Origin: Minisyncoccota bacterium
GTDB taxonomy: Bacteria > Patescibacteriota > Minisyncoccia > Phycocordibacterales > UBA9973
Length of the DNA stretch: 64,000 bases
Assembly: GCA_021734995.1 (NCBI GenBank)
Contig: JAIPHX010000002.1
Location: forward strand, 16,189-80,188
Direction of reading: 5' to 3'
In this document: piece by piece, positions 1 to 64,000 of the stretch
Position numbering within the stretch: position 1 is the first letter of the stretch
How the letters are laid out: every line of letters starts with the position of its first letter
The notes under the pieces: model-generated
The model's database searches: none
Told to the model about the DNA's origin: nothing
Seen by the model: only the letters and a program-made list of their open reading frames with translations
Program-made: the position numbers and the translations under genes

Positions 1-69
1 TACTTTGGCTCATTAATATTTTTAAATAAAAACAAATTGCTAGCAGACCAACTAGACCAACTATAAATT

Positions 70-666
70 TTACTTATGTTTAAAAAAAGAAAAAACCGCA
101 GGAACAAAAGAAAGGAAAATAATCCCCAAAATAATTGGAAACAAATATTTATCTATATTTGGAATCCATTCCCCCAAAAAATATCCAAGTAAAGTGACTC
201 CCCCTCCCCACACAAGAGCTCCTATTATATTGTATGCACTAAAAGTTTTACGAGGCATATTGCCTACTCCTGCAAGAATGGGTGCAAAAGTGCGAACAAC
301 GGGAATAAATCTAGCTAAAATAATTGTCTTTTTACCATACTGTGCATAAAAATTTTCTGCTTTTTTTATATATTCTTTTTTAAACCAAAACGAATCTTCT
401 TTTTTAAAAATCTTTGGACCAATTTTGTTTCCAAAAGTATAGCCTACCTGATCCCCAATAAAAGCACCCAAAATTGTCAGCGCACAAACCCACCAAATAT
501 TAAAAAATCCTTGCGAAGCAAGTAACCCCACAGTAAAAAGCAAACTATCCCCAGGTAAAAAAAATCCAAAAAACAAACCTGACTCAGCAAATATAATCAG
601 GAACAGACCAATATATCCAGCCGTTTTGGCGAGTTCCATAAGATCAATATGTAATAAAGCTTCCAT
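70..666 (-). CDS. DedA/TVP38 family membrane protein
   Basis: Multi-TM 198-aa protein. Motifs (FAESGLFFGFFLPGDSLLF ... ILARFIPVVRTF) are typical of the DedA/SNARE-associated family. Confidence 0.7.
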   Translation of the reverse strand: MEALLHIDLMELAKTAGYIGLFLIIFAESGLFFGFFLPGDSLLFTVGLLASQGFFNIWWVCALTILGAFIGDQVGYTFGNKIGPKIFKKEDSFWFKKEYIKKAENFYAQYGKKTIILARFIPVVRTFAPILAGVGNMPRKTFSAYNIIGALVWGGGVTLLGYFLGEWIPNIDKYLFPIILGIIFLSFVPAVFSFFKHK

Positions 667-698
667 TTGTATATTATATCATCGCACAAAACACAGAC

Positions 699-1403
699 TT
701 ACTTTTTATAAAAAGGAGCAGATTGAATAGTCTTAATAATCAAATCTTCGTCATCTGTCAGTATTATAAGATCCATATCTTTTGGAGAAATAGTTTTTTC
801 TTCCCCTAGCATTTTTGCTTTAATAAAATCAAAAAGTGGACTCCAGAAATCTACCCCCACAAAAATCATAGGCACAGCAGGTATTTTCCCTGTCTGCATT
901 AAAGTAGTAACTTCAAAAGCTTCGTCTAAAGTACCAAATCCTCCTGGAAAAACAAGAAAAGCGTCAGCGGTAAAGGTCATTGCCACTTTACGAGTAAAAA
1001 AATAATAAAAAGGAATTTCTCTAGTAACAAAAGGATTAGTATGCTGTTCTGATGGGAGCTTAATGGTAAATCCAAAAGAATCTCCTCCTGCATTATGTGC
1101 TCCTTCGTTTGCTCCTTGCATAATACCAGGACCTCCTCCAGTCAATACTGCACACTGTGCTTCTTTTACTATACGGTCAGCAAGTCTTTTTGCTTTTTCA
1201 TAATATGGACTTGAAACATCTGTACGAGCAGAACCAAAAATAGTAACTGCCCTGTCTACATCTTTAATAATATCTAGACCTTGGCGAAATTCTTCTTCCA
1301 TTGCACAGATACGGATTTCATTTTCATCTCCTTCATGAGAATGAATACACCCATCTCTAATTTCTTGAACTGTTAATCTTGGTGATTGATTTGGATTTTG
1401 CAT
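699..1403 (-). CDS. LOG family protein (TIGR00730-like Rossmann fold, putative cytokinin riboside 5'-monophosphate phosphoribohydrolase homolog)
   Basis: Carries LTGGGPGIMQGANEGA and the PGGFGTLDE motif characteristic of LOG/lysine-decarboxylase-like proteins. Confidence 0.75.
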   Translation of the reverse strand: MQNPNQSPRLTVQEIRDGCIHSHEGDENEIRICAMEEEFRQGLDIIKDVDRAVTIFGSARTDVSSPYYEKAKRLADRIVKEAQCAVLTGGGPGIMQGANEGAHNAGGDSFGFTIKLPSEQHTNPFVTREIPFYYFFTRKVAMTFTADAFLVFPGGFGTLDEAFEVTTLMQTGKIPAVPMIFVGVDFWSPLFDFIKAKMLGEEKTISPKDMDLIILTDDEDLIIKTIQSAPFYKK

Positions 1404-1481
1404 AAAGAGATTATATCAAATCCAAAATTAAAATCTACCTACAATAAAATGAATATCTTTCACTGGTTTTACAAAATATAT

Positions 1482-2276
1482 TTACAAAATCATATCAGAA
1501 GAATTAATACTAAACTTTTTTGCAGTATCCCCTCCTTGAGTCACAAACTCTACCAGTCGCATATCATTTATCCCTGAACTACCTGTAATCAAAGCAGACA
1601 CTTGATCAGGCACATCTTTTAATTTTTCAAAGTAAGGAAAATTACCAAACTTTGTAGATATATTTTCTCCTTCTTGTAATTCATTTTTTAATAATGTGGT
1701 CTTACAATTACCAAAATTATCAACATACCACACCACAGAAGGCATATCTGGAAAATCTTTTATATTCATCGCTTCACTTTCTACCACAGTATTTTCTGTG
1801 CCTTTATTTTTCAACAAGTATTCTGCGATTCTCGGTAAAAATTCATAACTTCTAAATTGAGTATGCATAATGTAATTGCCCGTTTCTTTAGAGAGAATCT
1901 TTTCATTTACAAATCTTTCTACCACAGTAGGGATATCTAACACATTTACTTCTTGTATTAAATTTAATTTTTTTACTAAAGATAAAGTATATCCATCAAT
2001 AGAAGATACTACTAAAATATTTTTATACCAAAAATATCCAAAGGGTGTACCATTCGCCCATTTTTTTGCAGTTCCATTTCTAGGCGCAACATTTACCAAA
2101 ATTAAAGCAGGACTATCTTGGTATGCATCCAACACATCAAGGAGATTCCCAGAAGCTTCTATGTCGCTTTGAACTCCAACAAAAGAAATATTCCCCTCTA
2201 TTAAAGAAGAAACTCGAGCGATCTGTCTACCTTTTGCATTATCATCTCTACAATCATTTATTATGGTTATGTTCAT
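1482..2276 (-). CDS. SAM hydroxide adenosyltransferase-like (DUF62) family protein
   Basis: Has a C-terminal VDNFGN motif, a central NVAPRNGT motif (similar to iDPGVGT) and an N-terminal INDCRDDNAKG motif (similar to TDFG..PYVG). All resemble DUF62 proteins. Confidence 0.45.
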   Translation of the reverse strand: MNITIINDCRDDNAKGRQIARVSSLIEGNISFVGVQSDIEASGNLLDVLDAYQDSPALILVNVAPRNGTAKKWANGTPFGYFWYKNILVVSSIDGYTLSLVKKLNLIQEVNVLDIPTVVERFVNEKILSKETGNYIMHTQFRSYEFLPRIAEYLLKNKGTENTVVESEAMNIKDFPDMPSVVWYVDNFGNCKTTLLKNELQEGENISTKFGNFPYFEKLKDVPDQVSALITGSSGINDMRLVEFVTQGGDTAKKFSINSSDMIL

Positions 2277-2368
2277 AAAAATATAATAACATAAAAAATT
2301 TAACTTAAAAAACTTAAATTAATTTTGCACAGGAAATTATTTTTGCCAAATTGAATTGTTACCCACAC

Positions 2369-2397
2369 TTGACTATACCCCCTAGGGGGTATAGTAT
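2369..2397 (+). promoter_or_regulatory. csoR-copA promoter with CsoR-type operator
   Basis: A -35 TTGACT (2369-2374) and a -10 TAGTAT (2392-2397) are separated by 17 bp. The spacer holds a perfect 20-bp palindrome TATACCCCCTAGGGGGTATA (2374-2393), resembling GC-rich CsoR operators. Confidence 0.6.
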
Positions 2398-2403
2398 ATA
2401 AAT

Positions 2404-2667
2404 ATGCATACAAATAAACAAAAACTTACAAGGAGGTTAAAAATCCTTGAGGGTCAAATAAGAGGTATCCAAAAAATGATTGCAGAAGATACTTATTGTA
2501 TCAATATTATTACTCAAACTTCTGCTATCAAACAAGGGTTATCCAACATAGAAGATATTCTTCTGAAGGAGCATCTAGGGCATTGTGTGGTCAATCAAAT
2601 AAAAAGTGGCCAGACAAATAAAGCTACTGAAGAAATTTTAAAAGTTTATCAACTAAAAAGAAAATAA
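2404..2667 (+). CDS. csoR: CsoR/RcnR-family metal-sensing transcriptional repressor
   Basis: 87-aa protein of the DUF156 type. It sits directly upstream of a copper P-type ATPase and overlaps it. Confidence 0.75.
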
Positions 2668-2671
2668 AATA

Positions 2672-4963
2672 ATGCAAACAACAAACTACAAAATAAAAGG
2701 AATGCACTGTGCTTCTTGTGCTTCTATTATAGAAAAAACTATCAAGAAAATAGATGGAGTGAACGATATCTCCGTAAACAATGGGACAGAAAAAGCAAAA
2801 ATATCTTTTAATACAGACAAAATAAATCCTGAAATTTTTAATCAAAAACTAGAACCCCTTGGTTATTCCCTACTTATCCCCACAGCAGAAGAAATGAAAA
2901 TGTCTGAAAGTGAACATTCTGAACATTTAGGAATAAATCAATCCAAAAAAGAAAAACTAGCTGAAGTAAATGACATGCGTTCAAAAGTTTTGACTGCAAT
3001 CCCTATTGCCATAATAAGTATTTTTATAATGACTTGGGACATCCTAGCTCAATATAAAATATCCCCAGAAATGAGCTATGTAGTAAAAGAGTTTTTCCAT
3101 CACTTGCTTCCCATATTTGCTACCTATGTTTTGTTTGTTATTGGTAAGCCATATTTACTTGGTTTTTATCGCTTCCTTCGATATGGAAAAGCAAATATGG
3201 ATACTTTGATTGGTATTGGAACATCTGCTGCCTTTTTATATAGCTTTGCAGTATCGGCATTTGAAGAAACCCTTAGACCTTTTATTGATGTCAATCATAC
3301 ATACTATGATGTGACCATTGTCGTCATTACATTTATCGCTCTTGGAAAATATTTAGAAGCTAAATCAAAAATAAAAACAGGAGATGCTATAGAAAAGTTA
3401 CTAAATCTCCAAGCTAAGACTGCTCTGGTCCTTCGTGACGGAAATGAAATTGAAATTTCTATCAATGATGTTGTTCATGGAGATTCCATTTTAGTAAAAC
3501 CTGGATCAAAAATCCCTGTAGATGGTGTCATTACTGATGGTGTATCTTTTGTTGATGAATCAATGGTTACAGGAGAACCAATGCCTGTACAAAAGAAAAT
3601 CGGAGATACTGTAGTAGCAGGAACAATAAACACAAACGGTTCTTTTACTTTTAAAGCGACAAAAATCGGATCCGAAACACTTCTTTCTCAAATTATAAAA
3701 ATGGTAGAGGAGGCTCAAGGAAGTAAAGCTCCTATCCAAGCATTGGCTGATAAAATTTCAAGTATCTTCGTCCCAATTGTGCTTGCTCTATCTTTTGTAA
3801 CTCTTGCGGTGTGGCTTTTTTTTGGTACTGGACCACTGGGATTTTCACAAGCTCTTTCCTTTGGATTGGTTTCTTTTGTAGGAATCTTGGTTATCGCCTG
3901 CCCATGTGCTCTTGGCCTAGCTACTCCGACAGCAATTATTGTTGGGGTTGGGAAAGGAGCAAAAGAAGGAATTTTAATCAAAGATGCTGCTACTTTAGAA
4001 AAACTTCATAAAGCTGATACTGTGATAGTAGATAAGACAGGTACAATTACAATTGGGAAACCAACTCTTGTTGATATCAAAAACCTTTCCAGTATAGAAG
4101 ATGTTCATTTGATAAGCATACTTACAACATTAGAAAAAAAATCAGAACATCCTATAGCTCATGCTATCGTAGCGTATGCAGAAGAAAAAAACATTAAAAC
4201 ATCTGAAGTTACAAATTTTGAAAACATTCAAGGAAAAGGATTGAAAGGAACAATAGATAACACAGAATACTTTGTAGGTAATACAAAACTTATACAAGAT
4301 TTAAATTTATCTTTTGATCACCAACTAATCGAAAAATTTACGGAAGAAGGAAAAACTCCTGTCATTCTTGCTACTAAAGAAAAAGTGCTTGGTTTTGTAA
4401 TGGTGGCTGATGAAATAAAAAAAGAATCTATTCAAGCAGTTACTGACCTGCACAATCTTGGGATTAAAGTTATAATGCTTACAGGAGATAATGAAAAAAC
4501 TGCAAAATACATAGCCTCTCTTGTAGGGATTGATGAAGTGGTGGCTCATGTACTTCCAGAAGACAAGCTCACTAAAATAAAAGAGTTACAATCGGCAGGA
4601 CATATCGTAGCCATGGCAGGAGACGGAGTAAACGATGCTCCTGCATTGGCTCAAGCAGATGTAGGAATCGCAATGGGAACAGGAACAGACGTAGCAATAG
4701 AATCAGCAGGGATAACTCTTCTCCATGGAGATATTTCCAAACTTGTAAAGTCAATTAAATTATCAAAAATGACAATGCGAGGTATCAAACAAAATTTATT
4801 TTGGGCATTTATTTACAATGTTGTAGGAATACCTCTAGCTGCGGGAGTTTTCTATCCAATGTTTGGGTGGCTCTTAAATCCAGTATTTGCAGGTATGGCT
4901 ATGGCTCTATCAAGTGTCTCAGTCGTATCAAATTCATTAAGAATTAAAAGTAAAAAATTATAA
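2672..4963 (+). CDS. copA: Copper-translocating P1B-type ATPase
   Basis: N-terminal HMA domain (GMHCASCAS), a CPC membrane motif, DKTGT phosphorylation site and GDGVNDAP hinge. Confidence 0.9.
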
Positions 4964-4965
4964 TT

Positions 4966-5985
4966 ATGAAAAAATATACATTTCATGTTTCTGGTACTCA
5001 TTGTGCTTCGTGTAAGATATTGATAGAAGATACTTTAAATGAAGAGGACTTTATTCATACAGCGACGGTAAATTTAAATAATAAAATAGTAGAAGTTGAG
5101 ATTTTAAATGAGCAAAGTCCTGAAGAAGTTCTCATAATTCTTGCAGAAAAGATTAAAGTAAATGGATATACTCTATCACTAGAGAAAGAACTAAGGGAAA
5201 CTAAAAAAGATGACACTATTTGGAAAGCTATCCCAATCGGTTTAATTTTTCTTCTTCTATTTTTCCTATTACAAAAATCAGGTCTCCTCAACCTTGGGAT
5301 AGGTGGTAAGACCACTCCCCTTACAAGCTTTATCATAGGGTTGATTGCTTCTGTATCAAGCTGTCTAGCTGTAGTGGGTGGATTGGTTTTATCACTCTCA
5401 GCAAAAATATCTGAAGACAAGGTAAACGACAAAAAAACTTTTATTCTTTTCCATATCGGTAGATTGGTCAGCTTTGCTTTGTTGGGTGGAGTTTTGGGAA
5501 TGATAGGTAGTGCTATTGGAATAAGTTTTACCTTTGGATCAATACTAGGAATCATCGCTTCTTTAGTAATGCTAATACTTGGTCTAAATTTAATAGGAAT
5601 ATTTGAAAAAAATAAAATAACATTACCTTCAGGGTTTTTTCAAAAAGTTTTTACCTTCTTTAAAAAAATTGAACACAAGACAATCTCCCCTTTGATTGTA
5701 GGATTTGCAACTTTCTTTTTGCCTTGTGGTTTTACTCAAGCTATGCAAATATCAGCAATCGGAAGTGGCTCGTTTACTTCTGGATTTTTAATCATGTTTG
5801 CTTTTGCTCTTGGAACACTACCAGTCCTTGCTATTTTGTCTTTTGGTTCAGCTTCTTTTGCCCACAGCAAACACGCCCCACTCTTTTTTAAATCTGCAGG
5901 AATTGTAGTTATAGGACTTGGTGTATTCACTTTGCTTGCAGGATTGGTCGGACTTGGTATTATAAATCCATTATTTAATATTTAA
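4966..5985 (+). CDS. HMA-domain fused to DsbD_2/TauE-like multi-TM permease (putative metal transport/detox membrane protein)
   Basis: N-terminal GTHCASCK HMA motif followed by about 8 TM helices with Gly-rich repeats. Located within the cop operon. Confidence 0.45.
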   Translation: MKKYTFHVSGTHCASCKILIEDTLNEEDFIHTATVNLNNKIVEVEILNEQSPEEVLIILAEKIKVNGYTLSLEKELRETKKDDTIWKAIPIGLIFLLLFFLLQKSGLLNLGIGGKTTPLTSFIIGLIASVSSCLAVVGGLVLSLSAKISEDKVNDKKTFILFHIGRLVSFALLGGVLGMIGSAIGISFTFGSILGIIASLVMLILGLNLIGIFEKNKITLPSGFFQKVFTFFKKIEHKTISPLIVGFATFFLPCGFTQAMQISAIGSGSFTSGFLIMFAFALGTLPVLAILSFGSASFAHSKHAPLFFKSAGIVVIGLGVFTLLAGLVGLGIINPLFNI

Positions 5986-5989
5986 TTTT

Positions 5990-6379
5990 ATGAACAAAAA
6001 AGTTTCAATAATTATCACCCTAAGTCTTATCATCGCTATTGGTATTATATTTATTAGTAGTGGTAACACAACAGACAATACTGCCTCTGTTCAAAATACA
6101 GAAATAAAAGATGGTGTCCAATATATAACTATTGACGCACAAGGTGGATACTCCCCCCAAAAAAGTAAAGCTCAAGCTGGCATCCCGACAAAATTAATTG
6201 TAAAAACAAACGGTACTTATGACTGTTCGTTATCTTTAGTTATAAGATCAATCAACTATCAAAAAATTCTTCCACCGACAGGAGAAGAGATAATTGATAT
6301 TGGTATTCCTACAGCAGGAGTTCCATTTAGAGGAGTATGCGGTATGGGAATGTATAATTTTGAAATAGAGTTTAGTTAA
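5990..6379 (+). CDS. Secreted cupredoxin-like (Cupredoxin_1-type) protein
   Basis: Signal/TM N-terminus and a C-terminal GVCGMGMYNFEIEF motif resembling the CGMxM cupredoxin-like domain proteins found next to copper ATPases. Confidence 0.5.
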   Translation: MNKKVSIIITLSLIIAIGIIFISSGNTTDNTASVQNTEIKDGVQYITIDAQGGYSPQKSKAQAGIPTKLIVKTNGTYDCSLSLVIRSINYQKILPPTGEEIIDIGIPTAGVPFRGVCGMGMYNFEIEFS

Positions 6380-6574
6380 TTCACTTTTTACTCCAACAAA
6401 AGAAACACTTCCTTCTGCACGGAAACCGACTCCAACTACTTCAAAGTGTGCTGATTTGCAGGTACATTTTGTATAAGTCCACGCATTTTTGCACTCCTTG
6501 AGTAAATTAATCCAAACAATAATCCTATTCTACATATTCTAGAAAACATACATTAGAAATGCTAAAATAAATAT

Positions 6575-7150
6575 ATGAAAAGAGTAATTATTGTACATCG
6601 ATGGGAGGGAGGATCGCATGATGACTGGTATCCGTGGTTGAAATCAGAATTTGAAAAACTTGGATATGAAGTACAGGTCCCAAATATGCCAGACACTGAA
6701 GTTCCTATTATTAAAAAATGGGTTGATACCCTTACCGAGATAGTCGGAACTCCAGATATAAACACCTATTTCATAGGACACTCAATTGGCTGTCAGGCAA
6801 TTCTTAGATATTTGGAAACTATTAATACTCCAGTCGGAGGTGCTATCTTTGTAGCAGGTTGGTTTAATCTTGAAAATATAGAAGATGAGGAAGCACAAGA
6901 AATCGCACGACCATGGATTGAAATACCAATCAATCTTGTTAAAGTAAAATCTATCCTACCAAAGGCAACACTTATCATTTCAGAAAATGATCCTTATGGC
7001 TGTCTAGAAGAGAACCAACAAAAATTTTCAAAAGTGACTACAAACGAAATAGTGATCTCTAATGCAGGACATTTTACTAGTGAAGATGGTTATATAGAAA
7101 TTCCAGAAGTAATAGATGAACTTGTAAGATTTATGGCTAACCTACCCTAA
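6575..7150 (+). CDS. YdeN/RBBP9-type alpha/beta serine hydrolase
   Basis: 191-aa protein with a GHSIGC nucleophile elbow and an overall profile matching the Ser_hydrolase family. Confidence 0.5.
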   Translation: MKRVIIVHRWEGGSHDDWYPWLKSEFEKLGYEVQVPNMPDTEVPIIKKWVDTLTEIVGTPDINTYFIGHSIGCQAILRYLETINTPVGGAIFVAGWFNLENIEDEEAQEIARPWIEIPINLVKVKSILPKATLIISENDPYGCLEENQQKFSKVTTNEIVISNAGHFTSEDGYIEIPEVIDELVRFMANLP

Positions 7151-7195
7151 TTATTGAGAGCAGTTGAACATTAAAATTCAAAGAAATAAAAAATT

Positions 7196-7723
7196 ATGCG
7201 TAAATTTCTTTATAAACAAAACAATATATTTTGGCTTCCAAAAACAATAAAAGCTGAAGTTGAGACATATTTATCCGATGAGTTACCGACCCTCAAACTA
7301 TGCCCATCGTCTTATGCTCTTGTTTTCAAAAATGGAGCATTGTTACAGACAGATCTCCGTAAAGGTGAGCGTGCCATAAGATCTTTAGATATACCAGGCG
7401 GACACATTGAAAAAGACGAGACTCCTGAACAATCTGCTATCCGAGAAACATTTGAAGAAACAGGTGTTCGTGTAAAGAATCCAAAACTTGTTGCATATAA
7501 AAAAATCACTATATATGGTTCAAAACCTAAAGAATATAAGTATCCATACCCTATCAGCTATATGTTATTTTATCTTTGTGAACTAATAGAGGAAACAAAC
7601 TTTAAAGGAAATCATGACACCTATGGTCGTGTTTGGCTTGAGAGTGGACAATATGAAAAGTCCAAATGGTATTGTGGTGACAAAATCATGGTTGATAAAA
7701 TCATAAAGGAATATAAAATCTAA
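7196..7723 (+). CDS. NUDIX hydrolase
   Basis: Nudix box GGHIEKDETPEQSAIRETFEETGV. Confidence 0.8.
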   Translation: MRKFLYKQNNIFWLPKTIKAEVETYLSDELPTLKLCPSSYALVFKNGALLQTDLRKGERAIRSLDIPGGHIEKDETPEQSAIRETFEETGVRVKNPKLVAYKKITIYGSKPKEYKYPYPISYMLFYLCELIEETNFKGNHDTYGRVWLESGQYEKSKWYCGDKIMVDKIIKEYKI

Positions 7724-7779
7724 TTTTTAATATTTTCAATTAAAATATTAAATCCTTCGTTTGTTGTATAAAAATATAG

Positions 7780-8526
7780 CTACTTTATCTGATAAATGAA
7801 TCCATTCCTACTCCAAAACCAAAGTGGTGAGTGCATATCTATCGGATTAATATCACTGTCTTCTAAAATATCCCTCCATCGTTTCGATATTTCTTCTTTA
7901 GAGATAATTTTTGCTTCTTGCTCAGTGACAATCCCTAGCTTTACAGAGCATTGAGTTATGTGAGTGTCAGGCGCGATCTCAATAAATTGTCGATTAGATA
8001 ATTTGACTCCTCCATAAGTACTCATAATAAATGACCAGTAATTAAAAATTTTTGGCCCCGACAAATATGGAAATCCTTTCTTGTATTTTACATTAATAAT
8101 TTCTTTTAGAATAAGGAAGTCTCCACTGATAAAATCAAAGAATTTTGTAAATGATCCCCAATGATCATTTACGGTTTTGGCGATTACTATCCATGTCCTG
8201 ATATGTTTATTTGGCTGAAGTGCTAATTTATATTTTAGCAAAGCAGTACGCACTTCTAATTCTGATTTTTCGACAACTTTATCAACTTCAAATACGAATT
8301 TTGTTTTTGGGTCATTAAAAGTTTTTAGTGCAGCCTTCCAAAGATTATAACTATCGCGCTGATAATTAAGTGCCATAGGAAGTGTAAAATATGCAATGCG
8401 AAGTTCTGGAGTCATTTTTTCTAATCCTGGATTAGAATCTTCTGGCATTATTGTTTGTCCAAGAAAACCGTTTTTATATGCCTCAAGCAATTGAGAGCAA
8501 GTTTGTATAAAATGTGTTTTATCCAT
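7780..8526 (-). CDS. HhH-GPD superfamily N-glycosylase/DNA lyase-like (Ogg2/AGOG-like)
   Basis: 248-aa protein with an IAPDTHITQCSVKLGI segment matching the pvDtHv.rv..rLG motif of HhH glycosylases. Confidence 0.35.
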   Translation of the reverse strand: MDKTHFIQTCSQLLEAYKNGFLGQTIMPEDSNPGLEKMTPELRIAYFTLPMALNYQRDSYNLWKAALKTFNDPKTKFVFEVDKVVEKSELEVRTALLKYKLALQPNKHIRTWIVIAKTVNDHWGSFTKFFDFISGDFLILKEIINVKYKKGFPYLSGPKIFNYWSFIMSTYGGVKLSNRQFIEIAPDTHITQCSVKLGIVTEQEAKIISKEEISKRWRDILEDSDINPIDMHSPLWFWSRNGFIYQIK

Positions 8527-8903
8527 AATGTAAAATCCTTTAGAGTCTTTCCTATTTTATCATTTTTTAAGAAAATTAATCGACGCATCTCGTGCGCTTA
8601 AGTTACTGCATTATTTGTGTAATCGTCCAGAACAACAAGATAAATCTGAATGAGATCGAGGTCAAAGAAAGAATAAAAACTGAAGTTGAACGGTTCTCTA
8701 AACTGCAAAAATTTCTCCTTGGAACTAAAGAGAAAATTAATATTCCAAGCATCGATATTCGAGGGTATTCGAAGTACGTTTTGAAAGAGGGATCAAACCT
8801 TAAAAAGCGATAAATGCTCGGTTGTTTGAAGAGTAAGATCCTGCTCAGCCAGAAGAAGATTAGTCTAGAGAAATAAACCTGAAAATGTTAAAATGGGTTT
8901 GTT

Positions 8904-9227
8904 ATGAACTCAACTCATGTAAAAATCGTGGTATTCGTCCCAGAAACCCATACAGACATAGTTCGCGAAGCTATGGGTAAGGCTGGTGCAGGAAAGATTG
9001 GCAATTATAACTACTGCTCTTTCTCTTCAAAAGGTATTGGTCGTTTTAAACCTGAAGATGGAGCAAATCCCCACATTGGTGAAGTTGGAAAATTTGAAGA
9101 GGTTGTTGAGGAAAGAATAGAGACTGTCTGTCCAAGAGAAAAACTTCAGGAAGTTATATCTGCTATTAAGGATGTTCACCCTTATGATGAGGTCGCCTTA
9201 GATGTATATCTACTAGAAACTATATGA
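8904..9227 (+). CDS. NIF3 C-terminal-domain-like / PII-CutA-like small protein (COG3323-like)
   Basis: GAGKIGNYNYCSF..GIGRFKPEDGANPHIGE ... VHPYDEVALDVYLLE matches the NIF3/YqfO C-terminal domain consensus. Confidence 0.5.
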   Translation: MNSTHVKIVVFVPETHTDIVREAMGKAGAGKIGNYNYCSFSSKGIGRFKPEDGANPHIGEVGKFEEVVEERIETVCPREKLQEVISAIKDVHPYDEVALDVYLLETI

Positions 9228-9817
9228 TTGAAATTAAAGCACTATTTGGAATACTCTCATCATTCTTTGTTCTCATTGGAGGAATTCCATATCTAAAAGA
9301 TATTCATCAAGGAAAAGCACATCCACACGTGTTAAGTTGGCTTGGCTGGGCATTTATTACCGCACTTGGAGCAAGCGCAATGCTTGCCGAGGGAAGCACT
9401 TGGGCTGTAGCAATTTTGTTTGCAAACACTCTTTTGTGTTTGTTGATTGCTGGATACTCAATAGTTCGAAAAGTAGGTGTTTGGTCTACGGGTATATACG
9501 ATTTTATATTCTTCGGGTTTGGAATTATTGGTCTTGTTCTTTGGCAAGTTCTCAATATGCCAGTTATTGCACTTGTATGTGCAATCATGGCAGATCTTTC
9601 ATTTGGACTACCAACGATTATCAAAACTTATAAAGACCCTTCAACGGAGACTCCTTTTGTCTGGGCAACAGCAACAATATCAGGCTTGTTAAGCTTGTTT
9701 GCTGTTCAAAGCTTTGCCTTTCACGAAGTATCGTATCCTCTCTATCTTTTCATATATGACACTCTAGTATTACTACTTGTATTGAAAATAATTTACCGTC
9801 CAAAGAGCAATATCTAA
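9224..9817 (+). CDS. Hypothetical integral membrane protein
   Basis: Six predicted TM helices. Its start overlaps the upstream gene (ATGA). Confidence 0.4.
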   Translation: MIEIKALFGILSSFFVLIGGIPYLKDIHQGKAHPHVLSWLGWAFITALGASAMLAEGSTWAVAILFANTLLCLLIAGYSIVRKVGVWSTGIYDFIFFGFGIIGLVLWQVLNMPVIALVCAIMADLSFGLPTIIKTYKDPSTETPFVWATATISGLLSLFAVQSFAFHEVSYPLYLFIYDTLVLLLVLKIIYRPKSNI

Positions 9818-9849
9818 TTCCTACTGTGATACTCATAAGTAATTAAACA

Positions 9850-9880
9850 AAAAAGCACCTCTCGGTGCTTTTTTGTTTGG
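9850..9880 (+). terminator. Rho-independent terminator
   Basis: AAAAAGCACCTCTCGGTGCTTTTTTGTTT: a GC hairpin flanked by an A-run and a T-run, so it may be bidirectional. Confidence 0.7.
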
Positions 9881-9890
9881 TTTATTATTG

Positions 9891-10014
9891 AGCCCTTAGC
9901 ATAGGTCCAATACTAAAACATGTTGGCGCCGTCGCGCCTCCGGCTTTCTCATCTCCTATTCTCACGCAATGATGCTCCACTCGGACTGCATTTAGCAGTC
10001 CTCGCGGATCATTG
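9891..10014. other. GC-rich structured element A, abutting the tRNA-Ser 3' end
   Basis: Contains nested inverted repeats CGCAATGAT...ATCATTGCG and GGACTGC-TAAAT-GCAGTCC, plus a GGCGCCGTCGCGCCTCCGGCT core. That core is shared with element B at 25881-25975. It also contains CATCTCC, as at the tmRNA 3' end. Confidence 0.35.
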
Positions 10015-10101
10015 CGGAGACGCAGGGATTCGAACCCTGGAAGGTTTTTAGGCCTTACCTCGTTAGCAGTGAGGCGCTTTCGACCACTCAGCCACGTCTC
10101 C
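10015..10101 (-). tRNA. tRNA-Ser (anticodon GCU)
   Basis: 87-nt cloverleaf with acceptor GGAGACG/CGTCTCC, anticodon loop CUGCUAA, long variable arm AAGG...CCTT and T-arm CAGGG-TTCGAAT-CCCTG. Confidence 0.85.
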
Positions 10102-10151
10102 AAAAAACATTAGAACATTATCACTTTATCATATATTCATTTTTTTTACAC

Positions 10152-11255
10152 CTATTTAAAAATGATTACCACAATCTCAGAATGAGTCCCAATTCTCATT
10201 GGTGGACCCCATGTCCCTACCCCATCAGTCACAAGCAACTGCATTGATTTAAAATATTTCAAACCATAATCATACCCTTTGTAGACATAATTACTAATTA
10301 AAGTTAGAGGAAAAACTTGTGCTCTGTGTGTATGCCCAGACAACTGCAAATCCACTCCCTGACTTTCTGCCTCACTCAAATTCAAAGGAACATGCTTTAT
10401 CAAAATAAAAGGTTTTTCTTTTTGAACATTTTGGAAAAGATCTTTTAATATTTTTCTAAAATTATCAGTCTTCTGAGTAGTTTCATAATCTGCCCCAGCA
10501 ATATACACTCCATCTACTTCTACTACTTCGTTATCCAACATTTTAATGCCTGCTTTTTTTACAGCTTCTTTGTACTCTTGAAATGCTCCATAACTTTCAT
10601 GATTACCAGATACTGCATAATATCCCAAGGGTGGTTTTAGTTGAGTTAGGGGTTCAATCAAAGAAAAAGCTTCTCCTTTTACTCCATCATACAAATCACC
10701 CGAATCAAAAATAATGTCAGGATTTAATTCCAATATTTTTTTCGCAGTTTTTTCAGCAAATTTATTTCCATGAATCTGACCTAAGTGTATATCTGAAACA
10801 AAAACAGCCCTTCTACCTTCCCATGACTCTGGTAAATTAGGCAAAACCACTTCCCTTTCTGTGACCTTTATAACATGAGCATTATAAAATCCATAAGCAC
10901 TTATCAAAATCGCTAAAGCAAACAAAATTTTCCCTATCAATTGGACAGAAATATTTAAAGAAATTAAACTAGCTCCAAAAAGAAAAAGTCCATAAAAAAC
11001 ACTAGCTATGAAAAAATAGAACATTAATCCTGCCCACACTGCTGAAAGCGTGTAAAAAATATTAGTAAACCAATTGTCATAGTTTTTTACTAAAAAAGAT
11101 GCAATGGGGAAAAATAATGACATTAACCCAAAAAATGTCCTCACAAAAGATAAATGGGTAGCATAAAAATCTGGAAAAATCGCAATGAAAGTTTTAAAAA
11201 CCGTAAAATGAACCAAGAAAATAACGGTCAAGGCACTCATGAAAAAATAAATCAT
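10152..11255 (-). CDS. Membrane-anchored metallophosphoesterase (calcineurin-like)
   Basis: N-terminal TM helices. Shows GDLYDG, SGNHE and GHTHRAQ motifs. Confidence 0.75.
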   Translation of the reverse strand: MIYFFMSALTVIFLVHFTVFKTFIAIFPDFYATHLSFVRTFFGLMSLFFPIASFLVKNYDNWFTNIFYTLSAVWAGLMFYFFIASVFYGLFLFGASLISLNISVQLIGKILFALAILISAYGFYNAHVIKVTEREVVLPNLPESWEGRRAVFVSDIHLGQIHGNKFAEKTAKKILELNPDIIFDSGDLYDGVKGEAFSLIEPLTQLKPPLGYYAVSGNHESYGAFQEYKEAVKKAGIKMLDNEVVEVDGVYIAGADYETTQKTDNFRKILKDLFQNVQKEKPFILIKHVPLNLSEAESQGVDLQLSGHTHRAQVFPLTLISNYVYKGYDYGLKYFKSMQLLVTDGVGTWGPPMRIGTHSEIVVIIFK

Positions 11256-11328
11256 TGGTATATACTAGCATTTCTTTTAAAAATATCAAAAAATAATCTT
11301 TTTTTTAAAATGATATAATATAAAACAT

Positions 11329-13497
11329 ATGAATTTGCAGGATTTACTCACACAGCATTTTCGTCTTGATGAAAATCACAAAAAAGCCCTAAGAAAACTA
11401 GGATTAAAAGACATCCAAGACCTGCTTTTCTATTTCCCTATTAGGTATTCTCATGTAAGTGAAATAAAACCGATCAATGAACTCACTGAAGGTGAACAAG
11501 CTACAATATATGGTAAGTTTCAAAAATTAGATATAAAAAAATCATATCTTAATAAAAAAATACGTGCTGAGGGTGAAGTATTGGATGAAACAGGGAAAAT
11601 AAAAGTAATATGGTTCAATCAAGCGTATATTGCAAAAATGGTACATGAAGGACAATTTGTAGAGCTTACAGGACGAGTAACCAAAAGCAAAAATGGTATT
11701 TACCTAGCCAATCCAGAGTTTAAAAAAATGAGTACTATGCCTATTGATGTTCACAACTCTCTCTTTAGCACAGAAAACAAAAATAAAATATTTGGCTTTC
11801 CTATATATGCAGAGACTCGTGGTATATCTTCTAAATGGTTTTATCATGCTATTTTAAAAATATTAAAAGAAAAAAATATTCAAAATATTGAAGACTATTT
11901 ACCAGAAGAAATTTTAAAAAAATACCATCTTCCCTCTTTAAAATCTGCTCTAGTCTGGATTCACGCTCCTCAAAACGACAATGATGCTGAGAGCGCTCGC
12001 AAAAGATTTGCCTTTGAAGAAGTCTTTTTTATCCAACTGAAGCTTCAAAAAGACAGAAAAGAATATCGTCAAAACCAATCCTTCAAAATTGAAATAGAGA
12101 AAAAAGATGTAGAACGATTTACAGAGCGTTTCCCTTTCTCTTTTACTGATGCTCAAAACAAATCTATTGATACTATCTTAAAAGATATTCAGAGAAACGT
12201 CCCGATGTCTAGACTTCTTGAGGGAGATGTCGGATCAGGAAAAACAGCAGTAGCTTCTACTGTCTCTTATGCAATCATTACCCAGAAAAAAGCGGATCTC
12301 CCTGCGAATCTTCAGGTAGCATACATGGCTCCTACTGAAATTCTAGCTACTCAACACTTTGAATCTTTCATTAAATATTTCAATCACCTTCCCATCAACA
12401 TTGGACTAATTACCGGATCTGGGTGTAGAAAATTTCCCTCAAAAGTAAATCCTTCTGGCTGGACAGATATCTCAAAAAAACAACTTTTAAAATGGACTGA
12501 GGAAGGATCTATCTCTATCGTCATAGGCACTCATGCCTTGATTCAAAAAACTGTAAAATTTAAAAATTTAGCTCTTGCTATCATAGATGAACAACATCGT
12601 TTCGGCACAGAACAACGTAAAAAATTAATACAGAGAGATTCTAAAGGAAAATGGATTGCTCCACACCTATTATCAATGACAGCTACTCCAATCCCCCGCA
12701 CTCTTGCTCTTACTATTTACGGAGATTTAGATTTATCTATCTTAGATCAAATGCCTTCCGATAGAAAACAAATTATCACTGAAATAATTACTCCAGAAAA
12801 AAGAGAGGAAGTGTATGAAAAAATCAGAACTGAAATGCAGAAAGGAAGACAGCTTTATGTTATTTGTCCAAGAATTTTTGAACCAGACCCTCAAAAAGAA
12901 TTAGCCTTGCAAGCCAAGTCCGCAGTAGCTGAAGCAAAAAGACTAAAAAAAGAAATCTTCCCTGAATATGAGATAGATGTATTGCATAGCAAAATGAGTA
13001 AACAAAAAAAAGAAGAGGCGATGCAGAAATTTTCTAATGGCGACACACATATACTATGTGCCACTTCAGTAGTAGAAGTAGGAGTGAATGTCCCCAACGC
13101 TACTATCATCATCATAGAAGGAGCTGAAAGATTTGGTCTAGCTCAATTGCACCAACTTCGTGGACGAGTGATCCGAAGCTCTCATCAAGCATATTGTTAT
13201 GTGTTTGCTGAAGCAAAATCTCAAAAAACTTTGGATAGACTACGGGCTTTAAAAACAGCAAAAAATGGGTTTGAATTAGCCGAGCTTGATCTTACTTTGC
13301 GTGGGTCAGGAGAATTACTTGGCGGTAAGCAATGGGGTATCAATGATCTTGGAATGGAAGCAATCAGAAATATAAAAATGGTAGAAGCAGCTAGAACGGA
13401 AGCAAAAAATCTAATAGAAAAAGACACCGAGCTAAATGAATACCCTATTCTTCAAGCAAAATCAAAAAACAAAACAGAGAGGCTTCATTTTGAATAA
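11329..13497 (+). CDS. recG: ATP-dependent DNA helicase RecG
   Basis: Wedge domain, GDVGSGKT Walker A, DEQHRFG motif II and a C-terminal helicase domain. Confidence 0.9.
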   Translation: MNLQDLLTQHFRLDENHKKALRKLGLKDIQDLLFYFPIRYSHVSEIKPINELTEGEQATIYGKFQKLDIKKSYLNKKIRAEGEVLDETGKIKVIWFNQAYIAKMVHEGQFVELTGRVTKSKNGIYLANPEFKKMSTMPIDVHNSLFSTENKNKIFGFPIYAETRGISSKWFYHAILKILKEKNIQNIEDYLPEEILKKYHLPSLKSALVWIHAPQNDNDAESARKRFAFEEVFFIQLKLQKDRKEYRQNQSFKIEIEKKDVERFTERFPFSFTDAQNKSIDTILKDIQRNVPMSRLLEGDVGSGKTAVASTVSYAIITQKKADLPANLQVAYMAPTEILATQHFESFIKYFNHLPINIGLITGSGCRKFPSKVNPSGWTDISKKQLLKWTEEGSISIVIGTHALIQKTVKFKNLALAIIDEQHRFGTEQRKKLIQRDSKGKWIAPHLLSMTATPIPRTLALTIYGDLDLSILDQMPSDRKQIITEIITPEKREEVYEKIRTEMQKGRQLYVICPRIFEPDPQKELALQAKSAVAEAKRLKKEIFPEYEIDVLHSKMSKQKKEEAMQKFSNGDTHILCATSVVEVGVNVPNATIIIIEGAERFGLAQLHQLRGRVIRSSHQAYCYVFAEAKSQKTLDRLRALKTAKNGFELAELDLTLRGSGELLGGKQWGINDLGMEAIRNIKMVEAARTEAKNLIEKDTELNEYPILQAKSKNKTERLHFE

Positions 13498-13557
13498 CCT
13501 AAAAAGTTAGATAAAATCTAAAACTGCCACAAAATCACAACCCCCTAAAACATTGTG

Positions 13558-13630
13558 TCCGCCCTCTTGGGTTCGAACCAAGGACACTTCGAGTATAAGT
13601 CGAATGCTCTACCAACTGAGCTAAGGGCGG
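13558..13630 (-). tRNA. tRNA with anticodon UAU (tRNA-Ile2-like)
   Basis: 73-nt cloverleaf. Acceptor is CCGCCCT/AGGGCGG, D-arm GCUC-AGUUGGUA-GAGC, anticodon stem UUCGA/UCGAA with loop CUUAUAC, and T-arm CUUGG-UUCGAAC-CCAAG. Body is Ile-like. Confidence 0.7.
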
Positions 13631-14297
13631 AAATGATGTTCATTAACATCCTCAAAATACTTTAAACAGGCCAATATGTATTCCCATAATGGTTTGTTTC
13701 CTATTATAACACTACAAGTCCCTTTTCCAAAACCTGTTTTATATTTAACTGAAACGATTTTTGTTTTCTTTATGTATGGTTTATAAAACTGGCTTAATGG
13801 AATTTTAAGCTCTTTTCCCCAAAAATCAAGTGTCTTTGTTATATCCATATCTGAGTAAAGATGTACTTTCACTTTTAAATCTTTCTTTTTTATATTAAAC
13901 AAAGAAAGCCATTTAATAAAGAATTTTAACATTGCTGGATTTGTGTTTGTAAGAGTAACCATTGAATCTTGTTTTTTAGTTCCCTCTCCCCAATACAAAA
14001 ACAATCCTGCCAAAAATAAATCTCTTTTAGAAAAAAATCCAACATCTTTGGAAGCCTTTTCATATATCTCCAAAAATCTTTTTTCTTTTCTTTTATTAAG
14101 AGTCTTTTTATAATTTTCAATTCTTTTCCTTTTAGATTCCAATAACCCTATAGGTGATAAAGAATAATCTTGGAGCCAATAACTCAAAGTACTTTTACTA
14201 ATTTTTAGTTTTGCTTTTATTTGGCTGTATGTGTATCCAGAATTTCTCAGCTCTATCGCTCTTTTTTTATTTTTTCTTTTTTCAACTTTTTATAACT
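13621..14297 (-). CDS. HTH-containing protein with LAGLIDADG-like motif (possible degenerate homing endonuclease/transposase remnant)
   Basis: The open frame begins just after the ftsH stop. The upstream in-frame extension encodes an HTH (LRNSGYTYSQIKAKLKISKSTLSYW) but has no ATG; the first TTG is at 14187. Downstream there is an FLAGLFLYWGEG motif. The stop codon overlaps the tRNA 5' end. Confidence 0.3.
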
Positions 14298-14310
14298 TTA
14301 TTTAAAAACA

Positions 14311-17300
14311 TTATCCTGCAATATCCACAGCAGGTAAATCTTTTTTCTTTAATTCTATACCATGAGCAACTAAAATCTTTTCATATTCTTCTTGTTCAAG
14401 AGTCTCTACTTCTATGAGTTTTTTAGCAATAGCATCTAAGGTCTTACGATTTTCAGTGAGAACTTTCTCAGCAGATTTTAATCCCCCATCTACTATTTTT
14501 GATATTTCATCATCCACCTTTGCTGAAACAGCTTCAGAATATTCTTTATCTCTGGAACCCTCCCAAGCAGAACCACCTCCAGATCCCACAAGCGCAATTG
14601 GACCTATTGCATCAGACATCCCAAATCTTGTAACCATTGCTCTAGCTACATTGTTGACCATTTGCAAATCACTAGAAGGACCAGTGGTAACATCTCCAAA
14701 CACCATTTTTTCTGCTACATATCCACCTAAAGACATCGCAATATCATCAAGAAACTCTCTTTTAGACTGAAGTCTTCTGTCTTCAAGAGGAAGTTTTAAG
14801 GTATATCCTCCTGCCCTACCACGAGCAATAATAGATACTTTGTGTACTGGGTCAGAAAAAGGCAATACTGATGCTACTAGCGCATGCCCTGCTTCATGAT
14901 ATGCAGTAATTTCTTTTTCTTTTTTTGAAAGAAGATGACTTTTTCTTTCTGGCCCAAGCATTACCTTTTCTATCGCTCGGATCAAATCAAACTGAAATAC
15001 TTTTTTACGATTTTCTCTTGCAGCCAAAATAGCTCCTTCGTTCATCAATGAATATAAGTCTGCTCCAGAAAATCCAGGAGTTCGCTCTGCGATAACTTTT
15101 AAATTTATATCTTCAGCTAAAGGTTTACTGTTTGAATGAATCTTTAAAATCTCCTCCCTGTCTGCTCTATCAGGTAGATCAAGAATAACTTTTCTATCAA
15201 ATCTTCCTGGACGAACTAAAGCAGGATCTAGTACATCGGGTCTGTTGGTCGCTGCCATTACTATGATCTTTTCATTTGGTTCAAATCCATCCATCTCTAC
15301 CAAGATTTGATTGAGTGTCTGCTCTCTCTCGTCATTTCCTCCACCAAAACCACCACCACGAGTGCGTCCAATAGCATCTATTTCATCTACGAATATAATA
15401 GCGGGAGCAGATTTTTTTGCCATTTTAAATAAATCTCTTACTCTAGATGCCCCAACCCCCACAAACATTTCTACGAATTCAGATCCAGACAAATGAAAGA
15501 ACGGGACACTCGCCTCACCCGCCACTGCGCGTGCAAGCATTGTATTGTGTGAAATAAGTCCATTTGAAATAAAAGAATGTGTTTTAGGAACAGTAAAATC
15601 ATAAACCCTTGCTTTATTATTGGTAATCTCTTTTACAGGTGAAAAAAATAATTTAGCTTCTAAAATTGAATTTAGATACTCTGTATTTTCATTATGAAAT
15701 CCCATCTTTTTACATCTGTCTAAAAACAATTCCAAAGAATTTCTACTGATCGTTTTTCTTGTCTTTACTTTATGAATTAACTTTGAACACCACTCATTGC
15801 TTAATTTTCTATCACTTAACTCTTTCCATGTGTCATGCACAATATGATGTATGTCATAAAATAAATCTATGTTTGTGTTTCTTTTAGTATGTAAAGACAA
15901 ATATTTATTCATTTCTTTTTGTTTTCTAGACAAACGAAATCCTACATTTTTAGAAAACTTTTCAAGCTCTACCCCAGAAACAGTAATCTCATATACATCT
16001 TTTAAATGACTATCATCTTTATGACGTTTGATTCTTCTTTTTGGTACAATACCCATATTCAAAAGTATTGCAAATACCTGATCAGATAATTTTTTACTTA
16101 CAGTTGAGTAGCCAAAAGAATATCGATGGAAATATCCATCTGAGTCAAATAATCCTTGCAAAAATGCAATTAAAACATGTTTTGGAGCTTGCAAAACAGA
16201 AGATGGAATAGCTTTATCATATGAGAGCAAGTAACTCATTCCCATCTCATATAAATCTTTTTTCATCTTCCAAGATGTCACTAAATGAGTAATACCGTCT
16301 CCTGCTAATCCTATATTAGTATCAGGATAATTTTCTGATACATAACTTTTAAAAGAACCTACTAACTCTTCATCTACAGAGGTAAAACCAATTCTACTAG
16401 CATGGCTTAAATTTCCATCACCTGTTAGGAGTCCCATAATATAAGCTTGGTCCGAAGAAACTTCTCTTGAAACACCATATACTTCTGTCCCAAATTTAAT
16501 AGCCACGTTGTCTCCTTCTTTTATTTCTTCTAATTTTTTAAACACGAGATCCCCTTTACTATCCATTACAATTACTGGATGTTCTGGTGTTCCCTCTAAA
16601 TCAACTCCTTGTTTTAAAGTAATCTTAAAAGTATTTTGTTCGCCCAAATCATACCAGTGAGAAGCCTCTTGGTCTGTTGTACGAGAACGAGTAACATCAA
16701 AAGTGGGCAATATTGCTCCTTTTACTGTGTGATCTTTTGGATTAACCCAAAAATATTTTGGGATATCTTTAATTTCAACCAACCCTTTATTTGTTAAAAC
16801 CAAAGAATCCCCTGTAATACATTTCCCTGTTCCGGGAGCCCCTGTAAGAATTACTCCTTTTGGGATTCTTGCTCCTATCTCAAGAAATTTTTTAGGACTT
16901 TTTAGAAAATCTACTATTTCTTTTAATTCTTCTTTTGCTTCTTTGCAACCCGCTACGTCTTTGAAAGTTACTTTGTTGTTTTTGTCATTAGGATCAGTAA
17001 TGCGAGCTTTGGATTGACCAAAAGTAAAAGCTTGCATCCCTGCGCCTTTTACTTGTCTTGATAAATACCAGAAAATAAAAATAATAAAAATAATCGGTAG
17101 TAAAAATGGTAAAATATTTAAAAGCCAAAATCCTAGACCGCTCTGATCTTTAATCTCAAGAGTAGTCCCTGCTAAAGCTTCTGCGCTTACGCCATAATTT
17201 GCTAAAGTCTCAGACAAAGATGACTCTACTTCTTTTTTTGCTTTCTTTACCTCTTCATTCTTGTAAGTCACAGTAATATCTCCTCCTGAAACTACAATCT

Positions 17301-17508
17301 TCTGCACTTCTCCTGCTGTAATAGCCTTTGCTAAGTCTGAAACAGGTATCTCTTCACTTTTCTTTGAAGAATTAGCGACAAAGAGATACAAAGCAGTAAT
17401 AATCATCAAAATTAAAATAACAGAGGCCATACTGCCAGATAATCCTGGGCCTGCATTTTTTTTTCCACCCTTCTTCCCCCCTTTTTTATTTAAAATATTA
17501 AAATCCAT
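14311..17508 (-). CDS. ftsH: ATP-dependent zinc metalloprotease FtsH, interrupted by an intein (precursor)
   Basis: Two N-terminal TM helices, AAA module (Walker A GAPGTGK|T split by the intein, Walker B IIFVDEID), HEAGH zinc motif and an FtsH C-terminus. The likely start is MDFNILNKK at 17508. The mature protein is about 639 aa. Confidence 0.9.
15544..16821 (-). mobile_element. FtsH intein (426 aa, with LAGLIDADG homing-endonuclease domain)
   Basis: Begins with Cys directly after GTGK and ends ...SHN, followed by Thr, the P-loop Thr. Internal LLTGDGN and [12 protein letters not shown] dodecapeptide motifs are present. Confidence 0.8.
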
Positions 17509-17570
17509 AGTTGCATTGTAGCATGAAAATTTATTAAAAGAAATTATAAAAATTATGCTAGAATAGCTAT

Positions 17571-18017
17571 ATGCCCAACTACGCAGAAAATAAAAAAGCA
17601 AGATTTGAATACGAGATTTTGGAAAAATATGAAGCTGGCATAGAGCTTACAGGAATGGAAACAAAATCCGTCCGACAAGGAAAAGCCTCTTTTGAGGGTG
17701 CTTTTGTAATTGTGCGTGGAGGAGAAGCTTTTTTAATAAATGCAAACATCACTCCTTTCCAACCCAAAAATGCTCCTGAAAATTATGATCCACTTAGAAA
17801 CAGAAAACTATTACTGACAAAAAAAGAAATCAGAGAGTTAGCTGAATCTGAGGCAAATAAAAGTTTGACAATAGTGCCTTTAACGATGTATAATAAAGGG
17901 AGAAAGATAAAGATCCAAATAGCATTGGTAAAAGGTAAGAAAAAATTTGATAAGAGAGAAACAATCAAAAAACGAGAAACCGATCGTATAATCAGAAGAA
18001 CTTTGAAAGATTACTAA
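17571..18017 (+). CDS. smpB: SsrA-binding protein SmpB
   Basis: 148-aa protein with RFEYEILEKYEAGIELTGMETKS. The start overlaps the ftsH promoter region. Confidence 0.85.
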   Translation: MPNYAENKKARFEYEILEKYEAGIELTGMETKSVRQGKASFEGAFVIVRGGEAFLINANITPFQPKNAPENYDPLRNRKLLLTKKEIRELAESEANKSLTIVPLTMYNKGRKIKIQIALVKGKKKFDKRETIKKRETDRIIRRTLKDY

Positions 18018-18041
18018 CGCACTTCGCGTCAGTATATATAT

Positions 18042-18437
18042 GGGGATGATAGGCATAGACAAGAGTCTTGTTTATCTGAATGCATGTCGAGAATGAACGT
18101 AATCTCGCTAAACTTCGTTCAAAACGTTAATTGCAAAATTGACTTCAAAAGTAAAGGCAATCACTTCTCCATACTTCGGTATGCAGGATTTTGCTTTTGC
18201 TCCAGCACGCGCTTAAGTGGGCTGGTGTCTTTCTCGTAGACTTCCGATATACGAAGAGAGGCATAATATTATCGGGATAGGAAAAGAAACTTCCCACTCT
18301 TCTTCCAAAACTTAGGGAATCGTTTGAAAAATATTTTGCTTACTTTATAATTTTTCAAACTAAACATAAGGTAAGACACACATGTAGAAATTCAAATATC
18401 AACCTTTTGCACGGGGATTCAATTTCCCCCATCTCCA
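18042..18437 (+). ncRNA. ssrA: tmRNA (ssrA)
   Basis: Lies immediately downstream of smpB. The 5' GGGGAUG pairs with the 3' CAUCUCC to form the acceptor stem. The T-arm is GGGGA-UUCAAUU-UCCCC, with discriminator A. A candidate internal tag ORF ends at TAA (18214-18216). Confidence 0.7.
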
Positions 18438-19962
18438 CATCAAGGGTATGACCAGCCTCAATTCGGTCAAATAGCTTATAAAGACAGGACTTTTCAGGGG
18501 TTCGATAACCCATTTCATGTACAAAGACAATTTTGTCATCAAACATGAAAGAGAAAAGCTCCTGTTTTTGCTTTACGGTCCCTTTTTCCCATATTTTATA
18601 AGGGCTTTTTATCATGCCCGTTATCTGATCATACGAAGTTCGATAAGGAATAACGTAGTCAATTTCTTTACCTAGTTTTTCCTCTATTTTCTCTAACTCA
18701 ATAGATTTTTCTTCAATTCTTTTCTGATAGCTTCTTTTCACTATCAGATTTTCTATTCCAATCGACTCATCTGCCAAACCGCCGATCTCCTCTTCAAGTT
18801 TACTTTTCTGTTTAATTAACAATTCCGATTGTTTACCAATTCCTTTTATTTCGTCATTCCATAAATCTTCAAACATCATCCCAACAATACCCACTAAGTC
18901 TGATTTAGGTTTATTATCTTTTACAAGTTTCTTAAATCCATCATCAATGTCCTTTTGCTTCACAGTCTTACTTCTCAATGCACACGATCGATACTGACAT
19001 GAATAATACGGGTGACGCTTACCAGTTTTACTTCTAGAATAATAAGCAGTCATCTTTCTGCCACATTCTGAACAGCAAACTAATCCTCTTAATGGAAACT
19101 CTTCTCGGATATCTTGCCTGATTACCGCATCTCTAGCTTCGCCATTAATTCTTTTCACATTTGCAAAATAAACCTCTTCAGAAATTACACCTTCGTGTTT
19201 GCCTTTCTGTCTTCTTACATCCCACTTCTCATATTCAATAAAACCAGCATAAAAAGGATCAAGAAGAAGTTTCTTTGTTGTCTCTAAGTATTTCTCAGCG
19301 TGACATTTTTTAGAAAAGAAACCTTTCTCCTGGAGAAATCTAGCAAGATCGATAATCCTTACAAACCGCTTATAGGCAAAACCTTCTAAGCCTTCCTTTA
19401 AGATTAATCCTGCACTATTTGGAAAACATGTGTTTCCATATTCAGTTCTACGCATCTCATAACCTTTAGGGGCATGGAAAGCCCAATAACCCCTCTCTAG
19501 ACGAGCCTTTTGCTTTTGAATAACTTGTCTCTTGTTCTGGTTCCTTTCAAGCTCTGCTCCTGCGGCAAGTATCACTTCTACATACTGACCTTCAGGACTT
19601 TCATCAAAGCTGAAATTCAAACACTCAGGCACAATCCCTCGTGTTCTAAATGCCGTTCTAAGTTTTAAGTGGAACTCGACATCTCGAGCAAAACGTTTAA
19701 GATTGTCAAAAACAACAACGAAATTATGATGAGGTTTTGAGTCTACGTATTCAAGAAGAGATCGCATTGCTGGTCGTGCCATAAAGTCTCCTCCACCTGT
19801 AAAGCTATCTTTAAAGACCTTTGTAGGCTCGCCATACCCCCTATTAACACAATAAGTGCGACATCTCTGTTCCTGAGACTCTAAACCACCACCTTCACGC
19901 ATTTGGCGCTCTGATGAGACACGGCAATATATGATTGGTATTCGTTTAATTTCTTCTTTCAT
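18355..19962 (-). CDS. Large serine recombinase (integrase)
   Basis: N-terminal resolvase catalytic domain (YCRVSSERQ), a recombinase domain and a Zn-ribbon (CSECGRKM...YYSCQ) with a coiled-coil C-terminal region. The last ~27 codons overlap the tmRNA 3' portion. Confidence 0.85.
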   Translation of the reverse strand: MKEEIKRIPIIYCRVSSERQMREGGGLESQEQRCRTYCVNRGYGEPTKVFKDSFTGGGDFMARPAMRSLLEYVDSKPHHNFVVVFDNLKRFARDVEFHLKLRTAFRTRGIVPECLNFSFDESPEGQYVEVILAAGAELERNQNKRQVIQKQKARLERGYWAFHAPKGYEMRRTEYGNTCFPNSAGLILKEGLEGFAYKRFVRIIDLARFLQEKGFFSKKCHAEKYLETTKKLLLDPFYAGFIEYEKWDVRRQKGKHEGVISEEVYFANVKRINGEARDAVIRQDIREEFPLRGLVCCSECGRKMTAYYSRSKTGKRHPYYSCQYRSCALRSKTVKQKDIDDGFKKLVKDNKPKSDLVGIVGMMFEDLWNDEIKGIGKQSELLIKQKSKLEEEIGGLADESIGIENLIVKRSYQKRIEEKSIELEKIEEKLGKEIDYVIPYRTSYDQITGMIKSPYKIWEKGTVKQKQELFSFMFDDKIVFVHEMGYRTPEKSCLYKLFDRIEAGHTLDVEMGEIESPCKRLIFEFLHVCLTLCLV

Positions 19963-20058
19963 AATCCTCGATTTCTTCTTTTATTACCTTCTGTATCAGA
20001 GCTTCCAGATAACTCACAGTTTTCACTGCTTCCTCTCGAGTTAGATGAAGTTTCTTCA
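19945..20058 (-). CDS. Small ORF (37 aa) overlapping the recombinase start
   Basis: Encodes MKKLHLTREEAVKTVSYLEALIQKVIKEEIEDYERRN. Its stop overlaps the first codons of the recombinase. The role is unknown; a directionality or regulatory factor is possible. Confidence 0.2.
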
Positions 20059-20176
20059 TGCATAACTCAATATATTTTTCTTTTACCACAAGCCATTTGC
20101 TGTGGTTTAGCTCTAGTGCATCTAGCGACCTTACCTTATTTCTTATTTAAAACGTCTGAGGCATTCAGTACGTTGG

Positions 20177-21061
20177 TTATGGTTTTTCCATAACATCTGT
20201 CTCTACCGACACAAATTTTCCATCTTTTATTTGGAATGTAATGCTTCCAAATTCTCCTCCATTCTTAACAATTTCTCCCAAGACTTTGTAAGGGTTAGGA
20301 TTATTCTCAATATCCTTTTTAGATATATGACTTACAATTCCATTTTTAAATTTAATGGTTACGGCTTTATATTCACCGGACCGAATAATATCGAGAACAG
20401 AAAGCTCCTTGTCTTCAAGGTATGAGGGGATATTTTCTTTCGAAATCAAATCCGCCTTATCTTTAAGGAAACGATTTTTAATGATATTGAAATTTATTTT
20501 TATATAGTTAGAGTCGATATATCCAACCAACTCAGAAAAATCAATTTCATCTCTAGTACCCACATCTGCCCTACCGTCAGGAGCAACAATCATGAAAAAG
20601 TCTTTGTCTTTCTGAATGAATGATCTCAATAAATATGTTTCGAGAATAACTGCATTTGAATTTTTAAAAAATGACTCCTTTGTAGTCTTTATATTTTCAA
20701 GAGGGACACCAAAGCGTCTAAGTTCCATAGCAATTTGAAGCCAAAACAACTCTAAAAAGCTAAGCATTGTAGTTGCATTCTTTTCTCGTGTATCAAGTAG
20801 CCCAGCTTGTTTCCAATGACTTAAAACTCGGCGATTTATTTTCAACTCTGACGGTTTAAATTTCTTTTCTCGGACCTTATTCAGAACAGGCTTTTTCTCA
20901 CCTCCAATCATTCCTAAAACTAGGTAACTAAAACCCGATCTTATGATATTAAATTTAGGCAAATTTGATGTCGCTTTCATGTTACATAAATTGTAACACA
21001 TCTGTAACATAATAAAAATACCCAACCTGTTTGTAACTAAGGCAAATGGTACATCCTCCAA
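20177..21061 (-). CDS. MerR-like HTH regulator with unknown C-terminal domain
   Basis: SELKINRRVLSHWKQAGLLDTRE...LSFLELFWLQIAMELRRFGVPLENIK resembles the MerR N-terminal HTH and dimerisation helix. The C-terminal ~180 aa is unassigned. Confidence 0.45.
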   Translation of the reverse strand: MEDVPFALVTNRLGIFIMLQMCYNLCNMKATSNLPKFNIIRSGFSYLVLGMIGGEKKPVLNKVREKKFKPSELKINRRVLSHWKQAGLLDTREKNATTMLSFLELFWLQIAMELRRFGVPLENIKTTKESFFKNSNAVILETYLLRSFIQKDKDFFMIVAPDGRADVGTRDEIDFSELVGYIDSNYIKINFNIIKNRFLKDKADLISKENIPSYLEDKELSVLDIIRSGEYKAVTIKFKNGIVSHISKKDIENNPNPYKVLGEIVKNGGEFGSITFQIKDGKFVSVETDVMEKP

Positions 21062-21089
21062 CCTCCCACACTGTTTTTCACACTGTTTT

Positions 21090-21310
21090 TTGATATCTTT
21101 CGAGTTTCTTTCGATTATTTTTGTGCTTTGCTGTTTTTTGTTTTGTCGAGTAAATGTCGAGTTTTTTGCTTCGTTTCGATTTTCTTTCGATTATTTTATA
21201 TTAATTGACCCAGTTTTTACCGAGTATTTTTATTTAACTTTTCTGAAACTTTCGGTTTTCTTTCGGTTATTTTTTGCTTTTTGTCGATTATTTGTCGATT
21301 TTTTCAATTT
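21090..21310. repeat. Iteron-like array of degenerate direct repeats T(T/G)TCGA(T/G)T(A/T)TTTT (about 12 copies)
   Basis: Examples: TTTCGAGTTTC, TTTCGATTATTTTTG, TGTCGAGTAAA, TGTCGAGTTTTTTG, TTTCGATTTTC, TTTCGATTATTTTAT, TTTCGGTTTTC, TTTCGGTTATTTTTTG, TGTCGATTATTTGTCGATTTTTT. All lie in the intergenic or promoter region of the MerR-like gene. Confidence 0.6.
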
Positions 21311-21983
21311 AAGAGATTGCGATATCTATGTTTTTGATACCACTAAAGTCGAGAGGATTTTCTACTTTACTCAAAATAAACAGATTTACATTCCAAATAT
21401 AAGGATTAGCCACAGTAAAGATCGATGACTTTTGTCTGCCTGTAGTTGCAATCTCAATAGCATCAGAGTGCATCTTTATCTCTATAATCTTTGAAAGTGG
21501 TATGACTCGATTTTCCATAGTGCCCCTGAATACGAGCTTTTTGTTTGTAATTATCAAGTCTCCACTTTCTACCGATCTAAGCTCCTGATTGCTCTCAGAT
21601 TGCCCCTTATAGCCTCCCACATGCACACCTTTCATAACTCTGAAGCCAATCCCTAAACCTACTGAATTCCTAATAGATTTTGACTCCATTAAAACAGTGT
21701 TTTCTTTCAAAAAAGCGTACTCATCTTTTTCTAATAAAAGCGAAGTTGAGATAGGTTCGAGTTTCTTTTCTAACTTGATCTTCTCGACCAGATTTCGAGC
21801 CTCATCTTTCTGTTGCTGATCTACTAGCGCCTTGTTTTTAACACTACCTTTCTTCGATCCATACCAGAATAAAACGATACCTGCAATCAAACCGAATACA
21901 CCAAGAGCGGGATCGATGACCGAGGATATCAACCATATACAAACGGCAATAAGTGCCAATTTGGTCTTACTTAAATTTTCCAT
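21309..21983 (-). CDS. Membrane protein with bacterial PH (bPH_2-like) domain
   Basis: Two N-terminal TM helices. C-terminal LIITNKKLVFRGTMENRVIPLSKIIEIKM...IEIATTGRQKSSIF matches the bPH fold profile. Confidence 0.5.
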   Translation of the reverse strand: MENLSKTKLALIAVCIWLISSVIDPALGVFGLIAGIVLFWYGSKKGSVKNKALVDQQQKDEARNLVEKIKLEKKLEPISTSLLLEKDEYAFLKENTVLMESKSIRNSVGLGIGFRVMKGVHVGGYKGQSESNQELRSVESGDLIITNKKLVFRGTMENRVIPLSKIIEIKMHSDAIEIATTGRQKSSIFTVANPYIWNVNLFILSKVENPLDFSGIKNIDIAIS

Positions 21984-22002
21984 TTTTGTAGCGAGTTTTT
22001 AT

Positions 22003-22140
22003 TAATAAAATACTTTTGGGCAGACAAAAAGCCCGCCGCCAAGCTGATGGTCCGAGGACCACCCATGCCCGTTTCCAGACATGACTCGCTACAAGCAACC
22101 CTGACGACGGGTTCTTTATCTTGTAGCGAGTTTTGCAACC
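22003..22140 (-). ncRNA. GC-rich structured leader / putative small RNA upstream of the bPH gene
   Basis: The ACTCGCTACAA motif occurs three times, twice direct and once inverted, so two mutually exclusive 11-12-bp stems are possible. There are additional GC hairpins (GGTCC..GGACC, GGGC..GCCC). GC content is far above the local background. Confidence 0.3.
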
Positions 22141-22210
22141 ATATCCTTTTGTGTTTACACAAAAGGGGTTAGGTCGACTGATATTCAGTTGTAATTCTAT
22201 TTTAACATAA

Positions 22211-22564
22211 TTACGACCAAATTCTATCGGTAAGTTCTTGCGTTAATATACCTAAACTTGTACCAGTAGTATCAACAACATTTATAACAATCATGTCAAA
22301 AACAAATTTACCAGTATCATTAGTAATCAATTCAACATAGAAAACGAGATCATAAACTTCTGGCAGATTACGAGAGTAGGTTTTCCCGTCCAGTTTAGTT
22401 TTTATTTGTATAAACTTTATGTTTCTTCCTTTAATCGCAATTAAATCATTACCACTATCTTTTATTGGTGGCGCGGCTTGAATACCAAACTCAAGAAGCT
22501 GTAACTGTGAGAATATTTCTCCTATTGCTCCCACGTATGTTGTTTTTGGTAGAGGATTTCCCAT
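22211..22564 (-). CDS. Small hypothetical protein, possible PD-(D/E)xK-like fold
   Basis: 117-aa protein. GNDLIAIKGRNIKFIQIKT resembles a D...(E/Q)xK core. It is the last gene of the defense operon. Confidence 0.25.
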   Translation of the reverse strand: MGNPLPKTTYVGAIGEIFSQLQLLEFGIQAAPPIKDSGNDLIAIKGRNIKFIQIKTKLDGKTYSRNLPEVYDLVFYVELITNDTGKFVFDMIVINVVDTTGTSLGILTQELTDRIWS

Positions 22565-22582
22565 ATGTATTAAAGGAACTTT

Positions 22583-24328
22583 TTACTTATCGTAGTCAAC
22601 TTCAATATCAAGACCGAGCAATTTCTCTTCTGGTGAGCCATCCTTTAGGGCAAGAACTTCTTTACTTTCAATATATTTGATCTCGTCTGCTGAAAGATAT
22701 TCTTGGTTCTTAATTTGATCCAAAAAGTCTTGGTTGATTGTGAGAATATACTGAAGATTATTTTCCTCACAAATCTCAGAAACAAGTTTTAGGAATACTG
22801 CGACTTGTCTAGCATCTGTGTCACTAAGAATACGGCTGTCATGCGCCAAGAACTTTATGCCATGATTTGTCCCACCCATAACAAAAATAGTTAGATCGAA
22901 GCAAAGCATCTTTACACCAGCTATTCCATCCGAACTGTCATATTTGATGCGAGCATCCAGGTCAAATTGAGTTTGGTTATCTTTTGTATTTTCTTTAACG
23001 GTAATACCTGCGGTGGAAGATGGATAAAATGTTTCAGAAAGTTTAGTAAAGAAAGCATTATTTTTTTCATTCAAAGTGTCAACACTCAGCTTATAATCCA
23101 GCGCTTCTTTTTCTGCTTCTGCTCTTTCGATTTTAATTTCACTCTTTCTTTTCTTATTGTGATCAATGAGATTTTTGTACCTCTGTAATGACTCTAGTTC
23201 TTCTTGGGCTTGAGTTTTTTGTTGCACCAAAACAGAATAATCTTCCAGGGCACCGCCACTTCCTAACATACGAAGATAATCATCAAGCTCTTTATTTTTT
23301 AAAGAAAGACTGCCTTTTATCTTTTTTATTTGAGGTAATAATTCCGCTTTCTGTTTATTGAGTTGAGTAACTCGTTTGGTAGTTATTTGATTATGGAAAG
23401 ATAGAGTGTCTTTCAGGTTTTTCTTTAAAAGTTCAGGAAATTCAACAGATACTTTCTTGTACGCTAAAAGTACCTGATTTTTTTCAAGATCAAGTGGTAC
23501 AGCATTTTCAATTGTCTTATTTATATTTTGTAATCTCTTTTCAAGAATGAGTAATTCATTGATCAATGATTTTCGCTGATAGGATACCTGATCAGCTTCA
23601 CTTTGAATTTGTCTATTATTTTCTGCAATTTCATAATTCTTCAATCCGTTTTCAGCATCTTTAATCTTCACTCTGAGCTCTCTGAGTGCAATATCGACAT
23701 CGCTGTATTTAAGGAGAATACTCCTTACCTCATTGTCTTTATCAAGGGCATCTAAAACCACCTTTATCTTGTCAGCTTCTTCTTTAAGAACTTTCTTTTT
23801 AACTAAGTAATCAATATCAAAACCCAATAAATAGAAATTATTTATCAATTTCTGAAAAGGTTTTTCTCTTAAAAATACAGTATCCCAACTTACATAGCTT
23901 TGTTTCTTGGCACGCAAAAACCTATTCATTATTGTGCGGTAGCTGATATAAGGGTACTTACCTAGGTCAATATTAAAAAGCATCTCCTCCATTCTTTTAT
24001 TAAAAAGATCGAGTGATAATTCTTCTTCATTTAAATAAACTCTGTTTGTTTCCTCAGCAGGTCTTCGAACGGTGTAAGTCTTTCCGTCGTGTTCAAAATC
24101 AAGATAAAAGACCCAACCTTTTAGGCTATTTTTAAAAGCGTTATTATCTGATCCAAGACAAAAATCTATTATTGAGAGAAGAAGACTTTTACCTACTCCA
24201 TTAAAAGTTTTAGTGGTTGATTTGTCTTTGGGGTCTTTTTTTCCACCAAAAATAATATTCAAACTATCCGTTTTGAAGATGACGGTCTTAAATGTATCTT
24301 TGTTTGAATAAACTTTTAATAATTGCAT
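22583..24328 (-). CDS. SMC-like ABC ATPase with central coiled coil (LmuB/ABC-3C ATPase-like)
   Basis: N-terminal Walker A (FNGVGKSLLLSIIDF), a long coiled-coil middle region and a C-terminal Walker B/D-loop (MLCFD..FLAHDSRILSD). Confidence 0.6.
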   Translation of the reverse strand: MQLLKVYSNKDTFKTVIFKTDSLNIIFGGKKDPKDKSTTKTFNGVGKSLLLSIIDFCLGSDNNAFKNSLKGWVFYLDFEHDGKTYTVRRPAEETNRVYLNEEELSLDLFNKRMEEMLFNIDLGKYPYISYRTIMNRFLRAKKQSYVSWDTVFLREKPFQKLINNFYLLGFDIDYLVKKKVLKEEADKIKVVLDALDKDNEVRSILLKYSDVDIALRELRVKIKDAENGLKNYEIAENNRQIQSEADQVSYQRKSLINELLILEKRLQNINKTIENAVPLDLEKNQVLLAYKKVSVEFPELLKKNLKDTLSFHNQITTKRVTQLNKQKAELLPQIKKIKGSLSLKNKELDDYLRMLGSGGALEDYSVLVQQKTQAQEELESLQRYKNLIDHNKKRKSEIKIERAEAEKEALDYKLSVDTLNEKNNAFFTKLSETFYPSSTAGITVKENTKDNQTQFDLDARIKYDSSDGIAGVKMLCFDLTIFVMGGTNHGIKFLAHDSRILSDTDARQVAVFLKLVSEICEENNLQYILTINQDFLDQIKNQEYLSADEIKYIESKEVLALKDGSPEEKLLGLDIEVDYDK

Positions 24329-24567
24329 AAATGTAAATTGAAATTCTTATCGACCTCTACTGCACCAAAAGAATAGAGTAAGTCTAAGGCTAAAACAAAA
24401 TTTTGATGATTGTGGTAACTTGGACAGCGTTTAGTATTGTTGACAGCACTAAACTTTACCCAAAGCCCTTCAATTGAAACTGGTTTATCCAGTAATTCAA
24501 TAAGAACCCCAGAAAGTCCGAATATTGAGTCGTATAAACTAACATGTTTTGATGGAAAAATTATCAT
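24316..24567 (-). CDS. Small middle component (83 aa) of the ABC three-component system (LmuC-like)
   Basis: Small helical protein whose coding sequence overlaps both neighbouring genes. Its position is typical of an ABC-3C/Lamassu middle component. Confidence 0.4.
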   Translation of the reverse strand: MIIFPSKHVSLYDSIFGLSGVLIELLDKPVSIEGLWVKFSAVNNTKRCPSYHNHQNFVLALDLLYSFGAVEVDKNFNLHLCNY

Positions 24568-25499
24568 TTTGGTTCTTTGTATATATCACAACTTTCAAAG
24601 TAAAGCGCCATGAGGCTCAGTGCCGCTTTTCTTATCGCTGGCTCCATCATGCTATGAGATGAACTGCAGGTAAGAATGTCAAAAAATATATTGTCGGAAC
24701 ACTCCTCGTCTGCAGGCTCTCCATATTTTTTGACTGCTGAATTATATAGATGAGTAAATTTCTCTTGCAGTTCTTGTTTCAGCTCTTTATCGTCTATTTC
24801 TGAGAAATATTTTTCTACCTCTGATATGTTTTCATAATGCTTCTTCAGCATTTCGGTTGAGGATGCACTTAGGTGGTTAAATGCAATTTTTTCTTCGAAA
24901 TCAGGTGCGATAAGCTTGGCGCTTACATCATCAGGAATTTCCAATGATTTAAGATGTTCAGCAACAATATTCAGAGACTCGTAACTTAGTATTGTCTCGT
25001 CTGAATTTAAATGCAAAATTTCATCTTGTTTTTCTGGAGATAACTCTCTAAACATTCTTTGCAGATCATCAGCGTTGAATAGGTGAAATTTGATCTCAGA
25101 ATACTTTTTAGTTTTTTGAAGTTTGCTTAAAGCGCTACGTAGATCAGGATAAGCACCCTGAAACTTATCGTTAAAAGCAAAATAGAATTCCTTTATCGGA
25201 TCAATATCATTCCAAAACTTGTAAAGACCACCGAAGTCAGTGATCATTTTCTCTACCGCTTTTTGAGCGTTCTCTTTGGGATTTTCTGGGGAATAAACTT
25301 GATAAAAAATCCCTTCACCTTCTCTGTAGCCATCATTCTTCTTATCTCCCTTTGAGCCTTGTGGTTTAACCTTTTTAAAATTAGTGAAAGCAGAAGTAGC
25401 AACCTTCCAGAATAAATCCTGAAATGCTTGGGCATTGGCTTCGGTGATTAAGCCTCTCAAAATTTTTCCTGATATACGTTGATATTCAATCTGGTTCAT
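24564..25499 (-). CDS. Putative effector component (LmuA-like) of a Lamassu/ABC-3C-type system
   Basis: 311-aa protein. The N-terminal GDKKNDGYREGEGIFYQVYSPE region resembles a restriction-endonuclease-like core. It is the first gene of the operon and overlaps the next gene. Confidence 0.4.
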   Translation of the reverse strand: MNQIEYQRISGKILRGLITEANAQAFQDLFWKVATSAFTNFKKVKPQGSKGDKKNDGYREGEGIFYQVYSPENPKENAQKAVEKMITDFGGLYKFWNDIDPIKEFYFAFNDKFQGAYPDLRSALSKLQKTKKYSEIKFHLFNADDLQRMFRELSPEKQDEILHLNSDETILSYESLNIVAEHLKSLEIPDDVSAKLIAPDFEEKIAFNHLSASSTEMLKKHYENISEVEKYFSEIDDKELKQELQEKFTHLYNSAVKKYGEPADEECSDNIFFDILTCSSSHSMMEPAIRKAALSLMALYFESCDIYKEPK

Positions 25500-25834
25500 G
25501 CTCTTACTATTTTATCAGAAAGTAACATACAAAGAAATGCTTTGAACAGTTGATTGAGTACTTTTTAAATCAACGAACTAGTAAGAGTAACTTGTTCGTA
25601 TTCTCTATATGAAATCCAAGGTCGCTATACAACCCAGCCCAGTCAAAAGTTCGAAATCATACCTCCAGACGAGTAAAGACTCAATACTCAACCTTATATT
25701 CAATACTAGGATTGTGCCTATTAATTAAAAATTAATTATTGTAAAACAACATTTAAATTAGCGTTCTGTGGATCATTAAAATATTGATACCACTGATACA
25801 TAAAGCTTTTTATAGAGTTCAGTAGATTTCGGCT

Positions 25835-25846
25835 CATCTCCACATC
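25835..25846 (+). repeat. Third, degenerate copy of the tmRNA 3'-end core (CATCTCCACATC)
   Basis: Matches 18429-18440 exactly. The flanking sequence GATTTCGGCT resembles the tmRNA T-arm 3' strand AATTTCCCCC. Confidence 0.5.
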
Positions 25847-25852
25847 GCTCTG

Positions 25853-25880
25853 AAAAACTGCCTTAATGGCAGTTTTTTGG
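25853..25880. terminator. Bidirectional rho-independent terminator
   Basis: AAAAACTGCC-TTAAT-GGCAGTTTTTT. Confidence 0.6.
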
Positions 25881-25975
25881 TGCGACTGTGGTGCACAAGT
25901 GGGAAATTGAATAGCCGGAGCGCGACGGCGCGAGGCGGGGTCGCGGGTTTTGCCAGTAGGCAAAAACCTGTGACT
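25881..25975 (-). other. GC-rich structured element B (homolog of element A), adjacent to the distal att repeat
   Basis: On the minus strand: GGTTTTTGCC-TACT-GGCAAAACC, CGCGA-CCCCGCC-TCGCG, then GCGCCGTCGCGCTCCGGCT (shared with A), then ATTCAATTTCCC (identical to the tmRNA T-loop region), ending ...GCACCA before the terminator. Confidence 0.35.
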
Positions 25976-26002
25976 CATATTTCCCCCATCTCCACAAACA
26001 AC

Positions 26003-26548
26003 TTACCCAGAACAAGGTATCTCTGTATAAAGTATTTCTATTGGAAAACTTTCTCCTTGACCATTATCTGTAACCGAATCATCAATACGGAGTGTATTTG
26101 TTGAAAAATCTTCTTTATAAGAGTAACGCAATTCTGTTAAAGTTTTGTCTTTTAAAAAATATCTTTCTTCTTGATTGTTCCCACCTCCATCAAAAATAGT
26201 TATCGCTGTGATTGCATTAATCATACCATCATCAGATATTATTCCCTCTATTAGTCCTTTATATCCCACACTGTATTCTTGGGTTTGATTATATCCAGTT
26301 TTGATCCCTGTTATTTTAGAATCACTAACAATTAACTCTATGTTCCTTTTATCAATGATCTCAGAATCATCTTTAGAATATCCAAAACAATAAGTTCCAT
26401 TAGATATACGAAGTGGCTGGCTTGGTTTATTTTCATCAACAATTACTGGATCATCAAGTGAATCAAATTTTTTACCTTTATTAAAATAAAAATAACTAGT
26501 TACTCCTAGTAATAATAAAATAATTGTAAAAATTAGTATTTTTTTCAT
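26003..26548 (-). CDS. Secreted/lipoprotein-like hypothetical protein
   Basis: N-terminal signal-like hydrophobic segment. No recognisable domain. Confidence 0.35.
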   Translation of the reverse strand: MKKILIFTIILLLLGVTSYFYFNKGKKFDSLDDPVIVDENKPSQPLRISNGTYCFGYSKDDSEIIDKRNIELIVSDSKITGIKTGYNQTQEYSVGYKGLIEGIISDDGMINAITAITIFDGGGNNQEERYFLKDKTLTELRYSYKEDFSTNTLRIDDSVTDNGQGESFPIEILYTEIPCSG

Positions 26549-26615
26549 ATAAACCCATTGTACCTATTTATTTGATATACTACTATACCATTTTATTTAT
26601 TACATCCCCCTTTCT

Positions 26616-27104
26616 TTACCTCCTAAACCCTCCTCCTACTGGATGTATGTTACCCTTTTGAATATAGCTATTCATCATTCCTTTCATGGGACCACGATGC
26701 ATTAAAGTATTATTCAAACCAATAGCATCAATGGTAAAACCCGCCACTATCACAGCAAGAGTGAAAAATAAAATCACCACCCAAGGTTTTAATTTATAAG
26801 AAAAGTCATATCTCCGAATAAGCCAAATACCCAGAGCTAATCCCACTATTGCAAACACTATTGTCCACCAAGGAAAAGAAGAGAGCATTTGCTCCAAACG
26901 ATACTCTGCCCTCCACCCATTATTTGTTCGCAAAAAAAATCTAGTCAATCCTACCAAAAAGACAGAAACAAAAATAGTAAAAACTAAACCAAAAAAGGTA
27001 AGGATAGAACCCGCAATAAAATACATTTTGGGTTTCATTTTAACCTTCCCTGCTTTGATTTGAGTCATTACACTCTCTGTAATATTTTTTACTTCTTCTG
27101 ACAT
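26616..27104 (-). CDS. Membrane protein, putative anti-sigma factor partner
   Basis: Four TM helices. Its start overlaps the ECF sigma gene by 16 nt. Confidence 0.35.
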   Translation of the reverse strand: MSEEVKNITESVMTQIKAGKVKMKPKMYFIAGSILTFFGLVFTIFVSVFLVGLTRFFLRTNNGWRAEYRLEQMLSSFPWWTIVFAIVGLALGIWLIRRYDFSYKLKPWVVILFFTLAVIVAGFTIDAIGLNNTLMHRGPMKGMMNSYIQKGNIHPVGGGFRR

Positions 27105-27631
27105 ATCTTTTTTATTATTTTTTTAGCTCTACTAATACGAGTAGCGACCGTCCCCATAGGAATTCGCAAGATATCACTTATCTCTTCATATGATTTTTCA
27201 TCAATATAATACAACGAAAGAGGCTCCGAATACAAAATAGGCATTTCCCCCAAACACTTCCGCACCATCTCAGCTATTTCTTTTTTCCCAAAATTATCTT
27301 CAAGGTTTTCTTCACTTCTAAAATCCCAATCATCTTCTAAAAGAATTTCTTTTTTTTCTCTTTTTAAAACATTTAACATTTGATTATGGGCGATTCGATA
27401 AATCCAGCTAGAAAATTTTTTCTCTAAATCAAAGCTTTGCAGATTGATAAAAGCTTTTATGAAAGACTCTTGTACAATATCTATCGCTTTTTGTTCATCT
27501 TTTGTTAATCCAAAAGCATAACGCATTAATTTTTTCTGATATCTCTCTATTAAAAGAGCATACAAAGATTGATCAGATGTTCTGACTTTTTCAACAATCT
27601 CTTCATCTGATAATTTTTCACTTTCATTCAT
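27089..27631 (-). CDS. ECF-type RNA polymerase sigma-70 factor
   Basis: Sigma-70 region 2 (WIYRIAHNQMLN) and a region-4 HTH (SYEEISDILRIPMGTVATRISRA). The likely start is MNESEKL. Confidence 0.75.
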   Translation of the reverse strand: MNESEKLSDEEIVEKVRTSDQSLYALLIERYQKKLMRYAFGLTKDEQKAIDIVQESFIKAFINLQSFDLEKKFSSWIYRIAHNQMLNVLKREKKEILLEDDWDFRSEENLEDNFGKKEIAEMVRKCLGEMPILYSEPLSLYYIDEKSYEEISDILRIPMGTVATRISRAKKIIKKICQKK

Positions 27632-27708
27632 ATTTAAATAATAACAAGAATAAACAAAGAACACACCAACCTGAGAATTTAAACAAAGATTGATGTGCTA
27701 TTTGTAAT

Positions 27709-28122
27709 TTAACGATTCATTCCACCTCTATGCATTCCACCTCTATTCATTCCTTTGTAAGATGAACCTTTCCTGTCTTCATTGAAAGAATTTCTCATTC
27801 CAAGACCAAGATCCTGTCTAATCTTTTGAGCCCCTACAAAATCTCCTTTTTCTGCTAGATTGTGAGCCTCAGCAAATTTTGCAAAATTATCTTGAGTGAT
27901 AACTTCCAAAACTCTACCCCTCCCTTCCATTAAATTTTTCCAAGCAGTATAGTCATTTGTTTCAAAAGCTTTTTCCATTGCAGTATGACGCTCAACAGAA
28001 TAGTTGGGTCCGTTTACAGAAGGATTCATCATATAAGCAGATGCTTGACTGGCTAGTATTCCATAAACCCCTAGAAATAAGGCAAATGATCCTAAGGCTA
28101 TCATCGTATTTTTTTTACTCAT
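27709..28122 (-). CDS. Small secreted protein with Gly/Met/Arg-rich C-terminus
   Basis: Signal peptide present. Lies upstream of the sigma/anti-sigma pair. Confidence 0.35.
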   Translation of the reverse strand: MSKKNTMIALGSFALFLGVYGILASQASAYMMNPSVNGPNYSVERHTAMEKAFETNDYTAWKNLMEGRGRVLEVITQDNFAKFAEAHNLAEKGDFVGAQKIRQDLGLGMRNSFNEDRKGSSYKGMNRGGMHRGGMNR

Positions 28123-28372
28123 ATATTTTTAATTAATTTTTAATATACCCAATCGACCCATCTATAAGTAATACAAACAAAGCGTCCTTTTTCTTTCATT
28201 TCTTCTTTTATCCCCAAGAATCAAACAATCCACACACAAAATACTTTTAAAAAGAAGTACTGAGAGAGGTTTATTTTTCAAACACTCATCCCCTAATCTA
28301 TTATATTTTTCACCCCACAAGGCTAAAACTGTACAGTTTGTTTTTTAATCAAAAAAGAATAATATATAAACC

Positions 28373-29017
28373 ATGAGAACTAATGCCTATGTTGATGCGT
28401 CTAACCTATTTTACGGAGGGAAAAAATCTCTAGGGTGGAGTATCGATTATAAAAAATTATACAAATATCTTGAGAATAAATACGACGTAACCGAAGTCTA
28501 TTTTTTTGGTGGCGTAGAGATTTATAAATTCCCCTTTGATTATATTACGGATGATTCTGTTCCTATAAAGGATCTAGAAAAATATCTTGCTAAACTGATT
28601 GAAGAAAAGGGCGCGTTTTTGAGTTAGGTAGAACTTAAATTACTGGACAGGCATTTAAAACGAGTTCGCTTTTATCTTACGATTGAGAAGTTTGGGTATA
28701 AAATGATTTTAAAACCAGTTAAAACTTTCTTTGATTCAGAAGGTTTACCTAGCAGAAAAGCTAATTGTGATGTCGACATGGCTTTCTTTTTGATGCGAGA
28801 CAGAAAGTCATATAATCGTGCAGTCATTCTTTCAGGTGATGGGGATTTCTTGCCTGTATTAAAATATTTACGAGAAGAAGACAAAAAAGAAATCTTTATA
28901 CTTGCTCACGCATCAAGAACAGCAAAAGAGATAAAAAAATTCGCTTCTGATAAATTCCTAGATTTCACCTATTTGAGAGAACGCTTAAAGCGTATAGATA
29001 AAAGAGAAACCATCTAA
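28373..29017 (+). pseudogene. NYN-domain (LabA/DUF88-like) ribonuclease gene interrupted by a single in-frame TAG
   Basis: ORFs 28373-28627 and 28703-29017 are in the same frame. They are separated only by TAG at 28625-28627. Read through, the N-terminal part (YVDASNLFYGG) and the C-terminal part (CDVDMAFFLMRD...ILSGDGDF) form one NYN domain. Confidence 0.5.
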
Positions 29018-29199
29018 ACAGCGAAAGGCACCCATTTAGGATGCCTTTCAGGTCTGATATAATCAGTATAACAAATTACTCTTGAGAGTCAATACCAAGT
29101 TGTAGACATTGACTTTAATTCCAAAATAAGTTAGACTTCATATTGTTGAATTCCTCCTGAAACTTATAAATTATACCTTCAGGGAGTTTTTATTTACAA

Positions 29200-29706
29200 T
29201 TGCGAGAACGAATAAACAACCAAATAAGAGCTAAAGAACTACGAGTAATAGGTAGCGGAAATGAAAACCTTGGTGTTTTAAGCCTTAATGAAGCACTTGC
29301 AATAGCCGAAGAACAGGGTTTGGACTTGATAGAGATATCACCAAATGCACTTCCTCCGGTAGCGAAAATAATGGAATTCGGCAAACATCAATACGAGACT
29401 AGCAAAAAACAAAAAAAAGCTAGAGCTGGTAGTAAGCCCACAGAGACAAAGTCCATTCAAATAAAAATAGGTACAGGAGAGCATGATTTGAGTCTAAAGG
29501 CAAAAACTGCTTCCAAGTGGCTTAATGAAGGACATAGAATCAAAATTGAACTTTTCTTGGTAGGTAGAAGTAAGTTTATGGATGAAAAATTTCTACAAGA
29601 AAGATTAGATAGGGTTTTAAAACTAATAACTGAAAACTACAAAGTAGCTGAAGGTTATAAAAGAGGACCAAAAGGTTTAACAATTACAATAGAAAAAGCA
29701 AAATAA
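29200..29706 (+). CDS. infC: Translation initiation factor IF-3
   Basis: RINNQIRAKELRVIG...LDLIEISPNALPPVAKIMEFGK. The start is probably non-AUG: TTG at 29200 preceded by an AGGGAG SD, or an upstream in-frame ATT at 29170. Confidence 0.85.
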   Translation: MRERINNQIRAKELRVIGSGNENLGVLSLNEALAIAEEQGLDLIEISPNALPPVAKIMEFGKHQYETSKKQKKARAGSKPTETKSIQIKIGTGEHDLSLKAKTASKWLNEGHRIKIELFLVGRSKFMDEKFLQERLDRVLKLITENYKVAEGYKRGPKGLTITIEKAK

Positions 29707-29891
29707 TGAAAACAAATAAATCATTTTCAAAAAGATTAAAGGTAACTCGTACAGGCAAGATCATATCTCGAAAGCCAGGTTTTAACCATTTCAACGCAAA
29801 ACAATCCCGCTCTACCCAGCTTGCGGGCAGAAAAGGAAAAGCATTCGTTATTAGCAACAAGTCAAAAAGTCATTTATTACCATTTGCATAA
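29706..29891 (+). CDS. rpmI: 50S ribosomal protein L35
   Basis: 61-aa basic protein placed between infC and rplT. Confidence 0.75.
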   Translation: MKTNKSFSKRLKVTRTGKIISRKPGFNHFNAKQSRSTQLAGRKGKAFVISNKSKSHLLPFA

Positions 29892-29901
29892 ATAAAAAGT
29901 C

Positions 29902-30246
29902 ATGACAAGAGTAAAAAAAGGAGTACACGCTCTAAAAAGAAGAAAAAGTGTTTTAAAACAAACTAAAGGATTCCGCCACGGAAGAAGTACCAAGGAACGC
30001 CAAGCAAAAGATGCATTACTGCATGCAGGAGCTTATGCTTTCGCTCACCGAAGAGACAAAAAGTCACACAATAGAACTCTTTGGAACATAAAAATAAACG
30101 CATCCGCAAGAGAAAATGGCTTTAGCTACTCAAAGCTTATCAGTGCTTTAAAAAAGAAAAACATAGAGTTAGATAGAAAAATTTTATCTGATTTTGCTGA
30201 AAACAACCCAAACACCTTTGCGGAAGTTTTAAAAGCTGTAAAATAA
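29902..30246 (+). CDS. rplT: 50S ribosomal protein L20
   Basis: MTRVKKGVHALKRRKSVLKQTKGFRHGRS... Confidence 0.9.
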   Translation: MTRVKKGVHALKRRKSVLKQTKGFRHGRSTKERQAKDALLHAGAYAFAHRRDKKSHNRTLWNIKINASARENGFSYSKLISALKKKNIELDRKILSDFAENNPNTFAEVLKAVK

Positions 30247-30249
30247 TAC

Positions 30250-30285
30250 CCCAAAAACATCCGTATACTAAAAACGGATGTTTTT
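30250..30285 (+). terminator. Rho-independent terminator of the infC-rpmI-rplT operon
   Basis: AAACATCCGT-ATACTAAAA-ACGGATGTTTTTATTT. Confidence 0.7.
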
Positions 30286-30291
30286 ATTTAT

Positions 30292-31281
30292 ATGTCTATA
30301 AAAAAAATCAACATAGTGACAGTAGGTGGTGGCACAGGAAGCTACACCGTCCTATCTGGTATCAAAACCATCAAGAATACATCTATCTCAGCTATTGTAT
30401 CAATGGCTGATAATGGTGGCTCTACAGGAGACCTGAGAGATGAGCTTGGGGTACTTCCCCCAGGAGATGTTCGTCAATGCCTTGTAGCACTAAGTGAACA
30501 TACAGACATTGTGAGGAAACTCATAAACTATAGATTTGATAATGGCAAACTTTCTGGGCATAGTTTTGGAAATATATTTTTAGCAGCTCTTGAAAAAGTC
30601 ACAGGAAGCTTTGCAAAAGGAGTAGAGATAGTGTCCGAGATATTAAAAGTAAGAGGAACTGTAATCCCTGCGACCAACAACAAAGCTGAGCTAGTAGCTA
30701 TTTTAAAAAACGGAAAAAAAATATATGGTCAAGTAGAAATAGACAAGACCGACTTTCAAAAAAACCCACTAAAAAAAATATTTTATAAAAACAAAGTAAA
30801 ACTCAACCCACGCGCCAAAGAAGCAGTTCTTTCTTCCGACTATATAATCATAGGTCCTGGAAACTTTTATGAATCTATTGTGCCCAACTTAATCATAGAT
30901 GGATTTACTACCGCAATTAAAAAAACTAAAGGAAAAGTAATCTTCATGATGAATCTTACCAATAAACACGGACACACAGGATACTGGAATGCTAGTGATT
31001 ATGTTCAAAACATAGAGAACTATCTCAATCGTAAGGTTGATATTATTTTAATCAACAATGTCTCCCCTTCCAAAGCACAAATCAAACGTTATCAATTGAA
31101 AGAAGGAGATGGGGTGCTGATCAAAGACGACATGCAAGACGATGAAAGAGTGATGCGTTCAGCTTTGATTTCTCACTCTTTTTTTAATAAAGAAAAATCA
31201 GATGCTAGGGCTCAAGCTAGAAGTTTTATCAGACATGACTCTCAAAAAATTGCAGAGTGTGTAATGAAAATATTAAAATGA
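30292..31281 (+). CDS. YvcK/CofD-like (UPF0052, gluconeogenesis factor family) protein
   Basis: VGGGTGSYTVLSG...MADNGGSTGDLRDELGVLPPGD. Confidence 0.7.
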   Translation: MSIKKINIVTVGGGTGSYTVLSGIKTIKNTSISAIVSMADNGGSTGDLRDELGVLPPGDVRQCLVALSEHTDIVRKLINYRFDNGKLSGHSFGNIFLAALEKVTGSFAKGVEIVSEILKVRGTVIPATNNKAELVAILKNGKKIYGQVEIDKTDFQKNPLKKIFYKNKVKLNPRAKEAVLSSDYIIIGPGNFYESIVPNLIIDGFTTAIKKTKGKVIFMMNLTNKHGHTGYWNASDYVQNIENYLNRKVDIILINNVSPSKAQIKRYQLKEGDGVLIKDDMQDDERVMRSALISHSFFNKEKSDARAQARSFIRHDSQKIAECVMKILK

Positions 31282-31850
31282 AGTTTATCTTTGATTTTGA
31301 TGATACTCTTTTTTTAAATACCGAAAAGTTCAAAAAAAAGATGTTTAGTGTTTTAGAAACAAAGGGTGTCCCCTATTCTTTTGCTTTAGAAAAATACAAA
31401 GAGAAAAGAGCAAAAGAATTCTCTCTAAAAGAATTTATTGCTAAATGTTTTGAGCAAAAAACAATACCAGCAACAGAAATCTTATCTACCTATGAAGATA
31501 TCATGTCAGAATGCAAAGAATATGTAGATCAAAATCTTTTGGCTATTGTACACCAAGCGGGTAAAGAAAATTGTTTTATCGTCACCAATGGAGACAAAGA
31601 ATTTCAAGAAGATAAAATAAAAAGAAGTGGTGTTGCTCCACTTTTCCAATCAATCCATATTGTACCTGAAAGTAAAAAAGAAATTATTGAAAAAATCTGC
31701 TCTACAGGAAACGAAAACGAAGAGATCCTTTTTATAGAAAACAGAGAACATTTTTTTGCAGACTTAAATACAAAGAAATATCCAAATCTACATCTTATCT
31801 TGTATGACAAAGATGGTTTAGCAAAAGTGCAAAAATTTCTAGAAAAATAA
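31278..31850 (+). CDS. HAD-superfamily hydrolase
   Basis: FDFDDTLF DxD motif. The ATG overlaps the upstream stop (ATGA). Confidence 0.6.
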   Translation: MKFIFDFDDTLFLNTEKFKKKMFSVLETKGVPYSFALEKYKEKRAKEFSLKEFIAKCFEQKTIPATEILSTYEDIMSECKEYVDQNLLAIVHQAGKENCFIVTNGDKEFQEDKIKRSGVAPLFQSIHIVPESKKEIIEKICSTGNENEEILFIENREHFFADLNTKKYPNLHLILYDKDGLAKVQKFLEK

Positions 31851-31920
31851 TTATTTCTAGAATTTTTTTTAAATAGTTTTATAAATTATATTTTTGCCAC
31901 ACCCTGATAGTTTTAAAAAA

Positions 31921-32541
31921 TTAGACAATCTTGTACTCTTGTACTTTGTATTTCTTTACCATTGCAATCACATCTTCTACAAGCTTTTTTGGGTCTTCAT
32001 TCGTCACAATCTTTTCATTTGACCGATGGCTTTTTTCTACAATACTCTTTAATTCTGTATCCATATCCCAAGGACCTTCATATATTCCAATAGTCTTGTT
32101 GTCTTCGAAAGCAATAGTGAACTCATGAATAGTGCCAATGCGTCCACAGCCACAGATCACTGCATCTACAGAGCGAGTAAGAAGTAAATCTCTTCCTGGA
32201 TATCCAAAACCTGTGTAGATAATAAAATCCATATAATCAAGCGGAAGCTTATACACTTCTACATGCTCTCTTTCAGAAGCTGCAGGAGAAACACCAATAG
32301 ATATTCCACCTTCCTCTTTTGCACCTATAGCAGACCAAAATGGAAAACCTGTAGTAGCTCCTGTGACGAGCATTGCTCCCTGACGGGCGATTTCTCTGCC
32401 CAGCTCTTTTGCTTTATCAAGAGCATTTGCTCCACAATGCCCTGTCTCCGCTGCCCCTGAAACACAAATCTTTATTTGACTGTGTCCATGTTTTTTATAA
32501 TTTTCTAAAATTTGATTATTTTGCATATTTATATTATACAA
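31921..32541 (-). CDS. TIGR00725/LOG-related Rossmann-fold protein
   Basis: ICVSGAAETGHCG...MLVTGATTGFPFWSAIGAKEEGGISIGVSP. Confidence 0.5.
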   Translation of the reverse strand: MYNINMQNNQILENYKKHGHSQIKICVSGAAETGHCGANALDKAKELGREIARQGAMLVTGATTGFPFWSAIGAKEEGGISIGVSPAASEREHVEVYKLPLDYMDFIIYTGFGYPGRDLLLTRSVDAVICGCGRIGTIHEFTIAFEDNKTIGIYEGPWDMDTELKSIVEKSHRSNEKIVTNEDPKKLVEDVIAMVKKYKVQEYKIV

Positions 32542-32565
32542 TATTTTTAATACATTCGGAAAAAA

Positions 32566-33945
32566 TTAACAATCAAGCTCTACCACATCATCTTGTTCTG
32601 GTGCATAAGCTTGCAATCCTAGATTGTCTCTAATCTTTTGAACCAAAAACATTGAGGATTTTGATTCTCCCATTACCACAAATATTTTTTTTACTGAATT
32701 TTGCATTTGTTGCACAAAGCCTAGTAGTCCATCTGAATCTTTGTGTCCTGAATATCCATAAATAGTAACAACATTTGCTTTTACTTTTACATATTCTCCT
32801 GTAACCTTCACAGTTTTAGCTCCTTCTTGAATCAATCTACCTAGAGAACCTACAGTCTGATATCCTGTAAGCAAAAGAGTATTTTTTGGATCTGGTAAAT
32901 AATGTCTTTCGTGGTGTACTACTCTCCCACCAGAAGACATTCCTGAACCAGCGATAATTATTTTTGGGTTTGGAGCAGCTTGTATTTTTTTTGACTCTTC
33001 TGAATCCATAGTAAACTTTAATCCAGGAAAATCAAAAAGATGAGGATCTGTGGTCATAATCTTTTGAGCGGTTTCATTAAAATAGCTTTGGTACCTCTTG
33101 AAAACTTCGGTTAGTCTGATAGCCAATGGTGAATCCAAAAATACAGGCATCACAGGAATTCTTTTTTCCTCTACAAGATTGTTTAATTCAAAGAGTAACT
33201 CCTGAGATCTTTCTAAAGAAAAAGTAGGGATCACTAAAGCCCCTCCCTTTTTGAAATTGTCTTCTATGGTAGCTTCCAGCTTTTTCCTGCGTTCGTTTCT
33301 GGACTCATGATTACGATCACCATATACACTTTCCATTATTACATAATCTACATTTTCTACTATCTCAGTATCTGGCAAAAGAGGAGAAGGGCTGTTCCCC
33401 AAATCTCCAGTAAAAAGTATTCTTTTCCCTCCTACTTCAAACAAAATCATAGCGGAACCAAGAATATGTCCAGCATTGTAAAAAGAAAAATAAATATTAT
33501 CTGTGATTTGTTGTCTTTGGTGATATTCAAAATCTTGCCACAAAGACAAAGATTTGCTTACATGAGCTTCAGAATATATTTCCTCTAAATTGTACTTACC
33601 GTCTCTATCGTTTTTTGAAAGAATTCCTGCTGTATCAGCAAGCATTGGAGATGCTAAAGCTTTTGTAGGTGGAGTAGAGTATATCTTTCCGTTAAAGCCC
33701 TCTGCAACAAGCTTTGGTATCCGACCAATGTGGTCTATATGAGCATGAGTGATAAAAAGAATATCAATGGTCTTTGGATCAAAAGTAAAAGGAAGCCAAT
33801 TAATATCATCAGCTACTTTTGAAGATTGATTGAGCCCACAATCTACAAGAATTTTTTTATCTGCTATTTCTAAAAGAAAATTGGCGCCTGTTACAGAGCC
33901 AGCCCCACCACAAAAAGTTATTTTTACTTTTGTATTCATTACCAA
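32566..33945 (-). CDS. MBL-fold beta-CASP family ribonuclease
   Basis: HAHIDHIG metallo-beta-lactamase motif. The beta-CASP region carries the conserved D/H residues (GDLGN..., ...SGHKD). Confidence 0.6.
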   Translation of the reverse strand: MVMNTKVKITFCGGAGSVTGANFLLEIADKKILVDCGLNQSSKVADDINWLPFTFDPKTIDILFITHAHIDHIGRIPKLVAEGFNGKIYSTPPTKALASPMLADTAGILSKNDRDGKYNLEEIYSEAHVSKSLSLWQDFEYHQRQQITDNIYFSFYNAGHILGSAMILFEVGGKRILFTGDLGNSPSPLLPDTEIVENVDYVIMESVYGDRNHESRNERRKKLEATIEDNFKKGGALVIPTFSLERSQELLFELNNLVEEKRIPVMPVFLDSPLAIRLTEVFKRYQSYFNETAQKIMTTDPHLFDFPGLKFTMDSEESKKIQAAPNPKIIIAGSGMSSGGRVVHHERHYLPDPKNTLLLTGYQTVGSLGRLIQEGAKTVKVTGEYVKVKANVVTIYGYSGHKDSDGLLGFVQQMQNSVKKIFVVMGESKSSMFLVQKIRDNLGLQAYAPEQDDVVELDC

Positions 33946-33962
33946 ATATTATATCACAAAAT

Positions 33963-34406
33963 TTATTTTTCAACTGAGGAAACAGAATTTTTGTTGTATG
34001 TAAAGAAATATAAATACAAAACTGCAACAAAAGCACCAAAAGTATCAAAAAATACATCCGATAAAGTATCTATCATATCAAAATCGTCTTTGACAGTGAC
34101 GCTGTTTAAGGAAATTTCAAAAAATTCCCACATAATACCGATAAATAAGACAAACCCAACTATTTTTAAGACAGATTGCCAAGAAACTTTGTTGGGGATA
34201 AATAAAAAAACAGCTAAAATTGCTACCCAAAATCCACCCAAGAAGTGCATAAGCATATCTAGCCAATGGATAGAATAATACCAATGGAATTTAATTGCTC
34301 CTAGATTTGCCAAGAATATAAAAAAAGCTAAAGAAACAAGTAATGCAGATATATTTTTACGGATTATCATTGTATATATTCTAAACAAAAATCCCCTCTT
34401 ATGCAA
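33963..34406 (-). CDS. Hypothetical membrane protein
   Basis: Four TM helices. Confidence 0.35.
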   Translation of the reverse strand: MHKRGFLFRIYTMIIRKNISALLVSLAFFIFLANLGAIKFHWYYSIHWLDMLMHFLGGFWVAILAVFLFIPNKVSWQSVLKIVGFVLFIGIMWEFFEISLNSVTVKDDFDMIDTLSDVFFDTFGAFVAVLYLYFFTYNKNSVSSVEK

Positions 34407-34687
34407 AGATGGGGTTCTTGTTTAGGGTTATCCGCAATATATTACCTTAGCCTATTAGATAGGTGGGTACCAGACACCTTATACCAAGGTATAAGACGAT
34501 CGAAGTTCCCTAAAGATATTGTACTAGGTAATAATTGAAAATAACCCTACTTTTAGTATAGACTAAAGAGAGAATATTACAACTAGACGAAATGTTTTTT
34601 TTGTTTTTCAATAAAAAATTAAAAAATGCAAAGGGTTAACTTCGCATTTTTTAAAAAATTCACAAACTATTTGATTAAAATCATATT

Positions 34688-35272
34688 TTATTCATCTACT
34701 CCAAATCTTTTGTAATCATATACTTCAGATTCTCCAAACCAATGCTTGATCTCATGCTCTGCTTCTTCAGGAGTCTCGGAACAATGCACAATATTCATCA
34801 CTGCTCTTTTTTCTTTGTTGGCTAGTGCGGGTGAATCAATAGAAAAATCTCCACGGATAGTCCCCATATCTGCTTTGTAAGGCATTGTATCCCCTGCAAT
34901 TTTCCTTACTACATCTACTGCGTGTACTCCTTGCACTACCATCTTTACCAAAGGAGAGCTTGCCATATAGTCTATAAGCCATTTGCGAATCTCTGGGCCA
35001 ATTTTTGCTGGTTCTATTGTCCCAAAATCTACCATTGCATCATAGCCATACTTTTCATAAGTAGATAAAGTTTTGTTACCAAGACGAGTGATCCACTCTT
35101 CATTTTTTGGATAATGATCGTTTATTTTGTCATGCGCAGGATTAAACATTTCAAGAGCTACAATCTTAAGATCTCTTTGCTCAAAACGTCTAATAATCTC
35201 GCCTGTAAGCCCCTTACGGACACCGTCTGGCTTTATCATCACATATGTTCTTTCTTCTTTAGGATGTTTCAT
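34688..35272 (-). CDS. ndk: Nucleoside diphosphate kinase (with insertion)
   Basis: ERTYVMIKPDGVRKGLTGEIIRRFE and the catalytic-His region NIVHCSETPEEAEHEIKHWF. The likely start is MKHPKEE. It carries a ~40-aa insertion relative to canonical Ndk. Confidence 0.75.
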   Translation of the reverse strand: MKHPKEERTYVMIKPDGVRKGLTGEIIRRFEQRDLKIVALEMFNPAHDKINDHYPKNEEWITRLGNKTLSTYEKYGYDAMVDFGTIEPAKIGPEIRKWLIDYMASSPLVKMVVQGVHAVDVVRKIAGDTMPYKADMGTIRGDFSIDSPALANKEKRAVMNIVHCSETPEEAEHEIKHWFGESEVYDYKRFGVDE

Positions 35273-35307
35273 ATAAATAAAAAACAGCTTTCGCTGGTAA
35301 TAATTGT

Positions 35308-35340
35308 AATATTTATATATTAGCACATCTCTAAAAAAGT
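35308..35340 (-). promoter_or_regulatory. Conserved 33-bp promoter-like repeat (copy 1, upstream of ndk)
   Basis: ATATTTATATATTAGCA(C/T)ATCTCTAAAAAAGTT. On the gene strand this gives an extended -10 (TGCTAATAT) just upstream of the start. Confidence 0.4.
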
Positions 35341-35466
35341 TTCTACCCTACTGAAACAAAACACCAATCTTTGATAAAACTTCTTGCATTTCAATATCAC
35401 CAGCTCTGCCAATCTTTTTTTTCATTTATATATTAAATACTTTATATACACAGGGGGCAGAAACTT

Positions 35467-36012
35467 TTACTTTAATTTTATATTTCCCCTCCAATTAGGC
35501 TTAATCCCTTTTTGTTCTATAATATCTGAGCTGTGTATCTGAGACTTAGGTGGGAGTATATTGACCACAATTTTGTCTGCAAAATACGTTTCAAAATATT
35601 CTTTCATGCGTTTCGGACTGGTCTCATCATCTTCTGTTGATTCAGACAAAACTAAAACATTTGGATTAATTTTTTCAATAGATTCATAAATATCTGTTAC
35701 ACTTTTTACTACCAAAATATAATCTATAATCCCTTTATACTCTTTGGCATTAAAAAGTTGACTAGCCCTGTCTATTGCAATATATATTGGTCTAGGTTTT
35801 TCTTTTGTCCCTTTCCTTTGCCCAACCAATTCATCAGACTGCAAAAGCACAATCAATATATCTCCCCTTGATTTTGCGTCCTTTAAATATTCTTTGTGCC
35901 CATTATGTAAAACATCAAAACAGCCCGTAGTTAATGAAATTATTTTACCACTTTCCTTTTTTAATTTATCCTGTAAATCATTTATATCTGTGAAAAATTT
36001 ATCCTCTAACAT
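35467..36012 (-). CDS. Cytidylyltransferase-family nucleotidyltransferase (paralog 1)
   Basis: GCFDVLHNGH HxGH motif. Confidence 0.6.
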   Translation of the reverse strand: MLEDKFFTDINDLQDKLKKESGKIISLTTGCFDVLHNGHKEYLKDAKSRGDILIVLLQSDELVGQRKGTKEKPRPIYIAIDRASQLFNAKEYKGIIDYILVVKSVTDIYESIEKINPNVLVLSESTEDDETSPKRMKEYFETYFADKIVVNILPPKSQIHSSDIIEQKGIKPNWRGNIKLK

Positions 36013-36043
36013 ATTTATATATTAGCATATCTCTAAAAAAGTT
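36011..36043 (-). promoter_or_regulatory. Conserved 33-bp promoter-like repeat (copy 2, abutting the start codon, so leaderless)
   Basis: 32 of 33 bp identical to copy 1. The ATG of the cytidylyltransferase follows immediately. Confidence 0.4.
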
Positions 36044-36141
36044 CTAACTTGAAATACAAACGTGCTATAATTATACGCGATTAGAGATAAGCAGAGTTTT
36101 TAAAAGACCTTTTATAAGGTTTTTTAATTTTAAATTCTGTA

Positions 36142-36603
36142 ATGAAAAATTTCTCAAATTACGAAAACACAAAAAATAGTGCTAAATATTTTTATAAAAA
36201 GATAGGAAAAATATTTTCTCCCGCTCTTAACAGAGACATATATTTTAACTCTAAAGGATTTAATCATATTATTTTTAAAAAATCACGGTCTGAAAGAGAA
36301 AGATCTTCTCAAACATTACGATTTAAATTACTACGGCTTGCTGTAAAATTAATAAAGATATCTACAACATACCAAGAATTTGAAGAAATTTCGAAAAAAG
36401 AAAAAGAAACAACAAAATTTAGAACTACCAGATATTGGGGAATCATTGCTATTATTGAACAAAGGAAAATAAAAGTTATTTTGAAACAATGTGGAGACAA
36501 TGGTAATATACATTTTTGGAGTATTATTCCTGCTTGGACTACAAATAAATACAGGGATGAAAAATTATACAAAACTATGAAAGGCACTCCTGAACAGGAT
36601 TAA
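36142..36603 (+). CDS. Hypothetical protein
   Basis: 153-aa basic protein followed by a terminator hairpin (36610-36640). Confidence 0.3.
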   Translation: MKNFSNYENTKNSAKYFYKKIGKIFSPALNRDIYFNSKGFNHIIFKKSRSERERSSQTLRFKLLRLAVKLIKISTTYQEFEEISKKEKETTKFRTTRYWGIIAIIEQRKIKVILKQCGDNGNIHFWSIIPAWTTNKYRDEKLYKTMKGTPEQD

Positions 36604-36881
36604 AACAAAAATACTACCAATTAAGGTAGTAGTTTTGTTGTGCTTGCCTTCAGCTTATATATCATCCGAATAGGGCTAATGCCCCACAAGTACAGATACA
36701 TTATATAATATATAATAAAATGTGCAAGAAAAAATAAACTATTTGTATTAAATTACCAAATTTCTTTACCTCTAGCTTCATCATACTCCCAAAAAACTTT
36801 CATTTTTTTCTTAGGACTTTTTTCCATATCATCTAATGTAAAAATTAGTATATACATAAGTCAAGTTATTACAAAAAAACC

Positions 36882-39650
36882 TTACACATCCGAAGCGCTA
36901 TACCTAGACATAATCTCTTCTTCTACTTCTTCTCTTTCTCTCCCATACTTGAGATATGACAATTCTTTTAAGCTATCTACAATATCAAGATTACCTTTTT
37001 CAGGTGCCAGGGTCTCTATATTAAAAGGTTTTGAAGGCTCTCCTTTTATAAGCATATTGACATAAGCATTAAAATTATCTATCTTGCTGATATCTTGAGA
37101 AGAAAAAGTTGGCTTGAATTTTGGCTCCAAAAATTGAGCGTCTTCTGTTCCTACCCGAAAGACTGCCATAGATCCCACGTTTCCAAACACTGCATTTTTA
37201 ATTCCCTCTTCAAGCTGATTGATATATTGGTGGGCGATGTTTAAAGAAAGACGATACTTTCTAGCTTCGGAAAGAATAGAAGAGATAGAATCTGTAGTCA
37301 CATTCTGGAACTCGTCTATATACAGATAAAAATCATTCATTGGCTTACCAAACATATCTACACGAGAAAGAGCAGCCATTTGAATTTTACCCACAAGCAC
37401 AAGACCAATAAGGTTGGCATTAATATCTCCAAGTCTTCCTTTTGAAAGATTCACAAGTAATATCTTTTTTTCATCCATTATTTTTCTAAAATTAAATACG
37501 GATTTTTGTTGAAGCACCACAGGACGCATAATATCGTTGGAAATAAAGTTATCAAATTTTGAAGAAATATAAGGGACGAAGTTGGCAAGAGATTGATCTC
37601 CTGTAGTCTGCTCAGCAGAAACCCAAAATTGTTTGATAATAGGATTTTTACATTTAGCGAGTTTCATATCTCTAAATTCTTTATCTCCCAATACTCTAGT
37701 AATCTCAAGCAAAGTAGAGCCAGAATCAGGATCCTCCATCACAAGAAAAGCACTATTTCTAAAATACTGCTCAAACATCGCTCCTCCACCCACTTTCATA
37801 TCAAAGAGCTTATTGAAAATACTCATCAATTCATTCACCACAAAAGTTTTTTGCTCAGGATATCGTATATCATACTCAAGCATATTTAATCCCATAGGAC
37901 GAGGAGTGTAGCTAGGATCAAAGTAAATAACATCATCCATTCTTTCTTTTGGAATACGGGAAAGAATAGTCTGAATATCTGTCCCGTGTGGATCAATATA
38001 ACAACAACCATCACCATTTCTGATGTCTTGTGTAATCATATTGAGTAAAATATTAGTCTTACCTGTACCAGTCTGCCCGATCACATAAAAGTGTCGCACT
38101 CTGTCTTCACGAGTCATATGGACCATTGTTTCCCTACCGCGATATTTATTGACTCCAAGAATAATCCCTTCGTCCCCCATAGTAATAGGAGCAGGAGCGA
38201 TACCGGATTTTGCTTCTTTAAGCTGAGGCATAGTCCCGACACCCACAGGAAAATGAAAGATAGAAGCAAGCTCTTTTAGATTTAAAGGCAACACGTTGTC
38301 ATAAGAAAAAGTACGGTAAGAATAGTCCCTAAAGAAACGCTTAAGACTTGATCCTTTAATCTCGTTGAAAACAATAGAGTTACTAGCTGTCTCAGTAAAT
38401 TGGTTGAAAGCGGATTGTACCTCTCGTAAAATCAAATCAGCTCTTTCTCTACTTTTAGCAGAAGCGACTACTCTTATGTTGGTCCTTAAAATACTGCTTT
38501 TAATTTTATTAGAAATCTTCTCTTGTGCTCCTTCATCTACTGCCTTCCTTCCTGACATATTTTTTTCTGACTTTTCTTCTTTTGGTTTTTGACCAAATAT
38601 GAATTCTTTAGAAATACGCATGAAGGCTTTATTGAATTTGTAAAAATTATCAGCAGCGTGTTTTACAGACATTCCGTCTTTTACATCCATTAAAATTTCA
38701 TTGTATTCTTTTATAAATTTATCTCCTGCTGGAGCAATCAAAATCTGGATAGATGCCCCCTCTCCTTCTTTGTCTAATTTTGAAAATACATTGAGCAATG
38801 TATTCATTGGATCATGATCAATGTTTTCGTAAGTCTTTAACGGCAATACTTCTCGCTCTGTAAAAGATGCATAGGCTCCAATAGATACTCCTTCTTCATT
38901 GAAAACATTGTAATCATCTTTTACTTCTCTTATTTTTGCATCATGATAAAAAGCTAAAATCTGTTTTTCAAAAAGAGAAATGAATTTATTTGGGATAGCC
39001 ACATACACCACCACTTCATCTCCCACATGCGCAAGTGCTATCTCTATCACATAATAGTTGCCATTGATATTGTCTTTACCAGAAGAGATGGATTGCATCC
39101 CTGCATAAAACTGCTCCATTGCTCCAATGAATTCTTTGAATCCTTTAGAACTATCTGGACCATCATCAGGAGGAGGAAGAGTTATTTCAAACAAAGTCAT
39201 ATTGAATGATTTATAAAAAGGAGTTCCTTCTTTGAAAGGAAAACTCACTCCTTCTGCTCGCAAGTATTGGATAAGGATACGATGAAAATCATCTTCTATG
39301 TGAGGATTGTTCATTGCTTCTACTACAGACATCGCGTTCTTTATTCCTTTTGTCATTACAATACCTAGAAGCTCCTCCATGACATGGTCATGCTTCTCTG
39401 GAGCAAGATCAAGGACAATGCCTTCTGTTTCTTCTTTTGTGATCGCCTGATCTTTCGGCACCACATCTTTTGTAGGCACATCTTTATATACTTCTATGAC
39501 ATCTTTTGCTGACTGATCCCCTGCTGTCTCAAAGTGTCCCAAATCAGTAAGCTCTTTTTCTCGCTCTGCCATCTTGGCACGCAAATACGCCAGCTCTTCT
39601 TCTGGGTTTTTGAACTGAGGTATGTCTTTTAGGATTGAGTTTTCAATCAT
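36882..39650 (-). CDS. Soluble VirB4/VirD4/HerA-superfamily P-loop ATPase (TraG-D_C-like C-terminus)
   Basis: 922-aa protein with no TM segments. Walker A GQTGTGKTN near residue 535, Walker B LYIDEFQNV and a C-terminal RKYRLSLNIAHQYINQL block. Confidence 0.5.
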   Translation of the reverse strand: MIENSILKDIPQFKNPEEELAYLRAKMAEREKELTDLGHFETAGDQSAKDVIEVYKDVPTKDVVPKDQAITKEETEGIVLDLAPEKHDHVMEELLGIVMTKGIKNAMSVVEAMNNPHIEDDFHRILIQYLRAEGVSFPFKEGTPFYKSFNMTLFEITLPPPDDGPDSSKGFKEFIGAMEQFYAGMQSISSGKDNINGNYYVIEIALAHVGDEVVVYVAIPNKFISLFEKQILAFYHDAKIREVKDDYNVFNEEGVSIGAYASFTEREVLPLKTYENIDHDPMNTLLNVFSKLDKEGEGASIQILIAPAGDKFIKEYNEILMDVKDGMSVKHAADNFYKFNKAFMRISKEFIFGQKPKEEKSEKNMSGRKAVDEGAQEKISNKIKSSILRTNIRVVASAKSRERADLILREVQSAFNQFTETASNSIVFNEIKGSSLKRFFRDYSYRTFSYDNVLPLNLKELASIFHFPVGVGTMPQLKEAKSGIAPAPITMGDEGIILGVNKYRGRETMVHMTREDRVRHFYVIGQTGTGKTNILLNMITQDIRNGDGCCYIDPHGTDIQTILSRIPKERMDDVIYFDPSYTPRPMGLNMLEYDIRYPEQKTFVVNELMSIFNKLFDMKVGGGAMFEQYFRNSAFLVMEDPDSGSTLLEITRVLGDKEFRDMKLAKCKNPIIKQFWVSAEQTTGDQSLANFVPYISSKFDNFISNDIMRPVVLQQKSVFNFRKIMDEKKILLVNLSKGRLGDINANLIGLVLVGKIQMAALSRVDMFGKPMNDFYLYIDEFQNVTTDSISSILSEARKYRLSLNIAHQYINQLEEGIKNAVFGNVGSMAVFRVGTEDAQFLEPKFKPTFSSQDISKIDNFNAYVNMLIKGEPSKPFNIETLAPEKGNLDIVDSLKELSYLKYGREREEVEEEIMSRYSASDV

Positions 39651-39683
39651 AATGAATATTATAGCATAGAAAATTTTTGAAAA

Positions 39684-40136
39684 TTATTTTCTTTTATCTT
39701 TTTTACTACTTACTTTAGAAATTTTTACAAGCTCAGAAGAACTACGGATCTTTTTTCCCCCTACATTAAACACGAGTTTGATTCCAAGCCTGTTGCACAA
39801 ATCATACTCAGGAATATTGTCTGCTTTTCTGTCTCCCCCATTCGCAAAAATATCTGGTTTTATTTTTAATAAAGCTTTGCAAACAGAATCATCCAAATCA
39901 TCTTTTTTGTGATTTGTAAGAAACACCCTGTCTACACAACTAAAAGCACTTATGAGCTCAAGTCTATCTTTTTCAGGCATAAAAGAATATCCTTTTTTGC
40001 TCTTAAGCCAATTGTCGTTGTTTATCACCACTACAAGCTCGTCTCCAAGCTTTTTAGATTCTTTAAACATCCTTAAATGCCCAATATGTACAGGATCAAA
40101 ACCTCCTGAAACTACTACTATTTTCTTCTTTTTCAT
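39684..40136 (-). CDS. Cytidylyl/adenylyltransferase (RfaE-II/TagD-like; paralog 2)
   Basis: SGGFDPVHIGH motif. Confidence 0.6.
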   Translation of the reverse strand: MKKKKIVVVSGGFDPVHIGHLRMFKESKKLGDELVVVINNDNWLKSKKGYSFMPEKDRLELISAFSCVDRVFLTNHKKDDLDDSVCKALLKIKPDIFANGGDRKADNIPEYDLCNRLGIKLVFNVGGKKIRSSSELVKISKVSSKKDKRK

Positions 40137-40181
40137 GCTTTAATTATATCAAGATTAGAATAATATGTAAAAGTATCAAAA

Positions 40182-40670
40182 ATGATAACAAAAATAAAAC
40201 AAAAAAATAAAACAAAAAAAGCAGATACCCAAAAAATCACTGGATTTACTTGTGGCTCATTTGATCTGACTCACGCAGGACATTATTTAATGTTTAAAGA
40301 ATGCAAAAAACATTGTAATTATCTAATCGTTGGGTTACAAACAGATCCTACTATAGATAGACCAGAGAAAAATAAACCTGTTCAATCTATTGTAGAAAGA
40401 AAAATCCAATTAGAATCTTGTAAATATGTAGACCAAATTATTTTATACAAGACCGAGAAAGATTTATTAAATATATTGAAAAATACAAAGATAGATACAA
40501 GATTTATTGGCAAAGACTGGAAAGGAAAAAATTTTACGGGAAAAGAACTAAGCATAAAAATCTTTTGGAACAATAGAGACCACGGATACTCTTCTAGAGT
40601 CTTAAGGACCAAAGTCTTTCAAGCAGAATTAAGAAAATTACCATCAAAAAAAACATCCAAAAAAGACTAA
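40182..40670 (+). CDS. Cytidylyltransferase (TagD-like; paralog 3)
   Basis: CGSFDLTHAGH motif. Confidence 0.6.
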   Translation: MITKIKQKNKTKKADTQKITGFTCGSFDLTHAGHYLMFKECKKHCNYLIVGLQTDPTIDRPEKNKPVQSIVERKIQLESCKYVDQIILYKTEKDLLNILKNTKIDTRFIGKDWKGKNFTGKELSIKIFWNNRDHGYSSRVLRTKVFQAELRKLPSKKTSKKD

Positions 40671-40732
40671 CCTAAAATGATTTTTTGTGCTAATATATTA
40701 AAAAACAAAGCACCCCTAAAGGGTCTAAAAAA

Positions 40733-42031
40733 ATGAGAAAATTAGCCATAAAATCCCGTATGTTTTTCATATTTATTGCCGATATAGCTATATCTATAGT
40801 GGCTCTTTTCTTGATGCTTTTATTTAGATATGGCACAGAAAATGTAGCCACCCAGTGGTCAACACATTTTATCCCGTTCATATTTGCATCTTTAATTTTT
40901 ACTATTACTTTTTACATATTTAATCTATACTCTTTTAGATTTAATAAAAACATCACAGAATTTATCGGCTCTTTTATAAAAAGTATCATTATAGGTCTTT
41001 GTTTTTCAATATTAATCTTTTACATTTTTGGAGATTTTTTTAAACTCACCCCAAAAACAAACCTCTTGATATTTACTAGTATCTTTGGAATTATTGATTT
41101 CTACTTTAGAATAAAAATTAAAAGATATTTTGACAGACAAGGATTTAATAGAAAAATAATTTTAATAGCAGAAGAAGAAAATAATTTAATACAAGAAATT
41201 AAAGATAATAAAAATGCTGGATACACAACCATTGATACCCTTAAAGTGCTTGATATAGACAAGATATTTTCACAAAACCCAGACCTAATCGTAACAGATG
41301 CTGTCAAAGAAAATAAACAAATATTTACTTTAATGAAAAAAGGAGTTTTTGTGTATACAATAAAAAATTTTTACGAAGAAGTCTTTCAAAAGATCCCTAT
41401 CAAAGACATATCTAAAGAAGAAGCCCTGCATTATGTTTTACAAAACAAAACAGTATTCAATTTTTTCAAAAGAAGCTTAGATATCGTTTTGTCTGTAACT
41501 CTATTTGTTATATTTATTCCTATTTTTATTCTTCTTGCAATTGCAATCAAAGTAACATCAAAAGGGCCTGTATTTTTTAAACACAAAAGAATTAGCTTAA
41601 ACGATGAGGAATTTATTATTTATAAATTTAGATCTATGTATATAGATGCTGAAAAAAACGGAGCAGTATGGACCAAAGACAATAAGACTGATGTGCGAAT
41701 TACTCCTGTGGGTAGATTTATAAGAGAAACTCATTTAGATGAAATACCACAGCTTATCAATATAATAAAAGGAGATCTGTCTTTTGTGGGGCCAAGACCA
41801 GAAAGACCAGAATTCACTCCACAACTTTCAAAAGATATTCAATATTATGATTTGAGGCATTCTGTAAAAGCTGGACTTACTGGCTGGGCTCAGGTAAATT
41901 ACAAGTATGGAGCATCTACAGAAGATGCTTTAGAAAAATTAAAATATGACTTTTATTACATCAAAAATAGAAATATATTTTTTGATATATTAATCATATT
42001 AAAAACAATTGCAAAGATATTTAATTATTAA
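40733..42031 (+). CDS. Polyprenyl-phosphate sugar phosphotransferase (WbaP/EpsL-like bacterial sugar transferase)
   Basis: N-terminal TM helices and a C-terminal KRSLDIVLS...KGPVFFKHKRISLN...PQLINIIKGDLSFVGPRPERPEF region. Confidence 0.85.
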   Translation: MRKLAIKSRMFFIFIADIAISIVALFLMLLFRYGTENVATQWSTHFIPFIFASLIFTITFYIFNLYSFRFNKNITEFIGSFIKSIIIGLCFSILIFYIFGDFFKLTPKTNLLIFTSIFGIIDFYFRIKIKRYFDRQGFNRKIILIAEEENNLIQEIKDNKNAGYTTIDTLKVLDIDKIFSQNPDLIVTDAVKENKQIFTLMKKGVFVYTIKNFYEEVFQKIPIKDISKEEALHYVLQNKTVFNFFKRSLDIVLSVTLFVIFIPIFILLAIAIKVTSKGPVFFKHKRISLNDEEFIIYKFRSMYIDAEKNGAVWTKDNKTDVRITPVGRFIRETHLDEIPQLINIIKGDLSFVGPRPERPEFTPQLSKDIQYYDLRHSVKAGLTGWAQVNYKYGASTEDALEKLKYDFYYIKNRNIFFDILIILKTIAKIFNY

Positions 42032-42033
42032 AA

Positions 42034-42858
42034 ATGAGTACTCCTACAACAATCATCAGACCAAAAAAATTGTTTAGCCTTTCAGATTTAAAAGAACTCT
42101 GGGAATACAGAGAGCTGTTGTATTTTTTTACTTGGAGAGATCTAAAAGTAAGATACAAGCAGACATTTATTGGTGCTCTTTGGGCAATCTTTCAACCTTT
42201 TATCACAATGGTAGTATTCACTGTATTTTTTGGAGGATTATTAAAAATCCCCTCAGATGGAGTTCCCTACCCTATATTCGTATATACAGGATTATTATTT
42301 TGGCAATTTTTCTCTGGAGCATTAGCTGATACAAGCAATGTGCTTATTACAAATCAATCCATCATCACTAAAGTATATTTTCCAAGACTAATACTCCCCT
42401 TATCTTCAGTAGCCACAAAATTTGTAGATTTTTTTATCGCTTCTATTATCTTAATCGGAATGATGTTTTATTATGGATACGTTCCAAACCTAATTGGCCT
42501 TTTGGTCATACCAGTTTTACTTTTGATAACTTTTATGGCATCCGTTGGGCTTGGACTTTTCTTTGCTTCAATCAATGTAAAATACAGAGATGTAAGATAC
42601 ATTCTTCCTTTCTTTATCCAAATACTGATGTTTGTAACTCCTGTAATCTATCCAGCCGGCATTGCTGGTAAATATTCTTGGATACTAGCACTAAACCCTA
42701 TGATGGGAGTTATTCAAAGCGCTAGAGCAGCACTACTTGGAACTACAGTTTTAAATTGGCTTCTAGTGGTAATATCTCTAGTAGCCACTGCTGTGTTGTT
42801 GTTATTTGGTATATATATATTTAAAAAGACTGAAAAATATTTTGCAGATTTAATTTAA
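42034..42858 (+). CDS. ABC-2 type polysaccharide export permease (Wzm-like)
   Basis: Six TM helices with the ABC-2 signature. Confidence 0.75.
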   Translation: MSTPTTIIRPKKLFSLSDLKELWEYRELLYFFTWRDLKVRYKQTFIGALWAIFQPFITMVVFTVFFGGLLKIPSDGVPYPIFVYTGLLFWQFFSGALADTSNVLITNQSIITKVYFPRLILPLSSVATKFVDFFIASIILIGMMFYYGYVPNLIGLLVIPVLLLITFMASVGLGLFFASINVKYRDVRYILPFFIQILMFVTPVIYPAGIAGKYSWILALNPMMGVIQSARAALLGTTVLNWLLVVISLVATAVLLLFGIYIFKKTEKYFADLI

Positions 42859-42862
42859 AATT

Positions 42863-44110
42863 ATGGAAACAATCATAGAAGTAAAAAATATAAGTAAGAA
42901 ATACAACATAAATCATCAAAAAGGTGGTTATGTTGCTCTACGTGATGTTTTAACAAACATATTTAAGAACCCTTTTAATTTTTTAAAGTCTAAAACCAAA
43001 GAAATTATTGGTCTTGATAGGAAGGAGGAATTTTGGGCATTAAAAGACCTGAATTTTGAAATCAAAAAAGGAGAGATGGTAGGAATCATAGGTAGAAATG
43101 GAGCTGGTAAATCTACTCTTCTTAAAATATTATCTCAAATCACTCCCCCTACTACAGGGGAAATAAAAATCAAAGGTAGAGTAGGCTCTCTTTTGGAAGT
43201 AGGGACGGGTTTTCATCCTGAATTATCTGGAAGAGAAAATATTTTTTTAAATGGAGCAATCTTGGGAATGAAGAAAAAAGAAATTGAAGAAAAATTTGAT
43301 GATATTGTAGAATTTGCCGGAATTGAAAAGTTTATTGATACTCCTGTAAAATATTACTCTAGTGGAATGTACGTTCGTCTAGCTTTTTCTGTCGCAGCAC
43401 ACATGGAACCAGATATTCTAATAGTAGACGAAGTCCTTGCTGTGGGAGATGCAGAGTTTCAAAAAAAATGCCTTGGCAAAATGGAGGATATCACAAAAAA
43501 CAAAGAGAGAACAATTTTATTTGTGAGTCACAATATGGGAGCAGTCAAACAACTTTGCAACAAAACTATTCTAGTACAAGATGGTAAAATAATTGATTTT
43601 GGAGAAACAGAAAAAATAATAGAAAAATATTTATCTATTTCTAAAGAAAATTCTTCAGAAAAATGGGAAAACAAAGGAGATGAGTTTAATAATGACTATT
43701 TTAAACCTGAGAAATTTTACATTTCAAAAGATACAGATGAAAATATGTGGATTAACATTGAAGCTACTATTAAAAAAATTGACGATTCATTGACCATAGG
43801 ATATGCTCTATATTCAGAAGATAATATTTTATTATACTGGTCGTATCAAACAGACACAAAAAAAGCAGATTGGCCAAAATTAAAGATTGGGGTAAATTTA
43901 ATAAAAAGCAAATTACCTACAGATATTTTAAATAGTGGTATATTTTATATTAAAATGATAGGGGGGTTACATAAAACAATGTGGATTTTTTCTCCCAACA
44001 AGCCAAGTCCAACAATTACATTAAATTTAGAGAAAAATTTCACCCAATCAGCTTATTGGACACAAAAACGAATTGGAATATTAGCCCCAGCCATAAACTG
44101 GGAAAATTAA
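42863..44110 (+). CDS. Polysaccharide ABC exporter ATP-binding protein (Wzt/TagH-like) with C-terminal substrate-binding domain
   Basis: Walker A GRNGAGKST, the LSGG-like signature YSSGM and Walker B ILIVDE. A ~170-aa C-terminal extension follows. Confidence 0.8.
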   Translation: METIIEVKNISKKYNINHQKGGYVALRDVLTNIFKNPFNFLKSKTKEIIGLDRKEEFWALKDLNFEIKKGEMVGIIGRNGAGKSTLLKILSQITPPTTGEIKIKGRVGSLLEVGTGFHPELSGRENIFLNGAILGMKKKEIEEKFDDIVEFAGIEKFIDTPVKYYSSGMYVRLAFSVAAHMEPDILIVDEVLAVGDAEFQKKCLGKMEDITKNKERTILFVSHNMGAVKQLCNKTILVQDGKIIDFGETEKIIEKYLSISKENSSEKWENKGDEFNNDYFKPEKFYISKDTDENMWINIEATIKKIDDSLTIGYALYSEDNILLYWSYQTDTKKADWPKLKIGVNLIKSKLPTDILNSGIFYIKMIGGLHKTMWIFSPNKPSPTITLNLEKNFTQSAYWTQKRIGILAPAINWEN

Positions 44111-44122
44111 ACTGTAAAAAAC

Positions 44123-44866
44123 ATGGAAAACATAATATCAAAAATTAAAAAAAAATTAAACAACATAATATCAAAAAAGATAGATACTAGCGAAAATTAC
44201 ACTATCCATGAATCTTGCCAGATCCCAAACCTTAACTACATTTATAAGCAATATTTTTCATTCATCAAAAATGGCACTTTTGTAGAATTTGGAGCATATG
44301 ATGGAGAACAAAATAGTAACACTAGTGGATTAGCTGATATTGGCTGGACTGGATATTATATAGAACCTATTCCAGAATACTACAAAAGATGTGCGCAGAG
44401 ACATCAAAATAATAAAGACATTAAAACATTTAACTTGGCAATAGGGAGTGAAGAGAAAACTATTGAAATGAACATAGGTGGCGTATTGTCAACAAGTATG
44501 CCTAAAATAAAAGAATTATTTGAACAGATGGATTGGTCAAAAGGTTATCATTTAGGAGAAAAAATAAAAGTTAAACAGATAACATTAGACAATTTTTTAA
44601 CTTCAAACAATATTAAAAATATTGATTTATTAGCTATTGATATCGAAGGCCAAGAATGGGATGCCCTGAAGAAATTTGATATTAAAAAATGGAATCCGAA
44701 AATGGTTATTATTGAATTGCATGATCAAAATGATAATTATTTAATTATCAGAGAAGAATGTAATAATATTGTAAATTATTTTGACATAAATCAATATAAA
44801 ATAATTTACAAAGATTGGACAAACACCATTTATGTTCAAAAAAAATTATATCCTATATTTAAATAA
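44123..44866 (+). CDS. FkbM-family methyltransferase
   Basis: FVEFGAYDGEQNSNTSGLADIGWTGYYIEP. Confidence 0.65.
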   Translation: MENIISKIKKKLNNIISKKIDTSENYTIHESCQIPNLNYIYKQYFSFIKNGTFVEFGAYDGEQNSNTSGLADIGWTGYYIEPIPEYYKRCAQRHQNNKDIKTFNLAIGSEEKTIEMNIGGVLSTSMPKIKELFEQMDWSKGYHLGEKIKVKQITLDNFLTSNNIKNIDLLAIDIEGQEWDALKKFDIKKWNPKMVIIELHDQNDNYLIIREECNNIVNYFDINQYKIIYKDWTNTIYVQKKLYPIFK

Positions 44867-44881
44867 ATATTTAATAAAAAA

Positions 44882-45775
44882 ATGAACAATAAAGAAGAAA
44901 CAAGATACGATTATTTTTTAATTTGGGGAAATGGACTCCATCACAAAGATGGAATCTTAGATATAATTCGTGAAGAAAAATCTCTTAAAATTATAAAAAT
45001 CTTTGAGCACAAAATTAAAAACATGAAAAAATTTGTCAAAGAAGTTTATTCCCATGATTATGCTCCATATCAACATTTAAAAGATAAAACTAAATATCTT
45101 TTATCTACAGATCCAAAAGTTATTTTCATTTTCGTGAAAAACAAAAATAAAGATGAAGACTATTTTGGTGATAATGAATACAGACACATAGAATCAAAGA
45201 CAATAAGAAAATTAAAAGAAATCATACGTAATAAATATAATGAAAAAAAAGAAGAAAAACGTACAGAGAATCATGTTATACACGCATCTGATAATGAAAA
45301 TCAAACAGATTATATTTTAAAATATTTAGGACACCAAGAAGGGATAGATTTGTTTGAACCTTACTCAGACATAATTTCTATAAAAGAATTACAAACGACA
45401 GGTGTGTATGTTGTAAAAGAAATTCCAATGCAAAACATATATTGTTCTATTATATCTTCTGACTACCCCAAAAAAATAAAAACAATAACAAAAATAGAAA
45501 ACTCCCCCCATTTTAAGTATGTAGATGGAGACAAAGATTCTTATATAGAATATATAAATAAATTTCAAGGGACACTTCTTCAAGACAACCATAACCCTGA
45601 AGTATTTGATAATTTAATAAAATCTTTCCATTATTTAGATAAAGATAATTCAACTGGTTACATACTTACTAAAAAATTAAGAGATCAAAAATATATTATA
45701 TTAGATGGGCTACACAGAGCATCTATTTTGAAACATAAAAATGAAAAACATATAATAAGTGCAGTATTAGAATAA
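44882..45775 (+). CDS. Hypothetical protein with C-terminal ParB/Srx-like DGxHR motif
   Basis: YIILDGLHRASIL near the C-terminus. Otherwise unassigned. Confidence 0.3.
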   Translation: MNNKEETRYDYFLIWGNGLHHKDGILDIIREEKSLKIIKIFEHKIKNMKKFVKEVYSHDYAPYQHLKDKTKYLLSTDPKVIFIFVKNKNKDEDYFGDNEYRHIESKTIRKLKEIIRNKYNEKKEEKRTENHVIHASDNENQTDYILKYLGHQEGIDLFEPYSDIISIKELQTTGVYVVKEIPMQNIYCSIISSDYPKKIKTITKIENSPHFKYVDGDKDSYIEYINKFQGTLLQDNHNPEVFDNLIKSFHYLDKDNSTGYILTKKLRDQKYIILDGLHRASILKHKNEKHIISAVLE

Positions 45776-45779
45776 AATT

Positions 45780-46424
45780 ATGAATGATAAAAATTTAAAA
45801 AAAATATTTGACTATATTCAAAATGATGAATATATTGTTATAAAGTTGGATGAAAATACCTTAGGGGACCATGGTAAAGATGTGGATATATATTGCAAAA
45901 ATATTTCTATTATTGGAAAAAAAATAATGCACATCGCTAATTCTTTATTAAAAACAAGAGAATACGATCAGATAAAGTTAATCGAAAACAAAAATGAAAA
46001 ACACGTCTATATAGACTTTTATAAAAACAATAATCTCAATTTTCGTTTTGATCTTTTTGGAAAATCACCAAATTTTAAAAATTTAACTATAAAAAAAGAA
46101 TTCTTTAGTGATTGTTTAAAGAACCGAATAAAAAAGACGATCATTAAAAACACAAGTACTTTTAATATTTTTATTCCAAATGAAAATCATGACTTGTTAT
46201 TTCGTTATATAGAATACACAGAAAACCATGCAGAAAGACCAGAAAAGATAAAGCATCTGCATTATGTTTCAAGCATGCTGACTGATAAAAATAAAATTTT
46301 CATTTTTTTATCATCTATATCTTTATATGTTTTAAAAAAAGATACCGAAAGAAAAAACACCTTATATATTAAAAATTGCATATTTTCTATTAAAAGAATT
46401 TTGAAAAAACTTCTAAGAATTTAA
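45780..46424 (+). CDS. Hypothetical protein, possible Pol-beta-type nucleotidyltransferase fold
   Basis: LGDHGKDVDIY fits the minimal G[SD]x..DhD NTase motif. Confidence 0.25.
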   Translation: MNDKNLKKIFDYIQNDEYIVIKLDENTLGDHGKDVDIYCKNISIIGKKIMHIANSLLKTREYDQIKLIENKNEKHVYIDFYKNNNLNFRFDLFGKSPNFKNLTIKKEFFSDCLKNRIKKTIIKNTSTFNIFIPNENHDLLFRYIEYTENHAERPEKIKHLHYVSSMLTDKNKIFIFLSSISLYVLKKDTERKNTLYIKNCIFSIKRILKKLLRI

Positions 46425-46433
46425 ATAAAATTA

Positions 46434-47213
46434 ATGAATAGTGAACTAAAAAATAAAATAGATGCAATTATACCAGCATACAATGGAGCGAGATTTATTT
46501 TGCAAGCCTTGGATTCTGTTGTAAATCAAACACTCCCCCCAAACAAAATCATTGTGGTAGATGATGGATCAACGGACAACACAAATAAAATTGTATCTAA
46601 CTATGCAAAAAACTCCAAAATAGAAATCAAGATAGTTCAAAAAGAAAATGGAGGGTTAAGCTCTGCTAGGAATGCAGGCATAAAAGAAAGCAATGCTTAT
46701 TTTATTGGATTTTTAGATGCTGATGATGTTTGGACACCTGAAAAACTCTCTGAACAGATAAAGATTTTTGAAGATACAGAATTTGGGAATTTAGGTTTAG
46801 TATATTGTGATTATTTTATAATAGATAAAAATGGTAATGTAAATAAAAAAGAAAAAAAAATTCCTCTAAACCAAGGTATTAGAGGTTCTGCTTTTCCTTT
46901 TTTATTGGTAGGAAATAAAGTTCTTTCTAGTGGAAGTGGTGTCTTAATAAAAAAAGAAGTATTTAATACTGTGGGATATTTTGACGAGTCATTAAAATAT
47001 GCAGAAGATTGGGATATGTGGCTCAGAATTTCTCAAAAATATGAAATTGATTACTCTGTAAAAAGATTAGTAAAAATAAGAAGACACGACGAAAATATGA
47101 CAAAATCAAAATTAAACAAAATAAAAGGAGAAGCTAAATTCTATAAAAAATGGCTTGGTAAGAATAAAATACAACTGCAACATATTTTTAGAAGAATTTT
47201 TAAATTTATTTAA
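46434..47213 (+). CDS. Family 2 glycosyltransferase
   Basis: IIPAYNGARFI...VVDDGSTDNT and a DAD motif. Confidence 0.8.
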   Translation: MNSELKNKIDAIIPAYNGARFILQALDSVVNQTLPPNKIIVVDDGSTDNTNKIVSNYAKNSKIEIKIVQKENGGLSSARNAGIKESNAYFIGFLDADDVWTPEKLSEQIKIFEDTEFGNLGLVYCDYFIIDKNGNVNKKEKKIPLNQGIRGSAFPFLLVGNKVLSSGSGVLIKKEVFNTVGYFDESLKYAEDWDMWLRISQKYEIDYSVKRLVKIRRHDENMTKSKLNKIKGEAKFYKKWLGKNKIQLQHIFRRIFKFI

Positions 47214-48060
47214 TAAAATGTTTTTTCTCTTTTTTAAAAAAAGCTTTTATTTTATTTAAAAGAGGGCGAGAAACAGGTAAAAAGGGATACATTATAATAA
47301 AAGAAGTTTTAACAATACTTATAAAAACCTGTTTTAATTTATCTGAATATAAATTGCAATATCTTAAACTTATTTTAAAGGTTCTCCATGCTTGAATATT
47401 TCTATTGGAAGAAGAGATAGAATTGCCCCTACTTACCAAAAAAACCGAACAAAAAGGGATGTTTGCTAATTTACCTTCTAGTCCAAGCCTCAACCACAAG
47501 TCATAATCTTCCACATGTCTTGCTGTAATATCTTCACTATAACCACCCAACCTGACAACTGTTTCTTTTCTAAAAAATACAGACGAATGTAAAAAACAAT
47601 TCATCCCGATAATCCTTTTTTTAATTTCTTTATTGGTGGTAGGAGGAATATATTCAACCGAGTTACCACTTTCATCAACAGCCACCACCCCTGTCCCCAC
47701 CAAAACATAATCTGGATTACTATCAAGAAACTCTACCTGTTTTTGTAGTTTGTCTTTATCTATCCATAGATCATCATCATCTATTCGAGCGATATATTCC
47801 CCTTTTGCCAAACCCAACCCTTTATTTAAAGTTTTTTGAATTCCTAAATTTTGTTCATTTTTTATATAGATAATCCTAGAATCTTTACTTTTTAAATCTT
47901 CAACTACTTCCTTTGTATTATCTGTAGAGCCATCATCTATTACTAATAGTTCCCAATCTTTAAAAGATTGCTCAGTCACACTTTCAATTGATTTTTGAAT
48001 TCTTTCGGCTCCATTGTATGTCGGCAATATTATTGAAACTTTTATTTTTTCTATTCCCAT
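47206..48060 (-). CDS. Family 2 glycosyltransferase
   Basis: SIILPTYNGAERI...LVIDDGSTDNT and a DDDD motif. Confidence 0.8.
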   Translation of the reverse strand: MGIEKIKVSIILPTYNGAERIQKSIESVTEQSFKDWELLVIDDGSTDNTKEVVEDLKSKDSRIIYIKNEQNLGIQKTLNKGLGLAKGEYIARIDDDDLWIDKDKLQKQVEFLDSNPDYVLVGTGVVAVDESGNSVEYIPPTTNKEIKKRIIGMNCFLHSSVFFRKETVVRLGGYSEDITARHVEDYDLWLRLGLEGKLANIPFCSVFLVSRGNSISSSNRNIQAWRTFKISLRYCNLYSDKLKQVFISIVKTSFIIMYPFLPVSRPLLNKIKAFFKKEKKHFIK

Positions 48061-48063
48061 ATA

Positions 48064-48885
48064 TTATATTCTAATCCATTTTTCAGGAATTAAATCATTT
48101 GTATTGATAGACTCATCTGCAAACCATTTTTTAGGACAAACCACCATACTAGACCCAGAAAGCCAAGCCCCCCACCAAGAAAAAGTACTGTTTGGGATAA
48201 TAAAATATTTACACAAACTCATTAAAAATAAATTTCCTTCACCTTTTTCTCCACTATATTCATTCCCCACAAATACTGTAGGTATAGGGAAATTCATATT
48301 ATTCCTACACCAATCTATATCATCCGAGAAAATATACACTTTATCAATCTTCACTTTTTCTTTTAAAATATCAAAAGCTTTTTTGTAAAAATCTTTATCC
48401 AATACATCATGAAAAGTATTTCCAACAAAATCCCCTCTTCGCACATGCACACACAAAGATTTTTTGTCTTTTATCTCTTTTGCTAAATTTTGAATCTCTA
48501 AAGAAAAATCTTTTTTAAAAGAAAAATCTTTTTTAATTATATCTTCATATCCTTCAAAATATTTAGGACTTTGCCAATATCCTTCCAAAATAGCATTATC
48601 CCCGATTTTAAAAATTTCAGAATCAAAATGAAAAAACTTTTCTTTTATCACCTTACCAGACATACCAAATAAAAATCTTTTGAATATATTTAATTTTTTT
48701 TCAATTTTTAAATCTGAAAACAAATTAAAAACGTCTAAATCATATTCCCTCTTTGGCTTTAAATCTAAATCATAAAAACTTGTATCCAGCACCAAAGGAA
48801 CTTTATTTTTCATAGACAAAACCCTCCCAAGAGCATACTGAAACATCTGATTACCCATTCCTCCTTTTAAATATATTTTAATCAT
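48064..48885 (-). CDS. Alpha-1,2-fucosyltransferase (GT11)
   Basis: [12 protein letters not shown]-terminal motif and a C-terminal SxFSWW motif. Confidence 0.75.
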
Positions 48886-49813
48886 TTTTATTATCTAAAT
48901 ACCATTCATAAGTTGATTTTAATCCATCTGCAAGCTCTGTCTTATGTTTCCACCCTATTGAATTTAGTTTAGAAACATCCAAGAGTTTTCTTGGGGTGCC
49001 ATCCGGTTTTGTGCTATCCCAAACAATATCCCCATTATACCCTACAACTTCTTTTATCATTTGAGCTAGTTCCTTTATTGAAAGGTCTTCTCCTGTGCCA
49101 ATATTCACGATCTCACTTTCATCATAATTATTCATTAAAAATAAACAAGCATCTGCTAAATCATCCACATGCAGAAATTCTCTTTTAGGCATACCAGTCC
49201 CCCAAAGAACAACTTCTTTTTTATTTATACGCTTTGCATCATCAAATTTTCTCAACATTGCTGGCAATACATGAGAACTTTCCAAATCAAAATTATCATT
49301 AGGCCCATACAGATTTGTAGGCATGACACTAATGTATTTAGTGCCATATTGCTTGTTAAATGCCTGACACAAAGCAATCCCTGCAATCTTAGCAATTGCA
49401 TAAGGAGCGTTTGTTTCTTCCAAAGCCCCAGTCAAAAGATACTCCTCTTTGATAGGTTGCTCTGCAAATTTTGGATAAATACAAGAACTACCAAGAAAAA
49501 GAAGTTTCTTGACATTGTTTTTATAAGCACTATTTATGATATTTGTTTCAATCATCAAATTTTCATAAATAAAATCAGCTGGTCTTTCTTTGTTTGCTAA
49601 GATCCCTCCCACCTTAGCTGCTGAAAGAAAGACATAATCTGGTTTTTCTCTAGCAAAAAATAAGTCTACCTCTGCTTGATTGAGTAAATCAAGCTCTTCT
49701 CTTGTCTTTTTTATAATCTTTGAATACCCCTCTTTTTCTAACACTCTAACTAAAGCAGAGCCTACCAATCCTCTATGCCCTGCCACATATATTTTTGAAT
49801 TTTTATCCATCAT
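48878..49813 (-). CDS. fcl: GDP-L-fucose synthase
   Basis: [13 protein letters not shown]...YxxxK short-chain dehydrogenase/epimerase profile. Lies adjacent to gmd. Confidence 0.85.
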
Positions 49814-50877
49814 TATTTAATATACTCATTAAAATCCAATCCTTTTTCTTTAAATTCTTCTTGCACCATAAGTAAAATTAAATCTTTAAATTTAGTCTTT
49901 GTCTCCCAGCCAAGCTTTTCTTTTGCTTTAGTAGCATCTCCCAGCAGAAGATCTACTTCTGCTGGTCTGTAATATTTACTATCAATGGCAATTAATTCTC
50001 TCCCACTTTTTTTATCAAATCCAATTTCTTCTAATCCATTTCCTTTCCACTCTATTTCATATCCTAAAAGAGAAGCAGTGTATTCTACCAATTCTCGCAC
50101 GGAATGAGTTTCTCCTGTAGCAATAACATAATCATCTGGCATATCTTGCTGAAGCATAAACCACATAGCTTCTACATAATCTTTAGCATAACCCCAATCT
50201 CTTTTAGAATCTAAATTTCCTAGATAAAGTATCTCTTGCTTGCCAAGTAAAATATTTACCAATCCTTCTGTTACTTTTTTTGTTACAAAAGTTTTTCCTC
50301 TTCTTGGAGATTCGTGATTAAATAATATTCCATTAGCAATAAACATTTTATAAGAATCACGATAATTTTTGCAAATAAAATGAGAGAAAACTTTTGCACA
50401 AGCATAAGGACTTTGTGGATTGAAAGGGGTAGTCTCTTTTTGGGGAGTTTCCAACACTTTTCCAAACATTTCACTAGACCCTGCTTGATAAAATCTAATA
50501 GGTAAGCCACTATCTTTTACTGCATTTAATAATCTCAAGGTTCCTAATGCATCTACATCTACAGTATATTCTGGAATATCAAAACTAACTCTCACATGAC
50601 TTTGTGCACCCAAGTTATACACTTCATCTGGTGACACATTTTTAATGATATTATGCAAACTACTACCATCAGACAAGTCTCCATAGTGTAACACTAATTT
50701 TTTGTCTTCTTCGTGTGGATCCTGATATATATGCTCTATACGGCCTGTATTGAAGCTAGAAGAGCGTCTTATGATACCATGCACCTGATAGCCCTTCTCT
50801 ATCAAGAAATCAGCCAAATACGAGCCATCTTGACCTGTTATTCCTATTATTAAAGCTTTTTTGATGTATCTAGTCAT
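49813..50877 (-). CDS. gmd: GDP-mannose 4,6-dehydratase
   Basis: [42 protein letters not shown]. Confidence 0.9.
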
Positions 50878-50878
50878 A

Positions 50879-51565
50879 TTATTTATATTCTTTTAGTTTA
50901 ACTAATAAATCTTCAGGGTGCAACACTTCTACAGCATCAATGACACCCAAAACTGTCTCATCATTACCACCTGAAAATAATGCATCTCCATAATAAATAC
51001 ATTCATTTTTATCCCAGCCAAAACGTTTTAATAATTTTTCAATATTTTTCCCTTTAGTAGAATCTTTATAAGTATAGTCTAGACAAGTAGTACCCCCTAT
51101 TCTACATTCAAGATCTTCACTATTAAAAGGAAACTTTTCCAACAAAGATCTTCTAAATTCACCCTTTGGGTCAAAAGTTCTTTTTTTATCTAAATCAGAA
51201 TTATGGCCCAAAAAACTAAAAGCCATTTGAGATCCCCTGTCTTGAAGCAGATCCTCTTCTATACCAAGAATATCTTGGTCTGATAAAAAATCTTTTATTT
51301 TTTGTAAATGGTCTATTACTTCTTTCTTGTTATTTTCATCAAATGTTCTCTGCCAAAAAGGTGTATCACTCCCAGACTGTGCCAATATATAATCCACAGA
51401 ATTAGAAAGCTGTTTTAACATTTGCTCTCTAGAAGCACCACTAATAGCAATAGTAATATTGCCTTTATTTCTTAAAGAAGCTAGCATTTCTGCCATTTCT
51501 TGCTTAATTTCTTGCCTACTAGGAGTCAACGTCCCATCCATATCAAAGAAAAAATATTTTTTCAT
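50879..51565 (-). CDS. Eukaryotic-type phosphomannomutase (HAD-IIB PMM family)
   Basis: [15 protein letters not shown] ... [23 protein letters not shown] ... [15 protein letters not shown] parallels PMM (FDVDGTLT ... GGQISFDVFP.GWDK ... FFGDKTMPGGND). Confidence 0.7.
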
Positions 51566-51583
51566 AAATCAATCTATGTTAAC

Positions 51584-52582
51584 TTAATAATCAAACCCGT
51601 TTGGATTATTTTTATACCATCTAGCCAAAGAATTAATGCTATCTTTCAAATCTTTTTTTGAATTAAATCTAAGAGCATCTTTTGCTAGAGAATTATCTGC
51701 ATAAATCACAGTATACTCTCCTTTTCTAGCTTCCCCTGTATCTAATGGAAAATCTACCCCTAGCTCATCTTTCACTTTTTGAATCACTTCCTTTACTGAA
51801 AGACCATCCCCGTTACCAATATTACACACCAAAGATTTATCTGCATCTATATATTGCAAAGCTTTAAGATGAGCTTCCACAAGATCTTCTACATCTATAT
51901 AATCCCGCACAGGAGTGCCGTCTTTACTTTCTACTTTTGGACAAGTTAGTTTAAAATCTTGCAGTCCTAATGCTCCCCTTACTGCATTTTGCACCAAAAG
52001 TTCTGATGGTTTTTTACTATCTCCTATCTCTCCTTCCATGTCTGCGCCACACACATTAAAATATCTTAAGATTGCATAATTAAAATTATACAACTCTCCA
52101 TACCATTTAATTATTTTTTCACACATAAGCTTGGATTCACCATATGGATTGGTAGGATTGGTAGGATGTTTTTCATCTACTGGTAAATATTGAGCATCAC
52201 CATACACCGCACAAGTAGAAGAAAAAACAATCTTTCTGACATTATTGTCTTTCATTGCATTCAATAAATTTAAGGTTCCAAAAACATTGTTTTCAAAATA
52301 CATTTCTGGCTTCTCCATTGATTCATTCACAAGGCACAATGCTCCAAAATGCATGACCGCATCTATTTTATTTTCCTCAAAAACCTTTTGAACATCTTCT
52401 TTGTTTTTAAGATCTCCATTAAACACAACCAGCTCTCCATATTTTTTTAAAATTTCTAAAGGTTTTTTATATCCTCTAAAAAAGTTATCAAACACGACTA
52501 CACTATGACCTTCTTTCAAAAGCTTTTTGACTGCATGACTACCTATGTATCCCCCTCCACCTGTTACTAAAATTTTTTGCAT
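51584..52582 (-). CDS. galE: UDP-glucose 4-epimerase
   Basis: ILVTGGGGYIGSH and YxxxK motifs. Confidence 0.85.
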   Translation of the reverse strand: MQKILVTGGGGYIGSHAVKKLLKEGHSVVVFDNFFRGYKKPLEILKKYGELVVFNGDLKNKEDVQKVFEENKIDAVMHFGALCLVNESMEKPEMYFENNVFGTLNLLNAMKDNNVRKIVFSSTCAVYGDAQYLPVDEKHPTNPTNPYGESKLMCEKIIKWYGELYNFNYAILRYFNVCGADMEGEIGDSKKPSELLVQNAVRGALGLQDFKLTCPKVESKDGTPVRDYIDVEDLVEAHLKALQYIDADKSLVCNIGNGDGLSVKEVIQKVKDELGVDFPLDTGEARKGEYTVIYADNSLAKDALRFNSKKDLKDSINSLARWYKNNPNGFDY

Positions 52583-52586
52583 GGTG

Positions 52587-54659
52587 TTAACGAAAATCTA
52601 CATTGGGCCAAATGTCTTTATTTACGTAAAATAAAATCCCATCTATTACATTAGAATCAGCATATTTGTTTAATTTTAACCTATTAGAAACCTTAATAAA
52701 ACTTTCTTTGTCTTTAATAGAATAAAAATATTTAAGGAAACTTACATAAATAGTGTTAACTTCTTTACTTTTTGTTAAGAAAAAACTTGGACTAAGATTA
52801 AAAGATTTTTCGAAAGAATATAAAGACTCTGCATATTTTTTTTGAAACATTAAATTTAATGCTAAGCCATAAATTACATCTGGTCTATTTGGAGCAAATT
52901 CTAATAATTTATTGAGATAATATTCACCTTTCTTTAAAGAATATTCATTATCCATATTTTTACCGTAATTAGAATATCCTCTAGCAATAAATACAAGAAA
53001 CCTTATATCAAATGGATTTTTTTTTACATAATCTTCTGCTTGCAAAAAAGCAGTATCTGACAATTTTACCAAAAACTGGTTCTCTTTATTATTCAAACCT
53101 TCTGTATAAGATAAGAAGTCTTCTCTTATGTTCATTTGGGCTGAAGTAAATGGTTTAAAAATTGAATCTAAATTTTCCGATATAATTTGTGGGTCGTCAA
53201 CATCTTTAAGTAATATATACTTTTTCATTTGAAAATATGCAGATAAATCATTTCTTACAAAAACAAAAGATGTAAATATACTTAGAACCAAAAAAAATGT
53301 GCCGTAATAAATGGTATCCGATTTATTAATTTTATTATTTTGCATGGAACGATAATTTCCTTCTTTTTTGTCAAAGTTTTCATATAAAAATAAGCAAACA
53401 ATGAAAGAGAATATGACAAATAGTGGTATTGATGTGACTATTTGATCTGGTGCAAAAGAAAGGTGAGTTAAAAGTGAAACAAAAAACAAAAGTAACCCCG
53501 CATTCAATAAAGAAGGTTCTTTCTTTAAGAGAATTGTTTTAAAGAAAGAAAAACAAATAAACAGAAAAGTGATTATCCCTAAAAAACCATTCATTACTAA
53601 AATATCAAGAAATTTATTATGCGATCTATCAAACCACCTCATTTCAAAATCAAATTGTTTTGGGTTAAAATACTGCCCATAAGCAAGGCTAAAGTTATCA
53701 GGACCCCACCCAATTAAAAACTTTTTTAAACCATTATTTACAGGATTTACAGACTGGAAGCTTGTTTTCATCGTAATTAATCTTGTTTGAGTAGTTGAAT
53801 CCTCTCCCCCTATTGTTGTTATTCTTGAAACTCCTGGAAACTTTTGCCAAAACAAATTTTCTCGTGTTGAGACAAAAACTGCTGAAAGAACAATAGCCAA
53901 AGAAAAAATTATAATAGATACTTTTCGTAAATTTATTTTTTTATAAAAGATATTCTTACCTTTAAAAAAAAGGTAAATTAAAATTGTAAAAAAACCAATA
54001 AATAACCCGACAATCGTCCCTCTAGTTTGAGTTACAAAAATCCCTAAAATAGATAAGATAAAAATAATTACTGCTGAATACCCCCAAAATTTATTTATTT
54101 TATCATTAAAAATAATCATAGAGCAAAAAATTGAAAAAAGGAGGTGTCCAGCTAAAAAAGTAGGATTATCTAAAAAAGAACTGGGTCTTGTGTCCCCACC
54201 AAAAAACTGCACAAATTCCTTAAACAACAAAAGAAAAGAAACAAGTAAACTTACTTTAAAAAAAATTATCCAGTCTTTCCTGTCAAAAATTAACAAACCA
54301 AAAACAAAAAAAGCAAACAGAAAGAGGACTCCAATTAGCCCTTCTCCTCTTTCAAGAGTTCCCCAAAAAGCATTATATTTATTGACAGCAAAAATCGTAC
54401 TTACAATAAAAATTAAAACAAAAGACAAGATAGCCCATACTAATGGATTATATAAAACTATTTTTATTTTTTTAATTATTAAATTACGGAATTCTTGTTT
54501 ATAAAAAAAGTTAATTAAAAATAAAATACTTATCAAAGTCAATAATCCTCTAGCAAAAGTATTTTCCCCTGTCACATAAGGGAAAAATCCAAATTTATTA
54601 ACTGCAAGAGGAGTAAAAGCAAGTGCCCACAAACATATTTTCATTATCTTGTCGATCAT
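52587..54659 (-). CDS. O-antigen ligase/polymerase-like (Wzy_C) multi-TM protein with C-terminal TPR-like region
   Basis: About 12 TM helices in the N-terminal 430 aa. A soluble helical-repeat C-terminus follows. Confidence 0.5.
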   Translation of the reverse strand: MIDKIMKICLWALAFTPLAVNKFGFFPYVTGENTFARGLLTLISILFLINFFYKQEFRNLIIKKIKIVLYNPLVWAILSFVLIFIVSTIFAVNKYNAFWGTLERGEGLIGVLFLFAFFVFGLLIFDRKDWIIFFKVSLLVSFLLLFKEFVQFFGGDTRPSSFLDNPTFLAGHLLFSIFCSMIIFNDKINKFWGYSAVIIFILSILGIFVTQTRGTIVGLFIGFFTILIYLFFKGKNIFYKKINLRKVSIIIFSLAIVLSAVFVSTRENLFWQKFPGVSRITTIGGEDSTTQTRLITMKTSFQSVNPVNNGLKKFLIGWGPDNFSLAYGQYFNPKQFDFEMRWFDRSHNKFLDILVMNGFLGIITFLFICFSFFKTILLKKEPSLLNAGLLLFFVSLLTHLSFAPDQIVTSIPLFVIFSFIVCLFLYENFDKKEGNYRSMQNNKINKSDTIYYGTFFLVLSIFTSFVFVRNDLSAYFQMKKYILLKDVDDPQIISENLDSIFKPFTSAQMNIREDFLSYTEGLNNKENQFLVKLSDTAFLQAEDYVKKNPFDIRFLVFIARGYSNYGKNMDNEYSLKKGEYYLNKLLEFAPNRPDVIYGLALNLMFQKKYAESLYSFEKSFNLSPSFFLTKSKEVNTIYVSFLKYFYSIKDKESFIKVSNRLKLNKYADSNVIDGILFYVNKDIWPNVDFR

Positions 54660-54689
54660 ATAAATTTATGATAGCAAAATAAACAACAA

Positions 54690-54722
54690 AAAACCACCCG
54701 CGAAGGGGTGGTTTTTTGTTAC
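54690..54722. terminator. Bidirectional terminator
   Basis: AAAAAACCACCCGCGAAGGGGTGGTTTTTTGTT. Confidence 0.7.
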
Positions 54723-54762
54723 ATATTTTCTATATATAATCAAAATCTATTACTAAATAATA

Positions 54763-56685
54763 TTATTTAGCTAACAATGTTGATGAAGTGTAGAAATCTG
54801 AGATTGTAGCAGTAGGATTATTATTTGGAGTACTTTCTGTTGTCTCATAAGATAATCCTGTCATAGTAACTTTACCATAAGCATCGTTACCCTTTAGAAC
54901 TACAGACAATGTAAATTGCTGTGATACACCTGCGTCAATTCTGTAAGAATTTGACTCAGTAATATTACTTAAGCTATCAGAACCACTGTATTGTACAATT
55001 GCACTAATTACAGTAGCACCACCTGTTACAGTATATTGAACACCTGCTGTTCCAGCAGTAGCATAACTAAATGAATCTTTTGGAACATATATTGCTGCAT
55101 CCTCTGGAGCAGTAATAGTGAATTTCAATGTAGCTGTATAAAGATCTTCTGCACCAGAACCAGTACCATCTGTATGTGTACTTGGTATTGAAGGTAATGA
55201 TGCACTAACCATTGCTAACAATGGTACACCATTTACAAATTTTTGAGCTGAACCAATAGCTGAACCTGTGTCTGATAAAACATCACCATTTGGTCCTTCA
55301 GGTGAGAAAGAAGCAAAACTTACTGTCAAAGCAGCACCTGATGTGAAATTACTTTGAGAATTAATTTTTGCGTAAACCTTAAATGTTTCTGTATCACCTT
55401 CTGACACAGTGAAAGTGTCGTCAAGAGTAAATGTCTCTGTTCCATCAAGATCAGATCCATCAAGTGTTGCTAATACATTTGAACCATTCTTCATTTGCAA
55501 CTCACCAACAATGTCAGAATAAGTATCTGCACCAGCTGTTGTCAATGCTGTTGTTATGTTAAGAGTATCAAATGTAACATCTGCACCTGTTGCTTTAATT
55601 TTAAACTCAAGCATCAATACATCAGTTGAAGAAGTATCAGATACTTCTACATTTTGAGTTGCAGGACTTCCTGTTCCCTTTGAAACAACAACCTTAACAT
55701 CTCCTGAGCTTGAAAGACTTTGGTATTGGAAAGAAGAAGTTTTTGAATAATCATCAGTTAAAATAACTCCTGTTCCGTCTTTAAAACGAATACTACTTGC
55801 TGTCATTGTCCAAGTTGCATTAAAGTCAGTAGAATCAATATTGTCATTTGCATCAACTGTTACATAGAAAGTTGCTTTATTTGAAGTTCCTTCTTTAACA
55901 ACTGCATCTGAAAGCGCTATTGTCTTTGAATAAGTATTTCCATCTTTTGCAAATTCAGAAACATCTGCAGAACCAACTTTTTTTGAACCCATCCATACAC
56001 TAACTGAATCAGCATAGTGATTTAGGCGGTATGAAGATGAGGATGCTCCGTCAGCAACTAAAGAAACTTTAAGGTTTGTAACTGCAATATCTGAACCGTC
56101 AGCTGTTACTTTGAAACCATGCACCTTAACGTCGCTAGCACCTTCATTAACATTAGTTTCAACATCTGTTGATGTTTCCACTATTGATGCATCTCCAGCT
56201 CCACCAGTCAAAGTAGTGTTTGCAGGTGTTTCACCACCTGTGCAAGAAGCACCATTTAATGGGCTAAATGCATATCCTGGCATACATCCAGCAACTGAAG
56301 AAGCAGCAACGGCACAGGATAGACCTGTTGTTGAACTAAATGGAGAAGTTGAAGTACATCCAGCAGGAAGATTTCCTACTACTACAGTAGATCCTGCTAA
56401 TGATGAACGAGTCATCATTCCAACTACACCGTCAGCAGACAAGCCTTTTGAAGCTTGGTATGACATAACAGCAGCTTTGGTCATAGGACCGAACTTTCCA
56501 TCAGCGTTAATACCTAATTTTGTTTGTAAACATGATACCTCTGCTCCCATTGAGCCTACTCTTAAAGTAGAAGACAATGAACATGCAGATTGCGCATTAG
56601 CTGTACTTGCAAAAGCACCTACAACTAACAAAGCAACTACCAACATTGTTCCTAAGAGGAATTTTGATTTTAGTAATTTACTCAT
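54763..56685 (-). CDS. Secreted Ser/Thr/Gly/Ala-rich cell-surface protein with peptidoglycan-binding (PG_binding_1) domain; candidate S-layer/glycoprotein
   Basis: Signal peptide present. LQTKLGINADGKFGPMTKAAVMSYQASKGLSADGVVG is PG_binding_1-like. The remaining ~550 aa is low-complexity and S/T-rich. Confidence 0.5.
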   Translation of the reverse strand: MSKLLKSKFLLGTMLVVALLVVGAFASTANAQSACSLSSTLRVGSMGAEVSCLQTKLGINADGKFGPMTKAAVMSYQASKGLSADGVVGMMTRSSLAGSTVVVGNLPAGCTSTSPFSSTTGLSCAVAASSVAGCMPGYAFSPLNGASCTGGETPANTTLTGGAGDASIVETSTDVETNVNEGASDVKVHGFKVTADGSDIAVTNLKVSLVADGASSSSYRLNHYADSVSVWMGSKKVGSADVSEFAKDGNTYSKTIALSDAVVKEGTSNKATFYVTVDANDNIDSTDFNATWTMTASSIRFKDGTGVILTDDYSKTSSFQYQSLSSSGDVKVVVSKGTGSPATQNVEVSDTSSTDVLMLEFKIKATGADVTFDTLNITTALTTAGADTYSDIVGELQMKNGSNVLATLDGSDLDGTETFTLDDTFTVSEGDTETFKVYAKINSQSNFTSGAALTVSFASFSPEGPNGDVLSDTGSAIGSAQKFVNGVPLLAMVSASLPSIPSTHTDGTGSGAEDLYTATLKFTITAPEDAAIYVPKDSFSYATAGTAGVQYTVTGGATVISAIVQYSGSDSLSNITESNSYRIDAGVSQQFTLSVVLKGNDAYGKVTMTGLSYETTESTPNNNPTATISDFYTSSTLLAK

Positions 56686-57171
56686 AATAATTAAATTATA
56701 ATCCTTTGAAAATTTCTTTGATTTAAAATCTCAGAAAAAATCTCAGGTGTTATGTGCCATTAATTTAGTTTCGACTTGTCTCAATATTTTTATTATAAAG
56801 AGACAAAACTAAGAGCACATGATCTCTATCATTGTTTCCCTACCCGCCGAATTAATAATAAGTAGGCGGACCGAGAAACAATGAACAGATTAAAATTAAA
56901 ACGCAATCCGTGAATTTCAATTTGAATATTTTTAATATATTCAAAGCTACTCTCCACATCATGCAGTAACAATATAATATACTGGTGTAAACAATACAGC
57001 AATATATTATGTGGAAAACCTTATCACGCAAATTAAAACAATTTACGCAATTACATATATAGACGAGTTAGTCCACTAAATGTTACTTCATTTTTAAGTA
57101 TATCACAGATATATATCTTGTCAAATAAAGCTGAAACGAGATTTTGGGTATTTTTGAACCCTATCGGACAG

Positions 57172-58059
57172 CTACTTATTTAGGACAAAATATCTACTCC
57201 ATCGCTTGTCTCCTTCTTTCTTAAGGACACCATCTTTGACCATAGATACTAGCTCTCTTTGGAGGGTTTTTTCGCTATAATTTGCCAATACCCCTACCCC
57301 CTTTTCTTTGATTTCTGTAATAGTCATTCCGTCTGTATTTTGGGTTGATTTTAAGATATTGATGATGTTTTCTCTCCTTCCCTTTTTAAGGACATCAAAG
57401 CTTTCTTTTGATCTTTGGCTTGTCTCGGACATAGAATTGCCTCCTGTTTGGTTCGCTTTTATGTTTCCTTTATAAAATCCCTGTCCTTTATCTTGTCCTT
57501 TGTAACCCCCTATTTGAGCTTGCTTGTTGTTTAAAAAATGAGTGCTTAAGTCTGGTGCATTTTTGGGTTCATTTAGAGATGTGTTTGCATTTTTTTTCTG
57601 CATAAATTCATCCATCCAATCTGTGTTGATTTGATTGAATTCTTGCACTGCTTTTTTTAGTTCAGCAAATTCTTTTTTTAAAATATTTAGATTCATCTCA
57701 GAGATAATATTGATAGAAAAAGCAATTTCTAAAAAAGATACAACCTCAGAGACTTTTGTCTCTATACTAGCAAAGAGACTCGCTTTACTGATTGTTCCTG
57801 TCCTATAGAAAGAAGATGCAGAATATATGTCCGATAGGAGTTCTGCACCTAGCAATCTAAGCTTTGTGCGAATTGGCTCGTCTCTGTCCAATATGTCTGT
57901 TACTAAATATAGGGCGGTAATGAGCTTGTCTGATTTTGTATATGAACCGATTTTGACATCAGAAGATAGATCTAAAGATTGATAAGAGACAGGCATAGAA
58001 TCTGTGTCTTTTAGAGTTTCGGTGGAGTTGTCCTTTAAGTTTTTTTCTTCTCCAAACAT
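57172..58059 (-). CDS. Hypothetical protein with C-terminal winged-helix-like domain
   Basis: C-terminal GMTITEIKEKGVGVLANYSEKTLQRELVSMVKDGVL. Confidence 0.3.
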   Translation of the reverse strand: MFGEEKNLKDNSTETLKDTDSMPVSYQSLDLSSDVKIGSYTKSDKLITALYLVTDILDRDEPIRTKLRLLGAELLSDIYSASSFYRTGTISKASLFASIETKVSEVVSFLEIAFSINIISEMNLNILKKEFAELKKAVQEFNQINTDWMDEFMQKKNANTSLNEPKNAPDLSTHFLNNKQAQIGGYKGQDKGQGFYKGNIKANQTGGNSMSETSQRSKESFDVLKKGRRENIINILKSTQNTDGMTITEIKEKGVGVLANYSEKTLQRELVSMVKDGVLKKEGDKRWSRYFVLNK

Positions 58060-58152
58060 ATGTCCATTATATATAGGACACCAGAAAAAGCAAGGGGGAT
58101 ATATGTAATTTTTCTAAATTGAATTTTTTTAGAATACATATATAATAAAAAT

Positions 58153-58389
58153 ATGTTTGATTTATCCCAATACAAAATAGAATATAAAACAGACAAAGAA
58201 ACATCTCAAGTTATTGCTACTATTCCTGCCTTAAACCACATTTCTTCTTTTGGTGATTCTTTTTCAGAAGCAGAAAAAAATATTAAAGAAGCTGGTTTGG
58301 CGTATCTAGAAGCTATTAAAAAGAAAAATATTGCTCATTTACAAAAAGACCAAAAATATTTAAAAGTTCTCAGCTCAAAGTTTAGTTAA
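58153..58389 (+). CDS. hicB: HicB-family antitoxin
   Basis: 78-aa UPF0150-like protein (IPALNHISSFGDSFSEAEKNIKEAGLAYLE). The adjacent gene is HicA. Confidence 0.6.
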   Translation: MFDLSQYKIEYKTDKETSQVIATIPALNHISSFGDSFSEAEKNIKEAGLAYLEAIKKKNIAHLQKDQKYLKVLSSKFS

Positions 58390-58399
58390 CAGAAAGTCT

Positions 58400-58621
58400 A
58401 TGCCAAAACTAAATAGACTTTCTTCAAGGAAAATAATAAAGAAACTCCTGAAGATCGGCTTTGTAAAATCTCATCAAAGAGGTAGTCATTTAGTCATGAT
58501 GAAAGAAAAGAAAATTGTTGTGATTCCCATACATGGATCCAAAGATATACCTATTGGTACACTTTACAATATTGTGGTAAAGCAAGCAGGGCTATCTATA
58601 GAAGAATTTAATAACTTATAA
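58400..58621 (+). CDS. hicA: HicA-family mRNA interferase toxin
   Basis: SSRKIIKKLLKIGFVKSHQRGSHLVM... shows the YcfA/HicA motif. Confidence 0.65.
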   Translation: MPKLNRLSSRKIIKKLLKIGFVKSHQRGSHLVMMKEKKIVVIPIHGSKDIPIGTLYNIVVKQAGLSIEEFNNL

Positions 58622-58642
58622 AAAAAGTGCTACAATATACAA

Positions 58643-60823
58643 ATGGCAAAGAAAAAAAATAAAAATAATTCTCAAAAAAATTCATCTTATACTCCCAGAA
58701 ATCCAGTCTTAAAAAGTGAGACCAAATACGGTATCTTGGCAGTCATTTCGTTTATGCTTTCTATCTTCTTCTTGATGTCTCTTTTTGATTTCGCGGGAAA
58801 AGCAGGAGAGCTTACTTATGAGTTCTTTCATTATTTAGTTGGAGTAGGATACATTCTACTGCCAATACTTTTAGGAATGCTTGGCTCTTCCCTACTAAGA
58901 GGAGAACAAACAAAATTTGGATGGATGCAAATGGTAGCATCTGCTCTCTTTCTTTTATCTGGACTTGGGATGATAGATGTCGCTTCAGGTACTCATGCAG
59001 GAGGAGCTATTGGTAAAGTTCTTGGTGTTCCTTTTGTAACAGTCTTTGATGTCTACGCAAGTATCATTTTCTTGGGAGCAATTCTTCTCATCTCAATATT
59101 TACTATGTTTGATACCAAGCCTGACCTTGTCCCAATATTCAAAAAAATCTGGGCATTGATCAGTCGCAAAAAAGAAATCCTAGATGAAAAGATCGAGCAA
59201 GTTTACAAAGATGAAGAAGTAGAGAGCAAAGAAGAAGAACCTGAGGTGGAAGAAAAAGAAGCTATCAAAAAAACAACCAAGAAAGAGGAATCTAAAGAAA
59301 GCAAAAATGAAGAGGAAGAATTTAATATTCTCAAAAGTTTGCGTTCCAAAACTTCATCAGGATACACCCCTCCCCCAATCTCTCTACTAGAAGAAGACAA
59401 AGGAAAACCAAACACAGGAGATGTAAAAGCAAACTCTATCATCATCAAACGCACTCTTCAAAACTTCGGCATTGAAGTAGAAATGGATGAAATCACTATC
59501 GGACCGACAGTTACAAGATATGCTTTAAAACCAGCAGAAGGAGTGAAGTTGTCTAAAATAATAGGTCTTCAAAATGATCTAGCCTTGGCTCTAGCTGCTC
59601 ACCCTATTCGTATAGAAGCCCCTATTCCTGGAAAGTCGTTGGTAGGAATAGAAATACCAAACAAAGCGAAGTCTATTGTAGGGCTTGCTACTATGCTTCA
59701 AGATGAGAAGTTTTACAATTCAGGCAAAGCTCTGACTGTCGCTCTTGGTAGATCTATTTCTGGTAAAGCAATGTTTGGTAATCTTGCAAAAATGCCTCAT
59801 TGTCTAGTAGCAGGAACCACTGGTAGCGGTAAGTCTGTGGCTATTCATGCTATTGTCGCTTCCCTACTATATAGAAATGGCCCAGATGACTTGAAGCTTA
59901 TATTGATAGACCCAAAGCGTGTAGAGCTTACTTTGTATAAAAACATTCCACACCTACTTACTCCTGTCATTACTGATGCTAAGAAAGCTATTCTTGCTTT
60001 GAAATGGGCAGCCAAAGAAATGGATAGACGATATGATATATTGGAGCAAGAGACAGTGCGAGATATCGGCTCTTATCATCAAAATATAATCAATAAAAAG
60101 ACAAAGAAGGATAAAGAAGGAGAAGAACCAGACAGAATGCCTTACATTGTCATTATTATAGATGAGCTCGCTGATATTATGAGTTCATATCCTAGAGAAT
60201 TAGAGTCTGCGATTGTGCGTCTAGCCCAAATGTCTCGTGCTGTCGGTATTCACCTTATCCTATCTACCCAAAGGCCAGAAGTAAATGTTATTACAGGTCT
60301 TATTAAAGCCAACATCCCTGCTAGAATTGCATTGAAGGTATCTTCTCAAATAGACTCTCGTACTATATTAGACGCAGGTGGAGCAGAAAAACTCCTTGGT
60401 GCAGGAGATATGCTATATTCTTCCGGTGAGGCCTCCCCTGAAAGACTACAGAGTGCCTTTATTTCTGAGACTGAAGTCAAAAAAGTTGTAGAATATCTTA
60501 CTGATGCATATAAAGATGAGCTTGCTTCTGAGATATTACTTTCTGAAGGATCCATCTCTCATGATAAAAGTATCTTTGATAGTAGTCTGGTAGATGAAGA
60601 CGAAGATGAGATGTACGAAGAAGCGCGTGCTTGTGTAGTAGAGGCAGGCAAAGCATCTACTTCATTCTTGCAAAGAAAGTTAAAGCTTGGCTATGCTAGA
60701 GCTGCTAGACTAATGGATATGCTAGAAGAGCGAGGAGTAGTCAGCGCAGGAGATGGAGCAAAACCAAGAGAAGTATTAGAAAAAATTGAAAGAGATTCTG
60801 AGGGGAATAATACTGTAATGTAA
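58643..60823 (+). CDS. ftsK: DNA translocase FtsK
   Basis: N-terminal TM helices, an acidic linker, a motor domain (GTTGSGKSV Walker A) and a C-terminal gamma winged helix (TSFLQRKLKLGYARAARLMDMLEERGVV). Confidence 0.9.
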   Translation: MAKKKNKNNSQKNSSYTPRNPVLKSETKYGILAVISFMLSIFFLMSLFDFAGKAGELTYEFFHYLVGVGYILLPILLGMLGSSLLRGEQTKFGWMQMVASALFLLSGLGMIDVASGTHAGGAIGKVLGVPFVTVFDVYASIIFLGAILLISIFTMFDTKPDLVPIFKKIWALISRKKEILDEKIEQVYKDEEVESKEEEPEVEEKEAIKKTTKKEESKESKNEEEEFNILKSLRSKTSSGYTPPPISLLEEDKGKPNTGDVKANSIIIKRTLQNFGIEVEMDEITIGPTVTRYALKPAEGVKLSKIIGLQNDLALALAAHPIRIEAPIPGKSLVGIEIPNKAKSIVGLATMLQDEKFYNSGKALTVALGRSISGKAMFGNLAKMPHCLVAGTTGSGKSVAIHAIVASLLYRNGPDDLKLILIDPKRVELTLYKNIPHLLTPVITDAKKAILALKWAAKEMDRRYDILEQETVRDIGSYHQNIINKKTKKDKEGEEPDRMPYIVIIIDELADIMSSYPRELESAIVRLAQMSRAVGIHLILSTQRPEVNVITGLIKANIPARIALKVSSQIDSRTILDAGGAEKLLGAGDMLYSSGEASPERLQSAFISETEVKKVVEYLTDAYKDELASEILLSEGSISHDKSIFDSSLVDEDEDEMYEEARACVVEAGKASTSFLQRKLKLGYARAARLMDMLEERGVVSAGDGAKPREVLEKIERDSEGNNTVM

Positions 60824-60881
60824 ATTGGTCTTATGCAGGTAGGCAATCTTAGGAGGGTAAATAAAACAAATTGAAACAATT

Positions 60882-61226
60882 ATGGATACTGACGCAAAAA
60901 AAATACTGAAGTTTTCTTTTCTAGGTGTTTTTTTTATATTTATCATAGTATTCTCTTTCTTTAAAACAAAAGACCTTATCTTTGGTGTAAAAATATCTGG
61001 TGTAAATATCGTAGATGGATCCACAATAAAAGATAGTGTACTGAAGCTTACGGGAAACGCAAAAAATGCCTCCAAGTTGGTCTTAAATGGTAGAGAAATA
61101 TATATAGAAAAGGACGGAAACTTCAACGAGACAATTGCCCTGCTTTCGGGGTATAATAGAGTACACATCCAAGCGGAAGATAAATTCGGCAATAGAGATG
61201 AAAAAAATTATCAATTAATATATTAA
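60882..61226 (+). CDS. Small membrane-anchored hypothetical protein
   Basis: One TM helix, then a ~80-aa extracytoplasmic domain. Confidence 0.3.
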
Positions 61227-61231
61227 ATTAT

Positions 61232-63409
61232 ATGGCAAAAAAAACCAAAAACGAGCCTAAGGACGAAGCAAAAGAGGCCGAAAAAAATACCGCAAAAAAA
61301 GAATCTGCGGGTGCTTCAATATTAAACGACACACTGAAAGCTCTTCAAGCAAAATTTGGAGAAGGCTCTATTATGAAGCTAGGTGATACTCCAAAAGTAA
61401 ACATCAACGCAATTCCTACGGGTTCTATGGGCTTAGATATGGCTCTTGGAGTAGGAGGAATCCCAAGAGGAAGAATTATAGAGATATTTGGACCAGAGTC
61501 ATCTGGAAAGACTACTCTTTCTCTACATATAGTAGCTGAAGCTCAAAAATTAGGAGGAGTGTGTGCATATATAGATGCAGAACACGCAATGGACCCAGAC
61601 TATACAAAAAAACTAGGAGTAAACATAAGTGAACTTCTAATTTCCCAGCCAGACACAGGAGAGCAAGCTTTGGAAATAGTAGAAAGCTTGGTGCGAACAG
61701 GAAAAATAGATGTGATAGTCATAGACTCCGTCGCTGCTCTTACTCCAAAAGATGAGATAGAGGGCGATATGGGTGCATATCACGTAGGAAAGCAAGCAAG
61801 ACTAATGTCTCAAGCTCTTCGTAAACTTACTGCTATTGTGGCTAGATCTAAAACCGTAGTTATATTCATCAATCAAATCAGAATGCAGATAGGCGTTATG
61901 TTCGGTTGCTTTTCTTATGACACAAAAATTATGCTAGCGAATGGCAAGAAAGAAAAAATTGGTACTATTGTAAACCAAACAAAAAAAGTAAAAGTTTTAT
62001 CTTATAATTTTGAAAAAAAATGTGTTGAAGAAAAAATGATTACAGATTGGCATATAAATGGTGAAACAGATAGTTTTTTACAATTTTTTATCCAAAATCA
62101 TACAGGAAATGGAAGGAGGGGGTTTTCTTGTACTCCAGATCATAAAATATATACACCTTATGGATGGAAAAAAGCTAAAGAACTAAAAGAGGGAGATGAA
62201 GTTTCTGTAAATATTACCGATACTTCTTTGACTGCTCAACAAGAGGAAATAATTATTGGCTCTTTGCTTGGTGATGGTAATATAAAAATGAATAATGAAC
62301 AAACTGCATATTTCAGAGAAGAACATGGGCCAAAACAAAAAGAATATGTCTCATGGTTGAGCAAAGAACTAGGTGATATCACAAGCAATGTTAATTTAAA
62401 CACAAGTAGAGACAACGCTATTGTAGAGACTAAGCATCTATTGAGAATAGGAGATTTATATGGATTGTTTTATCCTCAAAATAAAAAAATTGTCCCAGAA
62501 TTTTTAGTAGAACAAATAACACCAAGAATGATAGCTCTGTGGTATTGCGGTGATGGTACTCTACAAGGTGGCTATTCCAACTGGAAAGAAAAAAATTACA
62601 AAAGGACACCAAGAGCAACCCTTTATGCGAATGCATTTGGTGATGACCCTTTGAATGTTGACAGAATAGACAGAATGTTTAAAAAATTTAATATTAAAAC
62701 ATCCTGGAGAAAATGTGGGGTCTACAAAGTGCTTAATTTTAATGTTAAAGAATCTGAAAAATTCTTTGAGTTAATCTCCCCTTTTATTCCTAAAGTAATG
62801 GAATACAAACTTCCAGAAAAATATAAAGGAAGATATCATCAAACAAACGCAAACCAATCAGTTCAAAGCCAAATACTGAGAGGAATGAGAATAAAAAGTA
62901 TTCAGACAAGAATTCCATATCAAAATGGAGAAAGAATTAGCAAACAAAGATTTGATATTAGTGTAGCTGACAACCATAATTACTTTGTAGATGGCTGTTT
63001 GGTAAGCAACTCACCAGAAACTACCCCTGGAGGTAAAGCTCTTAAGTTTTACACTTCCGTCAGATTAGATATTCGCAGAACAGCTCAAATTAAAAAAGGA
63101 GAAGAGGTGGTAGGCTCTCGTACCAAAGTAAAAGTAGTCAAAAACAAAGTCGCCTCCCCTTTCAAACAAACTGAGTTTGATATTATTTACGGAGAAGGTA
63201 TTTCAAGAGAGGGTGAGCTAATCGCTCTTGGTGAAAAATATAAAATTCTAGATAAAAGCGGTTCTTCATATTCATACAAACCAGAAGTAGGAGAAGATAT
63301 GAAGCTTGGCAGAGGTTATGACGCTACTCGTACTTTTCTAAAAGAAAATCCTAAGGTTGCCGACCAAATCATGAAAGAAATCCGCAAAAAGTTTGCAGAA
63401 GAAGCCTAA
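61232..63409 (+). CDS. recA: Recombinase RecA, interrupted by an intein (precursor)
   Basis: GPESSGKTT Walker A and [15 protein letters not shown]|...|[23 protein letters not shown]. The mature protein is 357 aa. Confidence 0.9.
61907..63010 (+). mobile_element. RecA intein (368 aa, LAGLIDADG type) at the RecA-b (MFG/SPE) site
   Basis: Begins with Cys after VMFG and ends ...LVSN, followed by Ser. Dodecapeptide motifs [10 protein letters not shown] and [10 protein letters not shown] are present. Confidence 0.8.
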
Positions 63410-63494
63410 GAAAATATCAGGGTTCTTCCCCTGTCTAGACAACAAAATATAAAAAGATTTGCAGAAGATGCCTAATTCTGTTAATATCGTTTAT

Positions 63495-64000
63495 ATGTTG
63501 CAATATAATGAAGTGCGAGAAAAAAAGATAATTATTTACGATGATGAACCCTGCGAAGTAGTAGATTCTCATGTAGCTCGTACTCAGCAAAGGAAACCTC
63601 AAAACCAAGTAAAACTAAAAAGTTTGATCTCTGGCAAAACAATCTCCGCTACTTTCCATGTATCTGACACCGCAGATGAAGCTGATATTGAAAAAAAAGA
63701 AGTTAAATTCCTTTATGAAAACAAAGGAGAGTATTGGTTTTGTGATATTGATGACCCAAAAAATCGCTTCCAGCTCAGCAGTGCTATTATTGCTGACTCT
63801 GGAAAATTTCTAAAATCAAACGAAAATGTTTCTGTAATGGTATGGGATAACGATGGTGAAGAGCAGATCATCAAGCTTGCTCTTCCTATCAAAATGGAAT
63901 TTAAAGTAAAAGAGGCCCCACCTGCTGTGCGTGGAGATACTTCTAAAAGTGGAAACAAGGTAATTACTCTAGAAAATGGAACTACTCTAAATGCTCCTAT
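63495..64000 (+). CDS. efp: Elongation factor P (5' partial, runs off the window)
   Basis: MLQYNEVREKKIIIYDDEPCEVVDSHVARTQQRKPQNQVKLKSLISGKTI...LPIKMEFKVKEAPPAVRGDTSKSGNKVITLENGTTLNAP parallels the EF-P domain I-III motifs. Confidence 0.8.
   Translation, partial: MLQYNEVREKKIIIYDDEPCEVVDSHVARTQQRKPQNQVKLKSLISGKTISATFHVSDTADEADIEKKEVKFLYENKGEYWFCDIDDPKNRFQLSSAIIADSGKFLKSNENVSVMVWDNDGEEQIIKLALPIKMEFKVKEAPPAVRGDTSKSGNKVITLENGTTLNAP

Follow-up and report, generated by a model that had tools for sequence, protein, structure and literature searches.

A strand-specific structured element behind tRNA and tmRNA genes of Patescibacteria, a candidate gene-restoring miniature insertion

Introduction

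Williams is said to have distinguished, in 2002, T-loop and 3'-end 'sublocations' for the elements that integrate in tRNA and tmRNA genes. In archaea, the pre-tRNA-Trp intron contains a box C/D guide. Genomic islands specific to ssrA, with a serine recombinase and a ~20-nt repeat, occur in Dehalococcoides (PMC3146451). A large part of bacterial diversity consists of Patescibacteria, whose non-coding repertoire is almost unexplored. Here we analyse two segments, A and B, of a 64-kb window (the whole stretch of DNA studied). A preliminary description had presented them as GC-rich, strongly folded homologues beside tRNA-Ser and ssrA, and had read them either as structured RNAs transcribed towards a terminator or as relics of recombinase attachment sites.

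Results

A and B share a GC-rich, strongly folded core

The shared core was borne out. The motif AGCCGGAG(G)CGCGACGGCGC is common to A (9925-9945, minus-strand reading) and B (25913-25931, plus strand), one indel apart, and a search for GCGCCGTCGCGC with ≤1 mismatch found it in the window only at 9926-9937 (+) and 25920-25931 (-), with 0 matches expected from 100 shuffles. The segments are indeed GC-rich and strongly folded: five 60-nt peaks of ≥58% GC occur in the 64-kb window, three of them being A plus tRNA-Ser, B and the LOOT RNA, with B the highest (68%). The shuffle-based fold z of A and B, on both strands, is -4.7 to -7.3, far better than shuffles. Gene and repeat coordinates also confirmed that A adjoins the tRNA-Ser 3' end and B the ssrA 3' repeat (Table 1). 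The Rfam scan suggested earlier was run on the window with Rfam 15 at gathering thresholds and returned tmRNA, LOOT and two tRNAs only, none over A or B; scans of the A and B regions at E ≤ 10 gave chance-level matches only.

Table 1. Coordinates of the features at the tRNA-Ser and tmRNA loci of the window.
Feature	Positions	Strand	Basis
Bidirectional intrinsic-terminator-like hairpin	9845-9878	.	scanner, both strands; folds
E remnant in copy A, P2 5' strand and upper hairpin, AGCCGGAGGCGCGACGGCGCC	9925-9945	-	R1; alignment; core search
Arm X' of copy A, UGAGAAUAGGAGAUGAGAA	9946-9964	-	alignment with arms of complete copies
Hairpin H0, Ser/Trp-type element	9965-10016	-	RNAalifold on 9 loci; single-sequence fold; alignment
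tRNA-Ser(GCU), gene before copy A	10014/10015-10101	-	ARAGORN; Rfam tRNA 57.8 bits
tmRNA (ssrA), original upstream gene of copy B	18042-18440	+	Rfam RF00023, 116.9 bits
18-nt direct repeat ATTTCCCCCATCTCCACA, upstream copy, tmRNA T-loop to 3' end	18422-18439	+	blastn; exact string search
Island, later insertion outside the element	18442-25834	.	Pfam; repeat positions; absence from syntenic L124
Terminator-like hairpin, loop of the X-loop-X' unit	25852-25878	.	folds; collinear with the L124 post-tmRNA hairpin
Arm X' of copy B	25881-25912	+	inverted repeat I13; family-wide arm analysis
Complete E core of copy B	25913-25975	+	R1 89.1 bits; covariation
B part: A	25913	+	
B part: P2 (GCC-G-GA-GCGC-GACG-GCGC-GA-GGC)	25914-25936	+	
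B part: GG linker	25937-25938	+	
B part: P3, bulged A, loop AGUA	25939-25975	+	
18-nt direct repeat ATTTCCCCCATCTCCACA, downstream copy, displaced tmRNA 3' part	25979-25996	+	blastn; string search

E is a two-hairpin element folded on the tRNA-sense strand

We defined the family, E, by a covariance model (R1) that joins two hairpins. The first, P2, has a GGAG/CGAG loop; the second, P3, is 16 bp long and is marked by one conserved G·U pair, a bulged A and a 3' end in ...GUGAC. E spans ~65 nt and consists of an A, then P2, a G and P3. P2 is a short hairpin with an invariant internal loop, G-GA opposite GA, which by its sequence looks like a kink-turn with a one-base bulge. A typical kink-turn has a C-stem, a 3-nt bulge and tandem sheared G·A pairs, and binds a protein of L7Ae type. 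The C-stem (GCC/GGC), the 1-nt bulge and the G-A opposite G-A, predicted to be k-turn-like, are invariant in 71 copies; variants of the lower helix (GCC:GGC, GGC:GCC, GAC:GUC, AAC:GUU, ACC:GGU and UUC:GAA) occur with the GGAG/CGAG loop fixed.

A covariation check on homologues, also suggested earlier, was carried out. This showed that 97% of cells are paired, compared with 36-52% in slid controls, and that 21 of the 23 pairs have changes on both sides, a count reached by 0 of 500 shuffles. Among 64 copies, 54 have G·U at one particular P3 pair, and further pairs add 21, 10 and 7 G·U. Because these conserved G·U pairs would be A·C mismatches on the opposite strand, the folded strand is the tRNA-sense strand. 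E thus folds on the tRNA/tmRNA-sense strand only, which is the minus strand for A and the plus strand for B. The core is near-invariant over ~33 nt across distant CPR classes, and a diverged copy at a tRNA-Ile gene of a relative (locus L124) retains P2 via compensatory changes. A gathering-threshold Rfam scan of 15 further loci gave nothing overlapping E; SRP RNA, 6S, RNase P, HDV-like, hammerhead, twister, hairpin and group II DV/DVI candidates were dropped by eye.

B is a complete copy behind tmRNA, and an island landed later

B is a complete T-loop-type copy behind tmRNA and a complete member under R1 (E = 2.8e-27, hit 25906-25983). In its arm, the stretch 25891-25912 corresponds to a diverged tmRNA 3' end in inverted orientation (reverse complement ATTCAATTTCCCACTTGTGCACC), and 25881-25889 holds a second GGTGCG motif. 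The inverted tmRNA-like piece noticed previously is real: inverted repeat I13 joins 18412-18438 and 25891-25917, 27 nt that are 78% complementary. The 18-nt repeat follows directly after B, and a looser repeat begins at 25975 (TCAT...). With its arm and 18-nt repeat B has the architecture of the family; A has the arm and no repeat.

A 7.4-kb island landed later, between tmRNA and the B hairpin. By Pfam it contains a large serine recombinase (18355-19962, -), together with the LOOT RNA and an ABC-3C defence operon. It is bounded by its own 12-nt direct repeat, CATCTCCACATC (18430-18441 and 25835-25846), nested in the older 18-nt repeat that flanks the small element on both sides. The syntenic relative L124 carries tmRNA, hairpin, arm and E without the island; the serine-recombinase island is thus the later insertion, and the hairpin at 25852-25878 followed tmRNA before the island arrived.

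A is a truncated copy behind tRNA-Ser

A is a Ser-type copy of the element, truncated inside P2. R1 matched P2 alone (15 bits, E = 0.0056), and the alignment with full copies diverges past GGCGCC, the rest of E and the direct repeat being absent. A and B have only the first third of the element in common. The earlier idea of a decayed site at tRNA-Ser is supported in this form. What remains is tRNA-Ser, H0 and the arm. H0 has 19 pairs, 10 of them with compensatory changes (RNAalifold, 9 loci); the last two tRNA nucleotides form its basal pairs, and its internal loop is a symmetric tandem G·A. The arm, an imperfect complement of a tRNA-Ser 3' part, lines up with its counterparts in complete copies at tRNA-Ser and tRNA-Trp (L082, L005, L052, L066 and L088). 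The CATCTCC in A, previously taken for a piece of tmRNA, is instead the reverse complement of this arm, which mirrors a tRNA-Ser-type 3' end. A third R1 match in the window (35154-35239, E = 0.17) lies within a coding ORF and was set aside as chance.

The terminators proposed for both segments fared unequally. The hairpin at 9845-9878, which closes both the tRNA-Ser/A unit and a plus-strand ORF (9224-9817), was called on both strands, whereas the one at ~25852-25878 folds but was not called by the consensus scanner. Nor is B followed by its terminator: on the strand that carries the B structure, the terminator lies upstream.

E is widespread in Patescibacteria behind tRNA-type genes

A 19-nt core scan of GTDB genomes gave more than 50 Patescibacteria loci among the matches listed, and a 30-nt scan of JGI metagenomes gave at least 120 loci. 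All low-GC genome matches with a taxon label, among the matches listed, are Patescibacteria. R1 recognised at least 71 copies at E ≤ 1e-8 in 52 sources. The earlier proposal that A and B represent a single structured family linked to tRNA-type 3' ends is thus supported, and the condition named with it for rejection, a lack of conservation in relatives, does not hold. A tRNA or tmRNA gene lies ≤200 nt upstream on the same strand in 33 of 49 GTDB matches listed and in 66 of 108 assessable metagenome matches listed. Overall, ~61-67% of the copies listed have a linked gene within ≤200 nt, covering at least 17 isotypes plus tmRNA, and ~40% of the assessable copies listed have no tRNA within 200 nt. 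In tRNA-linked copies E is always in sense orientation.

The usual order is the tRNA 3' part (X), a loop that is often a terminator-like hairpin, a complementary arm (X'), E, and a direct repeat of X. X has one of two starting points: U54 of the T-loop, with the repeat resuming at C56, or a position 3-7 nt short of the tRNA 3' end. Of 62 anchored copies, 45 have an arm that starts at the T-loop and 16 have one that starts at the 3' end. Direct repeats are 10-23 nt long and start at C56 or near the 3' end, and the whole insert measures ~95-170 nt. The repeats allow two readings: copies that were carried, or duplications. The arm can pair alternatively with the upstream copy, giving the X-loop-X' hairpin, or with the downstream repeat, giving a short closing helix. 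Mismatches between arm and target show no excess of G·U (36 G·U vs 40 A·C), so the arm gives no strand or RNA signal. The left flank of the hairpin (126 copies) is G-rich: position -1 is G in 79% and position -2 in 71%. It has no fixed word, and in T-loop copies it is set by the tRNA itself.

In Ser/Trp-type copies no terminator separates the tRNA from E, and the extra conserved, covarying hairpin H0 is present. Many copies lie downstream of a terminator-like hairpin, which makes transcription from the tRNA promoter uncertain. A CCA present in the repeat and absent from the gene was considered as a sign of an RNA intermediate and rejected: it concerns few loci, with a single substitution in the L037/L080 pair. 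A viral origin was also dropped; a core-pattern search of IMG/VR gave two high-GC chance matches without a tRNA. Literature searches, including the core sequence as text, found no description of the element.

Copies of E vary in number and presence, and no partner gene recurs nearby

One copy is nested inside P3 of another (L062, 7653-7830), a tandem pair with a 62-nt repeat occurs at L072, and L069 has up to 6 copies within 8 kb. Degenerate copies include A and examples at L069. In two organisms (L007 and L200), an antisense insertion sits at the same spot of a second 5S gene copy. The presence of E differs between L124 and the window at tRNA-Ile, and varies at equivalent genes of a Cys/Leu/Lys/Leu tRNA cluster. 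Many MAG contigs ending inside E are a further sign of mobility. Copies that are nested, tandem, degenerate and variably present suggest a miniature insertion that is non-coding and restores the gene it enters.

ORF clustering of 51 loci recovered housekeeping families only, with no recurrent transposase, integrase, recombinase or reverse transcriptase near E. A search of ~240 loci (rather than whole genomes), with an approximate IS200 TnpA sequence as query, found one IS200-like Y1 transposase (L240), whose flanking CCCCGCGG hairpins are unrelated to E. Look-ups of SmpB and a phosphoesterase for strain-level empty sites returned the same strain only. Cross-species flanks are too diverged to align, and no empty-versus-filled pair near enough to fix the insertion boundaries was found.

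Discussion

A and B are copies of a non-coding family, E, that is widespread in Patescibacteria (CPR). With slightly more belief than doubt, we take its unit to be a miniature, gene-restoring mobile insertion. Such a unit (X-loop-X'-E) would have no gene of its own and would enter tRNA-type genes, occasionally 5S rRNA genes or its own copies, just 3' of a G-rich motif. By bringing a substitute for the 3' part that it interrupts, it would leave the gene intact, with the old 3' part persisting as the direct repeat. E itself may be a cis-acting, single-stranded 'handle' for machinery encoded elsewhere. By analogy with IS200/IS605 miniatures and REP/RAYT, such machinery would most likely be an enzyme that recognises hairpins strand-specifically and works on ssDNA; a route through RNA, by retro-copying or in the manner of an intron, would be the weaker alternative.

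What counts against a mobile insertion is the lack of any recurrent transposase, integrase or reverse transcriptase around E (51 loci), the unrelated hairpins of the single Y1 transposase in ~240 loci, and the failure to find a close empty-versus-filled pair. Moreover, a near-invariant core with compensatory changes in P2 would be expected if selection at each locus maintained an RNA useful to the host, rather than if selfish copies were decaying. E could instead be a fixed, host-beneficial, cis-acting RNA domain of the tRNA/tmRNA 3' trailer, spread by ordinary duplication or recombination and serving as a signal for processing, termination or stability, as a protein-binding k-turn-like module, or through an arm that pairs with the tRNA 3' part much as the box C/D guide of the archaeal pre-tRNA-Trp intron does. 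The unfailing sense orientation of linked copies behind tRNA-type genes fits such a domain, as do a P2 loop and a P2/P3 junction that hardly vary between CPR classes, the evolution by compensation of diverged copies within one genome, the Ser/Trp-type copies with a covarying H0 and no intervening terminator, and the absence of a mobile-element gene nearby on ORF clustering. We nevertheless think it rather unlikely, given the ~40% of assessable copies listed that have no tRNA within 200 nt, the nested and tandem copies, the antisense insertions in a 5S gene copy, the variable presence at equivalent tRNA genes of related genomes and the many copies past a terminator-like hairpin; A, too, lacks two thirds of E, yet its tRNA-Ser scores as a normal tRNA. 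More speculative, and in our view unlikely, is a programmable, nucleic-acid-guided system with E as its scaffold, in which the arm would specify a tRNA-type gene (or RNA) by base pairing. It might direct insertion at the T-loop or 3' end, or guide tRNA processing or modification, the effector being a ribozyme activity of E or a putative CPR protein that binds the k-turn-like hairpin; if so, these very small bacterial genomes would harbour guide-directed elements of a new class. Mobility through RNA, as a minimal intron-like or retro-copied RNA whose arm acts as internal guide for the 5' part (P1-like) and the 3' exon (P10-like), would suit the alternative pairing of the arm, the conserved bulged A and ...GUGAC end, and targets that are genes of abundant structured RNAs (tRNA, tmRNA, 5S). 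P2 starts AGC and the bulged A of P3 lies 8 nt before the 3' AC, which recalls group II domains V and VI. This we hold to be quite improbable: Rfam gave no group I/II match at E ≤ 10 (A and B regions) or at gathering score (15 loci), 65 nt is far under any known self-splicing core, no reverse transcriptase lies near E (51 loci), and the 5S insertions, being antisense, did not come from reverse splicing into 5S rRNA.

Both explanations offered in the preliminary description did less well. Two independent small RNAs, each transcribed towards its own terminator, would draw on the hairpins at 9845-9878 and ~25852-25878 and on the better-than-shuffled folding of both strands. The transcripts A(-) and B(-) would then be complementary across the 20-nt core instead of homologous RNAs. 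The conserved G·U pairs and the family orientation place the B structure on the plus strand, away from its hairpin, and B(+) folds at -73.4 kcal/mol vs -59.9 kcal/mol for B(-), which leaves this account very improbable. We give hardly any credence to A and B as relics of the island recombinase's attachment sites, with tRNA-Ser as a second, decayed integration site. B does stand at the distal island boundary beside the ssrA 3' repeat, and ssrA islands of this kind are known in Dehalococcoides (PMC3146451). Set against this are the island-free L124, with its tmRNA, hairpin, arm and E, the island's separate 12-nt repeat inside the older 18-nt one, and a tblastn search with the recombinase, restricted to ~50 Patescibacteria loci, which found two same-strain contigs only. 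Furthermore, strand-specific covarying hairpins are unlike the double-stranded sites of serine recombinases. Such a site has ~40-50 bp with imperfect inverted half-sites around a central dinucleotide. At B no inverted half-site symmetry was seen by eye in the flanks of the 18-nt repeat; the inverted arm is ~60 nt away from the repeat, with a 63-nt folded core in between.

E is short and extremely conserved, has no Rfam family and is apparently among the commonest repeats behind Patescibacteria tRNA genes. Many MAG contigs end inside it, and it thus breaks metagenome assemblies; the partial tRNA-like fragments that accompany it can confuse tRNA annotation, and it can be mistaken for a genomic-island boundary, as at B. 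For a 65-nt module placed between a complement and a copy of its target, at no fewer than 17 tRNA isotypes plus tmRNA, there are two testable readings: a tRNA-trailer RNA of a new cis-acting kind, or a new damage-free insertion of DNA into essential genes. With the sequence and the structural model in hand, both can be approached in cultivable Saccharibacteria.

Comparison with known systems

The Dehalococcoides ssrA islands (PMC3146451) resemble the 7.4-kb island, in that the recombinase gene adjoins ssrA and the repeat is a short ssrA 3' end. Islands of this type account for the island and not for A and B, E being older here and occurring without such an island at all other loci examined (~50 searched with the recombinase). 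Closer to E are integrative elements of tRNA and tmRNA genes in general. Like E units, they have a direct repeat of the gene 3' part, from the T-loop or the extreme 3' end, supply a new 3' part with the insert, and use tmRNA besides tRNAs. E units differ in being ~95-170 nt, non-coding and without an integrase nearby (51 loci), and in having a phylum-wide, strand-specific covarying fold and an arm complementary to the target. The GUGAC that neighbours the E repeat is also unlike a core-type integrase site mirroring the T-stem.

REP/BIME-RAYT sequences and IS200/IS605 miniatures are, like E, short, non-coding and multi-copy, with strand-specific hairpins; they lie mostly behind genes and can be clustered, nested or in tandem. 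They insert 3' of a fixed tetra- or pentanucleotide without target duplication, and the G-rich left flank of E may be a looser counterpart. The E unit likewise has strand-specific subterminal hairpins, on the left (H or X-loop-X') and on the right (P3), with G·U on one strand only. Unlike these systems, E has no linked Y1 transposase, the lone IS200-like gene having unrelated hairpins. A REP is usually confined to one species, whereas E hardly changes between CPR classes; REPs carry no copy and complement of a target and are not tRNA-specific. Integron attC sites and the attP hairpin of CTX phage share with E a one-strand fold in which the stem of arm and repeat reproduces the target duplex. 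E departs from attC in its strict sequence conservation and tRNA-gene targets, with no evidence of an integron integrase or Xer.

Group II introns are marked by domains V and VI, a 5' GUGYG and an encoded reverse transcriptase; searches of the A and B regions gave no Intron_gpII match at E ≤ 10, and no reverse transcriptase was found near E (51 loci). E is nevertheless similar to group I/II introns and IStrons in three respects: a guide-like arm that pairs with both sides, a bulged-A hairpin near a 3' AC, and a host gene that is spared. It differs from them in being ten-fold too small, in its antisense insertions and in lacking an Rfam intron match. Introns spare the host gene by splicing, and E would do so at the DNA level, by a duplicate 3' part.

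Two GC-rich segments of the window belong to one family

Segments A (9891-10014, beside the tRNA-Ser 3' end) and B (25881-25975, at the distal boundary of an island) are both members of a family of folded elements of about 65 nt, here called E, that occurs in many copies in Patescibacteria (CPR). The stretch common to A and B is AGCCGGAG(G)CGCGACGGCGC, and about 12 nt upstream are more weakly alike. Allowing at most one mismatch, the 12-mer GCGCCGTCGCGC matched the window only at 9926-9937 (+) and 25920-25931 (-), with 0 matches expected by chance (100 dinucleotide-preserving shuffles), so the shared core reported in the preliminary description is specific to these two sites. Both regions fold far more strongly than shuffles. 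The window has five 60-nt peaks of at least 58% GC; three of these are A with tRNA-Ser, B, and the LOOT RNA, and the highest is B (68%).

B contains a complete E copy (25906-25983, +; 89.1 bits with the covariance model R1). The last 18 nt of tmRNA are repeated directly 3' of it (25979-25996), and the inverted piece of the tmRNA 3' end previously noticed in B is indeed present, being 78% complementary. A matches complete Ser-type copies over the tRNA end, their left hairpin (H0), the arm and the start of E, and departs from them afterwards: the 3' strand of hairpin P2, the whole of hairpin P3, and the repeat are missing. Judged by this comparison, A is a decayed E copy. Its CATCTCC, earlier taken for a piece of tmRNA, is instead the arm, which mirrors a 3' end of tRNA-Ser type, read in reverse complement.

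Features of the window at and between copies A and B
Feature	Position	Strand	Remark
A, first 21 nt of E	9925-9945	-	
A, arm	9946-9964	-	
A, hairpin H0	9965-10016	-	
tRNA-Ser(GCU)	10014/10015-10101	-	
tmRNA	18042-18440	+	
Large serine recombinase	18355-19962	-	Resolvase and zinc-ribbon domains
LOOT RNA	22046-22175	-	Rfam RF03000, 79.8 bits; in island, between small ORFs
ABC-three-component (ABC-3C) defence operon	22583-25499	-	island cargo; DUF2326, MC6, CTD10 domains
B, arm	25891-25912	+	
B, E core	25913-25975	+	
B, direct repeat	from 25975/25979	+	

E folds into two covarying hairpins on one strand

R1 was built from 39 copies aligned with MAFFT. E consists of two hairpins, P2 (GCC / G-GA / GCGC-GACG-GCGC / GA / GGC) and P3 (16 bp with a bulged A), and 15 of the 16 P3 pairs showed both-sided changes in this alignment. 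With R1 we gathered 71 copies, including diverged ones outside the search-pattern selection. Here double changes occurred in 21 of 23 pairs and 97% of cells were paired, a value somewhat inflated by fitting the alignment to R1, although the 39-copy alignment agrees. None of 500 shuffles attained these values, and slid controls were 36-52% paired. The lower P2 helix varies (GCC:GGC, GGC:GCC, GAC:GUC, AAC:GUU, ACC:GGU, UUC:GAA) around a constant internal loop, GGAG/CGAG, which from its sequence (a C-stem, one bulged G, and G-A opposite G-A) could be read as kink-turn-like. A short closing helix flanking E has moderate support (67% paired between the 4 nt on either side; shuffles 52%, slid controls 22-41%).

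In 54 of 64 copies a particular P3 pair is G·U, and G·U also occurs at three more pairs; the fold therefore exists on one strand only. This strand is minus for A and plus for B, in both cases the sense strand of the adjoining tRNA-type gene.

The core recurs in Patescibacteria. Scanning GTDB with the core pattern, one genome for each species, gave at least 120 loci, confirming conservation in relatives. About 50 of the matches listed were in low-GC genomes, and all taxon-labelled ones among them are Patescibacteria (Saccharibacteria, Paceibacteria, Nomura-, Kaiser-, Yonath-, Taylor-, Campbell- and Tagabacteria); a few others bear just the label 'bacterium'. The other listed matches, in high-GC genomes, were put down to chance, as were the only two in IMG/VR, also high-GC. 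A 30-nt version of the pattern matched at least 120 loci in JGI and other metagenomes. In all CPR matches listed the core continues identically: AGCCGGAGCGCGACGGCGCGAGGYGGGGUCG, a variable stem, the loop AGCA, and ...GUGAC. The Rfam scan proposed for A and B, extended to further loci, assigned no Rfam 15 family, and no paper in the searchable literature contained the core or described such an element.

Many copies of E lie behind tRNA-type genes in a typical layout

E has a same-strand tRNA or tmRNA gene ending within 200 nt upstream of it, mostly 11-120 nt, in 33 of the 49 GTDB matches listed, and one lies within 200 nt upstream in 66 of the 108 assessable metagenome matches listed. At least 17 tRNA isotypes are involved, and in four 8-kb loci of other genomes or metagenomes (L062, L092, L078, L115) consecutive tRNA genes each have a copy. 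The typical order is the 3' part of the tRNA (X), a loop, an arm complementary to X (X'), E, and a direct repeat of X. Of 62 anchored copies, 45 have an arm whose complement starts inside the T-loop, at U54, and 16 have one whose complement starts 3-7 nt short of the tRNA end. Copies of the T-loop type have a repeat that restarts at C56 right after GUGAC and runs for 10-23 nt up to the tRNA end. A terminator-like hairpin often forms the loop between X and X'; copies behind tRNA-Ser and tRNA-Trp instead have H0 there, a conserved hairpin of 50 nt in which 10 of 19 pairs covary. No tRNA is near about 40% of copies, and most of these carry another conserved left hairpin, with the loop GCGAAUACUUGGAGC. 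Whatever the type, the left hairpin is immediately preceded by a G in 79% of 126 copies.

Related arrangements were also seen. Behind tRNA-Leu(UAG) of L092 (1482-1720) there are three tandem 38-nt units that each contain its 3'-terminal 13 nt (CTCCTCGCCCACA), and no E; duplication of tRNA 3' ends therefore also takes place where E is absent. In L078 (3075-3487, -), tRNA-Leu(UAG) has the hairpin, complementary arm and direct repeat of E copies around another GC-rich core of ~95 nt, undetected by R1, which probably does not cover the whole family. A second small motif, ACWG-NN-CCUGUAAGG-NN, occurs in non-coding DNA near E (L030, L038, L039, L064, L080, L113, L115), is followed by CGAUAAGCGUNCUCGCGG in L030 and L124, and may represent a further repeat or RNA module in these genomes.

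The island at ssrA arrived separately from E copy B, and later

A MAG labelled Saccharibacteria provides a syntenic locus, L124, whose gene order agrees with that of the window from recG, past tRNA-Ile(UAU), ftsH and smpB, as far as tmRNA. There, a terminator-like hairpin, arm and E directly follow tmRNA, and the island is absent; without 18442-25846 the window is collinear with L124. The island is bounded by a 12-nt repeat of its own, CATCTCCACATC (18430-18441 and 25835-25846), and is a separate event, later than E copy B. The same recombinase was found by tblastn, among about 50 Patescibacteria loci outside the metagenome scan, in two same-strain contigs only. The idea that A and B are relics of its attachment sites is thus contradicted, E being present in L124 without the island and the recombinase absent from the other loci searched. 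Of the suggestion that tRNA-Ser marks a decayed integration site, the decay holds, since A lacks P3 and the repeat; the assignment to the recombinase does not, E being independent of it. Serine-recombinase islands at ssrA have a precedent in Dehalococcoides (PMC3146451), and this accounts for the window island but not for B.

The recombinase ORF reads across the 12-nt repeat and stops within the tmRNA gene, antisense to it (overlap 18355-18440). In the circle predicted to form on excision, a different tail of 32 residues would take the place of the enzyme's last 24 (535 vs 543 aa), so integration would alter its C-terminus. Four to five iteron-like TTTCGATTTTCTTTCGATTATTT copies spaced by 76 nt (intergenic, 21086-21312) may serve in replication or regulation. 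Outside the island, the FtsH gene (14311-17601, -) harbours an intein that includes a LAGLIDADG homing endonuclease; the FtsH of L124 lacks this intein, window ~15543-16816 being unmatched there.

Signs of insertion and of selection among copies of E

Several observations suggest insertion. In L062 (7653-7830) a copy sits within the P3 of another, after GGG, with the outer P3 and repeat continuing beyond it; in L072 two copies stand in tandem, with a repeat of 62 nt, and L069 has up to six copies in 8 kb, some degenerate. In two different organisms (L007, 963-1100; L200, 1200-1400) an antisense E splits a second 5S rRNA copy at the identical position, beside an intact 5S. Presence varies between equivalent genes: tRNA-Ile has E in L124 and none in the window (tRNA-Ile(UAU), 13557-13630, -), and four genomes disagree at a Cys/Leu/Lys/Leu tRNA cluster. 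E is where many MAG contigs stop, which would be expected of a repeat longer than the assembler k-mer. Such contigs and the same-strain Logan contigs L001 and L002 end in tRNA-Ser or E (L002 at window position 25955, within E), making E an assembly breakpoint in CPR genomes. Conversely, the P2 loop and P2/P3 junction are near-invariant across distant classes, and all six P2 changes in the diverged tRNA-Ile copy of L124 keep the structure, signs of selection on individual copies. Both sets fit an element spreading through its own fold.

We infer that the X-loop-X'-E unit is a non-autonomous miniature insertion that would enter tRNA-type genes at the T-loop or 3' end and supply the interrupted gene with a replacement 3' part, E serving as a single-stranded handle for trans-acting machinery. 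From sequence features, a strand-specific ssDNA mechanism of the IS200/IS605 or REP kind seems most likely. The main rival, a host cis-acting tRNA-trailer RNA, would suit the sense-strand position behind tRNA genes and the signs of selection, but has the nested, antisense and variably present copies against it; we consider it rather unlikely. The arm shows no evidence of RNA-level selection, because its mismatches to the target have no wobble bias (36 G·U vs 40 A·C). A guide-directed system of arm and E, which the complementarity of X' might suggest, is a doubtful prospect, and would be categorically new if true; an RNA-mediated, intron-like route is a weaker alternative to the ssDNA mechanism and seems very improbable.

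ORF clustering around E loci returned housekeeping families only and no protein partner. The sole IS200-like Y1 transposase gene found (L240, 4391-4980), which follows an E copy at a distance of ~230 nt, was rejected as partner, its flanking CCCCGCGG-CUUG-CCGCGGGG hairpins being unlike E; it indicates that Y1 transposases do occur in these bacteria. The miniature insertion proposed here shares hairpin ends, strand specificity and nesting with IS200/IS605 and REP elements but differs from IS200/IS605 in having no linked Y1 transposase, and for this reason we do not claim membership. Among kinds already known, E resembles gene-restoring tRNA-targeted insertions or hairpin-based miniature repeats.

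Follow-up and report, generated by a model that had tools for sequence, protein, structure and literature searches.

In published surveys, inteins occur predominantly in enzymes of replication, recombination and repair, whereas FtsH is an AAA+ quality-control protease that is anchored in the membrane and that E. coli requires for viability. Inteins have been reported to occupy the P-loop more often than any other site (PMC5050341, PMC4513877, PMC4760082), and the 'classic' P-loop insertion lies at its Lys-Thr end, where it separates the invariant Walker-A Lys from the Thr or Ser that follows (PMC5050341). A precedent for an AAA+ P-loop protease as host is archaeal LonB, for which Table 2 of PMC4760082 lists 10 inteins from Euryarchaeota, although LonB belongs to a different protease family and a different domain of life than the FtsH described here. 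The DNA analysed in this study is a stretch of 64,000 nucleotides (64 kb; the window) from a Paceibacteria/Nomurabacteria-like (CPR) bacterium, which is uncultivated and ultra-small, and its ftsH gene was found to contain an intein at the Lys-Thr position.

With regard to site and chemistry, the FtsH intein resembles the Pyrococcus horikoshii (Pho) RadA intein and other P-loop Lys-Thr inteins (DnaB-b, MCM-a, RFC-a, and TerL1-a), with which it shares the position between the invariant Lys and the nucleophilic Thr or Ser, its own chemistry being Cys1...His-Asn followed by Thr+1. Direct sequence similarity was found to the Pho RadA intein (4e2u; E 3.6e-5) and to the intein portion of the RFC small-subunit NCBIfam models, which aligned from the P-loop onward. 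However, the hosts of the RadA/DnaB/MCM/RFC-type inteins are replication or recombination enzymes, whereas FtsH is a membrane-anchored AAA+ protease. Besides, the Pho RadA element is a mini-intein without an endonuclease, whereas the FtsH intein is full length, and conditional splicing has been demonstrated for Pho RadA.

With regard to domain organization, PI-PfuI (the P. furiosus RIR1 intein, 1dq3) was among the best matches to the FtsH intein (phmmer E 1.3e-9; Foldseek E 5e-24), and the T. litoralis VMA intein (TliVMA; 7qss) showed a TM-score of 0.69 to the FtsH intein model. Both share with the FtsH intein a two-motif LAGLIDADG endonuclease placed within the Hint domain, together with an extra DNA-binding region, but they are only 19–20% identical to it, come from archaeal hosts and are located in other genes and at other sites (ribonucleotide reductase and V-ATPase subunit A, respectively). 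PI-SceI, the yeast VMA1 intein and the prototype of a bifunctional intein and homing endonuclease, was matched by Foldseek at an E-value of about 1e-11, but this intein is eukaryotic, occupies a different site and is 13–14% identical. Its second dodecapeptide motif is presumably similar to that of the FtsH intein.

True alleles of the element were found in FtsH proteins from public metagenome-assembled genomes (MAGs), including CP011214.1 (Woesebacteria), OZ244585.1 (Pyrinomonadaceae) and P0272, in the same gene and at the same site with inteins that were 33–70% identical. These alleles were unannotated or carried generic labels ('AAA family ATPase', 'hypothetical protein', 'FtsH'). The literature searched contained no description of an intein in FtsH, the supplementary tables of Novikova et al. 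being outside that search, and co-occurrences of inteins with FtsH, candidate phyla radiation or Patescibacteria in the literature concerned other inteins (PolB, RPB2).

The ftsH precursor and its junctions

The ftsH precursor gene (14311..17508, minus strand) was shown by ORF listing and translation to consist of 1065 codons plus stop with an ATG start. The precursor contained the FtsH extracellular domain, a split AAA domain, the AAA lid and the M41 peptidase (Pfam FtsH_ext, AAA, AAA_lid_3, and Peptidase_M41), and the family model TIGR01241 (FtsH_fam) matched it in two stretches with 751 bits. The N-extein (229 aa; 16822..17508, minus strand) includes two hydrophobic transmembrane segments, a periplasmic domain and the first part of the AAA domain up to the Walker-A sequence GAPGTGK. 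The C-extein (410 aa plus stop; 14311..15543, minus strand) starts with the Walker-A Thr (Thr+1) and continues through the rest of the AAA domain and the lid into the M41 protease domain. Between them lies the 426-aa intein (15544..16821, minus strand), corresponding to precursor residues 230–655 from Cys1 to His425-Asn426.

A preliminary description of this DNA had placed a 426-aa insertion in the Walker-A motif, with Cys directly after GAPGTGK and His-Asn directly before the P-loop Thr, and this was confirmed to the base. The junctions read GAPGTGK/C...SHN/T (a slash marks each junction), the insertion is exactly 426 codons long, C230 is Cys1 and Thr656 follows the His-Asn pair. T. maritima FtsH (structure 7tdo) aligned with the N-extein as far as K210 and with the C-extein from T211 to 605, which places the break exactly between the Walker-A Lys and Thr; by alignment the same point falls between K198 and T199 of E. 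coli FtsH. In-silico excision of the insertion gave an FtsH of 639 aa that showed 79–82% identity over 95–100% of the length to 119 intein-less FtsH proteins, in agreement with the claim that removal restores a canonical protein of about 639 aa.

The 30-nt extein flanks (16822-16851 and 15514-15543; within 15514..16851, minus strand) make up the presumed homing site when ATTCTTACAGGGGCTCCCGGAACAGGGAAA is joined to ACAATGCTTGCACGCGCAGTGGCGGGTGAG, and this joined sequence may be the target of the endonuclease. An uninterrupted counterpart was present at a syntenic intein-less locus (L083), where it reads ATTCTAACTGGAGCGCCGGGTACTGGAAAA followed directly by ACTCTGCTTGCTCGCGCAGTGGCAGGGGAA.

Splicing and endonuclease regions

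As judged from its conserved residues and profile matches, the insertion is a canonical class-1 intein. The N-terminal splicing (Hint) region with blocks A and B covers intein residues 1–118 (16468..16821, minus strand; TIGR01445, alignment A1 and the beta strands of the model), and the C-terminal splicing region with blocks F and G covers residues 391–426 (15544..15651, minus strand; TIGR01443 and alignment A1). The nucleophilic Cys1 of block A was kept in every homologue covering the N-terminus. Block B contains T78-P-E-H81 (context LEGTPEH, nt 16579-16590), and TPEH was found in most of the covering rows of alignment A1, the exceptions being P0023 (TYNH) and P0002 (TYEH). Blocks F and G were both present and conserved in the alignment, and block G reads NGLISHN (H425-N426) and is followed by Thr+1 as the nucleophile.

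The insertion matched Pfam Intein_splicing with 65.7 bits (cut-off 35.8), TIGR01445 (intein_Nterm) above cut-off over residues 1–85 and TIGR01443 (intein_Cterm) with 31.9 bits (cut-off 15.6) over residues 406–426. Because these models and LAGLIDADG_3 all exceeded their cut-offs, a chance pattern is excluded. In addition, the insertion aligned full-length to the intein parts of the GyrA, DnaB, and RFC intein-containing NCBIfam models. An AlphaFold (AF2) model of the intein (pLDDT 92, pTM 0.91) showed beta strands in the N-terminal Hint region. The top Foldseek matches of the model were PI-PfuI, TliVMA, PI-PkoII, and PI-SceI, and the matches to intein crystal structures 1dq3, 7qss, 2cw7, 1lws, 1am2, and 4oz6 point to a predicted Hint fold.

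The LAGLIDADG homing-endonuclease domain and a C-terminal helical region together cover intein residues 119–390 (15652..16467, minus strand), as supported by Pfam LAGLIDADG_3 (58.2 bits, cut-off 22.5; E 1e-15) and Hom_end (24.8 bits, cut-off 21.1; E 2.5e-5). The helical region probably serves in DNA recognition. Motif 1 (GLLTGDG, residues 130–136, with D135) is located at 16414-16434 and motif 2 (residues 220–231, containing GLFDSDG, with D228) at 16129-16164, both on the minus strand, and the block D Lys is K203. Residues K203, D226, D228, G130, and G136 were invariant across alignment A1, and D135 was kept in all covering rows except for two evidently degenerate relatives with Asn (P0026 and P0029). 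A pseudo-dimeric alpha-beta-beta-alpha-beta-beta-alpha core was indicated by Foldseek matches to I-DmoI and I-Tsp061I (target-normalised TM 0.63–0.73). The reading of 15544-16821 as a full-length LAGLIDADG intein was borne out by these analyses, with Hint blocks A, B, F, and G as well as both LAGLIDADG motifs present and both Pfam and NCBIfam intein models above their cut-offs.

In comparison with the allele at the syntenic locus L084, the endonuclease region showed a pN of 0.21 and a pS of 0.74 without indels at 70% protein identity, which suggests purifying selection; the C-extein showed a pN of 0.11. L084 is the nearest allele with DNA and gave the sole usable pairwise comparison, in which synonymous sites were saturated (pS 0.70–0.80; C-extein dS undefined), so that the argument for selection is a qualitative one based on the contrast of pN and pS, and a quantitative dN/dS was dropped for the same reason. 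Given the conserved catalytic residues and the signs of purifying selection, the homing endonuclease would appear to be intact, as had been proposed.

Distribution of FtsH inteins

The insertion was detected in one of the 120 best extein relatives, namely the window's own protein, and the other 119 proteins were 620–681 aa long. At least 33 other species-representative genomes, mostly from Patescibacteria/CPR but also from Acidobacteriota, carried a full-length homologue at exactly this point of ftsH, and all 33 of these alleles showed G-x-G-K/C...HN/T. The genomes with this architecture include the closed chromosomes OZ244585.1 and CP011214.1. The homologue search with the intein as query (word index) missed the window's own protein, which surfaced (as P0032) in the extein search only.

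In the window, ftsH is in the conserved smpB-ftsH-recG arrangement that marks the housekeeping copy. Of the two syntenic loci, L083 is intein-less and L084 intein-bearing, and their synteny shows them to represent the same orthologous gene. The L084 intein was the closest allele (70% identity, same length, no indels). As the gene is the syntenic orthologue of the single housekeeping ftsH of its relatives, splicing would be obligatory for an essential protease, which agrees with what had been suggested for this locus.

Loci with the most similar exteins (L029, 69/88%; L032, 68/82%) contained inteins that were just 34–35% identical, whereas the most similar inteins in this comparison (54–58%) were from Kuenenbacteria, Saccharibacteria, and Acidobacteriota. 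Intein identity was not correlated with extein identity (Spearman rho -0.28), and intein similarity is decoupled from host similarity. In a neighbor-joining tree, built without bootstrap support values, all FtsH alleles formed one clade, in which the window's intein grouped with alleles from Saccharibacteria, Kuenenbacteria, and Acidobacteriota. The FtsH intein alleles constitute an old, diverse and host-incongruent family. Taken together, the extein search, synteny and tree revealed two hallmarks of mobile inteins, i.e., sporadic presence in closely related bacteria and an intein phylogeny that does not follow that of the host.

Related P-loop inteins were found at the equivalent Gly-rich Lys-Thr/Ser position in FtsH, UvrD, PhoH, MutS, DnaB, RadA/Sms, and RuvB, and related inteins in MetK were located in the phosphate-binding loop GGGAF/SGKD. 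At least three further intein positions in FtsH were seen in MAGs, which would make FtsH a multi-site intein host.

The GC content of the intein was 0.310 compared to a window mean of 0.332, and FtsH inteins tracked a host GC of 0.28–0.55 in every lineage examined. This tracking indicates long residence and gives no sign of recent transfer, and it leaves current mobility uncertain. A dip in GC over the intein was considered as a sign of recent import and rejected, since the intein GC is near the window mean and follows the host; the dip is explained by an unusually GC-rich and highly conserved C-extein.

Proposed mechanism and alternative readings

The element is very probably a class-1 intein with a LAGLIDADG homing endonuclease at the 'classic' P-loop Lys-Thr position of the housekeeping ftsH. 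The 1065-aa precursor would be translated and anchored in the membrane via its N-extein. An N-S acyl shift at Lys229-Cys230 would then be followed by transesterification onto the Thr656 hydroxyl, cyclisation of Asn655 and an O-N shift, by which GAPGTGK would be joined to TMLARAV in an active FtsH of 639 aa. The unspliced precursor should be inactive, as its ATP-binding loop is physically split. Thr is less reactive as +1 nucleophile than Cys or Ser, and splicing could therefore be slow or conditional. The freed intein would act as a site-specific DNA endonuclease that cuts intein-less ftsH at the P-loop coding sequence and would be copied into the cut alleles during repair; such homing would account for the patchy distribution. 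We infer from the sequence that the FtsH intein would splice and cleave DNA and may be mobile at present.

A somewhat unlikely alternative is that splicing is intact and the endonuclease dead, so that the intein is a 'fixed', vertically inherited passenger that is no longer mobile. Amelioration of the intein GC to each host would agree with this, the syntenic L084 allele of equal length fits vertical descent within the lineage, and some related P-loop inteins have clearly lost catalytic residues (Asp to Asn in motif 1 of P0026 and P0029, and DTDAS in motif 2 of the Daviesbacteria alleles). However, the window copy keeps D135, K203, D228 and both Gly-rich motifs, and the patchy, host-incongruent distribution argues for transfers. 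Besides, a dead domain is expected to decay or to shrink to a mini-intein, so that a pN far below pS and the absence of indels over about 30% protein divergence count against inactivity. Intact retention of the endonuclease is also a better fit to selfish maintenance than to co-option of the intein as a conditional switch, in which splicing and FtsH activity would be set by temperature, redox state, metals or ATP demand. P-loop inteins have been documented to splice conditionally, and their adaptive retention has been argued (PMC4513877, PMC6195587, PMC4760082), with the P-loop inteins of P. horikoshii RadA and mycobacterial DnaB as proposed precedents, and the intein is kept in a single-copy housekeeping orthologue across divergent relatives. 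Co-option is nevertheless very unlikely: no sequence feature specific to regulation was seen, and the intein is absent from 119 of the 120 closest FtsH orthologues. Quite unlikely, too, is the proposal that the FtsH intein is part of a P-loop-specialised intein lineage and, in those CPR lineages whose sole housekeeping ftsH retains it, controls the assembly and ATPase activity of FtsH as a conditional post-translational gate in the membrane-tethered precursor, with FtsH as a previously unrecorded multi-site host whose inteins would be regulatory and not purely parasitic.

It is highly improbable that the insertion is a non-splicing Hint domain or that ftsH has become a pseudogene through a defective intein while another part of the genome provides the FtsH function. 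A second ftsH could be located beyond the 64-kb window, none other being present within it, but all catalytic splicing residues are intact, the frame is open over 1065 codons, and C1, HN, and T+1 are kept in 33 of 33 other alleles. The similarity of the exteins to orthologues of functional length (79–84% identity), the low C-extein pN and the conserved smpB-ftsH-recG position also speak against loss of function. Finally, the source is a metagenome-assembled genome, in which an assembly chimera or sequencing artefact might be suspected. This is hardly conceivable here, as the 1065-aa precursor is identical to NCBI protein P0032 (annotated FtsH) and the identical protein is recorded from three assemblies, i.e., the NCBI MAG and two independent Logan assemblies (SRR12088350 and SRR12088351). 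The recurrence of the architecture in the other genomes, including closed chromosomes, argues in the same direction.

The FtsH intein is genuine, but as a selfish element it is a fairly ordinary representative of a well-known type. With it, FtsH joins the list of intein hosts. The element occurs widely among uncultivated Patescibacteria and Acidobacteriota, and it is another case of intein insertion at the Walker-A Lys-Thr position that reveals no new mechanism. It also provides a natural precursor whose splicing has to take place with the N-extein anchored in the membrane, which could serve studies of conditional splicing or engineering. For annotation, ftsH genes of about 1,050–1,580 codons in MAGs should be regarded as intein-bearing and not as fused or mis-assembled; the single-intein alleles seen were 1,050–1,128 codons long.

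A transposon or IS insertion was rejected, as terminal inverted repeats and target-site duplications were absent at 15544/16821, where just short AT-rich chance matches were found. A 188-aa ORF downstream of ftsH (13621..14187, minus strand) was rejected as a free-standing LAGLIDADG partner, its LAGLIDADG_3 match being sub-threshold (E 0.04). Its product is a member of a very large family of HTH proteins of about 220 aa in Paceibacteria and shows no homology to the product of the ORF that L083 has in this place; Pfam scan, family and L083 comparison revealed no link between this ORF and the intein. A six-frame profile scan of the window for further inteins gave other weak matches that were noise and detected one more intein, in recA.

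Insertion point and identity of the FtsH intein

The ftsH ORF (14311..17508, minus strand) starts with ATG (MDFNIL...) and was found to encode a precursor of 1065 aa. Translation showed that the insertion (junctions GAPGTGK|C...SHN|T) comprises exactly 426 codons from Cys to Asn at 15544..16821 on the minus strand, precisely as in the preliminary description, and that its deletion leaves a spliced FtsH of 639 aa, in agreement with the expected size of about 639 aa. In comparisons with solved structures, the alignment of the precursor to T. maritima FtsH (7tdo) stopped at K210 and restarted at T211, and the alignment to E. coli FtsH restarted at residue 199. The insertion is thus located between the invariant Walker-A Lys and Thr, and the P-loop is split as had been claimed. 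The exteins (the FtsH parts before and after the insertion) matched TIGR01241 with 751 bits over two stretches, besides FtsH_ext, AAA, AAA_lid_3 and Peptidase_M41, and judged by these profiles the host protein outside the insertion is a normal FtsH. An assembly artefact was ruled out, since the identical 1065-aa protein was present in NCBI, under a plain FtsH annotation, and in two independent Logan assemblies.

Pfam analysis of the 426-aa segment showed matches to Intein_splicing (65.7 bits, cut-off 35.8), LAGLIDADG_3 (58.2 bits, cut-off 22.5) and Hom_end (24.8 bits, cut-off 21.1). The NCBIfam models for intein N-terminal and C-terminal splicing regions also exceeded their cut-offs, and the segment aligned at length to the intein parts of the GyrA, DnaB, RFC, IF-2 and RNR models. 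A multiple alignment of the intein (Cys1 to Asn426) with 17 homologues contained all canonical blocks: A (Cys1), B (LEGT78PEH81), C (GLLTGD135G), D (K203-x-x-P206, invariant), E (GLFDSD228G, invariant), H (LLNMG), F (ending ...415SF) and G (NGLISH425N426, followed by Thr+1). An AlphaFold2 model from this alignment (mean pLDDT 92, pTM 0.91) was most similar in the PDB, by Foldseek, to PI-PfuI (1dq3, E 5e-24), TliVMA (7qss, TM 0.69), PI-PkoII and PI-SceI, which are bifunctional inteins and the closest in predicted fold, whereas I-DmoI and I-Tsp061I matched the central domain alone. No terminal repeats or target duplications were found at the intein boundaries. The profiles, blocks and fold support the earlier reading as a full-length LAGLIDADG intein. 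The element shows every testable feature that defines class-1 inteins, two-motif LAGLIDADG endonucleases and P-loop insertions, and it is very likely a splicing-competent intein.

Since the residues of the standard class-1 pathway are all present, we infer that splicing would start with an N-S acyl shift at Lys229-Cys230, after which the Thr656 hydroxyl would attack the resulting thioester, Asn655 would cyclise and an O-N shift would yield ...GAPGTGK-TMLARAV.... Before splicing, the Walker-A loop would be split by 426 residues, and an AAA domain split in this way cannot bind ATP. The N-extein contains two hydrophobic segments arranged as is usual for FtsH, and splicing would accordingly take place in a membrane-anchored precursor.

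Distribution of FtsH-type inteins

With each GTDB species represented by one genome, a scan detected 80 loci with related full-length inteins, with ftsH as the host gene in 33, always with the junctions G-x-G-K|C...HN|T. CPR/Patescibacteria made up most of these 33 hosts, with Kuenen-, Lipton-, Vogel-, Ames-, Davies-, Woese-, Blackburn-, Kerfeld-, Nomura- and Ryanbacteria as well as Levyibacteriota, Saccharibacteria and Paceibacterota among them; several loci were from Acidobacteriota, including one in a closed 4.27-Mb Pyrinomonadaceae chromosome (OZ244585.1). The inteins of the other loci were 24-33% identical to the FtsH intein over full length; they occupied the equivalent Lys|Thr-Ser position in PhoH, UvrD-like helicases, MutS, DnaB, RadA/Sms and RuvB. 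In MetK (S-adenosylmethionine synthetase) of DPANN archaea, Saccharibacteria and Omnitrophota, a related intein was located in the GGGAF|SGKD phosphate loop (junctions GGGAF|C...CHN|SGKD). A neighbor-joining tree of 77 of these inteins, without bootstrap, grouped them by host gene, with the FtsH inteins as one clade. When 1.84 billion cluster representatives were searched exhaustively, 314 proteins matched at E<=1e-30. Among full-length alleles P0272, a 1067-aa FtsH, was the closest; its intein has the same length (426 aa) and 70% identity.

Four MAG ftsH genes of 1404-1582 codons carried a second intein besides the P-loop one, which shows that FtsH hosts inteins at several sites. In L006 and L033 it adjoined the FVGVG stretch (VGVGA|S...LLHN|SRVRD). 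In L010 it was located immediately before IIFIDEID, which we take to be Walker B (NAP|C...THN|CIIFIDE), and in L026 the extra insertion lay around AATN, presumably sensor-1, close to residue 340 of the window's FtsH after splicing. Many database entries for these genes were split or truncated within the intein; for example, Daviesbacteria P0005 ends and P0008 starts inside the same intein with a changed frame. Such interruptions point to frameshifts, breaks in the assembly or problems in gene calling at these loci, so that MAG annotation probably misses part of the ftsH genes with an intein.

Kelley et al. (2016; PMC5050341) refer to insertion at this point, after the invariant P-loop Lys and before the Thr that acts as nucleophile, as the "classic" P-loop intein insertion, and the P-loop is described as the site that inteins occupy most often (Topilina et al., 2015, PMC4513877; Novikova et al., 2016, PMC4760082). 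Hosts listed in these papers include DnaB, MCM, RFC, RadA/RecA, PhoH, UvrD, TerL and the AAA+ protease LonB (PMC5050341, PMC4513877, PMC4760082). FtsH has no occurrence in the main text of the survey of Novikova et al. (2016), and no published description of an FtsH intein was found in the literature searched. The window's intein is a new member of a thoroughly known kind of element, located at the best-known type of site, and together with its database relatives it forms a new allele family defined by the host gene. It reveals no new mechanism. Its modest interest lies in a host that is a membrane-bound protease, not an enzyme acting on nucleic acids, and in a family that is widespread among CPR bacteria and has gone unremarked in annotation.

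Evidence for mobility, long residence and endonuclease maintenance

The best 120 matches of the spliced FtsH were the window's own protein and 119 proteins of 620-681 aa with 79-82% identity, all 119 without the insertion. The exteins of P0272 were 69% and 84% identical to those of the window (about 79% overall, length-weighted), and P0272 thus falls in the same divergence range, yet bears the intein. Its locus and that of the window share an smpB-ftsH-recG setting, and an uninterrupted ftsH beside smpB and recG was found in GCA_039739955.1; this common setting identifies the window's gene as the housekeeping orthologue. Intein presence at housekeeping ftsH therefore varies among similarly related lineages.

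Among the 33 ftsH loci, the most similar exteins were those of L029 (Nomurabacteria; 69/88%) and L032 (68/82%), with inteins just 34-35% identical. The most similar inteins of the scan (54-58%) were from Kuenenbacteria, Saccharibacteria, Liptonbacteria and Acidobacteriota, with exteins 40-47% and 53-60% identical to the window's. Intein similarity is decoupled from extein similarity (Spearman rho -0.28, n=24). The GC content of FtsH inteins matched each host (range 0.28-0.55; 0.310 in the window's intein compared to a window mean of 0.332), which indicates long residence rather than recent arrival.

Once excised, the intein would serve as a LAGLIDADG endonuclease that targets ftsH alleles lacking it, presumably at the joined flank sequence, the uninterrupted counterpart of which was found in GCA_039739955.1. 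Compared to the P0272 allele, the endonuclease region (intein residues 119-390) showed zero indels and non-synonymous and synonymous differences of 0.21 and 0.74, with 0.19 and 0.74 in the N-extein and 0.13-0.17 and 0.70-0.75 in the Hint regions; synonymous sites are saturated, so the ratio is unreliable. A neutrally decaying domain would not be expected to give this substitution pattern. Catalytic residues were visibly lost in some distant relatives in the alignment and kept in the window's copy, and we lean towards an endonuclease that is currently active.

Second intein and other features

A second intein of 368 aa (61907..63010, plus strand; GVMFG|CFSYDTK...CLVSN|SPETTPGG) interrupts recA (61232..63409, plus strand; 725 aa). 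It contains an endonuclease of the LAGLIDADG_2 family (Pfam 1.8e-23); its match to Intein_splicing is weak (31.9 bits, under the cut-off of 35.8), and its penultimate residue is Ser instead of the usual His.

Directly downstream of ftsH is a 188-aa ORF (13621..14187, minus strand; stop-to-stop 13624..14289). The Paceibacteria family to which it belongs is very large (839 clusters) and consists of proteins of typically 218-224 aa that begin with an HTH_23 domain. In the window, the first ATG/GTG/TTG follows the HTH part, which points to a non-canonical start or an N-terminal truncation. The ORF showed weak, sub-threshold LAGLIDADG_3 similarity (E 0.04), and its stop overlaps by about 10 nt the 5′ end of a tRNA-Ile with anticodon UAU predicted by ARAGORN (13557..13630, minus strand). 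AUA is read in most bacteria by a lysidine-modified CAU tRNA, and a UAU tRNA-Ile would be unusual.

The tmRNA gene ssrA (18042..18440, plus strand; Rfam, 116.9 bits) lies next to smpB (17571..18017), and its 3′ end falls within the ORF of a large serine recombinase of 535 aa (18355..19962, minus strand; Resolvase and Zn_ribbon_recom). This overlap suggests a mobile element integrated at ssrA. A full-length LOOT RNA motif (RF03000; 79.8 bits, gathering score 46.4) was found at 22046..22175 on the minus strand.

Follow-up and report, generated by a model that had tools for sequence, protein, structure and literature searches.

Islands that a large serine recombinase (LSR) inserts at the tmRNA gene ssrA are already known from Dehalococcoides, whose ssrA-specific islands carry a DsiB integration module (McMurdie et al. 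2011, PMC3146451). As that account describes them, these are small, mobilizable elements with variable cargo that insert into the single-copy ssrA gene at its 3' end, and a CcrB-like LSR of ~540 aa lies beside attL on the reverse strand. The parts of the account that deal with island structure also give flanking direct repeats of the ssrA end, tandem arrays, recombinase-less remnants and an embedded tRNA-like structured RNA. In SCCmec, an LSR likewise places its cargo cassette, flanked by short direct repeats, in a conserved single-copy gene at the 3' end, but the target is the protein gene rlmH (orfX), CcrA and CcrB work together, and the cargo consists of resistance genes. We know of no split recombinase gene in the SCCmec/Ccr systems. 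Islander-type tDNA islands integrate at tRNA/tmRNA 3' ends, preserve the gene and carry the integrase beside the target. Tyrosine integrases define this class; the Islander authors stated that no serine integrase was known to use tDNAs as targets, and later gave only 14 of 297 cases, unproven.

In two further systems, integration changes the C-terminus of a protein. Mx8 integrates at a tRNA gene, again at the 3' end, and its integrase is less active in the prophage form, IntX. In phages of the BPs type, the change is a truncation in which a degradation tag is lost. The integrase reading frames of Mx8 (IntP/IntX) and SSV-type elements cross attP, so that integration alters or splits the C-terminus, a finding credited to Tojo et al. 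(1996). BPs and related mycobacteriophages with integration-dependent immunity have attP in a coding gene, and PMC4557955 describes how integration changes the C-terminus of its product and thereby the way the product behaves. Both resemble the locus described here, the first in having attP inside the integrase gene and the second in sensing the integration state through the position of the att site, but Mx8 and SSV-type elements use tyrosine recombinases, while in BPs the gene concerned encodes a repressor and the elements are phages with a tyrosine integrase. Our literature search found this arrangement reported only for tyrosine integrases, with no report of an LSR gene spanning attP, and the sections of PMC3146451 on the Dehalococcoides islands do not describe one.

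The window (the whole 64,000-nt stretch of DNA analysed) belongs to a Candidate-Phyla-Radiation (CPR) bacterium, a different phylum from Dehalococcoides. The host gene smpB (17571..18017, plus strand; 148-aa ORF, PF01668) lies upstream of ssrA, and its product is 56-81% identical to SmpB copies in 80 Paceibacterota/Nomurabacteria genomes. The initial annotation had proposed a tmRNA gene after smpB, and the full-length Rfam model RF00023 matched at 18042-18440 on the plus strand (116.9 bits, E 5.4e-45), although ARAGORN missed it. This gene is the integration target. Island genes were missing beside ssrA across the 80 related genomes except in three, which upholds the reading of this locus as an insertion at the ssrA 3' end. 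In two of the three (L062 and L075), LSR homologues overlap the tmRNA 3' end, and the third (L085) has a remnant that likewise overlaps it.

The LSR adjoins attL. Its integrated-state ORF (18355..19962, minus strand, 535 aa) matches Pfam Resolvase (1.9e-19) and Zn_ribbon_recom (1.1e-7) as well as a PHROG integrase (9e-49), in agreement with the recombinase reading into ssrA noted earlier. Positions 18442-19962 are island-encoded and 18355-18429 are read-through on the antisense strand of the tmRNA, such that the final ~28 codons overlap the tmRNA gene. An AF2 model of the homologue P0003, which is 69% identical to the window LSR, aligned over its full length with the cryo-EM entries 9dxd, 9dxf and 9dxh, which we take to be SPbeta integrase, and with the Bxb1 and phiC31 integrases. 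We found 1735 homologues at E<=1e-20. Among the best 120 of these, 77 terminate in ..VEM.GIEP.C, which is what the 3' end of the tmRNA gene encodes on its antisense strand, and the LSR 3' end is overlapped by tmRNA in 47 of 80 metagenomic loci and by tRNA-Ala in ~20 of 80. The island is a member of a family widespread in Paceibacteria/CPR bacteria, and unlike in the Islander-type islands a whole LSR clade uses tRNA/tmRNA sites here. Tandem arrays and remnants occur in the family (L134, L115, L085). The comparison with SCC and Ccr made at the outset was reasonable, but the Dehalococcoides islands with their CcrB-like DsiB are the closer precedent.

The 18-bp sequence ATTTCCCCCATCTCCACA, initially taken as the att pair, does occur in exactly two copies, at 18422-18439 and 25979-25996, where chance would give none. 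An inner exact 12-bp repeat, CATCTCCACATC, had been missed; it lies at 18430-18441 (attL core, whose minus strand encodes D-V-E-M of the recombinase) and 25835-25846 (attR core). Judged from the sequence, the real island ends are the 12-bp repeat and not the 18-bp repeat. The core common to the whole family is only (T)GTGGA(GAT), that is, TCCAC at the discriminator, which in the window is 18434-18438: the last three acceptor bases, the discriminator A and the next C. The crossover would fall within TCCAC, its dinucleotide being placed from shared identity alone; a crossover around the discriminator with a core down to 5 bp sets the window family apart from the Dehalococcoides islands as described in PMC3146451. 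With these ends, the island covers ~18442-25846 (7.4 kb) and sits between the tmRNA 3' end and the tmRNA's own terminator. Contrary to what had been suggested, the ssrA 3' end does not come from the element: the T-arm and acceptor 3' strand, which form the B arm of attL, remain chromosomal and only the trailer changes past the crossover.

The sequence beyond attR (25847..25978, plus strand) is host DNA that adjoins ssrA when the site is unoccupied, and it aligns with the DNA directly 3' of ssrA in the island-free genomes L035 and L040. It contains the terminator hairpin of ssrA (25853-25878), GC-rich hairpins and, at ~25885-25910, an inverted and degenerate copy of the ssrA 3' end; the terminator hairpin that stands directly 3' of ssrA in L035 and L040 stands just past the inner repeat in the window. 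The 18-bp direct copy (25979..25996, plus strand) closes this ~150-nt module and is not an att site of the window island. L035, L080, L056 and L067 have equivalent copies in direct orientation 138-267 nt past ssrA, without an intervening island. As the 18-bp copy and the preceding 131 bp make up the module of island-free relatives, the empty site is predicted to join ~18441 to 25847, with the sequence ...CCCCCATCTCCACATCGCTCTGAAAAACTGCC..., and not 18439 to 25997. L035 and L040, in which the module comes straight after ssrA, supply an empty-site homologue. No empty site was found within the same species; L035 comes from another one, with SmpB 76% identical, and outside the module its flanks diverge from the window.

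It is possible, though we lean against it, that an older ssrA-targeting element left the outer 18-bp repeat and its 131-bp spacer behind as a scar, and that the window island later entered the replacement end in a nested or tandem fashion. The older element might have used a DsiB-like recombinase or a tyrosine integrase, with crossover in the T-loop and a replacement ssrA 3' end. Classical tDNA islands have the same layout, in which the target gene is followed by a direct repeat consisting of its displaced 3' fragment; repeats of 13-19 nt recur at the same distances after ssrA in several relatives, and the family's tandem arrays and remnants also fit. However, the module sequence is kept between genomes with just 76% SmpB identity, and in each genome the inverted copy matches that genome's own T-arm. 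The module also folds far better than shuffled sequence (-72.9 kcal/mol, z -6.6), which points to a function, as an RNA or a protein-binding site, over a decaying scar; no Rfam family matched it.

We read the module as host sequence and the 7.4-kb island as a recombination unit with exchangeable cargo. Every sizeable ORF between the 18-bp repeats lies on the minus strand, as had been stated. A small ORF overlapping the LSR start (19959..20063, minus strand; 34 aa as called in L001) is related to a conserved ~56-aa protein, C2; its translation ...VSYLEALIQKVIKEEIEDYE resembles the C2 consensus ..YLEAFCRNII..EL. The next gene (20177..20980, minus strand) encodes C1, a ~270-aa MerR-type HTH protein that is the conserved LSR partner in 20 of 27 islands, with a homologue 49% identical in L086. 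MerR_1 scored 33-39 bits in C1 homologues and 16.1 bits in the window copy, against a cutoff of 21.6. C1 is a candidate regulator or directionality factor. The conserved module consists of MerR-like C1, small C2 and the LSR; DsiA (a second, small serine recombinase), ParB and Mom, present in the described Dehalococcoides islands, are absent here.

The remaining genes, all on the minus strand, form the cargo. Profile matches identify an ABC-3C operon (PADLOC PDC-M68A/B) comprising an effector-type protein with C-terminal CTD10 (24564..25499; PF20275 8.1e-16, PDC-M68A 2.6e-12), the middle component MC6 (24316..24567; PF20293 4.1e-13) and a DUF2326 ATPase (22583..24328; PF10088 3.9e-29, PDC-M68B 2e-75). 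Of the Lamassu/ABC-3C-like assignment made earlier, the ABC-3C part thus stands, but Lamassu does not; LmuB matched only weakly (3e-14). A 117-aa protein (22211..22564) matched solely phrog_5018, of unknown function (1e-4), and a 224-aa protein with an N-terminal membrane segment (21309..21983) had no significant family among domain, defence-system and PHROG profiles. Between them lies a LOOT RNA (RF03000; 22046..22175, minus strand, 79.8 bits), the counterpart of the tRNA-like RNA of Dehalococcoides, with a terminator-like hairpin right after it in a terminator scan (22045-22030). LOOT RNA was found inside 15 of 27 other elements of the family; in L062, a LOOT RNA lies ~4.6 kb from the tmRNA. 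Other family islands carry type I R-M, IetAS, a type II REase or OLD/Gabija-like ATPases.

Two contigs of ~7.4-7.6 kb, L146 (127-nt end overlap) and L158 (55-nt), are circular, and one circular contig of this class has 36x coverage. Such circles would be expected if the element were mainly a small plasmid or other replicating circle that integrates occasionally, a reading with which the conserved HTH protein C1, without further assigned function, and the finding of only 3 relatives among 2.9 million viral contigs are also compatible. We consider it unlikely: most copies are integrated (70 of 80 metagenomic loci and 77 of the best 120 homologues), and domain and PHROG profile searches of the island proteins recognised no replication initiator.

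An integrative island remains the preferred reading, and its far end carries the rest of the recombinase gene. At 25736..25834 on the minus strand, in the P arm of attR, 32 codons and a stop (SRNLLNSIKSFMYQWYQYFNDPQNANLNVVLQ*) continue in frame with the core and match the tail HMM at 8e-18. Homologous tails terminate the recombinase in P0003, P0054, P0048 and others. A tail match lies 3-8 kb upstream of the LSR on the same strand in all loci with adequate flank, and in 26 of 27 complete islands GTGGA stands in frame with the sequence on either side, with the conserved tail segment at the far island end. In L146 and L158 the LSR gene is uninterrupted and the tail contiguous with it. The in-frame tails at the far end, together with these circular contigs, place attP inside the LSR gene, which means that integration swaps the LSR C-terminus. 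On this sequence evidence, insertion severs and displaces the last 32 amino acids of the LSR, and the read-through into the tmRNA is not its true C-terminus. The predicted attP is 25810-25846 joined to 18442-18470, with the predicted circle junction ...ACCCTTGATGTGGAGATGAGCCGAAATC..., and the predicted fused ORF has 543 aa; fused ORFs in the family have 527-546 aa where the repeat search chose the true core. In the tandem locus L134, the tail of the inner element is fused to the outer LSR.

The tail might encode no functional protein, its conservation reflecting a constraint on attP as DNA and the true C-terminus lying at the core or close to it. The tail's most strongly conserved codons (T-S/L-N-R-L-K) fall on the ACATCGAACC motif, a T-loop mimic, and AF2 confidence in the tail is moderate (pLDDT ~55-76) with a disordered linker. 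This is nevertheless quite improbable. Conservation spans ~100 nt from the core, well past the 25-bp half-site contacted in an LSR-attP half-site structure, and the tail ORF is always open and in frame. Tails align gap-free, with the stop exactly 35 codons from the core Val in 20 of 28 (35 counting the core Val-Asp/Glu, which corresponds to 32 beyond the 12-bp core of the window), and changes are concentrated at third codon positions (divergence 0.555, versus 0.39 at first and 0.37 at second positions; median dN/dS 0.37). The weakest alternative, an island at 18440-25978 with the 18-bp repeats as the att core, has in its favour an exact repeat with no further copies in the window, but it is highly implausible, since the module of terminator, inverted copy and direct copy also follows ssrA in island-free relatives, the far-end junction in nearly all complete family members is GTGGA before the tail, a circle closed through the 18-bp copies would have a stop codon directly after the core (...GTGGAGATGGGGGAAATATGA) and lose the conserved tail, and the circular contigs keep the tail joined to the gene.

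Both att arms have a TYRAAY motif, which begins at +22 of the P arm in 18 of 25 and at +17 of the B arm in 22 of 25. The zinc-ribbon motif of LI integrase is described as shifting by the same 5 bp from attP to attB; no convincing inverted P' half-site was recognised in this motif comparison. At tail codons ~7-10 (TSNRLK), part of the conservation reflects the DNA site and not the protein.

From the architecture, in-frame tail, circular forms, conserved target and empty-site homologue, the locus is very probably an integrative, non-viral defence island whose LSR uses an attP inside its own coding sequence and the extreme ssrA 3' end as attB. The B arm would consist of the acceptor strand and T-arm and the B' arm of the trailer and terminator. 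Integration would keep the tmRNA sequence intact, part ssrA from its native terminator, moved 7.4 kb off, and split the recombinase gene. The integrated LSR would end in the tmRNA-antisense read-through ...DVEM-GEIESPCKRL..., and the conserved helical tail ...DVEM-SRNLLNSIKSFMYQWYQYFNDPQNANLNVVLQ would stay equally distant at attR until excision or a tandem neighbour restored the full-length enzyme. The window copy may still be mobile, but the same occupied contig was found in both samples containing the window island. The tail swap would alter the activity, stability or directionality of the LSR and, by analogy with Mx8 IntP/IntX, most likely damps or retunes recombination after integration.

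The target gene named in the initial annotation was confirmed as a tmRNA gene (ssrA), with a complete Rfam match at 18042-18440 (+) of the window directly 3' of smpB (116.9 bits, E 5e-45). An ARAGORN tmRNA search of the window returned nothing at ssrA, a false negative given the complete Rfam match. The 18-bp direct repeat that had been proposed as the attachment-site pair (ATTTCCCCCATCTCCACA) is present in two exact copies, 18422-18439 and 25979-25996, no copy being expected by chance, and all sizeable ORFs between the two copies were found on the minus strand, as had been described. The large serine recombinase (LSR; ORF 18355-19962, minus strand) was likewise borne out. It has 535 aa and both a Resolvase and a Zn_ribbon_recom domain, and its reading frame runs into the tmRNA gene, where it stops at 18355. 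The locus has the features of a tRNA/tmRNA island, namely insertion at the ssrA 3' end, an intact target gene, flanking direct repeats and an integrase adjoining the target. The LSR is the sole recombinase of the island and is of the serine type, not the tyrosine integrase that Islander requires. Base composition did not mark out the island within the window.

The host was placed in Candidatus Nomurabacteria/Paceibacterota (CPR), the SmpB of the window being 56-81% identical to the SmpB of 80 such genomes. In the window and some relatives, ftsH is located upstream of and divergent from smpB-ssrA (window 14311-18440 compared with the related loci L009, L014, L020, L035 and others), while in many other relatives it is downstream and co-oriented. 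Rearrangements are concentrated around ssrA in this clade. The ftsH gene of the window (14311-17601, minus strand) is interrupted by an intein with a LAGLIDADG homing endonuclease domain (Pfam Intein_splicing, LAGLIDADG_3).

We found clear support, at the level of the modelled fold, for placing the LSR among the large serine integrases. Its catalytic domain (PF00239, 1.9e-19, residues 10-159) matches the catalytic domain of TP901-1 integrase in a profile comparison (3.9e-14), and Y12, V15, S16, R90, R93 and D94 are invariant across 30 homologues. The zinc ribbon is recognized as PF13408 (1.1e-7); PF07508 is recorded for many homologues and scores 17.8 bits in the window protein, under the 21.1 cut-off. 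A fold search was required because sequence searches of the PDB reach the catalytic domain only. The AF2 model of P0003, a homologous recombinase 69% identical to the LSR, has long helices at 354-431, in keeping with the inserted coiled coil of such enzymes, and aligns from end to end with three LSR cryo-EM structures (9dxd/9dxf/9dxh; E 2e-18) that we take to be SPbeta integrase, as well as with the Bxb1 and phiC31 integrases.

Homologues of the LSR are numerous (1735 at E<=1e-20) and mostly from Parcubacteria/Paceibacterota, and only three relatives were found in 2.9 million IMG/VR contigs. The C-terminus reads ...VEM.GIEP.C... in 77 of the 120 best homologues, which is the antisense translation of CATCTCCAC and the T-arm, and some further proteins among these 120 end in peptides typical of antisense tRNA genes. 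We then retrieved 80 metagenomic loci using the family alignment and scored the gene overlapped by the 3' end of each LSR ORF. This gene was an antisense tmRNA in 47 loci, tRNA-Ala in about 20, tRNA-Ile in two and tRNA-Arg in one. The ssrA arrangement was also observed in the genomic relatives L062 (43% identity) and L075 (37%), with a remnant in L085. The tmRNA and tRNA-Ala share the alanine acceptor end, and these overlaps identify a clade of LSRs specialized on this end of both. Two relatives are inserted at tRNA-Ile(tat) genes (L136, L167), and the window carries a tRNA-Ile with this unusual anticodon, TAT, at 13557-13630 (minus strand).

About ten homologues have no tmRNA-antisense end; their last 35 or so residues form a different tail, such as DVDTRRNLLNRLKDYLKRFWEYYESSPAMQKALISA. 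A tail of this kind is also encoded at the far end of the window island, where an 80-aa ORF (25736-25978, minus strand) terminates in ...SDVEM followed by SRNLLNSIKSFMYQWYQYFNDPQNANLNVVLQ and a stop codon. The DVEM residues are encoded by CATCTCCACATC at 25835-25846, an exact repeat of the 12-bp core at the tmRNA/LSR junction (18430-18441). Using an HMM built from nine tails, we found a tail-coding segment on the LSR strand, 3-8 kb upstream of the LSR, in every locus with enough flanking sequence. Cores were anchored on GTGGA because a longest-common-substring search, since dropped, took chance matches in 9 of 27 loci. In 26 of the 27 complete islands, GTGGA (Val-Asp/Glu codons) is present in the LSR frame both at the junction and directly before the tail. 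ORFs fused at the core span 527-546 aa across islands (543 aa in the window). The 28 tails align without gaps, with a stop after exactly 35 codons from the core Val in 20 of them. Their divergence is highest at third codon positions (0.555, vs 0.39 and 0.37 at the others), and dN/dS past the first nine codons has a median of 0.37. In the AlphaFold model the tail forms two helices after a disordered linker (pLDDT 55-76). Integrated LSRs end instead in tmRNA-antisense codons, 22 in the window and often only 5-10 elsewhere.

The LSR and the tail were contiguous in two contigs with end overlaps typical of circular assemblies, L146 (7749 nt, 127-nt overlap) and L158 (7422 nt, 55-nt overlap), whose sizes are within the 4.2-9.3 kb range of integrated islands. 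In the tandem locus L134, the LSR of the outer element is fused to the tail of the inner one, and the same reading fits L086. The straightforward reading of these sequences is that attP lies inside the LSR gene and that integration detaches the final 35 codons from the rest of the fused ORF (32 past the 12-bp core of the window). Tandem or nested arrays and remnants were observed at L134 (3829-11491), L086 (3578-11632) and L115 (6129-11878). The outer recombinase of L134, joined in frame to the inner tail, is distantly related (24% identity), and L115 has several partial core copies between the recombinase and the tmRNA.

The geometry of the attachment sites was compared on one arm of each site. 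In 22 of 25 loci, the B arm (antisense tmRNA or tRNA, LSR strand) has the motif T[CT][GA]AA[CT], which is the T-loop, with its start 17 nt away from the first G of GTGGA. On the P arm, the tail carries the same TYRAAY motif as part of AAAACATCGAACC, here with its start at 22 nt (18 of 25 loci). Rutherford et al. 2013 found the zinc-ribbon motif of the Listeria (LI) integrase shifted 5 bp inward in attB relative to attP and proposed this shift as the basis of attP/attB discrimination. The family shows the same arrangement, with the outer motif 5 bp nearer the centre in attB than in attP. Counting back from the Rutherford motif positions places the site centre inside GTGGA, in agreement with the shared identity. 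The crossover, including its dinucleotide, probably lies within the shared GTGGA/TCCAC. The ssrA trailer, in most cases a terminator hairpin, makes up the B' arm. We searched the P' side for an inverted half-site matching the P-arm motif and recognized no convincing one; the candidate GGYTWTTTG (RLFEEF codons) was rejected since its centre would fall outside the shared core. At 18498-18511 (+) of the window, within the M-G-Y-R-T codons of the LSR, the conserved GYRT stretch reads ATCGAACC on the LSR strand. It is a further direct copy, the third, of the T-loop-like motif and is located some 60 nt into the P' side; read on the tmRNA strand, it forms a small terminator-like hairpin, GGGTTCGATAACCC.

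The outer 18-bp repeat had been taken as the island boundary, with an unoccupied site expected to join 18439 to about 25997. We found that the sequence just outside the inner 12-bp repeat of the window begins with an A-tract/T-tract hairpin (25853-25878). In two relatives without the island, L035 and L040, a homologous hairpin is located directly 3' of ssrA and is followed by a homologue of the remainder of 25847-25996, including GGGAAATYGAATAGCCGGAG and a GC-rich stretch, with a direct copy of the ssrA end in L035. The 18-bp repeat therefore belongs to a separate module of about 150 nt at the ssrA locus, and the unoccupied site joins about 18441 to 25847. Both relatives represent unoccupied sites in species different from that of the window, and a search for an empty site in the window species yielded none. 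When smpB, the gene downstream and the LSR were looked up as exact proteins, no contig came back other than the occupied one, which is present in two Logan assemblies (samples SRR12088350 and SRR12088351). The alignment of the module was used because the exact flanks are not comparable, the downstream genes (p181, p162 and sigma) being syntenic with ssrA in none of 80 relatives. The predicted empty site would read ...TTTCCCCCATCTCCACATCGCTCTGAAAAACTGCC..., and the predicted circle junction (18470 to 18442 reverse-complemented, the core, then 25834 to 25800) would read ...CTTGATGTGGAGATGAGCCGAAATCTACTG...

The module is conserved: after the terminator come the ssrA 3' end in inverted form, GC-rich hairpins and, last, the same end in direct form. 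In three loci without the island (L080, L056 and L067), the ssrA end recurs inverted at +57 to +80 and as a direct repeat at +138 to +267, and seven other islands have inverted copies 54-94 nt outside attR that match the T-arm of their own genome. This match to the own T-arm holds for the module copies in each genome, the direct copies being 13-19 nt long. The module folds at -72.9 kcal/mol (z -6.6). No Rfam family was found for it, an E-value scan of the 150 nt giving chance matches only. It may be an old scar, a secondary site or an RNA. The SRR12088350 assembly breaks in its GC-rich part (window 25925-25955, ends of contigs L002 and L003), and the 30-nt overlap between the two contigs at this break suggests that the community contains repeated or variable versions of this stretch. 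The break was rejected as a recombination junction, being a plain 30-nt overlap in a GC-rich spacer.

To define the conserved part of the islands, we clustered the proteins of 27 of them. Only C1, C2 and the LSR are conserved beside attL, and all other island genes vary. C1 (about 270 aa) has a MerR_1 HTH that is over the Pfam cut-off in homologues and under it in the window copy; the window counterpart of C2 (about 56 aa) is a 34-aa ORF at 19959-20063. The cargo of the window consists of an ABC-3C operon and two proteins without assigned function. The cargo had been described as Lamassu/ABC-3C-like, of which the ABC-3C part stood. The overlapping genes encode a DUF2326 ATPase (3.9e-29), MC6 (4.1e-13) and CTD10 (8.1e-16) and correspond to PDC-M68A/B of PADLOC (PDC-M68B, 2e-75), which PADLOC grades as a candidate system only. 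The Lamassu part did not stand, the LmuB match being weak (3e-14 vs 2e-75 for PDC-M68B) with no match to LmuA or LmuC. Defence genes were found to dominate the cargo of sister islands: type I restriction-modification (R-M) genes in L124, with a fused methylase-specificity protein that recurs in three islands, IetA and IetS in L135, a type II endonuclease in L104, an OLD/Gabija/Septu-like ATPase in L106 and a second ABC-3C ATPase in L114. No capsid or conjugation genes were seen in the islands. The elements are small defence cassettes that integrate and can presumably be mobilized.

A LOOT RNA (RF03000) was found inside the window island at 22046-22175 (minus strand), followed by a terminator-like hairpin (22045-22030). 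LOOT RNAs were found inside 15 of 27 other scanned elements, including the circular L158 (7298-7422); copies are also located at 4844-4972 of L090 and 7037-7156 of L156. The copy in L062 (6126-6245) is about 4.6 kb from the tmRNA and is listed apart from the 15, the far end of that element being unmapped. Copies antisense to the LSR were observed directly upstream of the MerR-like C1, and copies in the sense orientation have one to three cargo genes between.

Serine-recombinase islands at ssrA are already known from Dehalococcoides, whose ssrA-GIs (PMC3146451) carry a 540-aa CcrB-like DsiB beside attL, 20-bp repeats, tandem arrays and remnants. Their module as described there combines DsiB with the small serine recombinase DsiA, a RecF-like protein, ParB and Mom. 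In contrast, neither ParB nor Mom was found in the window island, and its ORFs include just one Resolvase-domain protein, the LSR, whose partners are the MerR-like C1 and C2. The crossover is also described in the T-loop for the Dehalococcoides islands, as opposed to the discriminator (GTGGA/TCCAC) in the CPR family, where only the separate outer 18-bp repeat of the window starts in the T-loop. The CPR family further stands apart by host phylum, by its extension to tRNA-Ala and by the split LSR gene. The likeness to SCC/Ccr elements stays at the level of analogy: those use the 3' end of rlmH/orfX with CcrAB or CcrC, and the island has an ssrA target and a single recombinase.

For the split gene, the nearest precedents are the Mx8/SSV integrases and mycobacteriophage integration-dependent immunity. 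The Mx8 and SSV integrase ORFs also cross attP in the free form and change their C-terminus on integration, as the circular contigs and displaced tails indicate here, but these enzymes are tyrosine recombinases. Integration-dependent immunity places attP inside the repressor gene (PMC4557955). In a literature search that reached a minority of subscription journals, and that is therefore weak as a negative, we met no description of a serine-integrase gene extending across attP and nothing relevant on CPR serine recombinases at tmRNA. What is new is therefore the self-split recombinase gene together with the clade-wide targeting of tRNA-like genes, the island itself joining the known serine-recombinase islands that target ssrA.

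The sequences show the free element as a circle in which the recombinase gene runs across attP. Through recombination within TCCAC, at the discriminator of ssrA, the island is inserted between the tmRNA and its terminator, leaving the tmRNA sequence unchanged and the tail stranded at attR. Judged from its sequence, the window copy may be mobile in this way. The conservation of the tail suggests that it matters to the enzyme, and its loss on integration would then alter LSR activity, stability or directionality. Read-through from ssrA could also silence the LSR gene, because the integrated ssrA has no terminator and faces it.

A further possibility, which we consider rather improbable on present evidence, is that attP, through its position inside the LSR gene, senses whether the element is integrated and sets directionality accordingly. 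From the free circle, the enzyme would be made in full, including the conserved helical tail, and would be able to carry out attP x attB. The enzyme from the integrated copy would lack the tail, have a host-encoded junk end and come under different coiled-coil control. This form would either be locked in an inactive state or allow attL x attR together with C1/C2, and would also be opposed by read-through from the highly expressed, terminator-less ssrA.

The Islander and TIGER literature holds that use of tRNA and tmRNA genes by serine integrases is not known, apart from a few computational cases needing proof. A large LSR clade systematically at tmRNA and tRNA-Ala contradicts this generalization. 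The gene spanning attP and its conserved displaced tail amount to two natural isoforms tied to the integration state, which allow direct study of C-terminal elements in serine-integrase directionality, an active structural question. Carrying, in compact form, the defence systems ABC-3C, IetAS, R-M and OLD-like ATPases, the islands illustrate the movement of phage defence among small-genome bacteria, and the orphan LOOT RNA gains a genomic context from the family. CPR/Patescibacteria have almost no genetic tools, and circular elements of 4-9 kb with a defined attP and a conserved single-copy attB are an obvious candidate vector for them. If the integration-state sensor is real, it would give an LSR a directionality switch that works without a directionality factor under regulation of its own, and this in a clade whose targets are tRNA-like genes throughout the CPR.

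Follow-up and report, generated by a model that had tools for sequence, protein, structure and literature searches.

The stretch of DNA analysed here (64,000 nucleotides, below called the window) carries an island of ~7.5 kb that is integrated at the tmRNA gene and bounded on both sides by an 18-nt sequence repeated from the 3' end of this gene (Table 1). The island encodes a serine recombinase, an ABC-3C system, two ORFs to which we could give no assignment, and a 224-aa protein whose gene is preceded by the RNA considered below. The ORF of the serine recombinase (18355-19962, minus strand) overlaps the 3' part of the tmRNA gene, which therefore appears to owe its present 3' end to the island. 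The ABC-3C conflict system (22583-25499, minus strand) is complete and comprises a 311-aa CTD10 protein, an 83-aa MC6 protein and a 581-aa DUF2326 ATPase (PADLOC PDC-M68); the next ORF after it (117 aa, 22211-22564) stops 6 nt before the -10 box that we propose for the RNA. Around the right att repeat, from just inside it to beyond it, there is a GC-rich patch (about 25825-25990, minus strand, GC up to 0.50). Rfam reports nothing at the gathering threshold in this patch, which holds a stretch (ATGTGGAGATG.., about 25846-25825) that partly matches the tmRNA 3' end in reverse complement and may be the scar left by an earlier island in tandem.

AlphaFold models the 224-aa protein (pLDDT 79.5) as a hydrophobic helical hairpin at the N-terminus, followed by a long helix and a PH-like beta-sandwich with a C-terminal helix. 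The best PDB matches of this model in Foldseek are PH-like domains, all of them weak (E about 1e-3), and the single Pfam match of the protein, to CheF-arch, is weak as well. The label "bPH-like membrane protein" therefore seems to us reasonable, if weakly supported by these models. The literature we searched yielded nothing relevant on PH-domain defence proteins or on RNA regulators of Patescibacteria. Four copies of a T-rich unit of ~37 nt (GTTTTTTG..TTTCGA..TTTCGATTATTTT, at 21085-21305), the first three of them 76 nt apart, lie between the PH-like gene and an unassigned 294-aa ORF (20177-21061); they look iteron-like or operator-like. In relatives, a gene for a protein of 210-220 aa follows after a long gap at the position that matches the 294-aa ORF.

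Table 1. Features of the island and of the RNA in front of the PH-like gene (window coordinates; segments a to e as used in the text)
Feature	Position	Strand	Evidence
tmRNA gene, integration site of the island	18042-18440	plus	Rfam, 116.9 bits
18-nt end repeat TTTCCCCCATCTCCACA	18422-18439 and 25979-25996		repeat of the tmRNA 3' end, at both island ends
Gene for 224-aa PH-like membrane protein	21309..21983	minus	ORF, AlphaFold, Foldseek
e: third copy AAAACUCGCUACAA, 2 nt short of the start codon	21986..21999	minus	repeat match, c:e energies
Small tail hairpin d:d', GGCGGGC-UUUUU-GUCUGCC	22019..22037	minus	MFE fold of the full leader
d: G-rich segment and U-tract GGCGGCGGGCUUUUUGUC, outside the Rfam model	22023..22040	minus	complementarity to b, covariation
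LOOT RNA, four hairpins P1-P4	22046..22175	minus	cmscan RF03000
P4 hairpin GGUGGUC-CUCG-GACCAUC	22046..22063	minus	model alignment, fold
P3 hairpin, invariant GAAA tetraloop at 22075-22072	22064..22083	minus	model alignment, covariation
c: basal P2 3' strand CUUGUAGCGAGU (middle copy), pairs with a or e	22084..22095	minus	covariation
b: internal loop of P2 with its apical 5' strand and loop GAUAAAGAACCCGUCGUC, alternative partner d	22103..22120	minus	covariation
a: basal P2 5' strand ACUCGCUACAAG (first copy of the preliminary description)	22120..22131	minus	model alignment, own pairing
P1, internal loop CCUAAC / UAUGG, resembles the 11-nt GAAA-tetraloop receptor	22137..22175	minus	sequence comparison
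Predicted extended -10 element TG-T-TAAAAT	22199..22207	minus	comparison across LOOT lineages

In front of the PH-like gene, a preliminary description of this DNA had pointed out an 11-mer, a second copy of it near the ATG and its reverse complement in between. All three are present at the spacing described: the direct copies of ACTCGCTACAA lie at 22131-22121 and 21996-21986 of the minus strand, and the reverse complement CTTGTAGCGAGT at 22095-22084, 24 nt past the first copy, which extends to 12 nt. The start-proximal copy ends 2 nt ahead of the ATG (21983); it was included in the wording of that description, but the interval given there (22003-22140) ends short of it. The full direct repeat is 14 nt long (AAAACTCGCTACAA, at 22134-22121 and 21999-21986). 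Allowing one mismatch, we found no further copies of the 11-mer in the 64 kb window; 0.49 matches are expected by chance, and three were reached in 0 of 100 dinucleotide shuffles. Two smaller GC hairpins were also found as described, GGTCC-TC-GGACC at 22059-22048 (within 22063-22046) and GGGC-TTTTTGTCT-GCCC at 22034-22018, both on the minus strand. Two ORFs that cross the region (43 and 63 aa) were rejected as coding sequences, as both run through compensated stems; neither ARAGORN nor Rfam returned a tRNA-like att remnant in the region.

The region, which had been left nameless, is a full-length LOOT RNA (RF03000). A search of the whole window with cmscan gave a match at 22175-22046 of the minus strand with 79.8 bits (E=1.3e-15), well above the gathering score of 46.4 and spanning model positions 1-121, i.e. 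the full length of the model; the only other Rfam match in the region was a chance snoRNA hit far under the threshold of its family. The region is a genuine structured RNA and a new copy of a known family. Alignment to the model identifies the first and middle copies of the repeat as the two strands of the basal LOOT P2 stem and GGTCC-TC-GGACC as the core of P4, and places GGGC..GCCC past the 3' end of the model. The LOOT RNA motif goes back to Weinberg et al. 2017 (PMC5737381), and the Rfam 14 paper (PMC7779021) counts it with the "metagenomic-based RNAs"; its type in Rfam is "Gene; sRNA" (trans-acting). The literature we searched, with the main text of the 2017 study, names the motif but assigns no function, organism or gene context to it.

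In an alignment of 15 LOOT sequences (loci other than the window are designated here by L numbers) the CCUAA and AUGG sequences of P1 and the GAAA loop of P3 are invariant; P1 is 92-98% and P3 88% paired, both with compensatory changes, which in P3 affect 7 of the 8 pairs. The 5' strand of P2, on the other hand, is hypervariable, with a mean identity of 35% across 11 lineages, and still the a:c stem is 100% paired in each of them, as opposed to 49% for non-cognate combinations (P2 pairing was tabulated from each sequence's own fold and is partly circular, and the non-cognate pairing serves as its control). The internal loop of P1 reads CCUAAC/UAUGG in the window and CCUAAA/CAUGG in a second subfamily, so that the G-U position of the receptor is replaced; the consensus of the 11-nt tetraloop receptor is CCUAAG/UAUGG (PMC2615604). 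This resemblance suggests that the GAAA loop of P3 may dock into the receptor-like loop of P1.

A putative promoter can be recognized upstream of the RNA. In most of the 15 LOOT lineages a -10-like hexamer, often with a preceding TG, occurs 6-7 nt 5' of a conserved ACAA, and in most lineages this pair is located about 10-20 nt upstream of LOOT. For the window this comparison would place the transcript start at about 22192 (ACAACUGAAUAUCAGUC). A sigma-70 promoter scan of the region did not call the proposed promoter, because it has no -35 box.

Of the 13 homologues of the 224-aa protein, 11 were followed to their loci, and these were scanned with Rfam. LOOT was found above threshold (72-100 bits) at the locus of every close homologue examined except L070, whose protein is 57% identical; two of the loci (L071 and L072) hold only part of the leader. 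At these loci LOOT is always on the same strand as the gene, with 46-66 nt between the end of P4 and the first start codon of the operon. The first gene behind it encodes a PH-like protein, a SHOCT protein followed by a PH-like one (L009-L012), or a 217-aa protein followed by a PH-like one (L007 and L008). The genes upstream vary at every locus and include restriction-modification, helicase, ABC-3C and other genes, and therefore LOOT and the membrane-protein gene travel together. No LOOT was found near homologues of 30-57% identity from other lineages, among them soil, archaeal, Dehalococcoidia and viral relatives. Upstream of the PH-like homologue at L070 (about 995-1270) we observed two tRNA-like halves, GCCGTTGTAGCTCAGCTGGTAGAGCAC and GGGTTCGATCCCCGACAATGGC, ~230 nt apart, which could represent an intron-containing tRNA; the region received no tRNA call from Rfam.

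Independently of the protein, viral contigs were scanned with five DNA patterns derived from LOOT. The matches listed for the first pattern were mostly due to chance, and those of the last two entirely so; the scan as a whole revealed at least three distinct true LOOT loci (L079, L162=L198 and L211=L214), which nhmmer and Rfam confirmed. At L079 LOOT is located 45 nt before the gene of a trypsin-like protease (6089-6988; Trypsin_2, E=2.5e-12), and at L162 it is located 84 nt before the gene of a 138-aa protein (9243-9659, minus strand). Both products have a hydrophobic N-terminal segment, as read from the sequence only, and the occurrence of LOOT in front of these two genes therefore hints that the genes it would regulate share a membrane localisation rather than one fold. 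The 14 loci of leader type have 45-84 nt between P4 and the start codon of a gene on the same strand. Since most loci were collected via the protein, the rule that LOOT implies a downstream membrane gene rests on three independent loci. The third, L211, is a phage contig, in which LOOT stands alone, with its own canonical terminator ~50 nt downstream and no gene behind it. The same contig contains a second, truncated LOOT-like 5' half (446-495), consisting of P1 and a P2 5' strand (AACCAUCCAAG) that hardly differs from its counterpart in the full copy, and next to it lies a reverse-transcriptase-like ORF with a YxDD motif (565-1668, minus strand).

Comparison of the lineages revealed that the conserved unit does not end with P4. 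A G-rich and then U-rich stretch follows P4 immediately in all lineages, and in the window 17 of the 18 positions of this segment (d) can pair with b, G-U pairs counted. Among 12 sequences the b:d helix is 92.6% paired, with 11 of the 18 pairs changed on both sides; none of 500 shuffles matched this value, and controls in which the segment was slid were 43-54% paired. With the three protein-independent loci included (15 sequences) the pairing stays at 92.6% and 12 of the 18 pairs are compensatory, on a par with P1 and P3 in this alignment. RNAalifold also yields the b:d helix de novo. Many of the pairs are G-U, which would be A-C mismatches on the other strand; this assigns the structure to the RNA transcribed in the direction of the gene. 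The apical 5' strand of P2, which is part of b, covaries with its local partner b' as well (ACCC/GGGU, GACUC/GAGUC, CUGAAC/GUUCAG and GCUC/GAGC in different lineages). This covariation is three-way, linking both apical strands with the tail, and indicates that two partners of the 5' strand are under selection.

The 5' strand of b:d directly adjoins that of a:c, and the full 18-bp b:d helix cannot nest with P2; we judge the two to be sterically incompatible even as a pseudoknot. Which of them prevails in the predicted folds varies with the length of the transcript. For LOOT with a tail of 26 nt, b:d is the MFE fold in six of eight lineages (-70.2 kcal/mol in the window), and for the full leader most lineages regain the LOOT fold together with a small tail hairpin (-77.4 kcal/mol in the window). 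This hairpin, d:d', overlaps GGGC..GCCC and rivals b for segment d, and analogous tail hairpins occur in L003, L006, L007, L024, L044 and L211; what had been taken for an extra hairpin of the leader is the small competing hairpin of the tail. In all lineages the GC core of b:d is followed by 4-7 U within 9 nt, while its loop is far larger than that of usual terminators. A simple terminator scan found only a weak local hairpin, AGCUUGGCGGCGGGCU, followed by UUUUGUCUGC.

The start-proximal copy of the repeat (e) provides a second alternative helix. Segment e is present in the window group (the window, L001, L005, L017 and L071), in L003 and in L162, and in these three lineages it ends 1-5 nt before the start codon. 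The sequence shared by a and e and complementary to c differs between the lineages: it is ACUCGCUACAA in the window; in L003 UCCCGCUAGA occurs in P2 and again 4 nt before the ATG; and in L162, a locus found by pattern and with a different downstream gene, AAAACCGCUACAGU occurs in P2 and again 5 nt before the ATG. In each of the three the match of e is significant by shuffling (p<0.0005), and the k-mer that the 5' strand of P2 shares with the last 30 nt ahead of the ATG was equalled in 0 of 2000 shuffles. The cognate e:c duplexes have energies of -17.7, -17.2 and -23.0 kcal/mol, compared with -7.6 to -16.0 kcal/mol for e with the c of other lineages. In L162 the e:c duplex comprises 12 bp, one more than a:c, and it is therefore complementarity to c, and not mere identity to a, that is conserved. 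With single helices enforced, the full leader of the window has energies of -77.4 (a:c), -75.4 (c:e) and -71.0 kcal/mol (b:d), that of L003 -75.9, -75.4 and -67.9, and that of L162 -86.0, -90.0 and -85.9, respectively; the two pairings of c are near iso-energetic, 0.5-4 kcal/mol apart. The predicted c:e pairing would span positions -13 to -3.

The proposal that the middle copy pairs with either of the direct copies is thus borne out by matched changes in three lineages, and the conservation of the stems in homologues speaks for alternative pairing. It is a subfamily in which this pairing (c:e) holds, and the family-wide helix b:d had been missed. A copy of e is absent from 8 of the 11 LOOT lineages examined, and e is therefore an add-on of a subfamily and not the core mechanism. 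The spacers of the lineages without e carry other hairpins, one of which, in L009, overlaps a Shine-Dalgarno-like GAGGA. Neither the alternative pairing of c and e nor the b:d helix appears in the literature we searched, the main text of the 2017 LOOT study included.

With moderate confidence, we favour the reading that LOOT at this locus acts as a refolding, multi-state 5' leader of the attenuator or riboswitch type that controls the PH-like gene; the word riboswitch is applied to it by analogy. The leader would be transcribed, together with the gene behind it, from its own promoter inside the tmRNA-integrated island of this Candidatus Pacebacteria genome, and could exist in three states. In State 1, with the gene ON, all four hairpins of the Rfam fold would be formed, P2 by a:c and the apical hairpin together; the GAAA loop of P3, docked in the CCUAA/UAUGG loop of P1, would probably lock the fold, and the start region would be free. 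In State 2, the emerging segment d would nucleate on the loop of P2 (GUCGUC with GGCGGC), oust the apical stem and zip with b into the 18-bp helix that ends in the U-tract; as b:d cannot nest with a:c, P2 would open. This helix is the predicted MFE fold at that transcript length and may serve as a long-range intrinsic terminator or pause. In State 3, proposed for the window subfamily only and with the gene OFF, the freed segment c would pair with e and bury the 11 nt before the ATG, and in this way occlude translation initiation. The tail hairpin d:d' would draw d off and favour the return to State 1. Since the LOOT fold leaves the start free, a stabiliser of this fold, be it a ligand, a protein or an ion condition, would turn the gene ON. 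Family membership, gene linkage, the covariation of a:c, b:b', b:d and c:e and the closeness of the energies are results of the comparison itself; co-transcription with the gene, termination, the occlusion of initiation and the direction of the switch are inferred from them.

Several points speak against this scheme. Rfam types the family as a trans-acting sRNA, e is missing from 8 of 11 lineages, and several bPH homologues of 41-57% identity lack a LOOT. A terminator stem that closes a three-way junction of ~65 nt would be unusual, and b:d would have to invade a pre-formed and very stable P2 in time. The U-tract also has a simple explanation as the pairing partner of the A-rich strand. Moreover, segment d is retained by the stand-alone LOOT of L211, and b:d may therefore belong to the RNA's own function rather than to an expression platform.

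The first alternative to be considered is that LOOT is a separate sRNA gene that ends at d and the U-tract, that the mRNA of the membrane protein starts from its own promoter in the A/T-rich spacer, and that c blocks e in trans, so that a toxic membrane protein repressed by LOOT would form a same-strand analogue of a type I toxin-antitoxin pair. We regard this as unlikely, although several observations agree with it: the Rfam type of the family, the stand-alone LOOT in the phage contig, a U-rich tail that follows a GC-rich pairing, the position of e next to the start codon and its complementarity to c lineage by lineage, a product that is a small membrane protein in a defence-rich island, and -10-like A/T hexamers in the spacer. 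In the mature LOOT fold, however, c is buried in a 12-bp stem, and because of this a trans-acting LOOT would need the same unfolding as a leader acting in cis. No conserved second promoter is evident, and the spacing between LOOT and the start codon is tight (45-84 nt) and the strand always the same. Finally, e occurs in 3 of 11 lineages, yet the gene linkage is found in 10 of 11.

A structural or catalytic RNA with no switching, in which b:d forms a pseudoknot within the native fold, the proximity of the gene reflects promoter sharing and e is incidental, is in our view improbable. Arguments for it are the retention of d even in the stand-alone phage copy, the covariation of loop-to-tail pairs, and the steric plausibility of a partial b:d (~10 bp) as an H-type pseudoknot with a:c intact. 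Against it, the covariation reaches into the A-rich and U-rich halves of the two strands (alignment columns 64-72 with 159-167), whose pairs cannot coexist with a:c because the linkers would have zero length. The covariation of the apical 3' strand with the same 5' strand likewise argues for selection on two partners, and e, which changes in step with both a and c and keeps a fixed distance from the ATG, can hardly be regarded as incidental. Origin of the repeats as a mere DNA-level by-product (a target-site duplication or recombination scar without RNA function), suggested by direct copies that flank a GC-rich segment of ~135 bp in a mobile island encoding a serine recombinase, is extremely improbable and already refuted by covariation, given that one repeat lies within the conserved stem of a curated RNA family, that the repeat sequence varies by lineage with all three copies changing together, that e:c in L162 goes one bp beyond the identity of a and e, that G-U pairs make the structures strand-specific, and that the lineages are not recent copies (the protein of L003 shares 51% identity with that of the window). 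A target-site duplication in particular is ruled out on the same ground.

Returning to the multi-state leader, we can place LOOT in Patescibacteria (genome assemblies of Paceibacteria and Saccharibacteria) and in one phage contig, and tie it to a putative promoter and a downstream membrane-protein gene on mobile, defence-rich islands. To our knowledge, almost nothing is known of the regulatory RNA biology of Patescibacteria, a large uncultivated group. The conserved unit is longer than the Rfam model and contains two sets of mutually exclusive covarying helices. An orphan metagenomic motif thereby gains a testable hypothesis, namely that of an RNA switch over a possibly toxic membrane effector. 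A more far-reaching reading, which we offer as speculation and think rather unlikely to hold as a whole, is that LOOT is no sRNA but serves as the sensor domain for a so far unrecognised class of cis-acting switches in Patescibacteria and their phages that gate membrane-active effectors in mobile defence islands. If this were true, the class would have two gates, the long-range terminator helix and the occlusion of the start by a lineage-specific "address" copied from P2, and the stand-alone LOOT of a phage could compete for the trigger or factor and act as a counter-defence decoy.

Several known systems resemble parts of this arrangement. In type III toxin-antitoxin loci (ToxIN-like) a promoter is followed by a structured antitoxin RNA, a terminator and the toxin gene, and the present locus shares with them the order of promoter, structured RNA, terminator-like element and effector gene as well as the defence context. 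It differs in having one RNA unit and a PH-like membrane protein downstream in place of an endoribonuclease. We rejected its assignment as a type III toxin-antitoxin locus, as there is a single LOOT unit, the 20 largest families of direct repeats listed for the island region include no tandem array, and the downstream protein is PH-like and not an RNase. In toxin mRNAs of the hok/sok type, long-range fold-back pairing keeps the mRNA of a small membrane toxin inert. Here, too, the product is a small membrane protein of a mobile or defence element, several folds are predicted, and initiation could be locked by a distant upstream segment; unlike in hok/sok, the toxicity of the PH-like product is putative, and there is no sequence or structural homology between the two.

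Compared with the family as described by RF03000, the RNA of the window has the same four hairpins, the CCUAA/AUGG loop of P1, the GAAA loop of P3 and the hypervariable but compensated P2. Unlike the Rfam model, which stops at P4, the conserved unit runs on for 30-40 nt to d and the U-tract, and in a subfamily it extends to e at the start codon. In contrast to the sRNA typing of the family, it has a putative promoter of its own and is found at a constrained distance before a membrane-protein gene.

The closest parallels are found among attenuators and riboswitches. Attenuators of the trp type alternate between 1:2, 2:3 and 3:4 pairings, and riboswitches use terminator/antiterminator or start-sequestering platforms; the c-di-GMP-I riboswitch uses a tetraloop-receptor contact, as LOOT may do. 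LOOT resembles these systems in its folded, sensor-like domain in a 5' leader with a 3' platform that varies between lineages, in the covariation-backed chains of mutually exclusive helices that it shares with attenuators (b':b, b:d and d:d'; a:c and c:e), and in a U-tract after one helix and an initiation region that is predicted to be occludable. It departs from them in that the switching strand lies inside the sensor, in apical P2, and not in its closing helix, and from usual terminators in that the stem of the putative terminator closes a three-way junction.
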